Below, one piece after another: positions 1-64,000 of a DNA stretch of 64,000 bases (positions within the stretch are counted from its first letter, which is position 1; every line of letters starts with the position of its first letter). The translations under genes and the position numbers were made by a program. Below the pieces are notes generated by a model, which searched no databases, was not told where the DNA came from, and saw nothing but the letters and a program-made list of their open reading frames with translations. The DNA is from Sulfolobales archaeon HS-7. Lineage in GTDB: Archaea > Thermoproteota > Thermoprotei_A > Sulfolobales > Sulfolobaceae. Where the stretch lies: contig AP024596.1 in assembly GCA_019704295.1 (NCBI GenBank), positions 576,001 through 640,000 on the forward strand, written 5' to 3'.

Positions 1-1803
1 TATGAACAGGAATGGCTTATAACATTTGAAAACGGAGGCTACTCCTCATCTTCCCCATGTGGGATTAATACCAGAACTTACCACGGTTATCTAGTCCTAC
101 CCCAAAACTCTGCAGAAAATAGATATGTTTTCCTTTCTAAGGTAGAAGATTTCATTGTAGGAGATGAACCGCTGCCTCTTTCTACGAATGAGTACTTAGG
201 AGCTGTATATCCTCAGGGTTATAAATTCCTTGACTCGTTTGATTGGGAATCCAACTATGTGGAGTGGAATTACTCGTTCCCTGAAGGTAAGGTGAGGAAA
301 AGGTTGATAGTAGACACAAAGTCAGCAACAGTATCATTAGAATACGGTGTAGAGGGGGATTGGAAACTAAGGATTTGCCCTTTAATTACCTTCAGAAGTC
401 ACCATACTGTGAAACCCAGCGGATTTACTTACTTTACCTACAAGAAGGAAAACAACTTGTTAACAATATTTAGAGAACAGACGATTAAATTCCTTAACAT
501 CCATGTACAAGGAAATTTCAACATGGAGGATACAGGTTATTGGTATTATAACATGCTCTATAGAAAGGACAAGGAAAACGGTAATAACTACCTCGATAAC
601 GTATTTAATCCGTTTTGTATTGAAATATCAAGGAATAGTACTATTACGTTCTTCACAAATAAGTATAAACTAATCGAAATAAAAAAGAAACCGATGGATC
701 CCTTGTCACTGCTTCGTCAGGCTGCCCTCTCATTTATAGTTAAGGATACCAATTACTCAATAATAGCTGGTTACCATTGGTTTGGAGAATGGGGAAGAGA
801 TTCGCTGATCTCATTAGAGGGAATAGCGCTTCTAAACTCGCAATTCGAGGTGGCTAAAAACGTTCTGGAAAGGTATATAGCTAATAGTAATAGAGGGCTT
901 TTGCCTAACTCCTTTGACAGCGAAGGGAATCCCACATATAGGGGAGTTGACGTATCGCTATGGTGGTTTATCGCCGCGTATAAGTACTACCAATACTCTC
1001 ATGATTTAGAGTTCATAAGAAAAAATCTTCCGCTAATGCAAGACGTTATTGAAAACTACATTAAGGGCAACGGAGTCGTTAAGTTCAGGAATGGTCTAAT
1101 CGAGCATATTGGAGCTCCGCGAACGTGGATGGATGCTGAATTCGAGGGTAATGTATACACACCACGAGAGGGATTTGCAGTAGAAATTAATGCCCTATGG
1201 TATAACGCGTTAAGGATCTTTGACTATTTCTATTATCTAGTAAATAAAACGCAAATTTATACCGAGATCTCCCAAAAAACCTTTGCCAAGTTTAACGAGT
1301 TGTTCGAGAGCGATTGGGGGTTGTACGATTACCTGACTTCTAATCTTAAAGGTGATACGTCAGTAAGACCAAATCAAATTTTTGCTGTATCCCTCCCTTT
1401 TCTCGTCGTTACCGAGAGGTTAGGGAAGAAGATACTCTACAATATTGAGAAGTTCCTGCTCAGACCTTATGGATTAAGTACGCTAAATGCAAATGATCCC
1501 AAATATAGGCCAGTCTACGAAGGGGATAGAAAAAGCAGAGATGCGGCATACCATAACGGACCTATATGGCCCTGGCTTATCGGAGGTTATATTGAGGCAA
1601 AAATTAAGCTCGAAAACGATGAGATACAGACGAAGCAATTAATGAGCAGATTGGAGACCCTTATAAAGTACGCTTACAAAAACAACGGATATATTCCAGA
1701 GCTCTTTGATGACGTACCACCATATAGACCAAGAGGATGTATAGCGCAAGCTTGGAGTGTAGCAGAGGTACTAAGATCGATTGATCTTATATCAAAGTAT
1801 TGA
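1..1803 (+). CDS. Archaeal glycogen debranching enzyme (amylo-alpha-1,6-glucosidase family), 5'-truncated by window edge
   Basis: Frame is open from base 1 (YEQEWLITFENGGYSSSSPCGINTRTYHGYL, a typical N-terminal motif) and in frame with the 259..1803 ORF; IAGYHWFGEWGRD, TWMDA, VEINALWYNAL, YHNGPIWPW and GCIAQAWS motifs. Confidence 0.9.
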   Translation, partial: YEQEWLITFENGGYSSSSPCGINTRTYHGYLVLPQNSAENRYVFLSKVEDFIVGDEPLPLSTNEYLGAVYPQGYKFLDSFDWESNYVEWNYSFPEGKVRKRLIVDTKSATVSLEYGVEGDWKLRICPLITFRSHHTVKPSGFTYFTYKKENNLLTIFREQTIKFLNIHVQGNFNMEDTGYWYYNMLYRKDKENGNNYLDNVFNPFCIEISRNSTITFFTNKYKLIEIKKKPMDPLSLLRQAALSFIVKDTNYSIIAGYHWFGEWGRDSLISLEGIALLNSQFEVAKNVLERYIANSNRGLLPNSFDSEGNPTYRGVDVSLWWFIAAYKYYQYSHDLEFIRKNLPLMQDVIENYIKGNGVVKFRNGLIEHIGAPRTWMDAEFEGNVYTPREGFAVEINALWYNALRIFDYFYYLVNKTQIYTEISQKTFAKFNELFESDWGLYDYLTSNLKGDTSVRPNQIFAVSLPFLVVTERLGKKILYNIEKFLLRPYGLSTLNANDPKYRPVYEGDRKSRDAAYHNGPIWPWLIGGYIEAKIKLENDEIQTKQLMSRLETLIKYAYKNNGYIPELFDDVPPYRPRGCIAQAWSVAEVLRSIDLISKY

Positions 1804-1881
1804 ACCTATGCTTTAGAGTTTTTTGTTCCCTTTAACCGCTTCCGCCTTGATATTATTACTTGTTAATTTTATTTCATGAAT

Positions 1882-2155
1882 GCTGATGTGAACAGTTTCA
1901 GATAAACTGTAAAGTTTATATACTTTATATATAAAACATATTTCATAAATCTTATCATCATATGTGGATGAGTTTTCTCGAAAGGTAATAGACTACACAA
2001 GATGTGCGCGTTTCCCCACATCTATGTGCATGTATGAGTTGGGGTTATCCGCTAGAGGGACGAAGACGCATGAACGGGGCAAACTTTGTGACTTTAATGA
2101 AGTCCAAGGACAGAGGATTGAGATGAAATATGAAATCTTATGAAGCGCAAACCCC
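1882..2155 (+). mobile_element. IS607-derived non-autonomous element (~275 bp; left end fused to tnpB 3' end/right end, no ORF)
   Basis: Aligns by eye with 6221-6495 along its length and with both ends of the deleted IS607 at 46936-47626 (aagatgtg..ttccccac..ggggttatcc..agtccaagg.c.gaggatt..tgaaa..aaacccc). Confidence 0.75.
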
Positions 2156-2161
2156 AACTGT

Positions 2162-2192
2162 TTATAACTATTCTTATAACTAACTTATAACT
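2162..2192 (+). promoter_or_regulatory. Triple TTATAACT direct repeat in the thi4 promoter (TATA box/operator candidate)
   Basis: TTATAACT starts at 2162, 2174 and 2185, 20-50 bp upstream of the ATG at 2213. Confidence 0.45.
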
Positions 2193-2212
2193 TCTTAATG
2201 GTATACTAATGT

Positions 2213-2998
2213 ATGAAACAGGTAAACGAGGTTAGAATTAGTAAATATATAATAAAGGAAACTATGGAAGATTGGTTAGACTTCATCGATCAAGACGTCA
2301 TTATAGTTGGGGCCGGGCCGGCTGGAATGTCAGCAGCCTACTATTTAGCCTCTGCAGGATTAAAGACTACTATCTTCGAAAGGAGACTAGGATTCGGTGG
2401 TGGTATAGGAGGAGGTGCGATGCTGTTTCATAAAATTATAATTGAAGAGCCAGCAAACCAAATACTAGACGAGATTCACGTTAAATACAAAAGGCTTGAG
2501 GAAGGAATTTACGTCGTTGATACCGCAGAGTTAATGGCGAAACTTGCCTCAGCGGCTATTGACGCAGGTGCTAGAATTATAAATGGGGTTTCCGTCGACG
2601 ACGTAATATTCAGGGAAAACCCACTGAGAGTAGCAGGGGTTGCGGTAGAGTGGACTGCGACTCAAATCGCAAACCTTCACGTGGATCCAATTTTTATTTC
2701 GGCAAAGGCAGTGATTGACGCCACAGGACATGATGCCGAAATAATATCGGTAGCATCAAGAAAGTTGCCTGAGCTCAACATAATGATTCCTGGAGAGAAA
2801 CCAGCTTATTCGGAAATAGCTGAGGAATTAACAGTGGAGAATACGGGTATGGTAGCCCCGGGTCTCTACGCTGCCGGTATGGCTGTAACTGAGGTTAAGG
2901 CGTTACCAAGAATGGGACCGATATTCGGTTCGATGTTAATGTCAGGTAAAAGAGTAGCTGAACTTATAATAAGTGATTTGCAAATTGTAAAGAAGTGA
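2213..2998 (+). CDS. thi4: Sulfide-dependent thiazole synthase (Thi4 family)
   Basis: GAGPAG dinucleotide-binding motif, GGGIGGG, LHVDP (His rather than Cys, non-suicide type), [17 protein letters not shown]. Confidence 0.93.
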
Positions 2999-3002
2999 TA
3001 AT

Positions 3003-3197
3003 ATGCCAATGGAACTTCACACGCAGGTCAACTCTTTACGATGCTACCAATGCGGAACCATAATCAGATCAAATCCTGTAGTTATAAAGACTTGCTGTGA
3101 TAATAAACCGAAAGTTTTTTGCAGTAAAAGATGTTATGAAGTTTGGTTAGGAAGATGGATGAGAAATCAGGAACAGGCCAGAGGCCGCTCGTTATAG
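3003..3197 (+). CDS. Small TRASH-like metal-binding protein
   Basis: CYQC...CC...FCSKRC pattern; directly follows thi4. Confidence 0.65.
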   Translation: MPMELHTQVNSLRCYQCGTIIRSNPVVIKTCCDNKPKVFCSKRCYEVWLGRWMRNQEQARGRSL

Positions 3198-3784
3198 CAA
3201 TATCTGGTGCAAGCGGTATTCAATACGGATTAAGAGCAGTTTACCTTTTAAAGGAAATGGGGGAGAATTTCTCCGTAATAATAACAGAAGGAGCGAAAAA
3301 GGTTACTAAATCGGAATGCAGCGTGGATTTAAGAGAGGAGATCGAGAAAATTAGCGTAAAGGTTTTTGAGGATTCGGAATTAGACGCACCTTTCTCTAGT
3401 TCGAGTTATCTAATAAGGGGAATGATTGTTATACCCTGTAGTCTTGACGTATTAGCAATGATAGCTAGCGGGATAACTTCTACTTTAGTGGGGAGAGTTG
3501 CGGCTAACGTACTAAGGATGAGGTGGAGGTTAGTTCTAGTATTAAGGGAGACTCCCTTGGGTGTGATAGAATTGAGCAATGCATTAAAAGTGGCAAAAGC
3601 CGGTGGCATAATTCTTCCAACTTCTCCTGGATTTTATTCAGGAATGAGAACTGTGCGGGATGTAATAGACTTCGTTGTGGGAAAAACGTTTGATGCCTTT
3701 GGTATAGAGCACTCGATATATAAAAGGTGGTCTAAATATAATCAGCATCCTTGTGACCTAGCCTCTTTGACAGAATCTTCTTAG
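3143..3784 (+). CDS. ubiX: Flavin prenyltransferase UbiX family (true start probably ~3155)
   Basis: AISGASG, IPCS, LVLRETP, ILPTSPGFY motifs. Confidence 0.9.
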   Translation: MVRKMDEKSGTGQRPLVIAISGASGIQYGLRAVYLLKEMGENFSVIITEGAKKVTKSECSVDLREEIEKISVKVFEDSELDAPFSSSSYLIRGMIVIPCSLDVLAMIASGITSTLVGRVAANVLRMRWRLVLVLRETPLGVIELSNALKVAKAGGIILPTSPGFYSGMRTVRDVIDFVVGKTFDAFGIEHSIYKRWSKYNQHPCDLASLTESS

Positions 3785-4127
3785 CTGCCTTATCTATTTC
3801 ATCCTCGTATTCCATATCACTTTCCTCCTTTTTACCGTCATCCCTCTTTTCAATGGCGAAAGCACACTTATTTCCTGGAAGTAATGCCCTCTTATCGCAG
3901 TAAGCATACTGGCAATCTCCTGTAATACAGGTATCCCCGGCCCACCTACAGAAGCCAATTTTGTATGGATTTCCTTTCATATATTTGGTAGTTATCATAA
4001 GGGCTTTCTTATTACATCTAAAATAAGGGCAGAGATAGCTACATTTCTCCCCTAAAGGCATTGGTTTAAGTTCCCCATCAGAAATCTGAGGAGGTCTTCT
4101 CCCTATCAAATCATCACGTCTTGACAA
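3732..4127 (-). CDS. Cys-rich hypothetical protein
   Basis: CSYLCPYFRC and CRWAGDTCITGDCQYAYC; co-oriented downstream of endA. Confidence 0.7.
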   Translation of the reverse strand: MSRRDDLIGRRPPQISDGELKPMPLGEKCSYLCPYFRCNKKALMITTKYMKGNPYKIGFCRWAGDTCITGDCQYAYCDKRALLPGNKCAFAIEKRDDGKKEESDMEYEDEIDKAAKKILSKRLGHKDADYI

Positions 4128-4163
4128 ACTCGTAAACCTCCAATACTCTTTCCTATTTCATTA

Positions 4164-4718
4164 TTATAATCTTACCCATTTAAATGTTACGTATCTTACA
4201 GTATTAAATTTTGAATTGACAAAAGCAAGTATAAGTTTTTTTCTAACACTATGAGATACTCTACCGAAGCCCATTATCTCGTTTGCAAGAAGATTACGAT
4301 CATCCTTCAACGCTATTACTAAATATGGTGCATGTTCTAGCCCCGGTCCTAAGTTGTATAGTGCGTAATCAGCTCCGTATTTTAATCCAGATCTTACAAT
4401 AAATCCCTTTTCTCTTAGAGATTTGTATACTGTAAAAAGTTCATCAAAACGCCTGTTGTAACCCTTTGCCTTCTCCATTAATTCACTATATCCTATCACC
4501 CTATTATCTATATCCCTTACCCTGAGCATCGAGCGCTCACTTAGGTAAACCGCTTCGACGAGTGAAAGCTCCAACGGCGTATTGACATCCTTTGCTTTAT
4601 TTACTCCTACTGGTTTTCCGAAGTAGCTGTAAATGTAAAGTCGTTTTGAGCTCTGAATATCGAATACTACAACTTTATCGCCGATTAGAACTCCATCGAT
4701 TGTCTGCTCACTTGCCAA
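4164..4718 (-). CDS. endA: tRNA-splicing endonuclease, catalytic subunit
   Basis: LELSLVEAVYL, RSGLKYGADYALY, GPGLEHAPY and RVSHSVRKK contain the Y/H/K catalytic triad. Confidence 0.92.
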   Translation of the reverse strand: MASEQTIDGVLIGDKVVVFDIQSSKRLYIYSYFGKPVGVNKAKDVNTPLELSLVEAVYLSERSMLRVRDIDNRVIGYSELMEKAKGYNRRFDELFTVYKSLREKGFIVRSGLKYGADYALYNLGPGLEHAPYLVIALKDDRNLLANEIMGFGRVSHSVRKKLILAFVNSKFNTVRYVTFKWVRL

Positions 4719-4749
4719 AGAATTCCCCGACTTGGGAGCACTGTGAAAT

Positions 4750-5898
4750 TCAATCGCTACTAGTTTCGTTTACATGCTTTGATTCCTTGCCCCCTTTGAC
4801 GTCCTCCGCCTTCTTAAACCTTCCCTTTAATCTCTCCATGATTTTAGGCAACGTTGTATATTCCATTTCCGAAGGTTCTAATCTATGAGGCATAAAGGGT
4901 CCATGTCTTCTCATGTACTCTGTTACAATGTTCGCAGTTCTTCGGGTTTCGTCAAATGCCGGATCATCAAATAAGTCGCTAGGTCCTACCAGTTTCCCAT
5001 CTTTTATATTAAACCCTAACCCTATAAGACGGGGAGGGCCATCAAATCTAGTTGCCCTAGCATCCCTCTGTGATACCGGCATTAATGGTCCATAATGACT
5101 CCCCCTCATCCACCCTGCTACGAGATGAGGAAATGAAAAGGCTTCTAGGGCCTCTCCAAGGGCAGGAAATCCGTGTTGAAGCCTAACTATAAGCACTGGA
5201 TCGTCCTTTCCTACGTATTTCCCAGCTATCAGATTTAGTCTATCTACGGTTACAACAGTCGCCTGTTCGTCATCACCTCTTCTAAAGACTTTCCTAACTA
5301 TATACCTGCTCGGTGTTCCAATTAATGCTAGGATATCGTAAAGTTCCTCTGGGGATGATAAAGTTACGCTTTCCCCTTCGTATACGTCTAAAATTTCGAA
5401 ATTAAAACCTACATGCATTAGGGGGTCTATGACGAGCCCCGCCGTGTTAAAGGGATCAGCAAACATTTTGTATACTGGCAAATTGAACGCTCCAGGTTCT
5501 GTTTTATCCGCCATGAATATAGCTATAGGTTCCGACTTTCTCTCCTCAAATTCCATTTCAGCTACTCCTGGTCCCATACCTCTAATGTTTCCCGAAAAGG
5601 AATCCGATAATAGGTCTTGGCCTGCTGCATACAAACCTAATTCCTGAGCAACTTTTGTTGCTTCCTTAAATGCATTCCACGCTACCTCATGGACTTTTGA
5701 GTCATAAACTCCCCGGGTGTGAGTCATTATTAGCTCCATGTCATCTCCAACGTTAGTAATGTAAAAATCTCCAATTATCCCATCCTTTTTCGCCTGTGAT
5801 AACACTTTACTTGCGACGGCCATAGTATCTGGATGTGTTACATGATGTCCAGCTAATGAACCTATATCAGCCTTTATTACACTTATTGTAACCTTCAT
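4750..5898 (-). CDS. fbp: Bifunctional fructose-1,6-bisphosphate aldolase/phosphatase (class V)
   Basis: KADIGSLAGH, GQDLLSDSFSGN, DKTEPGAFN, YVGKDDP, GWMRGSH, MRRHGPF. Confidence 0.96.
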   Translation of the reverse strand: MKVTISVIKADIGSLAGHHVTHPDTMAVASKVLSQAKKDGIIGDFYITNVGDDMELIMTHTRGVYDSKVHEVAWNAFKEATKVAQELGLYAAGQDLLSDSFSGNIRGMGPGVAEMEFEERKSEPIAIFMADKTEPGAFNLPVYKMFADPFNTAGLVIDPLMHVGFNFEILDVYEGESVTLSSPEELYDILALIGTPSRYIVRKVFRRGDDEQATVVTVDRLNLIAGKYVGKDDPVLIVRLQHGFPALGEALEAFSFPHLVAGWMRGSHYGPLMPVSQRDARATRFDGPPRLIGLGFNIKDGKLVGPSDLFDDPAFDETRRTANIVTEYMRRHGPFMPHRLEPSEMEYTTLPKIMERLKGRFKKAEDVKGGKESKHVNETSSD

Positions 5899-5957
5899 AC
5901 CAACTTATTGAGTACTAGAATTAAATAGTTAGTCTGTGAGAATCGTCAATGGACTTT

Positions 5958-6215
5958 ATGAACGTGCTACCCCAAACCGTGATTTCCTGCTTCTGTGGGT
6001 AACCTGGATTCCTAACAAGGGTTTCATTTAAGGTATCCTGTAAGTATTGTACTAGAGAGATTATGAAGGGTCTTAACCGATGTAATTTACCGACTCAATT
6101 GGAACAACGTAGCTCAAGCAACCCAGGTCTTAGACACATTGTGTTTTTTACATTATAGAAACAATAAAGGGATTATCCTCCATGGAGCTTACATCCCCTA
6201 GTCCCCCTTCTTATT
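5958..6215 (-). mobile_element. Heavily degraded IS200/IS605-type MITE copy
   Basis: atgaac end followed by gatttcctgcttc matches the family right end; weak similarity to the left-end hairpin near 6165-6210. Confidence 0.45.
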
Positions 6216-6220
6216 GAAGT

Positions 6221-6495
6221 GTCGTTGTCAACAGTTTCGAATAAACAGTAAAGTTAATGTATTTTATATATAAAATATATTTTTTAATCCAGTTACCGGT
6301 AAATGAGCTTCCCGGAAGGGTGACAGGGCACTAGATGCGCGTATGTTCCCATACATACATGAGCAGGTGTGGGTTAAGGTTATCCCGCTAAAGGGATAAG
6401 GGAGGATGAATAGGACAAACCCCCCTGACTTCGGCGAAGTCCAAGGGCTGAGGATTGGGAACAAATATCGTGAAATCCTAGAAAGCCCAACCTCC
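6221..6495 (+). mobile_element. IS607-derived non-autonomous element (second copy)
   Basis: Colinear with 1882-2155: acagtttc.ataaac.gtaaagtt left end and gaagtccaagggctgaggattgg right-end block. Confidence 0.75.
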
Positions 6496-6597
6496 GTAGG
6501 CAAAACCCTTACAAGATTTTCAATATATCTCTGGAACATAATAATGAAACTAATGTTTTTCACATTTAAACTTAGGAAACCCCTTTACTTTTCAACG

Positions 6598-6900
6598 TTT
6601 ATCTTCATTTAGTGGTTCAATGGACTATCCATCCTCACGAGTCTTTCGCCCCCTTTGTATTAGCCTTTGTATTAGTTTGATTACCGTTCGCAGTCTGATA
6701 TCAATAACATTCATCGACAAAATAAGCATCACCTAGACGCCTAAGCGAAGATCGATGTGGTATGCCTCTGCTCCGATTACAGTCCCACGCTAGACACTAA
6801 ATGTTAACTACTGGTTGCGACTCTCAGAGCTAGTGGACCCCCATGTGTAAGGTGAAACCAAGAAACAAGAAGCTCCTTCTCTAGAGAGGGGTGGGCTCAC
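6598..6900 (+). mobile_element. IS200/IS605-type MITE (SMN1-like, ~300 bp)
   Basis: Matches the reverse complement of 54924-55233 throughout (gttcgcag..tatcaa..catcgac..gatgtggtatgcctct..acactaa.gttaac..gaagc..ggggtgggctcac). Confidence 0.8.
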
Positions 6901-6990
6901 ATTATCGTGCGACAGTTAATAATGTTTCCGCTCTTTTTGGAAACCTCCACATTTATAACTTAGATCTGCTTGATCTTACTGGGAAGGAAA

Positions 6991-7224
6991 ATGGGCAACA
7001 TATATACTAATGATATAAAGCGTATAGCGCAAAAAATATATGAGGAGCATAAAGCTGAGGTTACAAAAAAATTTGAGGATAACAAGAAACTTGTTTCAAA
7101 ATATCTAATTACGCCGTCAAAAAAGGTACGGAATAGAGTTGCCGGTTACTTGACTAGATACGCTAAGGTTGCTGAATCCTTAGCTAATAGGGAAATAAAG
7201 TACGAAGAGGAAGATAATGGTTAA
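6991..7224 (+). CDS. rps17e: 30S ribosomal protein S17e
   Basis: MGNIYTNDIKR...FEDNKKLV...SKKVRNRVAGY; ATG at 6991 preferred over the upstream TTG. Confidence 0.95.
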   Translation: MGNIYTNDIKRIAQKIYEEHKAEVTKKFEDNKKLVSKYLITPSKKVRNRVAGYLTRYAKVAESLANREIKYEEEDNG

Positions 7225-7459
7225 GGTAAACTTTTACGGACCTCTTAAGAACTATTTTGGTAACACTGCGGAAGTAAAGGGAAGAACACTACTCGAAATT
7301 CTAAGCTCTATAGATGCTAATAACGTGCTCATAGAAAGGAAACAAAATAAAATAAAATCGGGAATCATAATACTAATTGATGGAATGGACTGGAGAATAA
7401 ACAGTGCTATCAACGATGAAAGTCAAATAGATATAATTCCCGTCAATCACGGTGGTTAA
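7217..7459 (+). CDS. Ubiquitin-like modifier/sulfur carrier (Urm1/SAMP, ThiS-MoaD fold)
   Basis: Beta-grasp size, IILIDG, C-terminal NHGG; rps17e-urm1-cgi121 context. Confidence 0.85.
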   Translation: MVKVNFYGPLKNYFGNTAEVKGRTLLEILSSIDANNVLIERKQNKIKSGIIILIDGMDWRINSAINDESQIDIIPVNHGG

Positions 7460-7829
7460 ATTAAGTCAAATAGAAGTTGAGCGTATATCGTTAAGTGATA
7501 TTCGCTATGACGACGAGTGCGTAACGCAGATTGTAAGGGAAAAATCCCCTGAATTACTAATTAGGCAGGCGTGCTATATACTATGGAAAGAGATAGAGGG
7601 GAAAAAAACAATATTGAAAAATCCCACTGCAGAGCTTCTAATACTACTAGCAGGTACGAGAAATCTCAAGGAGGCTATGAATAAATTAGGAGCAAGCGAA
7701 GGGGAAAGGGGATTTTTAACACAGTGTTGCAAAGTTCACTTATCAACATTTAACCAAATGGATTACGTGATTAGTATGGAAGAAAGGCTAAAACTTTCAG
7801 CTAATGCCATCCTTCACGTGGAGATGTAA
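7452..7829 (+). CDS. cgi121: KEOPS complex subunit Cgi121-like
   Basis: ELLILLAGTRNLKEAMNKLG resembles the Cgi121 signature; gene context. Confidence 0.7.
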   Translation: MVKLSQIEVERISLSDIRYDDECVTQIVREKSPELLIRQACYILWKEIEGKKTILKNPTAELLILLAGTRNLKEAMNKLGASEGERGFLTQCCKVHLSTFNQMDYVISMEERLKLSANAILHVEM

Positions 7830-7985
7830 AATTATATTTCCTATCTGAAACTCCGCGATGTCATTAATTCTGTCTTCTTAATAGTTCAAGATATTTCGAT
7901 TTATGACCTAATTTCCGCTTCTGATCACAATTTTATTAATCATGTATAACACTTAAATAACTAAATCCCTAACTTTATAAGGAAC

Positions 7986-9017
7986 ATGTCCGCGAACATT
8001 GGGATATTTATAATTAGGAGAATTATCAACGCTATAATAACTTTGATATTACTGATAGTGATACTATTTATCTTAATTCATATTATAGCGCCATCTCCTT
8101 TAGCCCTAGCGAGAATATATGCAGCAAATCCTCATGCCCCATATTCAGAACTCGATCAGATCATCAAAGAATACGGCCTAAATAAACCCCTTTACGTTCA
8201 GATTATAAACTACATAATAAACGTGTTACATGGAAATTTAGGTTTCGATCCAATATATAAAGTCCCAGAGATCAGCCTTATAGGGCAATATCTACCTATA
8301 ACTCTCGAATTAGTTATCCCCGCAACGATATTAGCCGTAGTAATAGGCCTATTATCGGGAGCAGTTGCTGCATCGAATAGGAACAAACCCCTAGATTACT
8401 TTGTCAAGGGAGTTTACCTAGTCACTTGGGCGTCTCCTCCTTTTCTCGTTGCAACTGCATTGCTTATATTTTTTGCATTTGACCTACACTTATTGCCGAG
8501 TAACGGCGTCGTAAATCCAACCCTTACTGCGCCCCCAAAATATACGCCTTTTCCAGTCCTCAACTCGATAGTTGCGGGTGACTGGACTTATTTCGCGAGT
8601 CTCGTTCATCATATGGTCTTACCGGTTTTGTCTCTATCTCTAGTAAGTTTCGGAATAGTTACCAGATTAACCAGGGCTTCAATGTTAGATTATATGGATA
8701 CAGATTTCGCTAGATTAAGTCTAATGAAGGGATTGAGCCGAAGACGCGTGATTTACGGTGTGGTCCTGAGAAATGCCTCTATACCATTAATAACTCTTAT
8801 AGCGTTACTTTTCGGATACTCGGTCGCAGGAGCAGTAGTTATAGAGGATATATATCACTATTTCGGAATGGGATACTTTATAACTCAGGCCATATTTAAT
8901 CTCGATTACATAGCTATACTAGATACCACGTTGATAATCGGAATATCAATAATAGCAGCCAACCTAATAGCAGATATATTATATGGAGTTGTTGATCCAA
9001 GGGTGAGACTAGAATGA
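7986..9017 (+). CDS. Oligopeptide/dipeptide ABC permease (DppB/OppB type)
   Basis: YGLNKPLYVQ, multiple TM helices, EAA-loop region, NLIADILYGVVDPRVR. Confidence 0.92.
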   Translation: MSANIGIFIIRRIINAIITLILLIVILFILIHIIAPSPLALARIYAANPHAPYSELDQIIKEYGLNKPLYVQIINYIINVLHGNLGFDPIYKVPEISLIGQYLPITLELVIPATILAVVIGLLSGAVAASNRNKPLDYFVKGVYLVTWASPPFLVATALLIFFAFDLHLLPSNGVVNPTLTAPPKYTPFPVLNSIVAGDWTYFASLVHHMVLPVLSLSLVSFGIVTRLTRASMLDYMDTDFARLSLMKGLSRRRVIYGVVLRNASIPLITLIALLFGYSVAGAVVIEDIYHYFGMGYFITQAIFNLDYIAILDTTLIIGISIIAANLIADILYGVVDPRVRLE

Positions 9018-9937
9018 CAGAGCAGGAGGAAGTTGAGAAGACCGTTCCCACCCAGGGGATCAGATTCTACATAAGAGCTCTCACAAAAGATCCTCTAGCC
9101 ATAGTGGGTTTAATAATAGTCGGCTTGTTTTTCATTTGGGGAGTAATACAGGGAATATTAGAGATCTTAGCAGGTTACCTTAGAAAACCCTATCTAGGGT
9201 ACATCTTACTTCCGCACGACCCCTTTGCTCTTGACATTAAATACTCTTTAATGCCGCCATCCAGTGAATTCTTATTAGGAACGAATACTGCCGGAGAGGA
9301 TATACTCTCCAGGATGCTTTATGCCATGCCCCGCGATGCATTCGTTTCAGTTGCAGTCGTATTCTCAGCGATAGCAATTGGTGGAATAATCGGTATTATA
9401 GCGGGGTATATCGGAAAATGGGCTGATGAGGTGCTTATGCGTGTTACCGATGCCTTTCTTTCGCTCCCCGCACTAATCTTAGTAATTGCTATAGCTGTAC
9501 CCCTTAAGGCAGGATTCGATGCAACATTAGCTGGATTAATGGTTGTATGGTGGCCAACTTATGCTAGATTCTTTAGGGCACAAACCCTTAAAATTAAGAG
9601 CATGGATTTCATTGATGCAGCGAAATTAAGCAATGTATCTAGGTTTAAACTGCTGTTTAGGTATATTTTCATGAATTCAATTGACCCAATAATCGCCTAT
9701 GCAGCCTTAGATTTCGGTAACGTGATACTTACTTACTCCACCCTTGCCTTTCTAGGAATTGGAATTCAGCCCCCCTATCCTGAACTTGGAGCCATGGCAT
9801 CAAATGGTGTAGATAACTTGCCTACTGCATGGTGGTACGCGTTATTCCCAGGGGTGGCAATACTAATAATCGTAGTGGGATTCGTGTTAATAGGGGATAG
9901 ACTTCAGGACATAATAGGGGGTAGAATCACCTACTAG
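9014..9937 (+). CDS. Oligopeptide/dipeptide ABC permease (DppC/OppC type)
   Basis: LLGTNTAGEDILSR, FIDAAKL, LAFLGIGIQPP. Confidence 0.92.
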   Translation: MTEQEEVEKTVPTQGIRFYIRALTKDPLAIVGLIIVGLFFIWGVIQGILEILAGYLRKPYLGYILLPHDPFALDIKYSLMPPSSEFLLGTNTAGEDILSRMLYAMPRDAFVSVAVVFSAIAIGGIIGIIAGYIGKWADEVLMRVTDAFLSLPALILVIAIAVPLKAGFDATLAGLMVVWWPTYARFFRAQTLKIKSMDFIDAAKLSNVSRFKLLFRYIFMNSIDPIIAYAALDFGNVILTYSTLAFLGIGIQPPYPELGAMASNGVDNLPTAWWYALFPGVAILIIVVGFVLIGDRLQDIIGGRITY

Positions 9938-10911
9938 TGATAAAGATGTTGTTAAAGGCCAAAGATCTCACCGTATACTACAGCACCATAATTGGAAAAA
10001 CAAAGATCCTCGACTCTTTAAACTTAAATATTGAAAAAGGGGAGTTGGTTGGAATTGTTGGTGAGTCGGGTTCAGGAAAATCTACACTAGGATTTGCCGT
10101 TGCGGGACTCATGCCACCTAATGCTGAGGTTAAGGGAAATCTAGAGATTGAGGGCAAAGATGTAGTCGGAATGAAGGAAAAGGAATTACAACAACTGAGA
10201 GGTACGGAGGTCTTCATGATATTTCAGAATCCGCTAAACAGCCTTAACCCGGTAAAGACGGTCGGGTTCCAATTGTTAGAGGCAGTTAGGGTAAGGGAGG
10301 AAAGGAAAAAGCTGAAATATAATGAAGAAAAGGCAGTGCAAGAAGTCATAGAAGTTCTCAAGGAACTCAGGTTTCCAGATCCTGAAAGGATATTGTCAAG
10401 GTATCCGCATCAACTTTCAGGGGGTCAAGTGCAAAGAATAGTAATTGCTATGGCTTTGTTACTTAAACCGAAGTTACTAATTGCGGACGAACCTACCTCA
10501 GCACTTGACGTTACAATCCAAGCTCAGGTGATCTCTTTGATAAGGCAATTAAATCAAGAGTATGGCATAGCGCTTATCTTCATTACGCACGATATAGCAC
10601 TTGCCAATGTGGTTTCAGACAGGTTAATAGTCATGTATGCAGGAAGATTGATGGAAGATGGTCCAACTGACAAGATCTTGAAAAATCCGCTTCATCCCTA
10701 TACTGCTGGACTTATATCAAGCATCCCAAAAATAAGAAAGGAAGATGGTGAATTACCTTCAATTAGGGGCGCGCCCCCATCCTTCTTAGTGCTTCCTAAA
10801 GGATGCAAGTTCTCACCTAGATGTGCGAAAGTAATGCAAGTATGTAAGGAAAGAGAACCTAGTGAGATTGAGGTAGAGGGAAGAAAAGTCAGGTGCTGGT
10901 TATATGGATGA
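9937..10911 (+). CDS. Oligopeptide ABC ATP-binding subunit (DppD type)
   Basis: GESGSGKS, LSGGQ, IADEPT, HPYT, Cys-rich C-terminus. Confidence 0.93.
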   Translation: MIKMLLKAKDLTVYYSTIIGKTKILDSLNLNIEKGELVGIVGESGSGKSTLGFAVAGLMPPNAEVKGNLEIEGKDVVGMKEKELQQLRGTEVFMIFQNPLNSLNPVKTVGFQLLEAVRVREERKKLKYNEEKAVQEVIEVLKELRFPDPERILSRYPHQLSGGQVQRIVIAMALLLKPKLLIADEPTSALDVTIQAQVISLIRQLNQEYGIALIFITHDIALANVVSDRLIVMYAGRLMEDGPTDKILKNPLHPYTAGLISSIPKIRKEDGELPSIRGAPPSFLVLPKGCKFSPRCAKVMQVCKEREPSEIEVEGRKVRCWLYG

Positions 10912-11869
10912 GGTCTTCAAATTAGAACGGGTGAAGAAATACTATCTAGCAACTAAGAGAGGCATCCTCGACTCTCTATTTGGAAGACCTAAATTTTTTG
11001 TTAAGGCGGTAGATGACGTTTCTTTCTCGATTTATAAGGGAGAAGTTTTGGGATTGGTTGGAGAAAGCGGTTCGGGCAAAACTACCTTAGGCAAAATCTT
11101 AGCCACTTTAGAAGAACCCACAGACGGAAAAATGTACTTTAATGGAAAATTAGTTGCTGGCGACGTAAAAAAGGAAATTAGAAAACAAGTACATATGGTA
11201 TTTCAGAATCCAATGAGCTCTTTAAACCCCAGATTAAGGGTAAAGAGTATTGTTGCAGAACCGCTAAGGAAATTCAACGAACCTTTAGTTAAGAAATCTC
11301 TCGAGATGGTCGGTTTAGATTACACATACATAAAGGACAAACTTCCGCGAGAGTTGTCAGGTGGTCAGCTACAGAGGGTAGCTATAGCTAGAGCGCTAGT
11401 AAAAAACCCAACATTTCTTGTGCTTGACGAACCGACCTCCGCTTTAGACGCATCAGTCCAATCGCAGATACTGAATCTCCTAGCTAAGATACAAAGGGAA
11501 CTTAATATTACCTACTTGTTCATTACTCACAACATATCTGTGGCAAGATATATCGCAGATAGAATAGTAGTGTTATACGCGGGGAAAATTGCGGAGGAAG
11601 GAAATACTGAAGACGTTCTTACCTCTCCTGCTCATCCCTACACTCAGGCTCTGCTGGACTCAGTACCAACAATTACAAAAAAGGATATAAAACCACCCAC
11701 TGGCGAAGTACCAAGTTTGATAAACCCCCCAAGTGGGTGCAGATTTCATCCTAGATGTCCTTTCGTCATGGAGATATGTAGGAAAAACGAACCTCCTCTT
11801 GTAGAAAAGGGTAGACAGAGAGTTGCGTGCTGGCTATATAAAGGTAGAGTGGAGAAAAACACTAGTTAA
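10904..11869 (+). CDS. Oligopeptide ABC ATP-binding subunit (DppF type)
   Basis: GESGSGKT, LSGGQ, LDEPT, GCRFHPRC. Confidence 0.93.
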   Translation: MDEVFKLERVKKYYLATKRGILDSLFGRPKFFVKAVDDVSFSIYKGEVLGLVGESGSGKTTLGKILATLEEPTDGKMYFNGKLVAGDVKKEIRKQVHMVFQNPMSSLNPRLRVKSIVAEPLRKFNEPLVKKSLEMVGLDYTYIKDKLPRELSGGQLQRVAIARALVKNPTFLVLDEPTSALDASVQSQILNLLAKIQRELNITYLFITHNISVARYIADRIVVLYAGKIAEEGNTEDVLTSPAHPYTQALLDSVPTITKKDIKPPTGEVPSLINPPSGCRFHPRCPFVMEICRKNEPPLVEKGRQRVACWLYKGRVEKNTS

Positions 11870-12236
11870 GAGCACCATAATTCTTCTAATTTTTTCTCTT
11901 TTCTTAGAAATAACAGATGTAGTGAACTACCTTATCTTTGTAGCGGTGTGGTACGGGTTCGTAGGGATTTACACTTTTTGGAAAACATCGTTTAAATATA
12001 ATATAGGGCAGAAAGAGATCGAGATCTGTGGTCTTCTCACCAGAAAAAGAATAAGCTATTCCTCAATTAAGGACTTGTTTGTATCTCAGGGGTTCCTAGC
12101 CAAGAGGTTTCATTGCGGATCTATCTACATAGTGACTAAAAATGGAGTAAATATTATACGAGATGTGAAGGAACCAGAGAGAATTTACACTGAGATCGCG
12201 AACATTATCAATAGAAATAACAAGTCAATTGAGTGA
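11823..12236 (+). CDS. Small membrane protein with bacterial PH-like (bPH_2) domain; start uncertain
   Basis: Two N-terminal TM segments, then ISYSSIKDLFVSQGFLAKRFHCGSI typical of bPH_2. Confidence 0.65.
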   Translation: MRAGYIKVEWRKTLVKSTIILLIFSLFLEITDVVNYLIFVAVWYGFVGIYTFWKTSFKYNIGQKEIEICGLLTRKRISYSSIKDLFVSQGFLAKRFHCGSIYIVTKNGVNIIRDVKEPERIYTEIANIINRNNKSIE

Positions 12237-12328
12237 ACTGTCCTCACTAAACTTCAAGCTCTACAGTCTGGATCGCTGAAATAGCTTTACAGACTCCTGG
12301 ATCCTCCGCTCTCGTAATCCACATCAAG

Positions 12329-13090
12329 GTGAACTCACTCAGCCCTAAACGGGGCTTCCTGCTTCTCAGCTACACCTTGCCAGTACCGAAGTACTAGTAG
12401 AAGGTGGAACTACACAGGCCCTAAGGATCGCACCGACTGCGATCAGCGTAAGATTTTTAGGGAGGCGTTGTAATCGGGATCGGCTACCCATTCGCATTGA
12501 GGACAAGGAGAGCGCTCATTCAAAGAGGGTTAAATCTCCTCTCACACGACTACATTTAGCGCAGGTTTTGGATCCGTATGCGGGATCTACAAGGGTCAGT
12601 TCCCTGCGGCGCTTCTCCAACTGGTACTTCAAGACTAAATTCAGCTCATCGAAGGCGACATCGCGGAGCCTCATCCTCATTTTTCGGAGGGATCTGCCTA
12701 CAAGTTTCTTGACGTTTATGTCACCCACGACGACAACATCATAGTTTTCAGCGAAGTATTCACTAACTTCATATAGAGATCCCTCCTAAGGTTCTTAAGG
12801 TGCTCGTTGGCCTTGAACAACTTCATCTTTGCCTTGAACCAGTTTTTGGAGAGGAACTTCTTCCTCGATAAGATCGTAATTGAGTACCTCACCTTCCACA
12901 GAGCCCCTTCGTAAGGCTCGTGTTGGGGGAAATACTCCCCGTCTTACGTCGCAATGAGGTTCTTAATGCCCATGTCCGCACCACAACCTTATTGACTTTA
13001 GGTAGCCTAGGGAACTCGTAACTCTCGACTACGAAAAAGATGAAATCATCCTTCCGGGTTTTCTGCCCCCTTTTGAACCTATATAGAACG
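12329..13090 (-). pseudogene. tnpB: Deleted/frameshifted IS200/IS605-family tnpB element with both ends
   Basis: Minus strand gives RuvC-II-like [21 protein letters not shown] (Zn finger) and DYNASLKIL (RuvC-III), then the QEAP right-end region ending TTCAC; left-end hairpin remnant ~13045-13085. Confidence 0.88.
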
Positions 13091-13136
13091 CCTCAATTAA
13101 GATAAAGATAAAAATATTTCTGACGAATTATCTTAC

Positions 13137-13373
13137 ATGGAGATAAAGGTATCTGACGAATTGTGGCCTAGGAGGAAGGATTGGTCGGGAGAAGTAGTCG
13201 AAGTTTTAGTTAAAGAAGGGCAAAGAGTAAAAAAAGGAGATGTAATATGCGAGATAGAAATCGAGAAGGCAGTCTTACAACTCGAATCCCCAATTGATGG
13301 GATTATCAGGAAGGTTTTCATAAAGTCTGGTGACGAGGTAAAACCTAACACTTTGCTAATGGTGATAGAGTGA
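13137..13373 (+). CDS. Stand-alone lipoyl-domain protein
   Basis: VKEGQRVKKGDVICEIEIEKAVLQLESPIDG with the lipoyl-Lys in EKA; first gene of the lip operon. Confidence 0.88.
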   Translation: MEIKVSDELWPRRKDWSGEVVEVLVKEGQRVKKGDVICEIEIEKAVLQLESPIDGIIRKVFIKSGDEVKPNTLLMVIE

Positions 13374-14215
13374 CAAAACCGGTAATTAGGGTACAAAATA
13401 GTGAAAAATTAAGGAAAATTGCTCTTATTGCAAGGGAAAGCCAAGTATCAACGGTTTGCGAAGAGGCCTTATGCCCTAATCTAGCAGAGTGCTGGTCTTC
13501 GGGTACGGCTACGTTCATGTTAATGGGAGATGTCTGTACGAGAGGATGTAGGTTCTGCTACGTTAAAAAAGGGAAACCCCAATCCCTAGACCTCGAGGAA
13601 CCACGCAGACTAATAAAGGCTATTAAGGAAATGAACTTAGACTACGTTACCTTAACTTCCGTTGATAGGGACGATCTTCCTGACGGGGGGGCCTCTTATC
13701 TATCGGAGACGATCATGATGATAAAGAATGAGGTTCCAAATACAATTGTGGAACTTTTAGCCCCCGACTTTCAAGGTGACACCTCGTTAGCGGAACAGGT
13801 AATTAGTGCTGGTGTTGACGTATTCGCTCATAATATAGAAACAGTACCAAGTCTGCAAAAACTGGTAAGAGATAATAGAGCTAATTTTGAAAACAGCACA
13901 TTAATTCTGAAATACGCTAAGAAAAGAGGAGTCGTTACTAAATCCTCCATACTCCTAGGATTCGGTGAGACTCAGGAAGAAATATATGAAACGTTTAGGA
14001 AAATCGTTGAGTTCATTGATATTTTAGTTATATCGCAGTATTTAAGACCAAGTGCTAAACAGCTCCCCGTTAAGAAAATTTACACTGAGGACGAATTCCG
14101 CGAGTTAGAAAGAAAAGCCTATGAAACGGGATTTAAGGCGGTAGTAGCAGGCAAGTTAGCGCGAACGTCCTACAGAGCAAAGGAGGCATACCTTAAGGCG
14201 ATTCAAAAATGTTAA
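13370..14215 (+). CDS. lipA: Lipoyl synthase
   Basis: CEEALCPNLAEC (CX4CX5C), CTRGCRFC, C-terminal RTSY. Confidence 0.95.
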   Translation: MTKPVIRVQNSEKLRKIALIARESQVSTVCEEALCPNLAECWSSGTATFMLMGDVCTRGCRFCYVKKGKPQSLDLEEPRRLIKAIKEMNLDYVTLTSVDRDDLPDGGASYLSETIMMIKNEVPNTIVELLAPDFQGDTSLAEQVISAGVDVFAHNIETVPSLQKLVRDNRANFENSTLILKYAKKRGVVTKSSILLGFGETQEEIYETFRKIVEFIDILVISQYLRPSAKQLPVKKIYTEDEFRELERKAYETGFKAVVAGKLARTSYRAKEAYLKAIQKC

Positions 14216-14961
14216 GGGTTTTGCTAGACCTCTTTAGGGATCCTTACTGGAATATGGCAGTAGACGAGGCTATGTTAAATAAGGTGAAAGATACTGGCAA
14301 ACTAACATTGCGCATTTACGGATGGCAACCATATGCCGTGTCTCTAGGAAGAGGACAAAAAATGATGGATACGGTAGATCTCGAATTAGCTAAAAATATG
14401 GGATTGAAAATCGTGAGAAGACCTACAGGAGGTGGAGCACTAATTCACTCTCACGAAATTACTTACTCTGTTATTGCCCCTCCACGGCACGAGTTACTAA
14501 GGATGGATGTAGAGTCTTCAGCTATTTATATCGCTAATGGCATCGCAAAAGGCCTGAGGAAGTTAGGAATTAAGGCAGAGGTACGCGGATTCGCTGACAA
14601 ATCTAAATATAATCTTTGCTACATGAGAGTAGGTGCTAGTGATGTTATTGTAGATGATCTGAAAATATCTGGTAGCGCTCAAACCAGGAAGGATGGTCTT
14701 CTCCAGCATGGGACATTACTACTTTCGATTAGTGAAGAGGAATGGAATGTAATTAAGGGCGCGGATATTAGCGGAAAACTCACTTACTTAAATAATTATG
14801 GAAATTTTCAGATAGATGAGATAATTACTGCATTAATCTCAGGTTTTTCAGAAATATTTGGAGATTATGAGTTTGGGTCTCTGACACCCATAGAGGTGAA
14901 GGAGTCGATCGAGTTATATCAGCACAAATATTCAAGAAGTGAATGGAACACAGTCCCTTAA
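14209..14961 (+). CDS. Lipoate-protein ligase/octanoyltransferase (LplA/LipM family)
   Basis: NMAVDEA, VRRPTGGGALIH, KISGSAQ, LQHGTL. Confidence 0.88.
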   Translation: MLRVLLDLFRDPYWNMAVDEAMLNKVKDTGKLTLRIYGWQPYAVSLGRGQKMMDTVDLELAKNMGLKIVRRPTGGGALIHSHEITYSVIAPPRHELLRMDVESSAIYIANGIAKGLRKLGIKAEVRGFADKSKYNLCYMRVGASDVIVDDLKISGSAQTRKDGLLQHGTLLLSISEEEWNVIKGADISGKLTYLNNYGNFQIDEIITALISGFSEIFGDYEFGSLTPIEVKESIELYQHKYSRSEWNTVP

Positions 14962-15680
14962 ATTCGAGAGAAAATGAATTTATTGCTTTTAAATTTCTCG
15001 ACGTATTCATTTGCTAGGTACATTTCTTGCTCATGATAGGTTCTTATTTGGTAACCTTCTCCAAACCAAGACGAATAGGAGGAAATTATTTTGTCAATAA
15101 GTTGTTCACGATTTACTCTAATGAAATCAGTTAAATTAGCTGGTCTGTATTTGACCATATCAATGTTTTGTCTAACCTTACGCGGAGGAATTACGAGTGA
15201 TTTATACATCTCGTTAATGTCGGCGTTCAGAAGAATACTTCCATGAAGTAAACATTTCTTTCCAGATAAATATGCTGAATTACCACATATTTTCTTGTTA
15301 GAGTATACTATATCCGTATCATTTCTAATTTCTGTTTTAATCCCTAATGAATGGAAAGCGTTTACAATTCCCTGAAGAAGATTTGCGTATAGTTTATTCA
15401 CGTCGTAATCGCTACAAAAAGTAATTACGCTGTAATTAAGTACGCCATTATCATGATAAACTGTACCGCCTCCTGAGAATCTCCTGACTAGCTTAATTTT
15501 CGCTTTGTTTACATAGGATAGGTGAACTTCATCTGTTATTGCTGACATTACACCTAGTACAACTGATTTATCATTAATCCAAATTCTTAGTAAAGGGGGA
15601 GTAGCTATCCTAACTAAAGAATAATCAATTGCTATGTTAAGGTAAGGATCTTTAATTTCTTTGTCCAAAAGAACCTCCAT
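14958..15680 (-). CDS. Second lipoate-protein ligase A family protein
   Basis: NIAID, VRRFSGGGTVYHD, NDTDI, KKICGNS, LHGSIL. Confidence 0.88.
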   Translation of the reverse strand: MEVLLDKEIKDPYLNIAIDYSLVRIATPPLLRIWINDKSVVLGVMSAITDEVHLSYVNKAKIKLVRRFSGGGTVYHDNGVLNYSVITFCSDYDVNKLYANLLQGIVNAFHSLGIKTEIRNDTDIVYSNKKICGNSAYLSGKKCLLHGSILLNADINEMYKSLVIPPRKVRQNIDMVKYRPANLTDFIRVNREQLIDKIISSYSSWFGEGYQIRTYHEQEMYLANEYVEKFKSNKFIFSRI

Positions 15681-15717
15681 TGCGTTTTATACTAAAAAGA
15701 AAAATAAAGAAAAAATT

Positions 15718-17865
15718 TTACCTTCTTCTCAAGAACACTACTGCTATTGCAATTATTACTATAATTACTATGACTATAGCAACAATTTCTAAGGTACTAA
15801 CAGATGATGGGTGAGTTGTTGTAGTGACGGGAGGTACTGTCGATGTTGTGGTCACGGGAGGTGTGGTAGTTGTTGTGGTCACGGGAGGTGTGGTAGTTGT
15901 TGTGGTCACGGGAGGTGTGGTAGTATATGGTTGATAGTACATCATGTTATAGTAATAACCAGCAAATTCGTTATACTGAAAGTTCTTCACATAAGGTTGT
16001 ACAAAGTAATACGTGTAAGGAACTGGTAGCCATAGATATGGCGCCTGATGATATGTAATATTGTATATCTTAGCAGCCATTTCTATCTGTTCTGTAGCAT
16101 TCGTGATAAATGGAACTTGGTTATCCATTTGATTTACTACCGAATTATTTAACCACGCTAGATCTCCTGAAAGGCCTCCGTCCAATACGTTAGTTTGTAC
16201 GTCAAGTTGCTGGAAGATAGGATCTGGCCAATCGGGCACCCATCCAAGATCAACAAGGTCTGGAGTTCCACTGGGAGTACTCCAACCATCAGTGACTGAA
16301 GCGGTTACCAATTTTATAGAGGTAGGTATACCGATTTGCTCTAGATTCTGCTGGATAATTTCTAGTTCCTCTTGTACAAGGGGAGTTATGGGCGTTAGAG
16401 TGTATATTGCAAGTGTAGATAAAGGTGTAGCTGAAGAATTGCCTACAGTTGTTCCATTCGGAAGAGTTACGTAGAAGTGTCCCTCATATCCTGCCTCGTT
16501 GAGATAGGTCAACGCTAGTGATACATTATATGAATATGGCTGAATATGATCCATAGAGACTATCTGGTTATACACGGGGAACTGCGGAGAGATTGGACCC
16601 ACGAACTCACTAGCGAGTATCGTCCCATTATATGAGAAAATATGGAGAAGTGCAGAATAGTTAACAGCATGTACTAGTGCTAACCTAAATGCAGTTATGT
16701 TTGTTGGATACTCTTCCGTATTCATGGCAATATATAGCACTTCTGGCTGACTTCCAAAGTTAGCGAATATTCCAGATAGCGGAACAGTGTATTGGTAACC
16801 CGTGTATATTGAACCTATGTAGGGAACGCTAACGAAGGATATCTGAGCCTCATTTTTATCGAACTCCTCGACCCTTGCGGTATGACTCAGTCCGTATTCT
16901 ATCTCTATAATCGAAATGTGAGCTGGTTGGGCTACTGCTGGAACGCTTTCGCTAACCCCCCAGTAGTTGGGTACTGCTTTTAGAACAATTGTTGAGAACC
17001 CCTCAGCCACTGACACTATCTCATAAGGTCCTGTACCTGGCATTCCGTGAAGGTTTATGTAGGAGTTTGGAGTGTTCGGTTGGACCCCTCCGTGCTGATC
17101 AACGAAGACAGGGTCCTGTATTGCTCCCCACCACGCAGCAATGTCGTATAGGAAATACCTGTACGGTATCAAAGTACTTATCTCTACCTCGTAAGCACTC
17201 TTAACGACTACAGCCTGATATGGGTACTCCATTATCTTCTGGATGGTTGCGTTGTTAGCATTGAAGTTCGAGAGTATTGAGGCTAGCACGTCAGCGGCCA
17301 AAGTCGCGTTGGTATTAGTTGGCAATCCAGTGACGTTGTGTATAGCGTTCGCGACTCCCCAGGGTAACGCATATCCCGTCTGACCGTATTGAGTTGCGTT
17401 AAAGAGGAGGGTAATATAGTTCGAAACGCCGGGTCCCTGTCCCATAAGTATCATTCTGTAGAATGAGAACCAAACTGTTGAGGCGTTAACTTGAACGCCG
17501 TCGCTGAAGTGAACTCCTTGCCTTATGTAGAACGTGTAGTTCTCGTAGTTGGTCGTGGAGTAGTTCTGGGCAATTACGGGAACGAGTTGAAGGAAGTTAG
17601 AACCGTTGAACTCCACTAGTTCCTGGTAAACTGCAGTAAAAAGAGGACCGTCTTGAACATAAAAGCCAGTTGCAGGATCTAGAGCGTCAGGTGCAGCTGT
17701 TTGGGATACATCAACAAGTACAGAACTATTCGGAGGAACTATGGTAACTCCTTGTGCACTAACGTGTATAGGTATGAAGGCTAGAAGTCCTATTGACGCT
17801 ATCCCTACCAAAAATAGTAGTACATATCCTTCCAATTTATTATAATTATATACCTGACTATTCAT
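15718..17865 (-). CDS. Peptide ABC substrate-binding protein (family 5) with Thr/Pro linker and C-terminal membrane anchor
   Basis: Signal peptide, DALDPA, IRQGVHFSDG, PGTGPY, many NxS/T sequons, Thr-rich linker, TM helix ending RRR. Confidence 0.92.
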   Translation of the reverse strand: MNSQVYNYNKLEGYVLLFLVGIASIGLLAFIPIHVSAQGVTIVPPNSSVLVDVSQTAAPDALDPATGFYVQDGPLFTAVYQELVEFNGSNFLQLVPVIAQNYSTTNYENYTFYIRQGVHFSDGVQVNASTVWFSFYRMILMGQGPGVSNYITLLFNATQYGQTGYALPWGVANAIHNVTGLPTNTNATLAADVLASILSNFNANNATIQKIMEYPYQAVVVKSAYEVEISTLIPYRYFLYDIAAWWGAIQDPVFVDQHGGVQPNTPNSYINLHGMPGTGPYEIVSVAEGFSTIVLKAVPNYWGVSESVPAVAQPAHISIIEIEYGLSHTARVEEFDKNEAQISFVSVPYIGSIYTGYQYTVPLSGIFANFGSQPEVLYIAMNTEEYPTNITAFRLALVHAVNYSALLHIFSYNGTILASEFVGPISPQFPVYNQIVSMDHIQPYSYNVSLALTYLNEAGYEGHFYVTLPNGTTVGNSSATPLSTLAIYTLTPITPLVQEELEIIQQNLEQIGIPTSIKLVTASVTDGWSTPSGTPDLVDLGWVPDWPDPIFQQLDVQTNVLDGGLSGDLAWLNNSVVNQMDNQVPFITNATEQIEMAAKIYNITYHQAPYLWLPVPYTYYFVQPYVKNFQYNEFAGYYYNMMYYQPYTTTPPVTTTTTTPPVTTTTTTPPVTTTSTVPPVTTTTHPSSVSTLEIVAIVIVIIVIIAIAVVFLRRR
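15844..15924. repeat. 27-bp tandem repeat x3 (plus a degenerate fourth copy) encoding the TTTPPVTTT linker
   Basis: tgttgtggtcacgggaggtgtggtagt repeated exactly at 15844, 15871 and 15898. Confidence 0.95.
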
Positions 17866-18088
17866 TATTTAGAAACTGACTGCTTCTACTTATATGTCTT
17901 TTGCTAACGCTTACTACCTATTACTTGAAATTAGATATCTAGATAGTGGTTTATTCTAATTAATCATTATTAGTGTAGATAATTTCGCCAAAAATGCCAT
18001 TTTTTCACCTATTCAAGGTGTCCTTAGCGTTAACCAACACGTACAGTTAATTTGGAAGAGTATCGCCATACCCCACATAATGTAAGCT

Positions 18089-19081
18089 TCATCCACTCTT
18101 TGATTCTATATCTTGATAAATGCGCTTTAGTTTACTCCCTAGTATTTCTGGGGAATTCCTGGACGTAACTACTTCAATCTCCTTCTTGCTTACGGAGGTT
18201 CTGAAGTCCTCAGAATAAAGCAATTCCTTAGAGTAATTGATGAAGCAACCTATATCATCTGTTGAACATTTTAGATTATTGCTAGCTACTTCTGGAAGAG
18301 GTCCATAATCAGAAGTGACTACTGGTATTCCCATAGACATAGCTTCGAGTACGGTTATTCCATATGCCTCTTTTCTCGACGGAAAGATTAACAAGTCTAC
18401 ATCTCTAAGTAATTCGATTATTTTGGAATGGGGGAGCTTCTCTACATACTCAACGCCGTCCCTTTCTCTAGGTGTATTTCCGACGAACACTTTCCTAACA
18501 TTTCCGGGAAGCCTTTCAAATACTGCCTCGGCTATGTCACCCCCTTTTCTTTCATAATCAACTCCAATATAGGCTATAGTCTTATTCGATATTTCTTTGG
18601 GTGTGGGAGTTATAGGAGGTGGAAGGACTTCTACTCTCTTTATTCCCTCCTCTCTAAGACCTTTTGCACACCAATTAGTCCATCCAATTACTGTAGTACC
18701 GCGCATATTAAATACGTCTTTCATTAATTCTATCACTCTTTCCCGTAAAGAACCGATCTTAAGATAATCTGAAAAAACATTTGATAACGGCTGATCCAGT
18801 TCCTGAACCCAGGGACCTCGTGGTAAATACGCATTCAAAAAGAACGAATGAACAATTCCAGTTAACCTCAAGGATAGAATTGGCTCACCTAATAGTTTTA
18901 AAACCCACTTTAAGACGGTTTTTGAATTTATAACATAATCGTTAAATTCTGGACCTAATTTAGGAAACTCCTCCACTAATCTGTAACGTATGTCCTTAGG
19001 CGCGTATCTTAATCTGAGTTCGATCCCGCTTCTTAAGGTGTTGTCGATTCTGTTTCGCTGCACTATCGCAGAAACTTCCAT
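18089..19081 (-). CDS. Glycosyltransferase family 4 (GT-B)
   Basis: RKGGD, FPSRKEAYGITVLEAMSMGIPVV (EX7E motif). Confidence 0.9.
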   Translation of the reverse strand: MEVSAIVQRNRIDNTLRSGIELRLRYAPKDIRYRLVEEFPKLGPEFNDYVINSKTVLKWVLKLLGEPILSLRLTGIVHSFFLNAYLPRGPWVQELDQPLSNVFSDYLKIGSLRERVIELMKDVFNMRGTTVIGWTNWCAKGLREEGIKRVEVLPPPITPTPKEISNKTIAYIGVDYERKGGDIAEAVFERLPGNVRKVFVGNTPRERDGVEYVEKLPHSKIIELLRDVDLLIFPSRKEAYGITVLEAMSMGIPVVTSDYGPLPEVASNNLKCSTDDIGCFINYSKELLYSEDFRTSVSKKEIEVVTSRNSPEILGSKLKRIYQDIESKSG

Positions 19082-19224
19082 GACAACTATTTGTTGTAGT
19101 TACCCTTTATATTTATTTCCACACGTTATTTCAATACTGACCAGTGCTTTAATCCCCATTAGGCAAAAATTCTATATATTAATAAAGTATATATTTAATC
19201 TTCTAAAAGTGACTTCACTGCATC

Positions 19225-19617
19225 CTAAATATTACCTATCGTCGATTTATTAATAGTGTTTTCTTTATTCTCACTTAAACTGAAGTATACCTCTTCCAGT
19301 ATTTCCATAACTCTTATCAGCCAACTATGAATTATCTCAGGTTTTTCTCCCTCTATGTTGTTTACAAATTCGATAACATCAATTAATTGACCTATTAATT
19401 CTGGATTTATCATTTTATTTTTCATGAGGAAAAATATCATGCCGTGCATGTCATCGGTGGAGATCCCGTAATAAGACTTTATCTTCATTAATACCTCGTT
19501 GAGAAGACGCTTTGTCGCATTAACCGTGTCGGTTATAACCAAAGGACTCGTCGAGAACGTTTCCTCATCAATTAATGCAGCCTTTTCTATAATCTTATAA
19601 TCCTCCCAAAATCCCAT
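19225..19617 (-). CDS. Hypothetical all-alpha protein, possibly degenerate HEPN/DUF86-like
   Basis: Helical 130-aa protein with DUF86-like layout but no RX4H motif. Confidence 0.5.
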   Translation of the reverse strand: MGFWEDYKIIEKAALIDEETFSTSPLVITDTVNATKRLLNEVLMKIKSYYGISTDDMHGMIFFLMKNKMINPELIGQLIDVIEFVNNIEGEKPEIIHSWLIRVMEILEEVYFSLSENKENTINKSTIGNI

Positions 19618-19627
19618 ACGTTCTCCT

Positions 19628-19858
19628 CTATTGCGCCTCTCTCTCTATGATTTGTAATGCCGCTTTGAGTTTATCTCCTCTTCTCTTTGCATACTCCTTT
19701 ATGGCTTCGGTTGCTACTAAATTAAGCTTTTTCCTCTCAACCGCCGCCACAGTTACTAATAGATAATATATGTCTTCATCTATGTATAGGTTAAGGCGAT
19801 GCTTTTTCTTTTTATCTTCAGTTGGCACAAACCTCACCTTATGTATATTAAGTTCCAA
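19628..19858 (-). CDS. Ribbon-helix-helix (CopG-like) DNA-binding protein
   Basis: RLNLYIDEDIYYLL..AAVERKKLNLVATEAIKEY pattern. Confidence 0.75.
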   Translation of the reverse strand: MELNIHKVRFVPTEDKKKKHRLNLYIDEDIYYLLVTVAAVERKKLNLVATEAIKEYAKRRGDKLKAALQIIEREAQ

Positions 19859-19872
19859 AGTTAAAAGTGTTC

Positions 19873-20979
19873 TTACTCAAATTCTATTGTTGCAGGCGGT
19901 TTTGATGTAATATCATACATAACTTCACCAACGTCAGCAATGGTTATTATCCGTCTAGCGAGTGATTCTAGTTGTTCAATCGGTAATAACGGAACATCCG
20001 CCGTCATATAGTCTTCGGTATCTACTACCCTGATGACGACAGCGTATCGTCCGTTACTCTCTCTAATGGTATAAAGAGCGTGAGTTATATCATAGGCAAA
20101 TAATGCTCTTGCTGTATAACCTATATTGGGATATGGTGCACCTCTAGATATGGAGACTACTGATCCATATTGCCTGACATCTCCTTTTACCCCAGTGGCC
20201 TTAACTCTATATCTTTTGACCTGGTAGCCAACTATACTACTGAGCTTATCGTCGGGTATTGCATCATTCTCAAAAACTACTCCAAAAGTTTGAGAATGTC
20301 CGCTTATTTCATTTTCAATTATTCCAGTGACTTCCCTACACAGATTCAGTTTTTCAACGTTTATGGATCCAGGAACTCTAACGAGAAGACCAGGACCAGG
20401 AAACGGTTGTCTAAATATTATCTCTTTAGGTAAACCTAATCTCTCTGCAACAATCCTTACTTCGTTTTTGTATAGGTCCGCTAAAGGCTCAATAACGCTA
20501 AATCCGTACTCCCTTCTCGGATCTAACCCAATCTGAGTCAGAACATTATGTTGTGTTTTAATCCCCCCTTGGGTTTCAACCCAATCAGCAGCAATAGTAC
20601 CTTGAACGAGGTATTTAGCGCCTATTTCTCTCGCAATACTAGATAACGTTTCATAAAACGTTTTCCTGAAAACCTTTCTTTTTTGCTCAGCATCATAAAT
20701 TCCTTCTAATCTCCGATAAAATTCAGCTGATCTGTCAATCACGTTAACGTCCATAATTCCCTTAAGAAGTCTCTTCACATTATTCCCTTCGTTTTTCCTG
20801 AGCATTCCGGTATCTATTATTACGGGAAATACTTTTTCCCCTAATGCCTTATAAGTCAAAGCGACGGCGGTTGTGCTATCAACTCCTCCGCTTACCGCGG
20901 CTAAAATTCTACCCTTGTCCCCATAGTTATTCCTTAATTCCCTTATTGTCTCCTCAATGAACTTATCCGGATTGAACAT
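19873..20979 (-). CDS. guaAB: GMP synthase, ATP pyrophosphatase subunit B
   Basis: SGGVDS PP-loop, LVQGTI, IKTQHNV, RQPFPGPGL, YDITSKPPATIEFE. Confidence 0.93.
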   Translation of the reverse strand: MFNPDKFIEETIRELRNNYGDKGRILAAVSGGVDSTTAVALTYKALGEKVFPVIIDTGMLRKNEGNNVKRLLKGIMDVNVIDRSAEFYRRLEGIYDAEQKRKVFRKTFYETLSSIAREIGAKYLVQGTIAADWVETQGGIKTQHNVLTQIGLDPRREYGFSVIEPLADLYKNEVRIVAERLGLPKEIIFRQPFPGPGLLVRVPGSINVEKLNLCREVTGIIENEISGHSQTFGVVFENDAIPDDKLSSIVGYQVKRYRVKATGVKGDVRQYGSVVSISRGAPYPNIGYTARALFAYDITHALYTIRESNGRYAVVIRVVDTEDYMTADVPLLPIEQLESLARRIITIADVGEVMYDITSKPPATIEFE

Positions 20980-21137
20980 TAACTTAATGAAGGCATACTT
21001 TCTGATAAGTTTTTAGTTCTTTTTACACTTTTCCATAGTAAAGGACAAATTTATCGAAGCTAATTCAAGGTTAACCGGATTTAGCAATCACAAGCATTCG
21101 GTTAACCGTACTCCTCATAAACTTCAACATATTCAAT

Positions 21138-21433
21138 GTGAACTAACTCCGCTACCGGCAGGACTTTCTAATTCGTTACCCACCTTGCCTAAAGGGTGAC
21201 GGTCACATGTTAAGGTGGTTCCCAACATGCATTAAACTTTATGTCTAGGGTATCTCATACTATTACTGGAGCAGAGACTTACCGCATCAACCCTAGCCTA
21301 GGCGTCTTGATGACTCTATCAGCGGTTACCAGTAAATCCGCGTCTCTTTTTTTGTAGTTAAACTTAACTACAAAGCGATTCTCATCTCTACCTTAAAGAT
21401 GGAGTTTTCGCCTCATTTAAACACTCAATAAAA
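21138..21433 (-). mobile_element. IS200/IS605-type MITE (degraded)
   Basis: gtgaac right end, caccttgcc, ggagcagag..accgcatc.accc..taggcgtc core, and left-end gttttcgcc..ttaaac. Confidence 0.7.
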
Positions 21434-21567
21434 TTCTAGAGAGTTATACTAACGCTTTCTATCCTGAAGTAAACTAACAATGAACCTGTAGCCTAGGTTT
21501 AAGATGATGGAAGGCTTTATTAACAGTATAAACTAAGGGAAATATTGATAAGCAGATGAGTTGGGAT

Positions 21568-21696
21568 GGGCCCGTAGCTCAGTTAGGCAGAGCGTTGGGC
21601 TCCAGATAATCTTTGGGTCTTCCGACCATAAAGGGATGATATATATCTGGAGCGGGAGAGACCCAAAGGTCGCGGGTTCAAATCCCGTCGGGCCCA
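21568..21696 (+). tRNA. tRNA-Trp(CCA) with a 55-nt intron at 37/38 (21606-21660)
   Basis: Acceptor GGGCCCG/CGGGCCC, D arm, anticodon arm TTGGG-CTCCAG|A-CCCAA, T arm GCGGGTTCAAATCCCGT; CCA not encoded. Confidence 0.93.
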
Positions 21697-21697
21697 T

Positions 21698-22765
21698 TCA
21701 TCGAACGAGGGAGAGAAGTATTGCGATGGCAAGAAGCGCTAAGAATATACTTTGCAACGAATTCAAGGTCTTCGTATTACTTATTAGCCTTCCTAATACT
21801 TCATTGAATAGTTTTCCTCCGTCTGTTATTATTAACGGAAGAGCGTTAAGAGCAGCTAAACTAAAGTTAACCACGTACATCCAGAAAACGAAATTGACTA
21901 TAGGGTAAAATGAAGCCGATATATCGTCTTCAACATAAATTCCGAGCTTTCCGCCCTTTGTAGTTAAGTTCCTTAATGTCATGACAGTACCGTTGGTCAA
22001 GATCGTGAGACTCACCTTAGGAGGTAAAGGCTCAACAGAAGAGAGTTGATTTACATCTCTGATCGTGATGTTATTTACCCTGACAATCACGTCTCCAGGA
22101 TGAAGAAATTCACCCGCAGGGTAAGTTGAATTAACGGAGACGATTAACACCCCATTTGAAGCCGTGTTGACTAAAGGGGTAAATAAAGCGAGAAAAAGTA
22201 AAGCCATTATTAAGTTAATGGCTATACCTGCCGATATGATTCTAATCCGTGATGAGCGCTTAGCTAAATTAAGTCCCTCCTCATCCGGTTCTACAAAAGC
22301 TCCAGGAAAAACAGCTAAAACGAATAGTCCTATTGACTTCACGGTAATTCCCTCCGATGTCGAAGCCAGTGCATGCATTAACTCATGTATTGTTATCGAT
22401 AAAACTAGGGCAATGGCTATATAGAGAAACTGATATATGGAGACGGTCACTCCAGGGATAATAGGCACTAACTTGGCTGAGGAATGAGACATGGTAAAAG
22501 AGGACAGGATAACGCTTACTACTAAGTATATGCCTAACGCCATCGATATAAACGCTACACCAGTTAATATATTATTAAATACTTTGAAAGCCCTGCTTCT
22601 AGTTAAGGTGGGTAACCACTCACTCCTACTTTTCCTTCTCCATATTAATAGAAGAGGAAGAAGTGTGATACCCTTTTTACTAAGGTATTCTGCTTTTTTA
22701 CTAAGTGCAACAGACAGCAGAATCCACGCTAGTAATATTAGCTCTACTATAATCAAGGATTGCAT
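21698..22765 (-). CDS. Site-2 protease (M50 family) with PDZ domain
   Basis: HELMH, GAFVEPDE, NALPLIITDGG motifs, PDZ-like insert. Confidence 0.92.
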   Translation of the reverse strand: MQSLIIVELILLAWILLSVALSKKAEYLSKKGITLLPLLLIWRRKSRSEWLPTLTRSRAFKVFNNILTGVAFISMALGIYLVVSVILSSFTMSHSSAKLVPIIPGVTVSIYQFLYIAIALVLSITIHELMHALASTSEGITVKSIGLFVLAVFPGAFVEPDEEGLNLAKRSSRIRIISAGIAINLIMALLFLALFTPLVNTASNGVLIVSVNSTYPAGEFLHPGDVIVRVNNITIRDVNQLSSVEPLPPKVSLTILTNGTVMTLRNLTTKGGKLGIYVEDDISASFYPIVNFVFWMYVVNFSLAALNALPLIITDGGKLFNEVLGRLISNTKTLNSLQSIFLALLAIAILLSLVR

Positions 22766-22784
22766 ATATTAACTCATCTTATGA

Positions 22785-23429
22785 ATGATTATATCGTTTA
22801 TGGAAAGAAGCTATTCTCCAGAACATTGGAGTCTACTAAACTCACTAAGGAGAAGGGCGATAGCCATACTAGAGGAGTTGTCGCGAATGGGTATGCGGGG
22901 CAATGTTTACGGTTCGATAGCTAGGGGTGACGTAAACCAGCACAGTGATATAGACGTGGTTGTAGAGAATCCCGACTTTATAAAGCTTGATATGATACCC
23001 TATTCTCATAGATTCGTCGTACAAGCCACCCCTAAATCTACCCCTAAGGTATACATATCGCTTGATCCTGAGGAAAAGGAAATAATATCCTTTCCAATAG
23101 GTAAATTAACTAGAGATGAATACTTCTTCTTTAAATTCGGAGGTATGATTTCGCTTGATGAAATGAAAGAAGGGAAAAGGGTTCCAGGTATCAATAAGCA
23201 ATTACTTTTAATAATCCCGAGAAAGGATGGTCATACCTCCGTAGAAGTTAATGGAAACGAGGCCTACGTTTCAAAGGTAATTGGAATTCCTCTTTCCACA
23301 GTTAAGGAAAGGGAAAGAGTATTGCAGAAGAGGAAAGAACAGGGAAGAACTGGAGTCTTCTTTAAATATGAGTTGTATCCTAACGAGAGCATTTTGGAGG
23401 CCTTAAACAACATTAAGAGGAGAAGGTAA
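22785..23429 (+). CDS. Predicted nucleotidyltransferase (archaeal COG2413-like)
   Basis: YGSIARGDV...SDID pol-beta-type motif; RVPGINKQL; GRTGVF. Confidence 0.85.
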   Translation: MIISFMERSYSPEHWSLLNSLRRRAIAILEELSRMGMRGNVYGSIARGDVNQHSDIDVVVENPDFIKLDMIPYSHRFVVQATPKSTPKVYISLDPEEKEIISFPIGKLTRDEYFFFKFGGMISLDEMKEGKRVPGINKQLLLIIPRKDGHTSVEVNGNEAYVSKVIGIPLSTVKERERVLQKRKEQGRTGVFFKYELYPNESILEALNNIKRRR

Positions 23430-23944
23430 TGATTGAGTGTGTTGGCAAGAGGAAATATTATCTATCGGGAAGCTACGTTTGTGAGTTTAATCTTTTCGGG
23501 AAGAGGGTTGGATTATTAACGTTTTTTCCTAGAAGAGAAGTTTACTCACCCTGGGCCGACCTAGACTACTCGCCATGGCCACGTAAGTATAATAAGGAAG
23601 TAGATATAGTCACTTATCTAGTGAATCTAGTAGGACCTGGAGGGAAGGTAATGATCTCCTATGAAAGCGATGAAGAGACGAGAAAGTTGCTATTAAGGGG
23701 TATTCCACCTCAAATAACCCCCCTTGGTTTCTCAATGGTTAAAAGTGGGATAACCTGGTTTAAGGATTGGTACTTCGCAGAGGGAGGTAATGAGGGAAAC
23801 GTGAAATTACAAGGAAATGTGCCCCTGCATGAATCGGAGAGAAAGAGACAACTTTTAGAATTGCTAGAGGAAATTAAGAATTACGGTGACGCGTTAAGCG
23901 TTAAAGTAAAGAGGTATATAAATGATGAACTCAATCGTAGGTAA
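23429..23944 (+). CDS. DUF1122 family protein
   Basis: TPLG...GITWFKDWYFAEGGNEG..KLQG signature. Confidence 0.85.
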   Translation: MIECVGKRKYYLSGSYVCEFNLFGKRVGLLTFFPRREVYSPWADLDYSPWPRKYNKEVDIVTYLVNLVGPGGKVMISYESDEETRKLLLRGIPPQITPLGFSMVKSGITWFKDWYFAEGGNEGNVKLQGNVPLHESERKRQLLELLEEIKNYGDALSVKVKRYINDELNRR

Positions 23945-24950
23945 TCCGGAAGTTGGAATATACAGAGGACGCTTGCCAATTGGATGCGAATTATGTAGGA
24001 TTGGGGCTAAGCTGGTTATTTTCGTTACAGGAGAATGCGGAGATAACTGCTTCTATTGTCCAGTTAGTGAGAAGCGATTCGGAAAAGATCGGATTTTCGC
24101 GAATGAGAGTGAGGTTAATGACACTAACGAGATTATTTGGGAAGCGTATAGGATGTCAGCACTAGGAGCTAGTATAACTGGAGGCGATCCTTTACTTCAT
24201 TTGGATAGGACAGTCAAGATCGTTACTGCGCTAAAGGAGGAATTCGGTTCTCAATTTCACATACACCTCTATACAAGTGGAAGATATGCAACGACAGACG
24301 CGATAAGGGAATTAGCTTACGCTGGATTAGACGAAATCAGGTTCCACCCTATAAACGAGAAATACCTCAAATTTGCGGAGAGAGCCACTACATTTGATAT
24401 TGACGTAGGAATAGAAATACCAGCTGTTCCAGGTCAGGAAAAGTTTATAATTGATGTTATAAAATGGGCCGAAAATAACAAAGTGAAATTCGTTAACATA
24501 AACGAACTTGAAGTCACTGAAAGGAATTACACTAATCTTTTGCCCATGGGGATCAAAGTCGAACATGGAATAGCTGGGGGGAGTAAAAGTGCGGAATTAG
24601 CTATAGGAATAGTAAAAGAATTAGAACCTTCTAAAATATCACTACATTATTGCAGTTCAGTTTACAAGGATATAGTAGAAACTCGAACAAGGTTCATTCG
24701 GACAGCGAAGAACGTCAGAAAACCCTATGAAGAAATAACTGGCGAGGGAACCATAATAAGACTAGTTACCAAAAAATGGAACAGAGACCTTGAAACATAC
24801 GGGGAAGTAATAGGCAACGAGCTTCACCTTTCGCCTAATCTTGATAAGGAGATTTTACATAGCATAGATGAGGCGTGGTTAGTGGAAACGCACCCAGACG
24901 CGAGAAGACTTGAAATATCAAGAACTCGCATACGTTATCCTGAATCTTAA
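23922..24950 (+). CDS. Uncharacterised radical SAM protein (COG2108-like)
   Basis: GCELC, CGDNCFYC radical SAM motif, ITGGDP, GLDEIRFHP. Confidence 0.88.
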   Translation: MMNSIVGNPEVGIYRGRLPIGCELCRIGAKLVIFVTGECGDNCFYCPVSEKRFGKDRIFANESEVNDTNEIIWEAYRMSALGASITGGDPLLHLDRTVKIVTALKEEFGSQFHIHLYTSGRYATTDAIRELAYAGLDEIRFHPINEKYLKFAERATTFDIDVGIEIPAVPGQEKFIIDVIKWAENNKVKFVNINELEVTERNYTNLLPMGIKVEHGIAGGSKSAELAIGIVKELEPSKISLHYCSSVYKDIVETRTRFIRTAKNVRKPYEEITGEGTIIRLVTKKWNRDLETYGEVIGNELHLSPNLDKEILHSIDEAWLVETHPDARRLEISRTRIRYPES

Positions 24951-25946
24951 TGTAGATGCGATTCCTCCTAGTGACTTTATCTTATCATACGCGTTTGATT
25001 CCTTAGGAACTATTCTTACCTTACCTCTCTGCTTCTCAACTTCCCTAAGGAGACTCTCAATTTTCCCTGATTCGTCAGATGTTATAATATCTTCTACGAC
25101 AAATAACGTATCTATAGCACCCAATTCAGAGGCTTTACTAACTTCCTCTAAGCCGTATGCGTAAAGCCCGGTGTCCCTCGACATCAAGTAAAATAACATC
25201 TCTACCTCTTTTTCGGTCTCGGAAAGTTCGTAATCTCTAATTGCTATGCTAACTATGTCTTTTTTCAATAGTTCGTAAAGTCCGCTCCTATCGGCATTAC
25301 TTACCCTATCCTCGTATATGGAGAGGGAGGCAAGATGTCGCTTAACCTTGTCCTTAAACGTACCGGGACCGGCAAGTATGACTTTGGTGATACCCCTATT
25401 CTTGGCATAAGAGATTATTCTCTTAGCTAACTCTAACGCGTTGTCCTCAGAGTAATCCAAATCGTCTGACGGCGGCTTTAGCGTCCCCTCCTCAATTACT
25501 TTCACCCCTTGGATCATGGGAATTGCAAATAGGTATTCATCATAATCGACTAGCACAATCATAACTCCCTCCCTCCTCTCCTCAGCCTTTCTTAACCTTT
25601 CCAATTCGAAGGTCGTCCACTTGGATTTGATTATCACTAATGGGTTTCCTAAATCTAGGTTTATTGTATGATGAAATCCTTTAATTCCGTATCTTTCAGG
25701 CGCTTCAATTATTATTCCATGGATTCTGAGTCTAGTCGTGAATTCCTGAAACTCGACTTTCTCTACCCTTAATCTAATGATGATGGGGATTCTTTTACTG
25801 GAAGTCTCATTACTTATATCCCTAGTTGTTTTCGCAATTACCTCATCGCCTCGCCTTAATATCACCTTAATTGTCCACAGATCGTCCTCAACTTCGGGCA
25901 AAATCTCCATTTCCCCCGTTTTTTCGTTAAAACTCAAAATCCTCAT
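24918..25946 (-). CDS. pelA: Pelota (ribosome rescue factor)
   Basis: EDDLW, RLRIHGII, HHTINL, LAGPG, YGLEEV, LGGIASTLRF; ATG at 25946 preferred. Confidence 0.93.
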   Translation of the reverse strand: MRILSFNEKTGEMEILPEVEDDLWTIKVILRRGDEVIAKTTRDISNETSSKRIPIIIRLRVEKVEFQEFTTRLRIHGIIIEAPERYGIKGFHHTINLDLGNPLVIIKSKWTTFELERLRKAEERREGVMIVLVDYDEYLFAIPMIQGVKVIEEGTLKPPSDDLDYSEDNALELAKRIISYAKNRGITKVILAGPGTFKDKVKRHLASLSIYEDRVSNADRSGLYELLKKDIVSIAIRDYELSETEKEVEMLFYLMSRDTGLYAYGLEEVSKASELGAIDTLFVVEDIITSDESGKIESLLREVEKQRGKVRIVPKESNAYDKIKSLGGIASTLRFRITYASS

Positions 25947-25962
25947 TGGATAATACAGTACT

Positions 25963-26424
25963 ATGGAAATCAAAATTAATAAGGCTAAACAGGAAGATTT
26001 GGAAGAAATTTACAATATAGAACTTCAGAGCTTCTCAACACCTTACCCTTACATGCTGTTAAGATCATTAATGATACTCTTTGGAGAACTTTTCATAGTT
26101 GCAAGAGACGAGGAAAATATAGCGGGCTACGCGATTGGTGCAATTAGACATAGGTACATGGGACACGTCATTTCCATCGCAGTCAAACCAGAATACAGAA
26201 ACAGAGGAATTGGTAAGTCGCTTCTTAGAACTTTGGAAACGTATTTTAGAAGCATGAATGCGCTGTATTCTTATCTAGAGGTTGACACAAGTAATTCCAT
26301 AGCGCTTAATCTATACAGGAAAGCTTCATATTTAGTTATGGGAACCCATAAGGATTATTATGGGAAAGGTAAGCATGCGTTTGTTATGATAAAGAACCTT
26401 CATCATAACCTAGATTTAGAATGA
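25963..26424 (+). CDS. N-terminal acetyltransferase (Ard1/RimI, GNAT)
   Basis: GHVISIAVKPEYRNRGIG, LEV..SN..A..LY, YY. Confidence 0.88.
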   Translation: MEIKINKAKQEDLEEIYNIELQSFSTPYPYMLLRSLMILFGELFIVARDEENIAGYAIGAIRHRYMGHVISIAVKPEYRNRGIGKSLLRTLETYFRSMNALYSYLEVDTSNSIALNLYRKASYLVMGTHKDYYGKGKHAFVMIKNLHHNLDLE

Positions 26425-26890
26425 CACTGGACCGTTTCTCTTAAGAGTTACACAATTTTAGAGTTAGGCCTTTCGCCGTAATTATTAGTTATCCGTCCTC
26501 ATCACCCTCCTCTCTTGCCATCTACGGAACTGACTCGCATTTAGGACATGTGGAGTTTCGTTGAATGTTTCCCTTTCACATTGTTCATTTAATTCATTAA
26601 GGCGCCCTCCGTTTTAACATCTGCGTAAAAGTTTGAAAATTTCGGCTCTTGCCCTTATGGAGCGAACGGATTCCGGATCAGCAGTAGAGTAAGTACGGAA
26701 AAAGGAGTGGTATAACAATATCCTCAAAACTGGGGGATAAGGGAAAAATACAGGGTAAGAAGTGAATTATAATTGGTATCTTACCAGATTAGGAGGAGTA
26801 GTCTGATTTACTATAGGGAGGCACTTTAGGACCTCCTATTCGTTAGCGTGAACGACTAGATCGATTTTGAAGTTATTAAAGGACTCCGAA

Positions 26891-27247
26891 TTATTGCTTG
26901 GATAGATATCCCGACATATAGGCAAAATTGGAAAGAACACCCAAAGCCAAAGCTAAATGTATGTAAGGGACTACAATACTGTATAAAGAAGAAGAAATCA
27001 GTACAAATCCAACGCCTAATAAACCGTTCAAGGCAATTATTATTGCATTGCCTAAGGACATACGTTTTATAATGGGGAATCTAGCATTTGAGTAAACCAT
27101 TATTGAAGCGAAAAATAGAATTAGCCCCAGAACGACATGTATAACAAGAATATAATTAAGGAATGAATTGCTTAAGATAAACCCTACAATAATGTCAATT
27201 AACGTTAACCAAGTTAGGTAAAAAGGGAGTTTAGCTTCACTGTTCAT
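26891..27247 (-). CDS. Small 4-TM membrane protein
   Basis: Four hydrophobic segments with two intramembrane His residues (IHVVLG, IHLALA). Confidence 0.7.
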   Translation of the reverse strand: MNSEAKLPFYLTWLTLIDIIVGFILSNSFLNYILVIHVVLGLILFFASIMVYSNARFPIIKRMSLGNAIIIALNGLLGVGFVLISSSLYSIVVPYIHLALALGVLSNFAYMSGYLSKQ

Positions 27248-27310
27248 AAAAACGTGTCTTTCTCCTGTTTATTAAGTTGTTGTACAAAGGGGTGTATTTG
27301 GCGCTCATAT

Positions 27311-28020
27311 ATGAACTCATTCCTTCCTAAAGGAAGCGACTTCCTACTTCTCAGACCCACCTTGTCAGTAATATAGGGTGGAGCTCTACGGGCCCTGAGG
27401 GTCGCACCGATCTACGTAAGATTTTCAGGGAATCGTTGTAATCTAGATCGGTTCCCTACCTACAATGGGAACAGAAAAAGATTCGATCGGAGAGGGTAAG
27501 GTGTTCCCTCGCTTGACAGTATTTAACGTGCAATAAATGTAATTTACTTTAAAAACTAACTTTTAGTACTTAGAAATAGCTACCTTAAAACGCTCAATTG
27601 GGGCAATAATACAGGGGACTATAAGGAATTAAACGGCTTGGTTTACTTCATAGGCTTGAAATATCCAGCAGTACCCTCAGTAAACGTCGACCTCATTGCC
27701 CTGAAAACCTCGTTTTTAGCCTTGATCCTTGAAAGATATGCTTAATAAACTAATTTTATATTATCTCTCCTCGCAAGCAAGCGAATTTAAATTCTAGATA
27801 GATTGTTTTATAACTTTTTAGTTTATTTAGTTATTCATGTTAATTATGCATTGAGCGCAATCCCAGGCCTTTAATGCCGTCAACTTTTATCGACGTAAGT
27901 CCTAAACTTAAATCCCACATCGGACACTGGGAGAACACTACGTCATGATTTGTTATTCTTTAGGACAAGGAGATATCCATTCCGTGCGGGTTTTTCGCCA
28001 CCTTTGAACCCTCTATTATA
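27311..28020 (-). pseudogene. tnpB: Highly decayed IS200/IS605 tnpB element
   Basis: Right end and DYNDSLKIL-like RuvC-III remnant at 27311-27450; TnpB N-terminus VSDVGFKFRTYVD near 27890-27927; left-end hairpin 27970-28015. Confidence 0.7.
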
Positions 28021-28355
28021 ATATTATTAAGGTATTATCGTCGCAGAACCTATATTGTTAGTATTGCCTTACTTAATGACACGACCTAAGGGTTTAACAA
28101 TTTTAGTGAGATTTACAGGTCTGAGCTCAAAACTATCTCATCTACTCTTAATTTCTTGAAAATTCAGGAATTATAGAGAGGAAGATAGTGAACACTAGCC
28201 CGTTTAAAGCAAATTATGTCCTTAAGGAAAGGAACTAGGGTAATTTTTAACAACACAATAAATCGAGGGAACAAGTGAACAAAAAAGTAACTGCCTGTTT
28301 AGCTGTCATAGCGGATTTTAAAGTGATTATCTCAGTACAATTTGCAATTAGATAG

Positions 28356-28751
28356 TCATGGGATTACCGTTACTTGCACTTTCCTTTTCCTGGGACCATC
28401 AAACTCCAGTAATATAATCCTTTGCCAAGTTCCTAGATCTAATTTACCGTGACTAATGTTTACAGTTCTGGAGTTTCCAACAAGCGAACATATTAAGTGA
28501 GCGTGACCGTTGTTATCAATCTCGTTATGCTTATATCTGAAATCTACTGGAAAAAGTCTGATGTACTGTTCTATGAGATCATTCAAGAGACCCTTTTCCG
28601 CCTCATTAATTGTAATACAACAAGTAGTATGCTTTACTGAAATTAAGGCTATCCCATTTGTTACCGATTTAATTTTCTCTTCTACAAATTGAGTTATGTC
28701 AATAGCTTGGAATCTATAATTGGTATCTAATTCAATTTCGTCTATTAACAT
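28356..28751 (-). CDS. YjbQ/UPF0047 family protein
   Basis: HTT...INE, YKHN..DNNGHAH, LGTWQ, EFDGPR. Confidence 0.92.
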   Translation of the reverse strand: MLIDEIELDTNYRFQAIDITQFVEEKIKSVTNGIALISVKHTTCCITINEAEKGLLNDLIEQYIRLFPVDFRYKHNEIDNNGHAHLICSLVGNSRTVNISHGKLDLGTWQRIILLEFDGPRKRKVQVTVIP

Positions 28752-28847
28752 TCCTCTTCATAATAATTGCCCCTTATTATACGAAAAGTTTTTCTCATAA
28801 CCAAATCAGAAAATGTTATAACCCTGAGTGGAGGAAAGTGAAGGAAA

Positions 28848-29315
28848 TTGAAGTGGTGTTCAGTAATCATCAGAAATGGAAATCAGGTTTTATTACTTCA
28901 TAAGTCAAGGGGGTTGGGAACTGGCCTCATTACTTTTCCAGGGGGTAAAATAGAGGCGAATGAGACGGAAGAAGAGTGCGCTACTAGAGAGTCCAAGGAA
29001 GAAACTGGCGTTATGCCTAACGAACTAAGACAGGTTGCTAAAATAAACTTTAAAAGAGGAAATGAGGTTGACGTGATGTACGTATTTATAGGGACTGCTA
29101 CTGTTAAGAAAATTTACGAAAGTGACGAGGGTGTTACAGAATGGTATAATACCGATAACCTTCCCTTTGATAAGATGTGGCCTGACACCAGATTCTGGGT
29201 AGATTGCATATTAAAAGATAAATTCGTAAACTGTTTATTCGAATTCTCTGAAGATTATTCAAAATTCTTCGGAGGTGAATGTATCGCGACTCCTATAGAA
29301 TTGACAAATAATTAA
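28848..29315 (+). CDS. Nudix hydrolase (MutT/MTH1-like)
   Basis: GGKIEANETEEECATRESKEETG Nudix box, PFDKMWPD. Confidence 0.9.
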   Translation: MKWCSVIIRNGNQVLLLHKSRGLGTGLITFPGGKIEANETEEECATRESKEETGVMPNELRQVAKINFKRGNEVDVMYVFIGTATVKKIYESDEGVTEWYNTDNLPFDKMWPDTRFWVDCILKDKFVNCLFEFSEDYSKFFGGECIATPIELTNN

Positions 29316-29389
29316 GAACGAGAGGTTTCCTATACGGCCTTCGACAACACACTTTAATAACAAAGAAATATTATACTGTTCCCTGAAAG

Positions 29390-30778
29390 ATGTCGTTAGG
29401 ACTACTACTGTCTGGTATTATATTTATTCCGGCTATTGTTGTGATATTATTACAGATTGGTTTCTATATGTTAGGTCTAAAGAATACAATAAACGTTAAG
29501 CATGTAACAACCTTACCCTCTATCTCAGTGATAATGCCCATTAAGAATGAAGATGTAAATGTTATTCAAGGAGCACTTAATAATATAGCAGAACTGGATT
29601 ATCCAAAAGAGAAAGTTGAACTCGTGATCATATCCGATGATGATCAAGAACGTTTCAACTACATAATGAAGTCCTTAAACTTTCCTTTGGGTCTGGAAGT
29701 TAAGATTGTTAGGAGGGAGGAGAGGAAAGGATTCAAGAGTGGAGCTTTACAATACGGTCTCTACTTATCATCTGGTGAACTTATTCTCTCACTTGATGTA
29801 GACGGCAGACTTAAAAAGAACTCGTTGAGGCGAGCGGTATCAATAATGGAAGATCGAGGATGTGATGCAGTTGTCATGGATTGGAGAGGGTACTCCACAA
29901 ACAACAGTACGCTTTCTAAAGGATTGATAATTGGTACTACACTCGCCAGTGTTTCAGGAATTAAGGGAAGGGATAGGATTGGATTTCAGGTTTTCCCAGT
30001 CGGTTCAGGAACTTTATTCAAAAGGAGTGCTATTGTTGATGTAGGAGGTTGGAATCCATACATAGTTCAAGAGGATTTGGAGATAGGATGCAGAATGTTT
30101 TCTGGTGGGAAGAAGATATGTGGTTCGGACATACCGATAGAAGTTGAAGTACCATCAAGCTTTGAGGCATTCTATATACAACAAACTAGATGGGCCATGG
30201 GATGTATTGAGACAATAGCGCGAAGACTTAAAGATGTAGTGAATTCCAAGATTAGCATACTGAATAAGATAGATGCCATAATTTATCTATTACAATATCT
30301 ACCGGTTTCGTTAACTTTCGTTGGCACTTCCCTACTTGCTATGTTCACCTTATTAGGGTACGCAACATCCATCTCATTACCGTTATTCCTCGTTTGGATA
30401 GCGGTACTGGCGATATACGGTTATCTTTTCTTAAGAGTAGGAAAAAATATAGGCTTCCCCATTAAAGATATTTTATTCTCAATGGGAAGAGTGTCAGCCT
30501 TTACAGCGTCCCTATCTCCTTTTGTATTCTATTGGTCGCTAAAAGGTTTCTCCCGTAAAAGAGAATTTAGAATAACGCCTAAAGGAGGTTCGAGCGTTAA
30601 TTCAAAACTCAACGTTAAACTAATAATTGTAGGATTAGGTTTTCTATATATTTCAACCTCCGTAGTGGCAATAATTAGGGGGGAATTGCTGAGCGGATTG
30701 TGGCTATTTTACTATAGTTCAGCATACATTTACACTGGATTGGTCTCCCTATTAGAAAGTAAATTTAGTAAGAATTGA
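29390..30778 (+). CDS. Membrane glycosyltransferase family 2 (processive, cellulose-synthase-like)
   Basis: GFKSGAL, DVD, QED and QQTRW motifs; C-terminal TM helices. Confidence 0.9.
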   Translation: MSLGLLLSGIIFIPAIVVILLQIGFYMLGLKNTINVKHVTTLPSISVIMPIKNEDVNVIQGALNNIAELDYPKEKVELVIISDDDQERFNYIMKSLNFPLGLEVKIVRREERKGFKSGALQYGLYLSSGELILSLDVDGRLKKNSLRRAVSIMEDRGCDAVVMDWRGYSTNNSTLSKGLIIGTTLASVSGIKGRDRIGFQVFPVGSGTLFKRSAIVDVGGWNPYIVQEDLEIGCRMFSGGKKICGSDIPIEVEVPSSFEAFYIQQTRWAMGCIETIARRLKDVVNSKISILNKIDAIIYLLQYLPVSLTFVGTSLLAMFTLLGYATSISLPLFLVWIAVLAIYGYLFLRVGKNIGFPIKDILFSMGRVSAFTASLSPFVFYWSLKGFSRKREFRITPKGGSSVNSKLNVKLIIVGLGFLYISTSVVAIIRGELLSGLWLFYYSSAYIYTGLVSLLESKFSKN

Positions 30779-30779
30779 A

Positions 30780-30863
30780 CGCCGGGAGTGGGATTTGAAC
30801 CCACGCGGGGTTTCCCCCAACGGCTTAGCAGGCCGCCGCCCTACCAGGCTAGGCGATCCCGGC
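30780..30863 (-). tRNA. tRNA-Ser(GCT)
   Basis: Reverse complement GCCGGGATCGCCTAGCCTGGTAGGGCGGCGGCCTGCTAAGCCGT...GTGGGTTCAAATCCCACTCCCGGCG with a long variable arm. Confidence 0.95.
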
Positions 30864-31360
30864 TTACAAGAATGTATAGAAAGAAAATAATTAAAAACCT
30901 TTCACTCCGTTTTGAAAGAGTTAGGTTAAAATATTATAACCAGTTTGCGAAGAGAAACTAATACTACGTTTGAAGGAACTTCCAATCTATCAACATTTCC
31001 TGACCTTAAGTATAACGGAGTTAATACGTCTTAAGAGGTTGTATCTCTCATTTGGTGGGCATAGGTATAGCTGACGAGATACGTGAAATAAGGGTCTTTC
31101 GTTAACAACCTCTATTCGCCTAAGGGGGAAGTGTTAAATGACCCCTCCACAGTCCCATTAAGCCCTCACTAATGCTGAGGAATGGTTAGTAGCCCTAATG
31201 GATTTTTATAAATATGGTGGGTTATCTACCCTAACGGATCTACCACCCCATTAACCCATCTTTATAAGGTGATGAAGAGTATAAGGGTGAAAGGTCAACC
31301 TATACAATTATTTCCGTATTGTTACCTGGTGAAAAGTTGTCGAACTTCTTATAGAGATCA

Positions 31361-32008
31361 TCACCTAACCCCTAATATCTTGTGAAACTGGGGCAGAACT
31401 CTAAAGTTATATCCTAACTTGGTAACCCATTCAGAGAGTTCTAATAACGCGTTAATATAGTCGCTACGGTTACCGTCAGGTTGAACTATTACCTTTTGTT
31501 CGCTAATTCCCTGGAATTGCACGAACTCCTTTATCTCCTTTAAATCGAATTCCGGATTTACAACAACGAACTTATAATAGGTGGCCCAATCGTCGTTTCT
31601 AAAGTCATATTTAGGTTTAAATCCACTATTACTCAGCTTAGGCGATACTGAGAAGAAATCAACGTACTTTCTAAGTTCCTCTCGGGGTTTTATAGTGCCA
31701 CTAGTTTCTAGTGCTACGATATATCCAGCTTGTTTTAGTTTAACAACGAGTTCGACAATATCTTGAAGTAGGGGTTCACCCCCAGTTATCGTCGTTAATT
31801 TAACTTCTGGAGAAATTTGACTTAGGATTTCTTCACTATTCATTTTCTTCCCATCCCGCATGTACCAAGAATACTTAGTATCGCACCAAACACATCTTAG
31901 ATTACAGCCCGCAAGCCTAACAAAATTTGACGGTCTTCCTATGAGAAGACCCTCTCCCTGTATAGACGTAAATATCTCTATAATATAGTAGTACCTTCTT
32001 TCGCCCAA
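31361..32008 (-). CDS. queE: 7-carboxy-7-deazaguanine synthase
   Basis: EIFTSIQGEG, FVRLAGCNLRCVWCDT, TGGEP, ETSG, SPK, PQFH. Confidence 0.92.
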   Translation of the reverse strand: MGERRYYYIIEIFTSIQGEGLLIGRPSNFVRLAGCNLRCVWCDTKYSWYMRDGKKMNSEEILSQISPEVKLTTITGGEPLLQDIVELVVKLKQAGYIVALETSGTIKPREELRKYVDFFSVSPKLSNSGFKPKYDFRNDDWATYYKFVVVNPEFDLKEIKEFVQFQGISEQKVIVQPDGNRSDYINALLELSEWVTKLGYNFRVLPQFHKILGVR

Positions 32009-32028
32009 TTTTCCTTACACTGGCCTCA

Positions 32029-32592
32029 TTAAATTGTAGCAACTAGATGTTCAGCGCCCTCTTCCTTCAGTAGATTTCTCAGCGCACCCTCTCCCCTTAT
32101 CCTCTTTTGTAGCATTAATAATCCTCTAGCTAAGGCTTCGGGTCGAGTTGGGCATCCCGGCATGTAAATGTCCACTGGTAATCCTATTTCGCTAGGTAAA
32201 ACTAAATTGTAACTATTCCAGAAAATCCCTCCTTCTAGGGAACATGCGCCCATAGCTATAACGTATTTGGGCTCAGGCATTTGTTCCCATACAATCCTAA
32301 CGGCTCTAGCCATTTTCCTAGTCATAGTTCCCTCAATCACAAGTAGGTTAGATTGTCTGGCAGATGAAAAAGGAAGCATTCCAAATCTCTCAGAGTCGAA
32401 CCGAGAAGCTGCAAAAGATCCAAATTCGGTTCCGCAGCAGCTAGTTGTCATGTGCGGGGGCCAAAGTGAGAACGACACCCCCCAGTCAATTAAGCTTCTT
32501 ATAGGTTTCTTATTCAATAACCACCGTGCAGCTTTCCTAGCCGCGGTATTTGCGTCCCCTTGAAGTAATATTTCCTGTGTCAAAGAAATCAC
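32029..32592 (-). CDS. nuoB: NADH-quinone oxidoreductase subunit B-like Fe-S protein
   Basis: TSCCGTE, QMPEPKYVIAMGAC, PGCPTRPEA. Confidence 0.92.
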   Translation of the reverse strand: MISLTQEILLQGDANTAARKAARWLLNKKPIRSLIDWGVSFSLWPPHMTTSCCGTEFGSFAASRFDSERFGMLPFSSARQSNLLVIEGTMTRKMARAVRIVWEQMPEPKYVIAMGACSLEGGIFWNSYNLVLPSEIGLPVDIYMPGCPTRPEALARGLLMLQKRIRGEGALRNLLKEEGAEHLVATI

Positions 32593-32669
32593 ACCTTCAT
32601 TATATATTAGACAGCTAGCTAAATAAATATTAGCTACAAGCTTTTGAAAGGTAGATATTAAACATTCGA

Positions 32670-32870
32670 TTTATCTTCACTGAGGATTAAAGGGAAGCCA
32701 TCTGGGAGGATGGGTGTCCCCCTTTGTATAACTTTGACTATCGTTTTGCAGTAGTATATAAATGACGGTAGTCGATGAGATAAGTGTCGTCGCGACCCCT
32801 AAGAGAGGGTGGATGCGGTATGCCTCTGATCCAATCGGCGGTCCCCACAATACCATTATGTTAACTCGAC
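32670..32870 (+). mobile_element. IS200/IS605-type MITE, truncated before the right end
   Basis: tttatcttca left end, cccctttgta, gatgcggtatgcctctgatccaatc..atgttaactcga core shared with 6598-6900 and 42079-42397. Confidence 0.72.
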
Positions 32871-33406
32871 ACAGTATTAAATGCACGATTAATGTTAATA
32901 ACTAAATAAACTAAAAAGTTATAGAATACGACTCTCTAGAATTAAATTCGCTTAATTATAATATAGAAGATAATATAAAATAAGTTTATTAGGAGTAGTT
33001 ACAAGTAATCATATGTTTCTCAAAAATCAAGGCCAAAAAGAGGTTTTCGACTTGATTAGTTCAAAGTTTACAGAGGGAACAATAGGATATTTTTAAGCTT
33101 AGGAAATTAACAAATGAGTTTAATCTCCCGTAATTCACCTATATAATCGCCATAATTATCCGATATATGCCTGGTTATTCCAATATCCTAAAATCTAGTT
33201 TTTAAAGTAAATTACATTTGTTATATTCGACATCATTTCATGTTATCCGATTTTTCGACCTTTTTCCCTTTATAATTTACGCAATAGGTGAATCATTTTT
33301 TCATTATCTTGAGATACCTTCAACGAGAAATTCCTAACCGCCTTGAATCTAAAGCTAGGAAAGGGGGACTTTCACCCTATCCTTGTCAAATTAAATTCAA
33401 AAATTC

Positions 33407-33607
33407 CTATATCCACCACCCTGTGACAGACCAACAGCCATATCTTTCATTAAGTTTGACACATTGTGAACTATCCTTATTACATTCCTCACATAGCTTC
33501 TGATACTCCTTGACTGTTTCATTATCACATATTATTTGATTACAAATTCTCACACACTTTCTTCCAGCAATGTATATGTAGCATTCCATATACCTTTTTT
33601 CCCTCAA
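33407..33607 (-). CDS. Small Cys-rich hypothetical protein
   Basis: Eight Cys in ~60 aa, ending GCWSVTGWWI. Confidence 0.6.
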   Translation of the reverse strand: MREKRYMECYIYIAGRKCVRICNQIICDNETVKEYQKLCEECNKDSSQCVKLNERYGCWSVTGWWI

Positions 33608-33699
33608 TGATCATTTAAAGCGTTTCTCATAACGGGCAAGCTATGAGATTCCAATTCGTGACCTTAACTATATTGTAAATTTTTTATATGTAATACGTT

Positions 33700-34569
33700 T
33701 TAGAAAAGACGCGATATCATAATAAGGATAAATATTAGAGCTAGATATGGAGAGGATAGTTTGAATGATTCCCACGCTTCCTCTTTAGTCGGATTAATAA
33801 GAAGCTTTACGGAGGAATATATAATTAGCATAGAAAGTATTACGCATCCATACAAGTAGATTATATTTGTGTAAAAATAAAGAGAAAATGCTAAAGGTAG
33901 CATGAGGAAATTGGAAATTGCTATAGCTAGAGCTGAATTCCTCTCAGTAGTAAGCGATGGAAGCATTGGATAGTTGGCGTTAATATAATCCTCTCTCATT
34001 CTTAATGCCAATGACCAGAAATGTCCGGGAGTCCACATGAATATAAGAAGTCCTAGTAAAAACGCTTGAACGGAAAAACTACCTGTTATTGCAGAGAATC
34101 CCGCCCATGCCGCAGCGCTCCCAGCAAATCCCCCTATCACTATATTCCACCAGGTTCTCGGTTTAAGATACATGGTATATAGAAAAACATATATCAGAAC
34201 TCCTAGAGCTATAAAAAGTGCGGTAAGTGGATTTATAAGTAAACCTAAAATAACTCCAACTACTGATTGAATAGCCCCGATTAATATTGAGACATTTGGT
34301 GTAACACTGCCGACAACAGTAGGTCTTTTGGAAGTTCTTTTCATGACCCTGTCCCTATCAACCTCTAGTCCTTCATTAATCATTCCTGCGCCGCCTGACG
34401 CAAGACTCCCTGCTATTAGTAAAAGTACCATAATGATAAGTTGCTTAAGACTAAATGGTAATCTAATCCCAAGGAAAGCACCTGCTAGTGCAGCCAAGTC
34501 AAGCAACACTAATATTCGCGGTTTATTCAGCGTTAAGTAGTCCTTCAATGATATAGTGAGCGTATTCAT
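33700..34569 (-). CDS. ctaB: Protoheme IX farnesyltransferase (heme o synthase)
   Basis: KPRI, DRDRVMKRTSKRP, LKPRT, WTPGHFWSLA, DY..ANYPMLP. Confidence 0.93.
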   Translation of the reverse strand: MNTLTISLKDYLTLNKPRILVLLDLAALAGAFLGIRLPFSLKQLIIMVLLLIAGSLASGGAGMINEGLEVDRDRVMKRTSKRPTVVGSVTPNVSILIGAIQSVVGVILGLLINPLTALFIALGVLIYVFLYTMYLKPRTWWNIVIGGFAGSAAAWAGFSAITGSFSVQAFLLGLLIFMWTPGHFWSLALRMREDYINANYPMLPSLTTERNSALAIAISNFLMLPLAFSLYFYTNIIYLYGCVILSMLIIYSSVKLLINPTKEEAWESFKLSSPYLALIFILIMISRLF

Positions 34570-34909
34570 ATCGATTTAAATACCTCTACATCAGCGAAAT
34601 TATAAACATTGGTATGAATTTTATTTAACTGTGTTACAAACTAAAGTTAATTCGGAAAAAACCCGCTCGATCTAAGGTAGTTTAGTTAAGCGGTTTCCAA
34701 CCGTGAATTGCTTACGAACCTTAACGTAAAAACTCGATCTGCCAGGAGGACGTATAACAAGGTAAGTTATGAAAACATAAGAGAGCCCTTGTACTCAATT
34801 AAAGAACTCTCCTCTTTTAATTCGTGCTTACGCGTTAACTAAGGCCCTCACATAAATATCATACCATAAATTATAATTACCTCTAATGTAAGGTTACCCA
34901 TGGTGTTTA

Positions 34910-35038
34910 ATGTTGGAGGAAGAGGATTGGGAAGAAGAGGACTTTGAGGAAGAGGATTGGGAAGAAGAGGACTTTGAGGAAGAGGATTGGGAAGAAGAGG
35001 ACTTTGAGGAAGAGGATTGGGAAGAAAACGAATGGTAA
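34910..35038 (+). CDS. Unannotated 42-aa hyper-acidic microprotein ML(EEEDWEEEDF)3EEEDWEENEW
   Basis: ATG 34910 to TAA 35038; GGTG RBS-like at 34902-34905; TTATAA at 34871; below the ORF-track size cutoff. Confidence 0.7.
   Translation: MLEEEDWEEEDFEEEDWEEEDFEEEDWEEEDFEEEDWEENEW
34916..35026. repeat. Perfect 30-bp tandem repeat (~3.7 copies)
   Basis: gaggaagaggattgggaagaagaggacttt repeated with no spacers. Confidence 0.97.
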
Positions 35039-35310
35039 TAATGCCTCATCATACTAAGAAGACATTATCTATTTTTGGAGTAGTTTTACTAGTAAAGTGA
35101 GCTATTCTCATCCTGAATGGTTAGATCAAAAGTAGCTTATCTGAGTTTGAATTATTATAGTAAAATAATCTTGGAATTGATGTAAATAGTGTTCTAGTTA
35201 TTAGAATAAGCTTGTTGGAGTTAAGGGTCTTCAATTGCTTTCCGATAAATATTGTATAGTCTTCTAAAAATCAGACAGTGCAGCTTATTACCTAACGTTT
35301 CTAGCAAGAT

Positions 35311-35610
35311 ATAAATTCACCCCATCTTGGCAAAAGGAGGCTTCCTGTTTCACTGCTCCGCCTTGCGTGTAGTAAAGGGCGGAACTTCACAGGCCGTGAG
35401 GGTCGCCCCAGAAGTGAGCTTAACGTTAGTGTTTCACGCGGAACTGTAGCTGGAGTGTAGGCGTACCACATTTACCCTCACTTAGGTGTCTTGGTAACAT
35501 TCACCTAGCCGAATGCTATCACTGATGTACTGGCCGCGAATTGACTTAAACAGAAGAAGCTATCCATCCCCTCGCATATTCCGCCCTTTTGAACCTCTGA
35601 TAAAGATAAG
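35311..35610 (-). mobile_element. IS200/IS605-type MITE (~300 bp)
   Basis: ggcttcctgtttc..ccgccttgc..acaggccgtgagggtcgc right end, shared core, tatccatccc..ccgccctttt gaacc left end. Confidence 0.82.
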
Positions 35611-35719
35611 AAAACTTTATCGATTCTCTACTTAATATTAGATGCAAATATACCTGGTGGTTAATTAATGCCTTACTTTAGAAATAATAGTTTGTCCTTT
35701 AAATTCGGGAGGAATTGAC

Positions 35720-37522
35720 ATGAGATTAGCTGTAGTTAATTTAGATCTGTGTAAGCCTACTAAGTGTAATTACGAGTGTATAAACTTCTGTCCAGTTAAT
35801 AGGTCAGGCACTACTGCAATTGAAGCGCTAAATGAACTCAAGGGAAAACCAAGGATCTATGAGGAGACCTGTATAGGATGCGGTATTTGTGTAAAGAAAT
35901 GTCCCTTTGAGGTTATTTCAATAATAAACCTTCCTGATCAGTACGAGGGAGAAGTAGTCCACCGATATGGTGCAAATGGGTTTAAGCTCTTCGGTCTTCC
36001 GACACCAAAGACTGGAAAAGTTATAGGGATTTTGGGACGAAATGGTTCCGGTAAAACGACAATACTTAAAATACTCAGTGGAGAGATCATGCCTAATTTT
36101 GGCATAGTAGACCAGAATCCGACAATAGACTCTGTCCTAGATAACTTTCGCGGGAAAGAGATCTACGACTACTTCAGGAAGTTATACAATAGAGAATTAA
36201 AGGTAGTTCATAAAATACAGTATGTCGATCTCGTCGGGAAAAGATTATCAGGAAATGTAGCGTCTCTGTTAACCAAAGTGAACGAAAGCGGTAAGTTAGA
36301 TGAGATAAGAGAATTATTGAACATGAATTCCTTTTGGAATAAGGAAGTGAAGACACTAAGTGGGGGAGAGCTTCAGAAACTTCTGATAGCTGCTACTCTA
36401 GCGAGAGAGGCCGACGTATACGTACTCGATGAGCCGTCGTCTTACTTAGATGTAAGGGAGAGACTGAACATGGCTAGAGCAATTTTAACTCTTACGAAGA
36501 ACAAATTCGTTTTATTAGTAGAACATGACCTAGTAGTGTTAGATTACCTATCGGATCTAGTTCACATAGTCTATGGAGAACCGGCTGTTTACGGTAAGGT
36601 ATCCAAGCCATACTCCTCAAGAGTAGGAATAAATTACCTAATAGAGGGATATCTCCCCGCGGAGAACGTAAAGTTTAGGGACGATAAAATAATCTTCGAA
36701 TTAAAAGAGCTTAATGAAGAAAATAAAAAGGGGAAAGAAAAGAGGGTAGAGTGGTCGTCATTAAATGTAATTCTCTCTGGATTTCAACTTAGGGTGGAGG
36801 AAGGATATGCCTTTAGTGGGGAGATTATCGGCATCTTGGGACCTAACGGAATTGGAAAAACGACATTTATGCGTGTTCTAGTCGGAGAAGTAATGCCTTC
36901 CTCGGGATATGTTATAGTGTCAAACCTCACTATGGCGTACAAACCCCAAAAGATAACACCAGAATTTCCAGGGACAGTTAGAGAACTATTAATCGCATCA
37001 AGTGAAGACGCGTTATCCAACTCCTCTTGGTTTTACGTGGAAGTAATAAGGAAATTCGGACTCCACAAACTACTTGACTCTGAAATATCAACACTAAGTG
37101 GGGGAGAGCTTCAGAAACTTCTGATAGCTGCTACTCTAGCGAGAGAGGCCGACGTATACGTACTCGATGAGCCGTCGTCTTACTTAGATGTAGAAGATAG
37201 ATATACAATGGCTAAGGCAGTAAAAAGAGTTACCTTAGAAAGGGGGGCAGTAACCTTCATAGTTGAACACGATATCTCAATTCATGATTACATTGCGGAT
37301 AGGTTAATGGTTTTTACTGGACAACCAGGAATCAATGGTCGTGCGTCATCGCCCCTATCGAGGAAAGTCGGAATGAATAGCTTTCTCAAAGAGATGGATA
37401 TAACCTTTAGAAGAGATCCCGATACTGGTAGACCCAGAGTTAACAAACCAGATAGCTATCTAGATCGGGAGCAAAAGAGAAAGGGAGAGTATTACTTCGT
37501 GGAAAGTAAAGTTCTAGAATGA
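35720..37522 (+). CDS. rli: Ribosome recycling factor ABCE1/Rli1
   Basis: N-terminal 2x[4Fe-4S] Cys motifs, two NBDs (GRNGSGKT, GPNGIGKT), hinge TFRRDPDTGRPRVNK. Confidence 0.96.
   Translation: MRLAVVNLDLCKPTKCNYECINFCPVNRSGTTAIEALNELKGKPRIYEETCIGCGICVKKCPFEVISIINLPDQYEGEVVHRYGANGFKLFGLPTPKTGKVIGILGRNGSGKTTILKILSGEIMPNFGIVDQNPTIDSVLDNFRGKEIYDYFRKLYNRELKVVHKIQYVDLVGKRLSGNVASLLTKVNESGKLDEIRELLNMNSFWNKEVKTLSGGELQKLLIAATLAREADVYVLDEPSSYLDVRERLNMARAILTLTKNKFVLLVEHDLVVLDYLSDLVHIVYGEPAVYGKVSKPYSSRVGINYLIEGYLPAENVKFRDDKIIFELKELNEENKKGKEKRVEWSSLNVILSGFQLRVEEGYAFSGEIIGILGPNGIGKTTFMRVLVGEVMPSSGYVIVSNLTMAYKPQKITPEFPGTVRELLIASSEDALSNSSWFYVEVIRKFGLHKLLDSEISTLSGGELQKLLIAATLAREADVYVLDEPSSYLDVEDRYTMAKAVKRVTLERGAVTFIVEHDISIHDYIADRLMVFTGQPGINGRASSPLSRKVGMNSFLKEMDITFRRDPDTGRPRVNKPDSYLDREQKRKGEYYFVESKVLE
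36353..37192 (+). repeat. 102-bp identical direct repeat inside ABCE1 (36353-36454 = 37091-37192)
   Basis: Both copies encode TLSGGELQKLLIAATLAREADVYVLDEPSSYLDV with identical codons. Confidence 0.95.
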
Positions 37523-38352
37523 TTTTTTATATTATTTATAACTTTGTCTAAATCAACGATCACTCCGGCTCTCCTCGTAGGTATAGACGATAGAACGTCG
37601 TCTGATCGTCCAATCAGGTCGTTAATTTTGCCTAATATTTTCCTGACTTCATTGGCATTTCCTACATCTCCTGAAGGCTTAACGTATTCGACCTTTCTGT
37701 CTGAAATCATGAATGATGGCCAACTTTTTGCAACTTTAGGAAGTACTACAATTCCGTTGTCTCTAAGAAATGCAGGTACTTTAGCCCTAATCCATCCTCT
37801 CAGGGAAAATAAAACTAAAACGTCCCATTGCTCTTTAACTTCTCGGATCTGTCTAATTTCCTTAGGCAATTGAAATGAGGAATCGTCTCTAAACACTGCC
37901 AGATCTCTGACTTTATCTTGTAAATATAACGCAGTTATCGCGGAAAAAAGTCCTGTACCTAATATGAGTACGCTTTTTCCTTCTCCAATTTCTGCTACCT
38001 GTTTTGCAATAGATATGTGTGGAAGAAAGAGGTTATCCTCGTCATTGTTACCGACTACACGTATAACATCTAAAGGAATAGAAGAATATTCGCTCATTAC
38101 ACCATTAGCATCTATTCCTATTCCTCCATAACGCTCAGAATAGGGAAAGATAACTACCTTTTTCCCTATTAATGATTGTTCTACCTGGACCCCAACGTCT
38201 TCGCATACTCCCATACCAATACTTCCTAATATCCTGGACGGCTCTACCCACAGAAATCCTAAGTATATAGCGTTCTCAATACCATCTAATAATACCTTTT
38301 GCGGTTTTACTAATACGTGATCTTTTTCAATAAGCGGATTAGGCAAGTCCAT
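37492..38352 (-). CDS. Degenerate MDR/Zn-alcohol-dehydrogenase-like protein
   Basis: GroES-like N-terminus (VLVK, ILGSIGMG, GKKVV) and a GxG remnant; lacks the Cys/GHE zinc ligands. Confidence 0.7.
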   Translation of the reverse strand: MDLPNPLIEKDHVLVKPQKVLLDGIENAIYLGFLWVEPSRILGSIGMGVCEDVGVQVEQSLIGKKVVIFPYSERYGGIGIDANGVMSEYSSIPLDVIRVVGNNDEDNLFLPHISIAKQVAEIGEGKSVLILGTGLFSAITALYLQDKVRDLAVFRDDSSFQLPKEIRQIREVKEQWDVLVLFSLRGWIRAKVPAFLRDNGIVVLPKVAKSWPSFMISDRKVEYVKPSGDVGNANEVRKILGKINDLIGRSDDVLSSIPTRRAGVIVDLDKVINNIKNHSRTLLSTK

Positions 38353-38447
38353 ATAAGTGATACCCTGGTTGAATACGACGCCTATTATACTGTATCACCG
38401 TAATTATTCATATAATAACATAACTGGTTATAAAGATAAGTGATTAA

Positions 38448-38807
38448 ATGAAAATCATTCATAACATAAGCAAAAGCGCCAGGAGTCAAATAATTTCACT
38501 TATGTTAAGGGAGAGGACGGAAAAGGAACTAGCGGAGGCATTGGATATAAGTCCGGCGTCTATCACCAAGTATATTAAGGAAGTTACGCATCCTAGCGAT
38601 AAAATAATAGAAAAGTGCTTAGAAATAGCTAATGACTATGAGGCCGAACAAATAGTTTCAATAATTCTTTCGGATGTGTTTGAGGCCCTTGTCGAATTCC
38701 TGAAAGTAGCCGGTGATAAAATACCTAATGAGGAAGTTAACATCTTAGTAAGTAAAATAAGAAATGCTAAGAGAGACTCAAGACTTCTCCTTAATCAGGT
38801 CTCCTAA
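38448..38807 (+). CDS. XRE-type HTH protein
   Basis: EKELAEALDISPASITKY..THPSD. Confidence 0.82.
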   Translation: MKIIHNISKSARSQIISLMLRERTEKELAEALDISPASITKYIKEVTHPSDKIIEKCLEIANDYEAEQIVSIILSDVFEALVEFLKVAGDKIPNEEVNILVSKIRNAKRDSRLLLNQVS

Positions 38808-39986
38808 TATTCTTATTCCCTCTTTTATCTCGTCGGGTGTGGGATAACTAAAGTTCAGCCTCATGGTATTCCTACCACTGTTATCGTAGAAGAAACCAGA
38901 ACCTGGTACATACGCTACTCCTCGTTCTAACGACTCAGCTAATAATTTTCCTGTATCAATTTTGTCACCTACTTTAGCAAATATGAACATACCTCCAACA
39001 GGACGACTCCACTCACAACCTTCAGGGAAGCTTTTTTCTAATTCGTCAAGCATTAGATCTCTCTTTTCTTTGTACATTTTTCTAATTCGTGGCAGATTCT
39101 TCTGTATTACTCCTCTCTTTATCGCTTCAAGTGCAATGTATTGTGTAAAAGTTGAGGAATGAAGGTCAACGCTTTGTTTCATCATTTCCATTTCCTTAAT
39201 AATATCTTCATCTGCAACAACCCATCCCAATCTTAATCCAGGAGACAGGATCTTGCTCATGGTTGACGTATATATTACTCTATTTTCCTCGTCTAGCGAT
39301 TTAATTGACGGAGGTGCCTCACCATCAAATACTACGTGTCCGTAAGCATCGTCCTCTATTATTAAGAAATTATATTTCGAGGCTAATTCAATTAAGTGTT
39401 TTCTCTTTTCCAAGCTCATCGTCACGCCGGCAGGGTTATGAGCCGTAGGTATTGTATAAAGGAATTTAACTCTCTTCCCTTCGTTATATAAGCGTTTTAA
39501 GTTCTCCTCGAGTTCCTCCATATTCATCCCGTCACTTTCTAATGTAATCCCGATAAAGGTAGGATAGTTCAGCCTGAATGAGTTAAGGGCAGCAAGATAC
39601 GTGGGATGTTCTATGATGAGAATGTCGCCAGGATCAAGTAGTAATTGACCTAAAATGTAAATCGATTCTTGGCTTCCGGTAGATACGAAAACGTTTTTAT
39701 AACTTATGCCACGTATTCCTCTTGATACCGAGAAATCGGCTATAGCTTTCCTAAATTCTGTAACACCTGCAGTTGTAGTATATTGGAGGGGTGCATAATC
39801 GTATTTATCTAGAATCTCCGAGGAAATCTGCTTTATATCTTCTGCCGGAAACGTATGTGGATCGGGTAGACCGCCAGCAAAGCTTATAACCTTCCTGCCC
39901 TCAGTAATTTTTAATATATCTCTAATCTCTGAGGCTCTGAGGTGTTTAGTTCTACTTGAGAAAACGTTTTGAAGAACGGTCTTCAT
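38778..39986 (-). CDS. PLP-dependent aminotransferase class I/II (LysN/ARO8-like)
   Basis: ISFAGGLPD, NPAG, IIEDDAY, SKILSPGLRLGW, RLNFS. Confidence 0.92.
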   Translation of the reverse strand: MKTVLQNVFSSRTKHLRASEIRDILKITEGRKVISFAGGLPDPHTFPAEDIKQISSEILDKYDYAPLQYTTTAGVTEFRKAIADFSVSRGIRGISYKNVFVSTGSQESIYILGQLLLDPGDILIIEHPTYLAALNSFRLNYPTFIGITLESDGMNMEELEENLKRLYNEGKRVKFLYTIPTAHNPAGVTMSLEKRKHLIELASKYNFLIIEDDAYGHVVFDGEAPPSIKSLDEENRVIYTSTMSKILSPGLRLGWVVADEDIIKEMEMMKQSVDLHSSTFTQYIALEAIKRGVIQKNLPRIRKMYKEKRDLMLDELEKSFPEGCEWSRPVGGMFIFAKVGDKIDTGKLLAESLERGVAYVPGSGFFYDNSGRNTMRLNFSYPTPDEIKEGIRILGDLIKEKS

Positions 39987-39995
39987 AAATAATAT

Positions 39996-40820
39996 TTGGT
40001 GATCGTCGTTAATAAATTCACGATCGACTGGGTGGAAATAATAACAGTAGGAAATGAGGTTGTTTCTGGAAGGACTGTAAATTCTAATGCTACAAATATA
40101 GCTAGGCGAATGCAGAGCCTAGGGTTTACAATTAATCGAGTAACTTCGGTCAGAGATGAAGAGGACGAAATAGTCGATGTTATTACATCTGCCTTAAGGA
40201 GAAAAAATAAAGTGATTATAATAACAGGAGGTTTAGGTCCCACTTACGACGATATAACGTCTCAATCTTTAGCAAAAGCTCTGAACAGAAAGCTTGAACA
40301 GAACGTAAAGGCCCTAGAACAAATAAAGGAGAAGTATAGGAAAAGGAATCTTGAGTTAACGCCAGAGAGAATTAAAATGGCATTTATCCCAGAAGGAGCT
40401 CAACCTGTAGATAATAATAAGGGAATTGCCCCAGGTATATATGTTAATGTAGAGGGGGTCGAAATATTAGCTACCCCTGGTGTTCCTAGCGAGATGGAAG
40501 ACGTTTTAGAGAACTTTATTAGGAGTTTCCTTAAATATCGCCCAGCTTTCAAATATTACGAGGCTAATTTGGAAGTACAGGGAGTAATGGAATCTGCAAT
40601 AGCCCCCCATATTGCTGAATTAGTCAAAAAGTACTTCCCTATATATATTAAAACTCACCCCCAAGGAAAGGAATTGGAAAAACCAGTGTTAAGGATCCAA
40701 ATAGCATTGAGTTCTGATAACGAGATGGAGGCCAAAAAGAAAATAGAGGACAGCAAAAGAGAGTTACTTAACGTCATTCACGCATTACACGGCACTGTGA
40801 CTGATCAGGGAACGTCATAG
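39996..40820 (+). CDS. CinA N-terminal (molybdopterin-binding-like) domain protein
   Basis: ITVGNEVVSG..NSN, TGGLGPTYDDIT, APG, PGVPSEM. Confidence 0.88.
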   Translation: MVIVVNKFTIDWVEIITVGNEVVSGRTVNSNATNIARRMQSLGFTINRVTSVRDEEDEIVDVITSALRRKNKVIIITGGLGPTYDDITSQSLAKALNRKLEQNVKALEQIKEKYRKRNLELTPERIKMAFIPEGAQPVDNNKGIAPGIYVNVEGVEILATPGVPSEMEDVLENFIRSFLKYRPAFKYYEANLEVQGVMESAIAPHIAELVKKYFPIYIKTHPQGKELEKPVLRIQIALSSDNEMEAKKKIEDSKRELLNVIHALHGTVTDQGTS

Positions 40821-41254
40821 AGAGGACAAGAAATACATAAGTAGGGAAACACTGAAACGATTACTTTTCTTCCAGATTCCGTCACCTGTATTGCGTCTTG
40901 GGGGATACCAAATATTTCAGGCTCGCTAATGTTCCATGCGCTACATATACCGCCCTTAGCATGCTTACAAGTTTGGGATTTCCATATTCCTTGGGATTTA
41001 GCTAAACTTAACCAAGAGAGCTGTTCATACTTAACTTCAAGACCTTTAACTTTTTCTTCCAACGTGGCAATTTTCTCATCGGTAGTTTTTTTGAACTCCA
41101 AATCCCCTATAATCTTATTGTTTATCTCTTCTTTTATTTCCTCGATCTCGCTCTTTACTGAAGATATTTCCTGATGTACTGAAGAGGAAGATACCAGAAT
41201 TACATCGGCTTTTAACGGATTATTAAATTGAGCTTCCATGAGTAATATCTTCAT
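40805..41254 (-). CDS. Hypothetical coiled-coil protein with C-terminal Cys cluster (start uncertain)
   Basis: Heptad-like N-terminal half; CKH...C...CISC at the C-terminus. Confidence 0.65.
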   Translation of the reverse strand: MKILLMEAQFNNPLKADVILVSSSSVHQEISSVKSEIEEIKEEINNKIIGDLEFKKTTDEKIATLEEKVKGLEVKYEQLSWLSLAKSQGIWKSQTCKHAKGGICSAWNISEPEIFGIPQDAIQVTESGRKVIVSVFPYLCISCPLYDVP

Positions 41255-41293
41255 AACCTTATCCTTTTAAGCAAGTTATCACAATAAGACTCC

Positions 41294-42034
41294 ATGAATA
41301 AAGAGCTATATAAAGATAGGGTATCTGCCCTTGTTGACGTTATGGGTACTGTCTTAAAACAATGGCCAAGTATTGATAGGGATAACGTAATAAAAATCCT
41401 TGAGGAAACTTATAAAAGTAAGGGGATAAGACCGATTAGAGGCTTTAGAGCAGAGAATCTCTACGAAAAGGAAATGACCAGCTTGTACCTTATAGGAAAA
41501 TATGGATTAGGTCTTGCTGAAGAACACGATCAACTTTTTCAATTAATTTTTTATAGGGAGATTAAATACGACGAGATAGCAACCGCTTTAATTAACGGAA
41601 ATGTTGAAACCGGAATTAGAGATTCAATGAACGACTCCGATACTCTATCACGGGCATTGAGATTGATTTTCATTTCGACACTCTTTTCATTTCAGGATGA
41701 GGAAGCGCTATTTAGAGTTATTAGAGAATTAGGAAACAACGCTAACGAGGAGATCCGACATGTTTCGAGGAGTTTTGCTAGGTTTTTCACCGCCTTTAAA
41801 ATAGCAGAAGCCATAGCTGAAAGAACAGTAAGGGATAAGGTTACAGCCGAGGTTCTGGAGAAAGCTATAAGGATACGACTTGGAGCCGACTTCTTCTACC
41901 CGAAAAGAGAATACATAGCGCTAATAGCTAGGGAGGTTTTCGGCATAAATCCAAAGTACTTAAGGCGTGTTCTCGACTCAGATGGTTCAGAATTACTACA
42001 GAAAACTGTTTACAATTCTGGAAGAGAGAGTTGA
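41294..42034 (+). CDS. Conserved crenarchaeal protein (DUF2192-like)
   Basis: GIRPIRG..LYEKEMTSLYLIGKYGLG, FFTAFKIAEAIA. Confidence 0.72.
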   Translation: MNKELYKDRVSALVDVMGTVLKQWPSIDRDNVIKILEETYKSKGIRPIRGFRAENLYEKEMTSLYLIGKYGLGLAEEHDQLFQLIFYREIKYDEIATALINGNVETGIRDSMNDSDTLSRALRLIFISTLFSFQDEEALFRVIRELGNNANEEIRHVSRSFARFFTAFKIAEAIAERTVRDKVTAEVLEKAIRIRLGADFFYPKREYIALIAREVFGINPKYLRRVLDSDGSELLQKTVYNSGRES

Positions 42035-42078
42035 CTCCGACCCCCGGCTAACTTTTTGTTTCAATCCCATATCCTAAC

Positions 42079-42397
42079 GTAAACTCTACCTAGTCATAAC
42101 GGAGAGGTTTTACCACGTCAAGGTAAGGATTTCCTGCTTCACACCTCCACTTTGCCCAGGGGACTCCTTAGGCATTAAGGGTAGCACCGACTTCGAGTTA
42201 ACATGATGGCGTTCTGAGGACCGTTGATTAGAGACGAGGCGTACCGCAGTGACCCCCGCTTAGGCGTCCCGATTACGCTTACTCCATCAATGAGTATGAT
42301 TGATATGTTGCCTGCGAACCAATATTTAAACTAATACGAAAAGGGTCATCCATCCTCAAAGGTCTTCAGCCCACTTAACCCCCTATTAAAATATAAA
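42079..42397 (-). mobile_element. IS200/IS605-type MITE
   Basis: ttcctgcttc right end, gttaac..gaggcgtaccgca..taggcgtc core, catccatcctc..ggtcttc left end. Confidence 0.8.
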
Positions 42398-42462
42398 CCG
42401 TCTTCGTTCTGAGGAAAATATTTAATAATTTTTTCAGACTATTCACTTAATGTGAATTATAA

Positions 42463-43365
42463 TTGCAAAATCTTTCAATGACGCAAAGAGAAATTTTACT
42501 AGCCTTAATAGAACTGTATAACAAAGGGAAATCAATGATTAAGAGCAAGGAGGTTGCAGATATGATAGGCAAAGACGAAGGCACTGTAAGAAATGTTATT
42601 ATCAGTTTAAAGGTTCTAGGATTAGTTGAATCAAAGCCCGGTCCCAATGGCGGATACATGCCGACACTTAAAGCCTTCGAGTATATAAGGAATCCAAGTG
42701 TAGTTCCTGTTTACGATAAATTGAGCATTTATAGGAATGGTATAGAGACTGACATTAAAGTTTCCAATATTGAGATCCTAGACATAACTAACCCTAAGGG
42801 AAATAGAGTTCTACTAAAAGTAACTGGCGATATAGGAAAACTGAGGATTGGAGAAACTATAAGGATAGGACCAACACCTTACAGTAGGCTTGTGGTTGAG
42901 GGACTTATCATGCATATTGATGAAGTTAGAAAGGAGATAATAATTGACGTATCGAGGATGGTTAGCATACCTAAGGAAAGGATAGGAAACTTATTGTCTA
43001 GGAAATTAATAACAGTTAAAGGGGACATGAGCATAATGGACGTTGCATCAACTTTCTACAGAGAGGCTATCAGAGGAGCTCCAGTAGTCAATAACGACGG
43101 AAAGTTAGTTGGAATTATAACAACTGCAGATATAATGAAAGCCTTTTATGAGAGAAAGTTTGATGCCAAAGTTGAAGATTTTATGAGAACTAATGTAATT
43201 ACGATTACAGAGGATGAGGACATATTCGACGCAATAAGGAAAATGATAGCAAACGAGGTTGGAAGACTTTTAGTAGTGAGCAATAGCAATTCGCTTGTGG
43301 GCATTATAACCAGGACTGACATTCTGAGAAGGATAGCTGGTCTCGAGGGAAGCTGGGCCATATGA
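42463..43365 (+). CDS. Transcription regulator, HrcA-like wHTH plus CBS pair (COG2524-like)
   Basis: IKSKEVA...GTVRN...GLVESKPGPNGGY; two CBS repeats. Confidence 0.88.
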   Translation: MQNLSMTQREILLALIELYNKGKSMIKSKEVADMIGKDEGTVRNVIISLKVLGLVESKPGPNGGYMPTLKAFEYIRNPSVVPVYDKLSIYRNGIETDIKVSNIEILDITNPKGNRVLLKVTGDIGKLRIGETIRIGPTPYSRLVVEGLIMHIDEVRKEIIIDVSRMVSIPKERIGNLLSRKLITVKGDMSIMDVASTFYREAIRGAPVVNNDGKLVGIITTADIMKAFYERKFDAKVEDFMRTNVITITEDEDIFDAIRKMIANEVGRLLVVSNSNSLVGIITRTDILRRIAGLEGSWAI

Positions 43366-43685
43366 AGGAGAGATGTTGGTTACTTCTAGATGATGGAGTT
43401 ATAGAAGTAAGTAACAAAAGTGAAAATGGCTTTTCATTTGATCCTGAGGAATTTCATGATGTATTGACCAACCATAAGGTTCTCGGAATAATTCATACCC
43501 ACGAAAAGAATTGTGCTCCCAGTATTCATGATATTGAGGGCATGATGTGGTGGAATTTCCCGTGGATTATTATGGCGCCTACATGCATTAAGGGATATAT
43601 TTTAGATTTGGGTGTAAAGGAGATTAACATTAATCCCTTTTTTCTTGAGATGCTCAAGGACCTTTTCATGAAGCTGAGCGATTAA
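43362..43685 (+). CDS. Minimal JAB/MPN+ (JAMM) metalloprotease
   Basis: N-terminal ERC and HTHEKNCAPSIHD (HxH-x7-S-x2-D-like). Confidence 0.72.
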   Translation: MKERCWLLLDDGVIEVSNKSENGFSFDPEEFHDVLTNHKVLGIIHTHEKNCAPSIHDIEGMMWWNFPWIIMAPTCIKGYILDLGVKEININPFFLEMLKDLFMKLSD

Positions 43686-46232
43686 GTTCCTTTTATCAGA
43701 AGCTAGCACTACATCCGAATATTCCTTTATAATTATTGAATGAGCAAATGGACTCGGCACCTCCTCTGGACCAGTTGTTACAATGCTTATTTCTTTATTG
43801 GCAATTTTTTTCATTATTTCCTTAGCGTGAGCTATATCCATATAGTCTTCCAGTATTTCCCTTATCGTCTCCTTTAAAACCGGAAAGTTTGGTATATCCT
43901 TTACTACGTTTATCAGAGTATAAGAATTAAGTTGCCTTCTTTCGATGCTAGTTTCCCTTCCTTTATATCTCTTCAGTAACATGAAAGATCTTTCTGCAAC
44001 GTGTCTAAATCTCCTCCTTAACATTTCAGTCCTAAGTATAACGTTGGCTAAAACTTCCTCCGCATCACTCGTAACTGACCACGTTATAATATCATTGATA
44101 TTAACGTTAATCCTACCAGGAAGGGTTAATACAAATCCATTATCGTTAACTCCTATCCTTACGTCTACGCCATACTCGTTACTTATCGCATATGCAAAGA
44201 TTTTTGAAATGGCTTCAACAGTTCTTCTACCGAAAAGCATGTGAAATATGAGGTTTCTATTTCCTTCACTATCATCGTAAATCTCTACCACTATTGTTTT
44301 TTCTGAAGGGACTATACCATTAGTAAACAAGAATTGTTCTCCCACATATTCAAAAATAGCCCTTGCTGAATTCATCGTCAGTTGATAATTATCGACAATG
44401 TAGTTTATGATCTCCTTAGGATTTACTCCCTTCTTGATCATATCTCCTATTTCGCCCCGAAATTTACCTATTTCTAATGCCGAATCGTAAGCTAAAGGTA
44501 ACATTTCGGAGATCCAGCTGGGAACCGTGGGCCTTTTTCCCATTGCGTCTCTTATTATAATTGAACTTCCCTTACTAGTTAGGAATTGATACGTTTTACC
44601 CCCGAGCACAAAAATATCTCCCGGTACTAAATTTTCGACGAATTCCTCCTCTAGCGTTCCTATGACTTTTCCTTTCTCATCTCTAGCCAAAATCTTAGTT
44701 TCGTCAGGGATAGTTCCACTATTCATGAAAAACATCATTCTAAGTCCTCTCTTGTTTTTTAAGATACCCGCGTCCTCTCTGAGTTTCGAATATACATTCC
44801 TATCCTCTAAGGAATAGTCTCCTAAAAGGTAACTTATTACACTATCAAAATCCTTCCGCGGCAGTTCGGAAAATGTGTAGCTTTTCTTTAACACCTGAAA
44901 CAACTCGTCCTTATTAGGAGTTGACGCAAGAGTAGCAACTATAATAAGTTGAGTTAGGACGTCCAAGGGATTTCTAGGTATATGGATACTATCTATCTTT
45001 CTTTCTAAAGCCAGTTTTGCGAGAACGGAGCACTCTACTAAATCATCCCTATCAACAACTATTATCTTTCCCTTACTAGTCGTCCTTATATGATGACCAG
45101 ATCTGCCTATTCTTTGAAGAAGACGGCTTACGCTTTTAGGACTACTTAACAGAATCACTATATCGATATAGCCTATATCTATCCCCAATTCTAGACTTGT
45201 AGACGAAACAACTACTTTTAATTGTCCATTCTTTAATTTCTCCTCAACGTCAAGTCTTACATCCCTGCCTAGACTACTGTGATGGGCTCCAACTAAATCA
45301 GAATCGAAAAGTTTCTCCTCTGAAACGATATTTCTCAACTTATACGATACTCGTTCAGCTGCACTTCTAGTGTTTGTAAAGACTAGGGTAGTTCTATGCT
45401 TTTTCACCTCCTCTATAAGCGTACTATATATTCCCTCACTAACTTCCTGATCGTCGGCGTGAATTAAATCCTTAACAGGGGACATTACCTTAATGTCTAT
45501 GGGTTTTGCGAACCTAGCATCGGCAATTAGACAATCCCTATCAATCCCTACTAAAAACTCGGCGACTTTTTCTAAGGGGGAAACAGTAGCGCTCAATCCT
45601 ATTCTTGCAAAGGGGCTTTTTGAGAGATAATGTGAGAATATTTCAATCCCCCCCATGAGGTAACTTCCCCTCTTACTACTCGCTAGTTCATGGATCTCGT
45701 CTATCACAAACCAATTAACGTTAGTTAGTTTTTCCTTAAACTTTAATGAAGCAAGGGATATTACAAACGACTCGGGTGTTGTTATTAGGATATGCGGGGG
45801 ATTTCTTAACATCTTTTGCTTCTGATAAGAGGGAGTATCGCTTGTTCTTACTCCTATTCTTATTTCTTGAAGTTTTATTGAATTAGCTTCTGCAATCTGA
45901 TATATTTCATTAAGGGGCTGTAACAGGTTTCTATTCATATCGTTATTTAAAGCCCTTAGCGGAGATATGTAAACTGCGTAAATTTTATCTTCTAGTCTTC
46001 CCTCTTGCGCTAGAGTTATCAATTCATCAATTATTCCTAAAAATGCGGAAAGAGTTTTCCCAGTTCCAGTAGGACTTGATATAAGAATATTCTGCCTCCC
46101 CTTAATCGGTAATATGCTCATTTTTTGCGGCATAGTAAAGTCGGTGTACCTTTCCTTGAACCACCTTGAGATAATGGGATTTAGCTCTTTGTAAATCGAA
46201 GAACTACGTACGGGTTCAGCGAATTCAATCAT
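43602..46232 (-). CDS. lhr: Lhr-family SF2 helicase
   Basis: PTGTGKT, SPLRAL, TTPES, DEIH, SAT, HHSSL, LELGIDIG, QRIGRSGH. Confidence 0.93.
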   Translation of the reverse strand: MIEFAEPVRSSSIYKELNPIISRWFKERYTDFTMPQKMSILPIKGRQNILISSPTGTGKTLSAFLGIIDELITLAQEGRLEDKIYAVYISPLRALNNDMNRNLLQPLNEIYQIAEANSIKLQEIRIGVRTSDTPSYQKQKMLRNPPHILITTPESFVISLASLKFKEKLTNVNWFVIDEIHELASSKRGSYLMGGIEIFSHYLSKSPFARIGLSATVSPLEKVAEFLVGIDRDCLIADARFAKPIDIKVMSPVKDLIHADDQEVSEGIYSTLIEEVKKHRTTLVFTNTRSAAERVSYKLRNIVSEEKLFDSDLVGAHHSSLGRDVRLDVEEKLKNGQLKVVVSSTSLELGIDIGYIDIVILLSSPKSVSRLLQRIGRSGHHIRTTSKGKIIVVDRDDLVECSVLAKLALERKIDSIHIPRNPLDVLTQLIIVATLASTPNKDELFQVLKKSYTFSELPRKDFDSVISYLLGDYSLEDRNVYSKLREDAGILKNKRGLRMMFFMNSGTIPDETKILARDEKGKVIGTLEEEFVENLVPGDIFVLGGKTYQFLTSKGSSIIIRDAMGKRPTVPSWISEMLPLAYDSALEIGKFRGEIGDMIKKGVNPKEIINYIVDNYQLTMNSARAIFEYVGEQFLFTNGIVPSEKTIVVEIYDDSEGNRNLIFHMLFGRRTVEAISKIFAYAISNEYGVDVRIGVNDNGFVLTLPGRINVNINDIITWSVTSDAEEVLANVILRTEMLRRRFRHVAERSFMLLKRYKGRETSIERRQLNSYTLINVVKDIPNFPVLKETIREILEDYMDIAHAKEIMKKIANKEISIVTTGPEEVPSPFAHSIIIKEYSDVVLASDKRNLIAQLHEKVLEHLKKKGINVNLLYTQI

Positions 46233-46366
46233 TATGAATCAGTTTTTCCCCAGGCTAAAAAGGCTTGACATGAAAACTTCTTAAACCTTTGCGTACGACT
46301 TCAATTAAGTTATACTACTACTTTTTAGAAAGATTTTTATTTAGTTTTTGGTTAAATCATTATATT

Positions 46367-46750
46367 ATGGAAACAATGAAATTTGAGAAATCAAAGGTAA
46401 GACTCCCCTCAGGAAAAGAGGTAAGCGTTTCGGAAGCACTAAAATTTTGCTACGATTTATCTGATACGGATATACAAGTGCTCCAAGTCTTATCTAAGAC
46501 AGAATATAAAAGCGAGGATGAGATCTCCAATTCACTAAAACTAAGCAAGGCCTCCGTAAATAGAAGCCTAAATAAACTGTTATCTACAGGGTTTTGTGAC
46601 AGGATGAAAGATCAAAACTCAAAGGGAGGGAGACCTAGATACTTATATAAGGCGCTTAGCACTGAAATGTTCATAGAGAAGATAACACGTGACCTTAATT
46701 CCTGTGCAGATATATTTTCTCATGCCCTACCTCAACTTATCGGCAGTTAG
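46367..46750 (+). CDS. wHTH transcription regulator (COG3355/TrmB-like)
   Basis: [31 protein letters not shown]; ATG at 46367 or 46376 preferred over the upstream TTG. Confidence 0.82.
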
Positions 46751-46892
46751 TGACGAACCTAGTGGGTTCTTGCCTAAAGGCTAGTAGACATAATTCTGTG
46801 TCAAAATAGTATATCATATCATTACGCGGTTCTCTATACGGCGTACATTCGGCTTCGAATAGCCTATTACATACAGGACATACTACTTTCAT
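46737..46892 (-). CDS. Unannotated 51-aa YHS/TRASH-domain protein
   Basis: [51 protein letters not shown]: CPVC...YYF..C...F..P pattern; ATG 46892, TAA 46737. Confidence 0.75.
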
Positions 46893-46935
46893 ATTCCCAA
46901 ACAAAATATATCTCATTAGTTAAATAATAGATTAA

Positions 46936-47626
46936 CGCTGCTGCTAACGGTTTTTGATAGAGTGTAAAATTTATCTTATTTCATCACAAATTTCATATGA
47001 TGTTGAGACCTAGAGAAGTGTGAAAGTGTCTAGGCACTCCATACTCCGCCTCTAGCACAACTATGGGAAAGGTTAGTCCAGAAACTTACATGTATCAACG
47101 TCGTAGACCTTGACGCTCTTACCCTAGGACAACTTGGACCTCTTTAGACCAAACCATTGTAGGGAATAATTATCCTCACGGCTAGTGCTACATGTTTTCC
47201 TCGAGGAAGTAGCTATACAGTCTTGAGAAAGGAATTGGGTTAAAGATGAGCAGAATAAGGTCGTTCGTATAGAGGAGTATTCAAAGTGTGTTGAAGTACA
47301 AGGCTCCTCTTTACGCTCCTTCAAGAAGAAGGTAAATCCTCGTCCAACCTCTGAGTCCTCCCGCTGTGGACGACTTTCCCCAATTGTCGGCGGGAATTTT
47401 AAGTGTGAGAGTTACAAATTCACTTTAGATAGACAACTAAACTCTTCCATAAACATATAGATCAAGATGTGTGGGTTTCCCCACGTCCCTGAACACCTCG
47501 GACGTGGGTCGGGGGGTTATCCTGCTGAAGGGATGGAGGAACGGGGCAATCCCCCGTAACTTCGGTAAAGTCCAAGGGCAGAGGATTAGATATAAATTCA
47601 TGAAAATTTTATGAAGCCAAAACCCC
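46936..47626 (+). mobile_element. Internally deleted IS607-family element (tnpA start fused to decayed tnpB 3' part)
   Basis: MLRPREV*KCLG at ~47000 resembles the serine-recombinase N-terminus; SIQSVLKYKAPLY, FTLDRQLNSSINI and KMCGFPH are TnpB C-terminal motifs; right end at ~47626. Confidence 0.85.
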
Positions 47627-47636
47627 TAGAAAGTCT

Positions 47637-48182
47637 TCACCACGGCATAGCGACTTTTAATTTTGTAGTGTTGTCACCAACTAATACCTCAATCCTTACT
47701 GTTCCACAATCCTTCCGCAGTGATATATACTGTTCTGTAGCTCTAACTTTAAGTGGAGAGCAACCTTTTATTTCCCTTAGTTTTGAGGTATAAAAAGGAT
47801 TTCTTATTTTCCTAATTGCAGAGTTATACGCTTTATCGAATAATTGATTTAGGTCATTGCTTTGATATTTCCTCTTCATTATGACCTTTATTTCGATAGC
47901 GTCCTCGGAATAAGTGATACTCACATTGTCATTGGTTTTCCTTACAATAGTAGTCGATGCCAACAGTATTACGGGTTGTGAGATTATAATGGGGAGGAAA
48001 AAACTTTTTAAAAAAATATATAGTATAACTCCGCCCATAAGCGAAGGAATTAAAGAAAGTGATATATATATGATAGCTTCCTTTAACTCATAGCTAAAAT
48101 TCCCTATAAGGTAACCAGCTATTGCTGGCCCAAAAAAAGGTACAGTAGATGATGGTATCGCTAGCAATCTTCGATCTAGCAT
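47637..48182 (-). CDS. Hypothetical membrane protein
   Basis: Hydrophobic N-terminal half (PFFGPAIAGYL) and a soluble C-terminal domain. Confidence 0.65.
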   Translation of the reverse strand: MLDRRLLAIPSSTVPFFGPAIAGYLIGNFSYELKEAIIYISLSLIPSLMGGVILYIFLKSFFLPIIISQPVILLASTTIVRKTNDNVSITYSEDAIEIKVIMKRKYQSNDLNQLFDKAYNSAIRKIRNPFYTSKLREIKGCSPLKVRATEQYISLRKDCGTVRIEVLVGDNTTKLKVAMPW

Positions 48183-48245
48183 AGTTAGTAATATAGTGGT
48201 AATACAACCTTAAAAATATTCATAATAACTTGTTTTCGATCTTTT

Positions 48246-49010
48246 ATGGATACTATATCTGCAAAGGACGAGGGAGAAATATTCTGGGTATATTTAGATC
48301 GAGAGAAAAAGAAGAACGCAATAAACACTCAAATGCTGAGGGAACTTCTGTACCAACTTGACGTTATCGAACAAAACGAAAAAGTAAAAGTCGTAGTTAT
48401 AACTGGTAAAGGAGATGTATTTTGCGCCGGTGCCGATATTAATGAATTTCTTAATTTAAATGTATTAAATGCATATGAATTTTCGAAATTAGGTAAATTG
48501 GTAACAGAAAGAATAGAGAAATCGGCAAAAATATACGTTGCATTAATTAATGGACATGCGTTCGGTGGAGGATTAGAACTAGCTATGGCGTGTGATTTAA
48601 GGATTTCCCAACTAAAATCGGAATTGGGTTTACCCGAGATTAAACTTGGAATATTTCCAGGATTCGGTGGCACGCAAAGGTTAGTGAAATTAGTCGGTAA
48701 GGGAAGGGCATTTGATATTATTCTAACGGGAAGGAGGATTACAGGAGAAGAAGCGAGGAATATAGGACTAGTTAACTACGTGTTTGGAGAAGAGGAATTC
48801 TATGATGAAAGCCTAAAGCTATTAAAAGAGTTAGCGGCTAAACCCATAGCTACGCTATCACTGATTAAAAGAGTAATCAACGACGGTTCGGATCTTCCAC
48901 TTCATTATGGACTATCCGTTGAGAGCTTAGCTTGGGGGATGACTTTTTCCAGGAGCGATATAAATGATGGATTTGAGGAATTTCTTAAAAGGAAGAAATA
49001 TAAATATTGA
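48246..49010 (+). CDS. Enoyl-CoA hydratase/crotonase family protein
   Basis: FCAGADI, GGGLELAMACD, PEIKLGIFPGFGGTQRL. Confidence 0.92.
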   Translation: MDTISAKDEGEIFWVYLDREKKKNAINTQMLRELLYQLDVIEQNEKVKVVVITGKGDVFCAGADINEFLNLNVLNAYEFSKLGKLVTERIEKSAKIYVALINGHAFGGGLELAMACDLRISQLKSELGLPEIKLGIFPGFGGTQRLVKLVGKGRAFDIILTGRRITGEEARNIGLVNYVFGEEEFYDESLKLLKELAAKPIATLSLIKRVINDGSDLPLHYGLSVESLAWGMTFSRSDINDGFEEFLKRKKYKY

Positions 49011-49682
49011 TATTTGAGAAAATATAATATAGTTTTCTAACTATACAATGATTGGCTAAGATTTGAGATACTTAGAGTTAAAAGGATGTTTACATGATTC
49101 CAAGTTATAGTCCCTTAGAGCGAGATGCTTTCCACTAACACCATTAAGTTCTCAACATGCTAAAGGGGCGTAGCTAGTATTACTGATAGTATTATTCACA
49201 AAACTTAATATTATTTACAAAACTTTGATTTAACGTATCCACAAGAGGCATCCGTTCCCGTAATGGTCCCTTACATCCTGTACAATCCTTATTTTATATA
49301 ACCTCATTTTAAATGAAGATTGTTACCCCCTAAAATATGAAGACTATAACACGTTTACGTAACTTTTAATTACTTTTAATCATTTCTTAATATGATCTTT
49401 ATTAAGGTTACGTTTATATAGTGTTACCTTAATGACGTATATTGGTGAACTCCCTACTGATTACGGGATCTGCTCACGAGGTTTTAAGAGTGATAGATAG
49501 GAAAGTAGGGTATATGTGTTTCTCTCGACTAGCTCCAATGAGTTAAGGGTAACTGTGTATGATCCCTTAAGAGGAGTGCCCGCGGTGAATTAAAAGTAAA
49601 GGATAAGTTACACCACGGATAAACACGAATAAGATGGACCTTCACATATTTGAATTTTTATCTAGTTTAAAAAGTGATTATA

Positions 49683-51947
49683 TTATTGAACAAAACTCCA
49701 GAGAGTTACACTTACACTATTCATTGCCATTCCTATTGCCGCATATTGCGGGGGAAGAATTATGCCTAGCGAGTATAACATACCTGCAGCTATGGGTACC
49801 AAAATTGCATTATACGTTAATGCCCATATTATGTTTTCCTTAATCTTCCTTACTGTTTTAGATAATTGTCTCAGAAGAAACTTCAAAGATCCTAAGTTTG
49901 GTATTACCACATCACCTGCGTACTTTGCAATGTCTGTTCCGGTTGAAAGAGCTATACCAACGTCCGCTTCTTTCAGTGATTGGGCATCGTTTATTCCATC
50001 TCCGACAAACGCAACTCCTCCCTCTGATTTAAGCTTTTTAACTAGTTCTACCTTCTCCTCGGGAGATAGACCCTTTCTAAGTTCCACACCAATCTCCTGT
50101 GCAACTCTATCCGCATACAGACTTGAGTCGCCAGTTGCTATAACAATCTTATAACGTTTTTTCAAATCTCCTATTAACTCTCTTGCATCTTCTCTAATTG
50201 GATCGCTTAACCACAGGTCTGCGGAGATCTTCCAGTTAACACAGACTGAAACGTCGCCGCTAGTTTCCCCCTCACAGTTTCTCTTAATTAGTTCGGGCTT
50301 ACCTACGAGAACTTCAAAACCGTCTACTTTTCCATAGACTCCTCCTTCAATTTCCTCAAAATTTTCTACTCTATGTGCTGAAGATGATAATGTGGCTATT
50401 GCCCTCGCTATAGGATGACTACTCATCCTTTCAAGGGATGCCGCAAGTTCAAGTGTACCTGGAACGTATTCCTGAAACTTCCTCACCTCTATTTCTCCTT
50501 TAGTTATAGTCCCAGTCTTATCAAACACAAAGGTTCTAACATTCTTAAGTTTCTCCAGGCTCTCGCCGTTCTTCACTATAATCCCCTTTTTAAGAAGCCT
50601 TCTGATACCAATAATTACTGCCATAGGCGTTGCTAATCCAAAACCACATGGGCACGCCGAGGCCAAAATCGCCACAGCTATTAACACCGAGAATGTCAAA
50701 GTCTGATGCATAATGTAAAACCATACGACGAAGGAAATTAACGATATTAAGATAATTGACGGCACGAATACGAAAGATATCTTGTCTGTCAGATCCTGTA
50801 TGGGCATTCTCACTGTCTCTGCTTCCCTCAAGGCCTCAATTACCTGAGCCATGTAGGTCCTGTCCCCTGCTCTTGTAACATATATCGAAAGAAATCCAGA
50901 AACTAGCGTAGAACCCCCTATAACGGGATCGCCCTTGACCTTCTTTACCGCTGAAGGCTCTCCAGTATAAATTGATTCTACAATGTACCCCTCACCATCA
51001 TCAACGATTCCGTCTGAAGGCACGAGTTCCCCTGACTTAACGATAACTACATCTCCGACCTTTAGCTTCCTTGAGTCTACTATCTCCCCAGTGGATTTTC
51101 TGGCCTTAATAGATTGAAGGGTTATTATATCCCTATTTGACATCTCCTTGATATAAGCCTCTAGCGTTTTCCCTGCAAGGATGAATGTTACTAGAAGGGA
51201 CGCAGAGTCGAAAAAGTACCCTGAATGCAGGATTAGAAAGGATAGTAAGCTGTAAACCCATGCCGTTAGCGAGGAAAGGGAAACTAAGACATCCATATTC
51301 ATTGTCTTATTTCTAATAGCCCTGTACGCCCCTAGGTGAAATCTCATCCCTGAGAAGAATACCACAGGAATGGATAGGAGCAGTTGAAGTATAGGAATTC
51401 CAATTAAGGTAAAGGGAGAGACGAGTGCGCCTACAAGGAGATAAAGTAAGAGTTTCCTTACTTCACTTGACTTAGATAACTTCTCTTCAGCGATATCAAG
51501 TTTATACCCCTTTTTCCTAATTTCCTCTTGAATTCTTTCAGAGGAAGTCGTCATTGGGTTAAACTCCACTATAACGATTCCCGAGCTGGGGTTAATTTTG
51601 GCCGATACTACTCCATCCAATTCCTCAATAAATTGTCTAAGTCTAGTAGATTCCTCTTCACTTACTATAACTTTTCCCGTAAATTTCTGAAGAGCTACAT
51701 CATAACCTGCTTTCCTAATTGCGGAGACTACGTCCTTTAACTTGCCTCCTTCCAATACTACTTTGGCGTTTCCTGATGCTAGATTAACTCTAGTATCCTT
51801 AACACCCTGAATTGCCGAAATAGCCTTAGTTAGAGTAACCTCACATGTAGCACAATGCATACCAAGAATCCTTAATTCTTCCTCCCTCCTTAACCTAAGA
51901 GGATTAGCCAACACGTCATCCGTAGGCTTCTTATCGTGATCACCCAT
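49683..51947 (-). CDS. copA: Cu(I)-exporting P1B-type ATPase
   Basis: GMHCATC, TGE, CPC, DKTGT, HP, GDGIND, YN and MxxxS motifs. Confidence 0.95.
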   Translation of the reverse strand: MGDHDKKPTDDVLANPLRLRREEELRILGMHCATCEVTLTKAISAIQGVKDTRVNLASGNAKVVLEGGKLKDVVSAIRKAGYDVALQKFTGKVIVSEEESTRLRQFIEELDGVVSAKINPSSGIVIVEFNPMTTSSERIQEEIRKKGYKLDIAEEKLSKSSEVRKLLLYLLVGALVSPFTLIGIPILQLLLSIPVVFFSGMRFHLGAYRAIRNKTMNMDVLVSLSSLTAWVYSLLSFLILHSGYFFDSASLLVTFILAGKTLEAYIKEMSNRDIITLQSIKARKSTGEIVDSRKLKVGDVVIVKSGELVPSDGIVDDGEGYIVESIYTGEPSAVKKVKGDPVIGGSTLVSGFLSIYVTRAGDRTYMAQVIEALREAETVRMPIQDLTDKISFVFVPSIILISLISFVVWFYIMHQTLTFSVLIAVAILASACPCGFGLATPMAVIIGIRRLLKKGIIVKNGESLEKLKNVRTFVFDKTGTITKGEIEVRKFQEYVPGTLELAASLERMSSHPIARAIATLSSSAHRVENFEEIEGGVYGKVDGFEVLVGKPELIKRNCEGETSGDVSVCVNWKISADLWLSDPIREDARELIGDLKKRYKIVIATGDSSLYADRVAQEIGVELRKGLSPEEKVELVKKLKSEGGVAFVGDGINDAQSLKEADVGIALSTGTDIAKYAGDVVIPNLGSLKFLLRQLSKTVRKIKENIIWALTYNAILVPIAAGMLYSLGIILPPQYAAIGMAMNSVSVTLWSFVQ

Positions 51948-52018
51948 TTCACATTCCTCTGTAGCCCTTTACGTGTTTATAACAAAGAATTAGTCGTTTG
52001 CTCTCAGATATCATTCAA

Positions 52019-52183
52019 CTAGTTGTCGGGCATGCCCTTTGGACCTTCCTTGATATACACCTCTGGATTCTTCTCAAATTCAACCTTGCAATGAGAACTA
52101 CAGAAGTAATATATTTTGCCCTTATACATAGTCTTGTAGTTAGACGTTTCCCCTACTTCCATTCCACATACGGGATCCTTCAT
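52019..52183 (-). CDS. copT: Copper metallochaperone (YHS/TRASH; CopT/CopM)
   Basis: MKDPVCGM...YYFCSSHC...F.KNPE.Y; immediately upstream of copA; ATG at 52183. Confidence 0.88.
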
Positions 52184-52299
52184 AAGTGATCGTGTTAAAA
52201 TCTGATTCAAAGCTTAAATTCCCATCGTGTACACTATCTATTGTTTTCGAAATGCGTGGGTCAAAGTGACATATAGAAGGAGAACCAGGGTGAACAGAG

Positions 52300-52806
52300 T
52301 TGACAAACGTAAATGAACTAAGTGATTTAGAATACAAAGTGATAACTTATTTAAAATCTGATTCCAGAATTAGTTCGAGTAAGCTGGCTAAGGAATTGGG
52401 AGTTAGTAGAGCTACTGTGGCCAAAGTTATCCATTCCCTAAGGAATAAGGGAGTTAAATTCACTGTAGATTTTTACGAAGATGGAAAGCTTACAGTTTTC
52501 GCCATCGCAAACAGCTGTATCAATGAGGGGGAGTGCTATAGGCTTATTGATGGCAGATTTTTGGTAATTACGTCAGGTAACATGAACGAGATCGAAGGAC
52601 TTCTCTCGAAACTAAAAAGTGAGCATTACTTCATAGCTGTCGATAAAACCGGTTCCCCTAGTGTCAAACAGAAGGGGCTAAAGTGTGACTACTGTGGTGG
52701 AGATATAAAAGGAGAGCCCCTCCTAATAAAAAGGGGAAAGAAGAGGTATTATGCATGTTGTAGGACCTGTCAGACTCATCTCGTTAAAAAATTGAACAAG
52801 AGGTAA
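52300..52806 (+). CDS. copR: Copper-responsive regulator (HTH plus C-terminal TRASH)
   Basis: N-terminal HTH; CDYCG...YYACCRTC TRASH domain. Confidence 0.88.
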   Translation: MTNVNELSDLEYKVITYLKSDSRISSSKLAKELGVSRATVAKVIHSLRNKGVKFTVDFYEDGKLTVFAIANSCINEGECYRLIDGRFLVITSGNMNEIEGLLSKLKSEHYFIAVDKTGSPSVKQKGLKCDYCGGDIKGEPLLIKRGKKRYYACCRTCQTHLVKKLNKR

Positions 52807-52838
52807 AACTCCCGTTAAGATAAACGTTTTCTAAATAC

Positions 52839-53975
52839 TTATTGCGCTACTCCCCCTGTATTTCCAACTCCTACTAAAACTACAGTATCGCCTTCATTAG
52901 TTCTCTCCTTTATGATTTCCCTTACTAGATCTAATGCTTTCTCTGCAGCATTGTACACTTCTTTCCTCATAGCAGTTATTGCCTCATCTAAGCCCATCTT
53001 GATAACTACAGCATCGATTGGTATAGTGTATTTCGCAGCAACTCTCTCTATCTCTATTTTCTCAGGACCGGGATCTCCCATTGCTACTCCAGTTCCCTCA
53101 GCAACTGTTCCAGTTTCCTCCCCTTCTAGTCTTAGCATAGCGTCAACAGTAACTATTCTTTTAACCTTGCCCTCTTGTTCCTCTATAACTTTCGCTACTG
53201 CCTCTCCTGGCGTACCTACAGTTGCCTTAGGTCCTTCGGCCTTAACTACTATTAATTTCCTTCCCTCAAACATTACGTCCCCCGCTATTGTATCCTTGCT
53301 TACAGTCCTCTTATTATCAGCGTTCATAAGTAGGCGTGATGCAACAAGAGGTCCTATCGCATCTCCAACTGGGATCCCTTTTTCAAAAACCTTCTGAGCC
53401 TTTAAGTAAGCCTCGGCTTGCTTAACAAGTATAGGAACTATCATTTGCAGTTGATATAATAACAGATAGTTATTTAGCTTCTTTGCGGTTAGCATGTAAT
53501 GCCTTACTACTTTATAAAACATATTAAGAGCGTTAGTTACTTCTGCTGACATCTCTATTTTACTTCTGGTTATAGTATCGACATTCGGAATTGACCTCTG
53601 AATCAAGTCGACAATCTTGTCCTCAGTCGTTCTATAAAGAAGTCTCATTCTATTTATTATATCAGTAGGCTCTACCCCAACTGGTTCGATTGTAAATAGT
53701 TCCGCTAACCTCTCTGTAAGGGGTTTTGGATCGCTTACGCCTTTCTCCTTAAGGAGCTTTTCCGTGTTTTCCCTTGCATCCTTTGCGTATTTCTCAAGTA
53801 CTACTAGTCTACTTTCAACATCTCTTAACAAAAACCACATCTGAGCCCTTTGATTAAGACCGGGAAGAAAGGCAAATGCAAAGGAAGCAATAAATAATAT
53901 ATATATAATGTATGTGAGGTACAAATCTGCCCCTGATGGCGCCGCACTTGTTTGGGCTAATGCAATAATAAACAT
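52839..53975 (-). CDS. DUF1512 family membrane-anchored protein
   Basis: [28 protein letters not shown]. Confidence 0.82.
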
Positions 53976-54321
53976 TAATCCTTACCTACCATAATTCCGC
54001 GCGGGGAAAATTAAGCTTTTTCATAAATTATAGAAACCGTATTTTACCGGATTTTTTACGTGATATAGATTAAGGCAGTGAAAGTCCCCTTTCGCGGCAG
54101 TAGATCAAAACTCATCACTTCATAAGTAATTCGATTTAAGTTTTTGGTACTGTATTTATTTCACAATAGGAAATTATTTTTGCTATTAACATAATATTCA
54201 TTTAAAAAAATAAACTAATTTTGGTCTGTCAGTAAGGTCAAGTAGTTCTCGAACTAAAACGTAAATGTCGATTTAGTTGTTAGCACTTAAGCGTTAAATA
54301 TAGGCTTTTCTCATATAAGCC

Positions 54322-54864
54322 ATGCTAATAGCCATTAGCGGTCCTCCTGGTAGTGGAAAGACATCCGTTGCGCGTAAAGTCGCAGAGTTAAGTGGAATGG
54401 AACTAGTATCTGGGGGCATGATATTTAGGGAAATGGCTAAGGAAAAGGGAATATCCGTTATCGAATTAAACCAGATTGCTGAAAAGGATAAGAATATAGA
54501 TTATTACGTTGATAATACATTAGTTAAGATGGCTAAATTAAAAGATAATGCGGTATTTGAATCGCACTTAGCTGGATGGTTATTACGAGGAGTAGCGTCA
54601 TACGCAGTCTATTTAAATGCTCCTATTGATGTACGGTCCAAACGGGTGGCTGATAGGGATAACATCTCCCCCATACAGGCACTTAGGGAGATAGCAAAAA
54701 GAGAGTTAAGTCACTACGTGAGGTTTTGGGAACTTTATGGGATAGATATTACCGATTTAAGTGGCTTTGATCTTATAATCAGTACAGAAAAACTCAATAT
54801 CCTAAAAGTGGCGGAAATCATATTATCCGCTATTAAAAGTCTAAATACTGGAGAGCAATTCTGA
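54322..54864 (+). CDS. cmk: Archaeal cytidylate kinase
   Basis: SGPPGSGKT, SGGMIFREMA, ESHLAGW, YGIDI. Confidence 0.9.
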   Translation: MLIAISGPPGSGKTSVARKVAELSGMELVSGGMIFREMAKEKGISVIELNQIAEKDKNIDYYVDNTLVKMAKLKDNAVFESHLAGWLLRGVASYAVYLNAPIDVRSKRVADRDNISPIQALREIAKRELSHYVRFWELYGIDITDLSGFDLIISTEKLNILKVAEIILSAIKSLNTGEQF

Positions 54865-54923
54865 ATGCTGATGAACTGGCTTACAGATGGTTCTCATTAT
54901 TTTATAGCTTCGTCTTACTAGCT

Positions 54924-55233
54924 ATGAACTCACCCCCTTTTGTAAAAGGGGCTTCCTGCTTCACAGCTGCACCTTGCCAGTACTAAAGAACTGAGCTCCT
55001 CAGACTCTGAGGACCGCACCTCGAAGTTAACGTTAGTGTTTAACATGGCACCGCTGATTGGAGGAGAGGTGTGTCACATCGACCCTTTCTCAGGAGGTTA
55101 AGTGACGCTTACTCTGTCGATGATTGTCGTTGATATATTAGGCTGCGAACCGATACTCCAAACTAAATCAAAGAGGGCTATCCATCCTCGCGGATGAGGG
55201 TCTTCCACCCCTCTAATCCCCGATGAAGATAAA
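54924..55233 (-). mobile_element. IS200/IS605-type MITE (310 bp, well preserved)
   Basis: atgaactcaccccc..ggggcttcctgcttc..accttgccagtac right end close to that of the tnpB remnant at 12329; left-end hairpin gagggctatccatcc..cccctc. Confidence 0.85.
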
Positions 55234-55274
55234 TTTCAATCCCCAAAATATTATATCTTCTACCTTACTGTAAT

Positions 55275-56777
55275 ATGTGGATACAGTTGGTTAAATGGGA
55301 TCCAGTAAGAATAAAAGTGTTAGACGAACTAAGAAATAATAATATTAATCCATATCCACATAAATTTTATTTTTCGCATACAATAGAACAAATAAGAAAA
55401 ATGTATGGTAATAAGAAGAAGGAAGAAAGTGAATATATTACAGAGAACATTTCTACAGTAGGTAGAATCGCAAACATACGGAGACAAGGGAAGGCAAGCT
55501 TCGTCGATATCTTTGACGAGGGAGAGAAACTACAACTGTATCTCAGAGTAAACGAACTTGGTGAAAAATACGAACTCTTCTTTAAGTATTTTAGTCGAGG
55601 AGACATAATTGGGGTAGAGGGAAAACTATTCTTCACGCAAAGAGGGGAACTCACTCTTCTTGTACAGCAGTACACCATGCTTGCTAAATCGTTAATTGAA
55701 CCTCCTGATTGGTCTAAATTGTCTCCTGAATTCAGATATGCTCACAGATACGTAGATTTCCTCTATAACTCGAATTCGAGAAAGAACATGCTAATTAGAT
55801 TTAGTGTCATTAAGGCGATAAGGGACTTACTGGCAGAAAAGGGTTTTATGGAAGTTGAAACGCCAATTCTCCAACCGGTTTATGGCGGGGCTTTAGCAAA
55901 ACCTTTCACAACGAAAGTTAATTTCTTCGACGAAACATGGTATCTCCGCATATCATTAGAACTATATTTGAAAAGATACATTATTGGTGGTTTTAATAAG
56001 GTATTTGAGATAGGTAAGGTATTTCGTAATGAAGATATAGATGTAACTCACAGCCCTGAGTTCACTATGTTAGAACTGTACTGGGCATACGCGGATTATA
56101 ACGATATCATGAGTCTCACTGAGGAGATGTTGCATGCGATATTCCAAAAGCATGTAAAATCTGAAAGTGTGAAATACACCGTAGGAGACAAGCAATACGA
56201 AATAAATTTGTCTGTACCGTTTAGAAGGCTTCCTATGGATAGTGCAGTAAGCGACGTTCTCGGTTACGATGTAAATACAGCACGTGAGGATAAGTTGATA
56301 GCGGAACTCCAAAAATACTCCTTAGTGCCTAGAGGAGGCGTTTATAGCAGAGGGCTTATAATTGAGAAACTATTTGACAAACTCGTAGTTCCTACCTTAA
56401 TCCAGCCGACGTTTATTATAGATCATCCACTTGAGACAACTCCCCTTTGTAAACCACATAGAACTAAAGAGGGTAAAATTGAGAGGTTCGAACTTTTCAT
56501 CGGAAGTATGGAAATAGCTAACGCATATACGGAACTTAATGATCCAATATTGCAGGACAAACTATTCAAAGAGGAAGTGGAAAGATATAAAAAAGGTGAC
56601 AAAGAGGCTCACCCGTATGATGTAGACTTCATAAGAGCTTTAGGATATGGAATGCCTCCTACTGGTGGTTTAGGTGTTGGCGTTGACAGGATAGTTATGC
56701 TGATAAGTAATAATACTAGTATAAAAGAAGTGATTCCCTTTCCTATGCTAAGTGCAAAAATAATTGAGGAGGACTAG
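55275..56777 (+). CDS. lysS: Lysine--tRNA ligase, class II
   Basis: OB fold, [43 protein letters not shown]. Confidence 0.96.
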
Positions 56778-57036
56778 CTTTTACTATATCTGTATTTAAT
56801 TTATAACTAGAATCACTAATGTAAAGAAAAAGGAAAACAATTAGGGAGATTTAAGCGAGTCAATTTAACCTATGGTAGGGCTTCCCTTAATTTTACATAA
56901 CTACCACATAACAATTATTAAAATGACTATAATGTAATTGAAAAACTTTAATAAGAGAGATGAGGAGAGTTCACTGATTAGCCTCATGTGTTTTCTTAAA
57001 TAACGAAAACTTCATAATTTGTTCCGTTAGTTGTAA

Positions 57037-57996
57037 TTGATGTTTACAGAACTAGTGGGTAGTTATCCTCGCCCCTACGTGCTCAATGAGTATATCAAGA
57101 AGTTTCGCAGTGAAAAGGTAGAAAAGGAAAAGTTCGACTCTAGAATGGGAAAGTTTAAGGGCGAACTCCTGAATAGTTTAATTAATAACAATTTCTCGTT
57201 TTTCACTGACGGCATGTTAGAGTATGATGATATTGTAGATGTCGTATTTCATATGATTAGTGGGATAAAGAGAGGAGAGTTAACTCGATTTTACGACAAT
57301 AACTTCTACTATAGGACTCCCACGGTTAAGGAGAAAATAACCTGCAGTCCTGAACAATACCTTAACAGATTTAAGGCTACTATTGATCTAGCTAATAAGT
57401 TAGGTATTAATTCAGATAAAATAAAGGCTTACACTTTAGGACCATTGACCTTCTCCCAGATGGCAGAGGATAACTTCTACAATGATAGAGTAGAACTAGC
57501 GTTTGAGTACTCAAAGTCGCTGAAGGAATGTTTAACAAAATTAGAAAAGTATACAAAGATTGTGGAAATACACGAACCAGGATTTTACTCCAGAACGTTG
57601 CAGAAGAAAGTTATAGAGAGAAGTGTTGAAATATACGATGTATTAAAGACTACAATGGAAAGAAGGGTATATCCACATTTTAATATATCCCTAGATAGAT
57701 TGGAATTGCTTTTCAGATTGGATGCTGATGTAGTAGGTGTTGATATAGTAGGTAATATAAGAATGGCCGGAAACATATATAATAAACTTACGGGGAAAAA
57801 AATATCATTGGGGGTTGTAGACGCTCGTACAACAAAAATGGAAACTAAAAGTAAGATTAGGCGGATTATTGAAAAGGCGCTAGATAGGAAACCAGAAAAG
57901 ATCTTATTAAGCAATAACACATTTCTCGACTTCATACCAGAAATTGTAGCGAAAAGAAAATTAGTATTACTTTCGCAGGTGGCAATGAATGAATGA
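57037..57996 (+). CDS. Split cobalamin-independent methionine synthase, N-terminal-like subunit
   Basis: [24 protein letters not shown]; no Zn ligands; overlaps the catalytic subunit gene. Confidence 0.85.
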
Positions 57997-58963
57997 ATTA
58001 CCCATTCTTCCAACTACAGTAATAGGTAGTTATCCTAGACCTAAATGGTTAAGGGAGATGATAAGGCTAAACCTTGCGGGTAGAGTTACGGACGACGAGT
58101 TAGCAGAGGCCTTTAACGATTCAGTAATATCGGTGTTTCGCGATCATCAGTTAGCAGGAGTAGACGTGCCTTCTGATGGAGAAATGAGGAGAGATGAAAT
58201 GACAGAGTTCTTTGCTAAAAAACTTAAGGGTTTCAAATTTTATGGACCGGTTAGAGTTTGGGGGACCAATTATTATAATAAGCCTTCGGTAGTTGGTAAA
58301 ATACAATATGAACAGCCAATGCTAGTGAACGAATTTGAGTTTGCTAAGGGCGCTTCCTATACCCCTAATTTAAAAATTACCATTACGGGTCCATATACAA
58401 TTGCCGACTGGTCGTATAATGAGTACTATAGGACAAAATACGATATGGCAAAGGACTTGGCTAAGACTATCAATCTGGAAATAAAAAAACTAATTGAGGT
58501 CGGGGCCAAAATAATACAAGTAGATGAACCTGCTTTGCATTCCCATAGTGAAGAAGTAGAGTGGGCTATAGATATTACGAACGAGGCTATCGCCGGAACG
58601 AATGTGAAGACAATAATTCATATCTGCTACGGAGACTATTCACTTTTAACACCGTATATTGAAAACCTAAAGTATAATCAGATAAACTTAGCGTTAAAGA
58701 ATTACAATTACAAACCATTGAAATTATTCAAGAAATGGCATGGAGAACTCGGGATTGGTGTGATTGACGTTCATCAAAGGAGAGTGGAGTCGGCAGAAGA
58801 GGTGGCAGAGGATATAGAACACGTTCTAACTCAGTACCCAGCTAAGAAAATATGGATCAATCCTGATTGTGGCTTAAAGTTACTACCGAGAAGTATCGCA
58901 TTCCAAAAGTTAAAATCCATGGTAGATGGAACAAAAATAGTTAGAGAAAAGCTAAAATCGTAG
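57989..58963 (+). CDS. metE: Split cobalamin-independent methionine synthase, catalytic subunit
   Basis: [37 protein letters not shown]. Confidence 0.92.
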
Positions 58964-58981
58964 TAACGTATACATAATTTA

Positions 58982-59188
58982 ATGAGCGTAAGCGAGAAAG
59001 ATATAGAAATTGCCATAAGGTATTTTAGAGGTGTACTTTCTGTTGGAGAAATATTAGCCATTTACGAACTTAGGGCTGCGGGTATAAAGGAACCGGAAAA
59101 AGTGTTAGGCGAACTAATTAGGAAGGGGATTATTGAGAGAGGCGAGGGGTGTTATAATCTAATTAGAAAAAAGTCTTTTGAACAGTAA
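58982..59188 (+). CDS. pbp2: PolB1-binding protein PBP2
   Basis: IEIAIRYF...SVGEI...[12 protein letters not shown] matches the Sulfolobales PBP2 winged helix. Confidence 0.85.
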
Positions 59189-60079
59189 GGAATGGAGATC
59201 GAACTCATTATTAATATGAAATGTCCTATCTTTGAGTAATTTGATGCTCTTTAACGATATATCCCATGTCTTTTCCAGTATGGAAGTCATAAGATATTGT
59301 CTTGATACTTCCTTTGAAAGCAACTTAAGTTCTGAACTGTAGTCCTTATCGTAAACTAGCCAATTTTGTACAGGCTCTAGAAGTCTTGCTATACTAAATA
59401 TGCCTCCACCAGTGAAAGTTTTTATTAGGCCAGTTGAATCCCCAATATAGCCTAAGGTTACCTTTTTAGGTTTAACGCGAGGAATTATCCCTCCGTGAAT
59501 CCCTATCCGCCTTTTATCAATATGAGGAACGAAAAGTCTTGGATCTGAATAAGATATTGCACCTACTAAAGTACGGTCTCCAAGAGGAACTATCCAAGAG
59601 AAACCTGCAGGATTTCGCTTATCTAGAAATACTGATATGAAGTCTTCGTTTATTGGTTCTTTTTCCTCCTCTATCGCTTTAACCCACCTAGCCCTTCCTT
59701 GCCAGCCGGTAGCTAATATCACTTTTCCACAGAAGCTCTCTACATTGGTTCCTACACAATGTTCATTAATCAGATTAACTGAGGTTGGATGAAGTACTTT
59801 CAAGTTTTCTGCTAGGTCCCTTTCTAATTTTTCTCTATTCAATCTTATAATATTCGTCTTAATGAAAACAGAATCCTTACCCACACTTATCTTAATTGTA
59901 TCAAAAGGTGCGTCAATATATTCCTTACTTACCCCTAACCTCTCAAACGTATGGCGACTTATAATTCCCGTACATTTTTTCCCGAATACTCTTCTCCTAT
60001 CAAACAGAATCACATCAGAAAATAACCTACTGCCTAACAATAACCCAGCGATTCCCGCTCCCACTATTATAAACTTCAA
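59159..60079 (-). CDS. FAD-dependent oxidoreductase (geranylgeranyl reductase-like)
   Basis: [32 protein letters not shown]. Confidence 0.82.
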
Positions 60080-60483
60080 AATTCAGAGGACCTGTCTGCT
60101 TCGTTTATTGTGTACTTTTCTGCTCCCAATGCGTTAACTATGTACTCAAATGCGCTCCTAGGCTCGGTATGTGCCCCGCACGAATAAACGTCAACAGTCG
60201 CGAAGTTGTATTCAGGCCAGGTATGAACAGCGATGTGACTCTCTAGGATAATTGCTATAATACTAACGCCATCACCTATTTTCCATTTCTTTATATCTAA
60301 GATTCTCATTTTCCCTTTTTCCGCAGCCCCTCTAACTATGTCTTCAAGCGTTTCTAAGGATCGCAGCTTTTGGGGTTCACATCCGTACAGATTTCCATAG
60401 ACCTCTCTTCCAACAACGGTAGGGCTTCCCAAGTTTTTTGTAAATTCTTCAGCTTCATAACTCCCCCCTATCATCGAGACCAT
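60076..60483 (-). CDS. speD: S-adenosylmethionine decarboxylase proenzyme (start uncertain)
   Basis: [13 protein letters not shown] pyruvoyl cleavage site, DVYSCG, C-terminal EADRSSEF. Confidence 0.85.
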
Positions 60484-60581
60484 ATATTCGCTATCACATA
60501 CACTATAAAAAAATTTTGGTTTCTTATCAGTTTGTGGATTACCTGATATCACTCAAAAATTATACCTTTAGACACTGGAGA

Positions 60582-60710
60582 TGTCGTTGTTGAAAGTTTC
60601 GGATGAACCATAGAGTTTATATACTTTACATATAAATATATTATATAATTCCTATCACGGGATGTTAAAGAATTTTCTCTAAAGGTGACACGGTACTACG
60701 CAAATGTGTA
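60582..60710 (+). mobile_element. Truncated IS607-derived element (left part only)
   Basis: gtcgttg..agtttc..agtttatatacttta.atataaa..ttttctc.aaaggt aligns with 1882-2005 and 6221-6335. Confidence 0.62.
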
Positions 60711-60959
60711 GTCTTGTTTCGCCAAAAAATCTCACGCTTATAAGATATTATTAGGGTAACTTATACATAGAAATATATGATTAAGTAAACTTAAGAGATA
60801 TAACAATGTGATATGTTTAGTCGAAATCTGCTACATTTTACAAGTTGATGATAATAAACACAAGAAGTTCTGAATTTACCTCACGAGGTTAAAGCAAGGT
60901 ACATAGTCGACCTTGTAGCCTGAAAACGCCTAGAGGAGGTTGACGAACTGGTCAAACGC

Positions 60960-61690
60960 TAGGGGCTTTTCTCCTAGTGGCTTAAAGTTAAACGAGAGGA
61001 AGAGGTAAAAGTTCCACGCAGTGTCTAGGAGCGCGTAGATCAGGTAGAGGTGTTTGCATAACCTCCTGATGAGTTCTATCCTTGCTTTCCTCGTCTTGAA
61101 CCCTTCCTCTACGCCTCGACCTGTAGGTCTTGGCTAACTCGTAGGGATCTTCCTTGATGTTGGTCACGAAAACGAAGTGCGTTAGTTTCCCCTTATGTTT
61201 CACGTAAATCACGTCGTAATAGTCCCTCGTACTCTAGCCTTCTATAAGCAACGTAAGTTCTATCCTTAACCGTGTGGTATTTCACGGTAAGGGGCTGAGT
61301 AAAGAGTTGATTAACTCCTTTCAGGTAGCTCTTCCCTCTGATCACGGTTTTAGCGGGTAACTCCTTGAGGATCTCGAGATTGAGGAATCCAGCGTCGGCT
61401 ATGACCTAACTCAAGTTGATATACTGTACAGGCTTGTTGACGAAATCTTGAAGAAACTCGGAGGGCTTTTGATCCCCTAGAACTGCGAATTGGGTAACCA
61501 CGTTACACCTGACGGGAGACAAGAGATCTGCAGATCTAACCTTTTCCGAGAAGAGTTTGTCCTCTACCCCCTTCTCAGCTTCCTTCTCTCCCACCGTCAA
61601 GAAGGTCCTGTCGAATCCCAGCACGGTCTCAGAGAAGATCGAGCCCAGTTCCCAGAACTCAAAGGTTTTACCCAAGAGGCGCTACACGCT
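60960..61690 (-). pseudogene. DDE transposase remnant (IS4/ISH3-like superfamily), 3' part
   Basis: LGFDRTF, VIADAGFLNLE, FVFVTN...Y..R..EEGFK fragments across frameshifts and stops. Confidence 0.75.
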
Positions 61691-61705
61691 TCGCCTCTAA
61701 CATAG

Positions 61706-62779
61706 CTACGGAAACAGCGTGTTCAAAACACTACTTACGTTAACGTCGTAGTCCTTGACGTTCTTAGCCTTGATCAACTTCGACCTCTTTGTAACTAAAC
61801 CCCTGTACACGCGATCCACTAGAACGTGGTAGGTTATGCTGGCGAGCTTCCCCGCGAGCGCACAAGTTACCTCAACACTACTTTTTTAGTGATGAGCCTC
61901 TCGTAGAAATCCGCAAAAGGTCCACGCCTAGCTATCCTAGCGGACAAGTAAAATGCCCTTCGCAAGTACTTGTTACCCTCTATCCACGTGGGACTTGCTA
62001 TTTCCGCTCTGCTTAGTCCTTGGGGCACGCGTAAGCTCTCGCAGCCTTGGAACTTAGAAAACGAGAGACGTCGCCGAACTCATCGTAGATCGTCGCAGCG
62101 GTTTAACTCCGGGGATCTTGGAGAGCTCTACAACTTCTTGCGGGATTTTCGAAAGTATTGCTTTCTCGACGCCATCATGTCCTTTAGTTGCTTTAACAGC
62201 TCCACAAGCTGTTCAAGCTAGCCTCTCGGCTCGATTCAGTGTTCTCCCCAACTTCTCGCCTAACTCCCTCTTGTCCTTCTGCTTCAACTCTCCCTTGGAC
62301 AGCTTCTCAAGCAGTTCCCCTCTCGTTGAACGGCTCTAACTTATACCGAGCGGTCTCTAGAATTTTCCTTATCTCGTCACTTGCGCCTCTTTCTCCACAA
62401 GGCTCGTCTCGCACCTCGTTAGCTCCCTTATCTCCCCGTCAGGTATGAACCTTTGACTACTCCCGTCATGAAGGCCATTACAAGCCTTTGCGCGTCCAGT
62501 CCGTCTTCTTCCCGAGTATTTCGGACAAATGTAGGGTTAACTACCGTTACCTTGAATCCTCTCTGAGTTTCTCGTGCAGGTAGTAGAAGGGCCTGTAGCC
62601 TCCATTATTCCCTCCCTGTAATCGCTAAGGAATTTCACGAGCTCCTCTATCCCCTCGTTGTCGTTTTTGATTCCCTCCTTGATTGAATACGGATTTCCCT
62701 TGTTCCACTAGAAGTTCTCCCTTTGCCACAGTTAACTCTCGGATATGTCTATCGCGAAGCCCTTGGTAACGACTTCCAT
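61706..62779 (-). pseudogene. IS110-family transposase/recombinase, frameshifted
   Basis: FAIDIS, MEATG, KKTD.LDA (DEDD), GNKYLRRAFY, CALAGKLA; several frameshifts and stops. Confidence 0.88.
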
Positions 62780-62964
62780 GGTGTATCTTGCTCACTCGTG
62801 AAATATTACCTTAACTAGTGTAATACCGTCTCCCTCGTTTCATAGCACCAGCTACCGTCAACCCCTAGAGAAACTTGTTACAACCTCGGGGGTTCTATCC
62901 CCTCTTGTGTTCTAGAGACATCACAGCCAGCCTCTTCTACGGGGTTTTCCCTCCATTGGGTCGG

Positions 62965-63227
62965 GCTTACCTTGTTTTCTCCTTGTCGCCTTACATGCTT
63001 AACTCACGTAATACTTGTTTTATCTCCATAACTAGTGGTACGCGTTTTCCCCGTGGAAGTTCCCCCTAACTTTTCCCTTGTCTTACAAGGGATATGTTCC
63101 CTTCCTCTATCCCCAAGAGGAGGGATTTACTCCTCTTGATAATGTCACGGGGTTAGAGAAAATCTTCTTAAACGCTTCCTCTGCTATTAGCGAAGGACTT
63201 GCCCTTTGCTAGTTTGGTTTTCCTCAT
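62965..63227 (-). pseudogene. Probable 5' part of the DDE transposase interrupted by the IS110
   Basis: ATG 63227, MRKTKLAKGK..LIAEEAFKKIFSNPVTLSR..LLLGIEEGNISLVRQGK with frameshifts; same strand as the 3' fragment. Confidence 0.5.
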
Positions 63228-63369
63228 ATCAAGGCTTGGGAAGTCCCTCGCTTAAACTTTAACGTCCTCATTTCTACCCGCTTGATAACATACGAGGTAT
63301 TACTATACGTATAAAACCTAGGTTACGTGCCTTTTGCTGAGGTAAAAATTGTTCCTTTCTCCACTTTAA

Positions 63370-63500
63370 TGGAAATTTTCCTAATTTCTACTTTTGAGAA
63401 CGAGATTTTCCCGTGTTTTAGAAATTGTCTCATTTTTAGTAAAATTAATTAAATACGACTGGGGATATACTTTTTGTAAAGTCATGGAAAGGAAATTAGT
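63370..63500 (+). promoter_or_regulatory. Cluster of ANTTTC motifs upstream of the ced operon (UV/DNA-damage-inducible promoter element)
   Basis: ATTTTC at 63375, AATTTC at 63383, ATTTTC at 63405, plus reverse copies (GAAATT) at 63421 and 63492; a short motif in AT-rich DNA. Confidence 0.45.
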
Positions 63501-63543
63501 TACGATTTACTCTAACTACTAAATAGACCTTATCATCAAAATC

Positions 63544-63807
63544 ATGACGGACATAGTATCATTTGTAAACCAATTAACAACTGAGGTTACTGAAGTCGCC
63601 TGGGCAGTTTTTATCTTAGGATGGGCTATTGGATGGGGATTAAGAGGTTCCCCAATACCGATATTTAGAGTAAAGCGAGCGGGACAGGATATCTTAGAAG
63701 ATGCGATTTTTGCCGCATTCTGGCTCGCTATGGGTTCTTCTATCTTCTACTTAATAATATACATTTTGGGGCAGGTAGGAAATCCTTCACCTCCTCCACC
63801 CCCTTAG
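63544..63807 (+). CDS. cedA1: Ced DNA-import system pilin-like subunit
   Basis: AWAVFILGWAIGWGLRGSPIPIFRVKRAGQDILEDAIFAAFW signature, two TM helices. Confidence 0.9.
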   Translation: MTDIVSFVNQLTTEVTEVAWAVFILGWAIGWGLRGSPIPIFRVKRAGQDILEDAIFAAFWLAMGSSIFYLIIYILGQVGNPSPPPPP

Positions 63808-63817
63808 GTGAGCTGTC

Positions 63818-64000
63818 ATGTATTCTTCTACATACTTTATTTTTCTTGCAGAGACGATCGGTATGTTTACTTACGTTCTAGGTACGTTATTCTTGGGTTT
63901 GCCGCTTCCTATTTCCTCCCTGAAAAGATGGGGAACCCGTATGATTAGAGACGGAATATATATCATGGTTCTCGTTAACATATGGGTTCCAATGCAGGAG
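63818..64000 (+). CDS. cedA: Ced DNA-import membrane protein CedA, 3'-truncated by window edge
   Basis: GGTGA RBS, then MYSSTYFIFLAETIGMFTYVLGTLFLGLPLPISSLKRWGTRMIRDGIY directly after cedA1. Confidence 0.8.
   Translation, partial: MYSSTYFIFLAETIGMFTYVLGTLFLGLPLPISSLKRWGTRMIRDGIYIMVLVNIWVPMQE

Follow-up and report, generated by a model that had tools for sequence, protein, structure and literature searches.

The window, meaning the whole stretch of 64,000 nucleotides of Sulfolobales archaeon HS-7 DNA that was analysed, contains a short and very acidic ORF in the intergenic region between a gene of the UbiA prenyltransferase family and the gene for ABCE1 (RLI). The features of this region, with positions counted along the window, are the following.

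33700–34569, minus strand: flanking gene, UbiA-family prenyltransferase.
34868–34880, plus strand: BRE/TATA-like element aaATTATAATTAc, with TTATAA at 34871–34876, about 34–39 nt before the start codon of the micro-gene; putative promoter.
34902–34905, plus strand: GGTG Shine-Dalgarno (SD) element, 4 nt before the ATG.
34910–35038, plus strand: micro-gene of 42 codons plus TAA (ATG at 34910, TAA at 35036–35038), encoding a hyper-acidic peptide in which Trp/Phe recurs periodically and Trp is the C-terminal residue; conserved as a family and under purifying selection.
34916–35026, plus strand: perfect 30-bp tandem repeat of 3.7 copies within the ORF (Tandem Repeats Finder, 100% matches).
35039–35719, plus strand: enlarged spacer of 681 bp between the micro-gene and ABCE1, most Sulfolobaceae relatives having 38–54 nt here.
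35072–35076, plus strand: T5 run that follows the stop codon at a distance of 34 nt and may serve as an oligo-T terminator of the archaeal kind or as an attenuator.
35307–35613, no strand assigned: dispersed repeat of about 180–300 bp, with 12 further copies elsewhere in this genome at 67–77% identity.
35720–37522, plus strand: ABCE1, 600 aa, the next gene on the strand, with GGGAGG 8–13 nt before its ATG.

The predicted product of the micro-gene is a peptide of 42 aa with 31 Asp/Glu residues and no Lys, Arg or His. Its net charge is approximately −31, and aromatic residues are spaced along the polyanion, with Trp or Phe at positions 7, 12, 17, 22, 27, 32, 37 and 42, the final residue being Trp. 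An earlier sequence-only reading of the window had drawn attention to this 129-nt ORF and to its composition, including the aromatic residue at each fifth position and the terminal Trp; the composition was recomputed and found to be exact, and the perfect 30-bp repeat claimed in the same reading was recovered by Tandem Repeats Finder. The two 15-bp halves of each 30-bp unit differ from one another at synonymous sites and in coding for Trp versus Phe. With its 42 aa, the peptide is the longest member seen of the family described below, whose other members in related genomes measure 23–37 aa, because the 30-bp repeat has expanded in frame. This expansion is recent, since the repeat copies are still perfect.

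The distance to ABCE1 is likewise unusual for Sulfolobaceae, 681 nt instead of the usual 38–54 nt, because DNA has been inserted into the spacer. The dispersed repeat found there is probably the relic of a mobile element; an Rfam scan over 30000–40000 returned a tRNA-Ser only and no match for the repeat, and the predicted fold of the repeat was not unusual (z = −0.19). Despite the 681 bp that now separate it from ABCE1, the micro-gene has kept its promoter block, its SD element and its reading frame intact. ABCE1 itself, which the sequence-only reading had correctly named as the next gene on the same strand, is preceded in the window by an AT-rich stretch in addition to its own GGGAGG.

When the 1.15-kb intergenic region was searched against 40 related genomes, the acidic ORF was the only part of it that matched widely. 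At every matching locus the acidic frame was open and short, began as M/V/L-(F)-EE[D/E]W and ended as …EE[E/D]W-stop, while the DNA repeat itself was not conserved. ABCE1 was then located in all 40 related genomes of the order and the region upstream of it was read, which revealed a same-strand ORF of the same design, 23–42 aa in length, at 29 of the 40 loci. The gap between the micro-gene and ABCE1 was 38–54 nt in most Sulfolobaceae and 76–273 nt in the order's remaining families. Among the 29 positive loci is that of S. acidocaldarius DSM 639 (NC_007181.1), in which the micro-ORF lies at approximately 534,837–534,926 on the minus strand, 49 nt upstream of rli/Saci_0672; ABCE1 was located at 532,973–534,784, matching the 532,970–534,784 given for this gene in the gene table of PMC8578740. 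That table passes from rli (Saci_0672) to Saci_0675 with nothing for the micro-ORF, and the supplement of PMC10663502 has no entry near 534.8 kb.

To follow the family further, the DNA pattern for W-E-E-[D/E]-E-W-TAA was searched in 185,579 prokaryotic species, each represented by a single genome, yielding at least 120 matches. Among the matches listed, 117 were archaeal by record title and 3 bacterial, and most came from Bathyarchaeia, with others from Sulfolobales/Desulfurococcales, Ignisphaera, Hyperthermus, Pyrobaculum and a few DPANN. Family-like ORFs made up 116 of the matches listed; for 13 of these the fetched block ended too close by for a judgement, and among the remaining 103 loci with enough flanking sequence, 90 had ABCE1 downstream on the same strand within 2 kb (median gap 144 nt, range 41 to 1786 nt), the other 13 being truly unlinked. 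The shorter pattern E-[D/E]-E-W-stop was present in 199 of 301 genomes sampled from the phylum and, within this sample, was nearly missing from two families, f19 (2/43) and f9 (0/6).

These micro-genes thus form a conserved archaeal family that is almost never annotated and that ancestrally and predominantly sits just ahead of ABCE1 on the same strand. Their products are 20–42 aa long, consist almost entirely of Glu and Asp, carry three to eight spaced Trp/Phe residues and nearly always end in Trp. The window ORF has the length (20–45 codons), the Asp/Glu content (at least 70%) and the lack of basic residues of the family, together with the M-(hydrophobic)-acidic-W start, the acidic-acidic-W/F-stop end and ABCE1 next downstream on the same strand, at a gap of 681 nt. 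It had been described as isolated, which does not hold in evolutionary terms, as it represents at this locus an ABCE1-tied family that is widespread. Among the larger ORFs of the window, ABCE1 is the only one to recur beside the micro-gene in relatives. The ctaB part of the ctaB/rli neighbourhood suggested from the sequence is not conserved.

The expression signals are shared along with the peptide design. Sulfolobaceae relatives carry a near-identical block, gaaaattataagtac, 31–45 nt before the start codon, almost every member of the family has GGTG or GGAGGTGA 5–10 nt ahead of its start codon, and a T-rich tract follows the stop codon of the micro-gene in relatives. The TATA element, the GGTG-type SD and the T-tract, all three of which had been proposed for the window ORF and were located there, accordingly recur at the same places in related genomes. 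A generic sigma-70/terminator scan of the window is uninformative for an archaeon and was given no weight.

Alignment of the window ORF with 23 relatives showed that E4, E5 and W7 are invariant and that W17 and W37 are conserved in at least 90% of the sequences, with Trp, Phe, Leu and Ile exchanging for one another at the aromatic positions of the relatives. In a set of 19 Bathyarchaeia species, the choice of which carries a selection bias, the 20-aa core was identical and all 8 variable nucleotide columns were third codon positions, the core being 97% identical, while identity falls to 63% over the 36 nt on its upstream side and to 41% over the 60 nt on its downstream side. A comparison of congeneric pairs, which is free of that bias, pointed the same way: eight pairs of equal length from the order differed by 42 synonymous and 11 non-synonymous codon changes, the latter largely Glu/Asp exchanges. 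One congeneric pair showed 8 synonymous changes and no non-synonymous one, even though the first 300 nt of ABCE1 were only 76% identical between the two genomes. Four further pairs of unequal length differed by 3, 3, 6 and 12 nt, all multiples of 3.

These results bear on a rival explanation, according to which the locus would be a GA-rich minisatellite evolving neutrally, or else an element that works only as RNA, with an incidental open frame. The perfect tandem repeat of this genome fits such an origin, and changes between GAR and GAY codons would also keep a purine-rich RNA pattern. The DNA repeat, however, is not what is conserved; it is the peptide design, the start, the SD spacing and the Trp-stop end that are kept across at least two archaeal classes, and the indels between congeneric pairs are always in frame. 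Moreover, the exchanges of Glu for Asp and among Trp, Phe and Leu are conservative for a protein and not for an RNA, which argues against an RNA-level element. Frame-breaking lengths or a missing ORF at orthologous loci had been set in advance as the mark of neutrality, and the opposite was found, with frame, start and stop conserved in all loci examined. A neutral minisatellite is contradicted by these data, and the explanation as a whole is considered highly improbable. The protein-level selection first suspected from the repeat is instead upheld by the synonymous excess in the congeneric pairs and by the third-position-only variation in the Bathyarchaeia core. Judged from its sequence, the ORF is a real gene under selection at the amino-acid level, equipped as a complete expression unit with its own predicted promoter, a short leader that holds the ribosome-binding site, and a T-tract.

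The arrangement of the signals around ABCE1 differs between the two main groups. The Sulfolobaceae spacer is rich in T, and a GGTG usually precedes ABCE1 as well; given the short spacer and this GGTG, co-transcription of the micro-gene and ABCE1 appears plausible. The Bathyarchaeia layout begins with a palindrome of the type CGTCAnnTGACG, followed by a TATA box (…AAATGTTTAAAC) approximately 55–65 nt before the ATG of the micro-gene, GGAGGTGA at −15 to −8, the micro-ORF (20–24 codons in most members) and a conserved TTTCTTTT 25–30 nt after its stop codon. A second and strongly conserved TTTATA box is located approximately 40 nt before the ATG of ABCE1. As this separate ABCE1 box comes after the T-tract, the micro-gene and ABCE1 of Bathyarchaeia give the impression of being transcribed separately although they stand in tandem. 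Across five genomes of Bathyarchaeia, the promoter palindrome occurred in exact form only in front of micro-genes, and a regulon search in the same genomes showed that sites with one mismatch were no commoner than the control.

The usual place of the micro-gene raises the question of whether it serves as a cis-acting leader ORF, in which the acidic N-terminal peptide would destabilise or stall the ribosome, or leave unrecycled ribosomes at the stop codon; this reading is possible but rather unlikely. Equally tentative is its extension, that recycling capacity or ribosome stability would in this manner feed back on ABCE1 synthesis, the peptide itself having no job. In most genomes ABCE1 is the gene that directly follows the micro-gene on its strand, the Sulfolobaceae spacer of 38–54 nt and the GGTG before ABCE1 fit a bicistronic mRNA, and the T-tract right after the ORF could act as an attenuator. 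There are also precedents in acidic, translation-aborting sORFs such as mgtQ (PMC8092293), in ribosome destabilisation by N-terminal D/E runs (PMC9718836, PMC12673854) and in the uORF control of human ABCE1 (PMC8389594). In Bathyarchaeia, however, the TATA box of ABCE1 lies downstream of the T-tract of the micro-gene, so that the micro-ORF should be absent from most of the ABCE1 mRNA of this group; the common transcript with the regulated gene that IRD-type control involves is hence plausible in Sulfolobaceae and contradicted in Bathyarchaeia. The wide range of gaps to ABCE1 among the matches listed, from 41 to 1786 nt, also speaks against a leader, as does the window ORF, which is intact in spite of the 681 bp, including a repeat element, in front of ABCE1. 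Finally, acidic runs suffice for ribosome destabilisation, which leaves the conserved Trp positions and the terminal Trp unexplained.

The copies that are not linked to ABCE1 are a further point against control in cis. Eight genomes of the order without such an ORF before ABCE1 have an intact copy elsewhere, next to genes for an NfeD protease, a metallo-beta-lactamase-fold protein, an Na/H exchanger, a DUF234 ATPase or an RPB9-like zinc ribbon, and in several cases the downstream gene is convergent. In two species of one genus, the unlinked micro-gene sits at non-orthologous places. Several Bathyarchaeia have a second, unlinked paralogue, which in the two genomes examined is preceded by the same palindrome and promoter, and other genome records hold two family-like matches each among the pattern matches listed. 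No neighbour was common to the unlinked copies, either in the genomes of the order or among the Bathyarchaeia paralogues. An IRD-type ORF would be expected only in front of the gene it regulates, whereas these unlinked copies and paralogues stand beside unrelated or convergent neighbours. Their intactness is the main reason why a product that acts freely is preferred over a purely cis-acting leader.

A free product could also act without any specific tie to ABCE1, as a polyanionic decoy or nucleic-acid mimic that would titrate chromatin proteins, SSB, nucleases or free ribosomal proteins, as the sequence-only reading had imagined. The net charge and the aromatics spaced along the polyanion, as well as the existence of unlinked copies, are compatible with such a role. 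It would nevertheless leave unexplained why ABCE1 lies downstream at 90 of the 103 assessable loci among the matches listed, and no basic protein or lysine-rich micro-ORF common to the unlinked copies examined was found beside them at the thresholds used. The single strong signal from the context points to ABCE1 and translation and not to nucleic-acid mimicry, which is regarded as unlikely.

The family has left few traces in the databases. With the reservation that blank protein searches are partly due to the short length of the peptides and to composition filters and are not proof of absence, Pfam (E up to 1) and NCBIfam scans of the window peptide returned 0 families, a search for homologous proteins of 23–74 aa gave no candidate, a profile search with the family alignment against 1.84 billion representative proteins gave 0 matches, a PDB sequence search likewise gave 0 matches, and none of 10 family members, looked up by exact sequence, was on record in a collection of 15 billion proteins. 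The ESM Atlas contains the 42-aa sequence itself, its neighbours there all being below 0.8 and uninformative. The literature search found no paper describing the family, nor any small dedicated partner or regulator of ABCE1.

The conservation of the micro-gene, its selection at the amino-acid level and its positional tie to ABCE1 are observed, and the product is probably a small helper of protein synthesis. The explanation that accounts best for the data, held with moderate confidence, is that of a conserved ABCE1-linked micro-gene whose acidic-aromatic peptide would act in trans at ABCE1 or at the ABCE1-bound small subunit. The peptide would be made and act as a disordered polyanion with aromatic anchor residues, docking at a site, basic or hydrophobic, that belongs either to ABCE1 or to the small ribosomal subunit carrying it, and might in this way tune ribosome recycling or the hand-over to initiation. 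In this genome, the 30-bp expansion has lengthened the peptide to 42 aa and the inserted DNA has moved the micro-gene 681 bp away from ABCE1.

The best candidate for a docking site may be the NBD1/HLH pocket of ABCE1. The hydrophobic NBD1 pocket of archaeal ABCE1 has been reported to bind the acidic-hydrophobic C-terminal tail of aP1, leading to ATPase activation (PMC6125642). In eukaryotic 43S complexes, the N-terminus of eIF3j occupies the same place, in the NBD1/NBD2 cleft of ABCE1 bound to the small subunit (PMC7780240), and the acidic motif of eIF3j, which has a conserved Trp at its centre, fits into a hydrophobic pocket (PMC2824034). Use of the same kind of ABCE1 site by the micro-peptide is best read as analogy and not as homology. 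A more specific form of this idea, and a doubtful one, is that the peptide is a free-standing archaeal cofactor of ABCE1 at the NBD1/HLH site that would time ATP hydrolysis, subunit splitting or 30S release.

Several points weigh against a free peptide acting on ABCE1. Conserved synteny can also arise from cis-regulation, and the short Sulfolobaceae spacer with the GGTG of ABCE1, described above, fits a bicistronic mRNA. The aP1 tail of this genome (…SEEEIAGGLASLFG) is only loosely similar to the micro-peptide, having no Trp and a mixed Lys/Glu linker. In addition, acidic runs right after the start codon are of the kind reported to abort translation (PMC9718836, PMC12673854).

The nature of ABCE1 suggests one more role, drawn by analogy and considered very unlikely, namely that of an Fe-S maturation tag in which the acidic-Trp C-terminus would help to load the two 4Fe-4S clusters of ABCE1. 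The C-terminal [D/E]-[W/F] is nearly invariant in the family and the neighbouring gene encodes an Fe-S protein, yet no counterpart of Cia1 or Met18, parts of the receptor in eukaryotes, is known in archaea, which counts against such a tag. The micro-peptide also has no deca-GX3 part with which to hold ABCE1. In eukaryotes, a C-terminal [LIM]-[DES]-[WF] signal has been described, and Lto1, the adaptor that brings Rli1/ABCE1 to the cluster-insertion machinery, has a C-terminal Trp (PMC4523923, PMC10245660). Position −3 of the micro-peptide, however, is Glu and not Leu, Ile or Met.

Essential and present throughout both archaea and eukaryotes, ABCE1 is in its archaeal form a main structural model of ribosome recycling. 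Should the peptide target ABCE1 or the ribosome, it would be an overlooked player in archaeal translation that has been kept from Sulfolobus to Bathyarchaeia, and if it is a cofactor at the NBD1/HLH site, it would represent an archaeal forerunner or analogue of acidic-aromatic motifs that are built into larger translation factors in eukaryotes. If the micro-gene is a leader ORF instead, it would be a rare archaeal case of control based on a nascent peptide, aimed at the ribosome-splitting factor. The family is invisible to gene callers, to profile searches and to tryptic proteomics, the last because the peptides contain no Lys or Arg. The window itself offers two natural experiments, the in-frame expansion to 42 aa and the separation from ABCE1 with the gene left intact, and since a member is found in the genetically tractable S. 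acidocaldarius, the question is directly testable.

Small acidic proteins with Trp residues are known from other systems. DSS1/Sem1 (PF05160) is small, very acidic and disordered and has conserved Trp residues; it differs from the micro-peptide in being eukaryotic, approximately 70–90 aa long and engaged with other partners, so that the likeness to it, as to further disordered acidic adaptors and to DNA mimics, is one of composition only, and the Pfam scan of the micro-peptide at E up to 1 returned 0 families. LysW/ArgW are small acidic carrier proteins of archaea and Thermus with a Trp near the acidic C-terminus. LysW, however, has a zinc-ribbon domain and a C-terminal Glu that carries the substrate, whereas the micro-peptide has no Cys or His, ends in Trp and has no NCBIfam or Pfam match.

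The P1/aP1 proteins are recognised by an N-terminal dimerisation domain and a conserved C-terminal …GLxxLFG end. The micro-peptide is not a member of this group (PF00428), as it has no Pfam match and the real aP1 of the genome is encoded elsewhere and has a different tail; that tail ends in …EEEIAGGLASLFG, has a Lys/Glu linker without Trp and shows no sequence relationship to the micro-peptide. What the two share is a disordered acidic stretch with hydrophobic or aromatic residues near the C-terminus and the same functional neighbourhood, ABCE1 (PMC6125642), although the aP1 tail is part of a ribosomal protein of 107 aa and not a free peptide.

Archaea, to our knowledge, have no eIF3. The N-terminal motif of eIF3j/Hcr1 is similar to the micro-peptide in being acidic and centred on Trp (PMC2824034), but it belongs to a eukaryotic protein of approximately 260 aa with a helical bundle, homology is undetectable, and the Trp pocket that has been described is on eIF3b and not on ABCE1. 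In gene arrangement, the micro-gene resembles MgtL, mgtQ and the uORFs of human ABCE1, which are very short, rich in Asp/Glu after the start codon and located upstream of the gene they control (PMC8092293, PMC8389594). These leaders are bacterial or human, act in cis only and are conserved merely in a few acidic or Pro codons, in contrast to the micro-gene, of which the peptide pattern, including the positions of Trp, is conserved across classes and survives where the gene is unlinked from ABCE1.

A palindrome, aACG[A/T]CAnTTGACGAA, was found to be conserved 60-80 nt upstream of the ATG of the hyper-acidic micro-gene in the Bathyarchaeia loci (L084-L202), where it directly abuts the upstream side of the micro-gene TATA box. 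Several Bathyarchaeia carry two matches of the micro-gene design per genome record (L090/L131, L164/L205, L162/L103, L088/L140 and L171/L201). One of the two is usually linked to ABCE1 and has the typical core …EEGEDEEW…, and the other is unlinked, its typical core being either …EETEDEEW… or …DETEDEEW…. At L088 and L201, the sequence block was too short downstream for linkage to ABCE1 to be judged. The palindrome and promoter layout at L205 was the same as at the Bathyarchaeia micro-gene loci and, in five genomes, exact copies of the palindrome were restricted to micro-genes, the unlinked paralogues included. The palindrome is a candidate binding site for a dedicated transcription factor.

In L100, a short contig from a bacterial MAG whose record is titled Krumholzibacteriaceae bacterium, there is also a micro-gene, at which the TATA box and GGAGGTGA are arranged as in Bathyarchaeia; this contig is probably archaeal and mis-binned. 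Family-like acidic-Trp ORFs, ending in WEEEEW, were moreover found in two DPANN archaea, Nanobsidianus stetteri (L193) and Nanopusillus (L138), and no adjoining ABCE1 was present within the sequence blocks around each ORF. The hosts of these organisms are Sulfolobales, and the ORFs may have been acquired by gene transfer from the host lineage.

Within the order Sulfolobales, GCCGTCACCACTC was found again 0-40 nt upstream of the ABCE1 start codon in relatives from three different other families (L052, L055 and L060). Part of this motif, TCACC, is complementary to the ribosome-binding motif GGTGA, and from this complementarity GCCGTCACCACTC might mask a ribosome-binding site, or else act as a regulatory site.

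In the window, the spacer that separates the micro-gene from ABCE1 contains a repeat element:

35307-35613: dispersed repeat, approximately 180-300 bp

The repeat has a GC content of approximately 50% and contains a perfect 11-nt inverted repeat (35374-35384 / 35579-35589). Twelve further copies, 67-77% identical, occur in the same genome, one of them at approximately 54920-55094 of the window. A search of Rfam gave no match for the repeat and its folding revealed nothing unusual; it is probably the relic of a mobile element. Separately, a 62-bp segment that precedes the micro-gene (34705-34766) has a single other copy in the genome, 82% identical, at 1908388-1908448.

Translation of ABCE1 itself showed that the same protein segment occurs twice, once in each nucleotide-binding domain:

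36353-36454 (+): signature / Walker B / D-loop segment of ABCE1
37091-37192 (+): signature / Walker B / D-loop segment of ABCE1

Since these segments are identical at the protein level, the translated sequence suggests that gene conversion has taken place between the halves of ABCE1.
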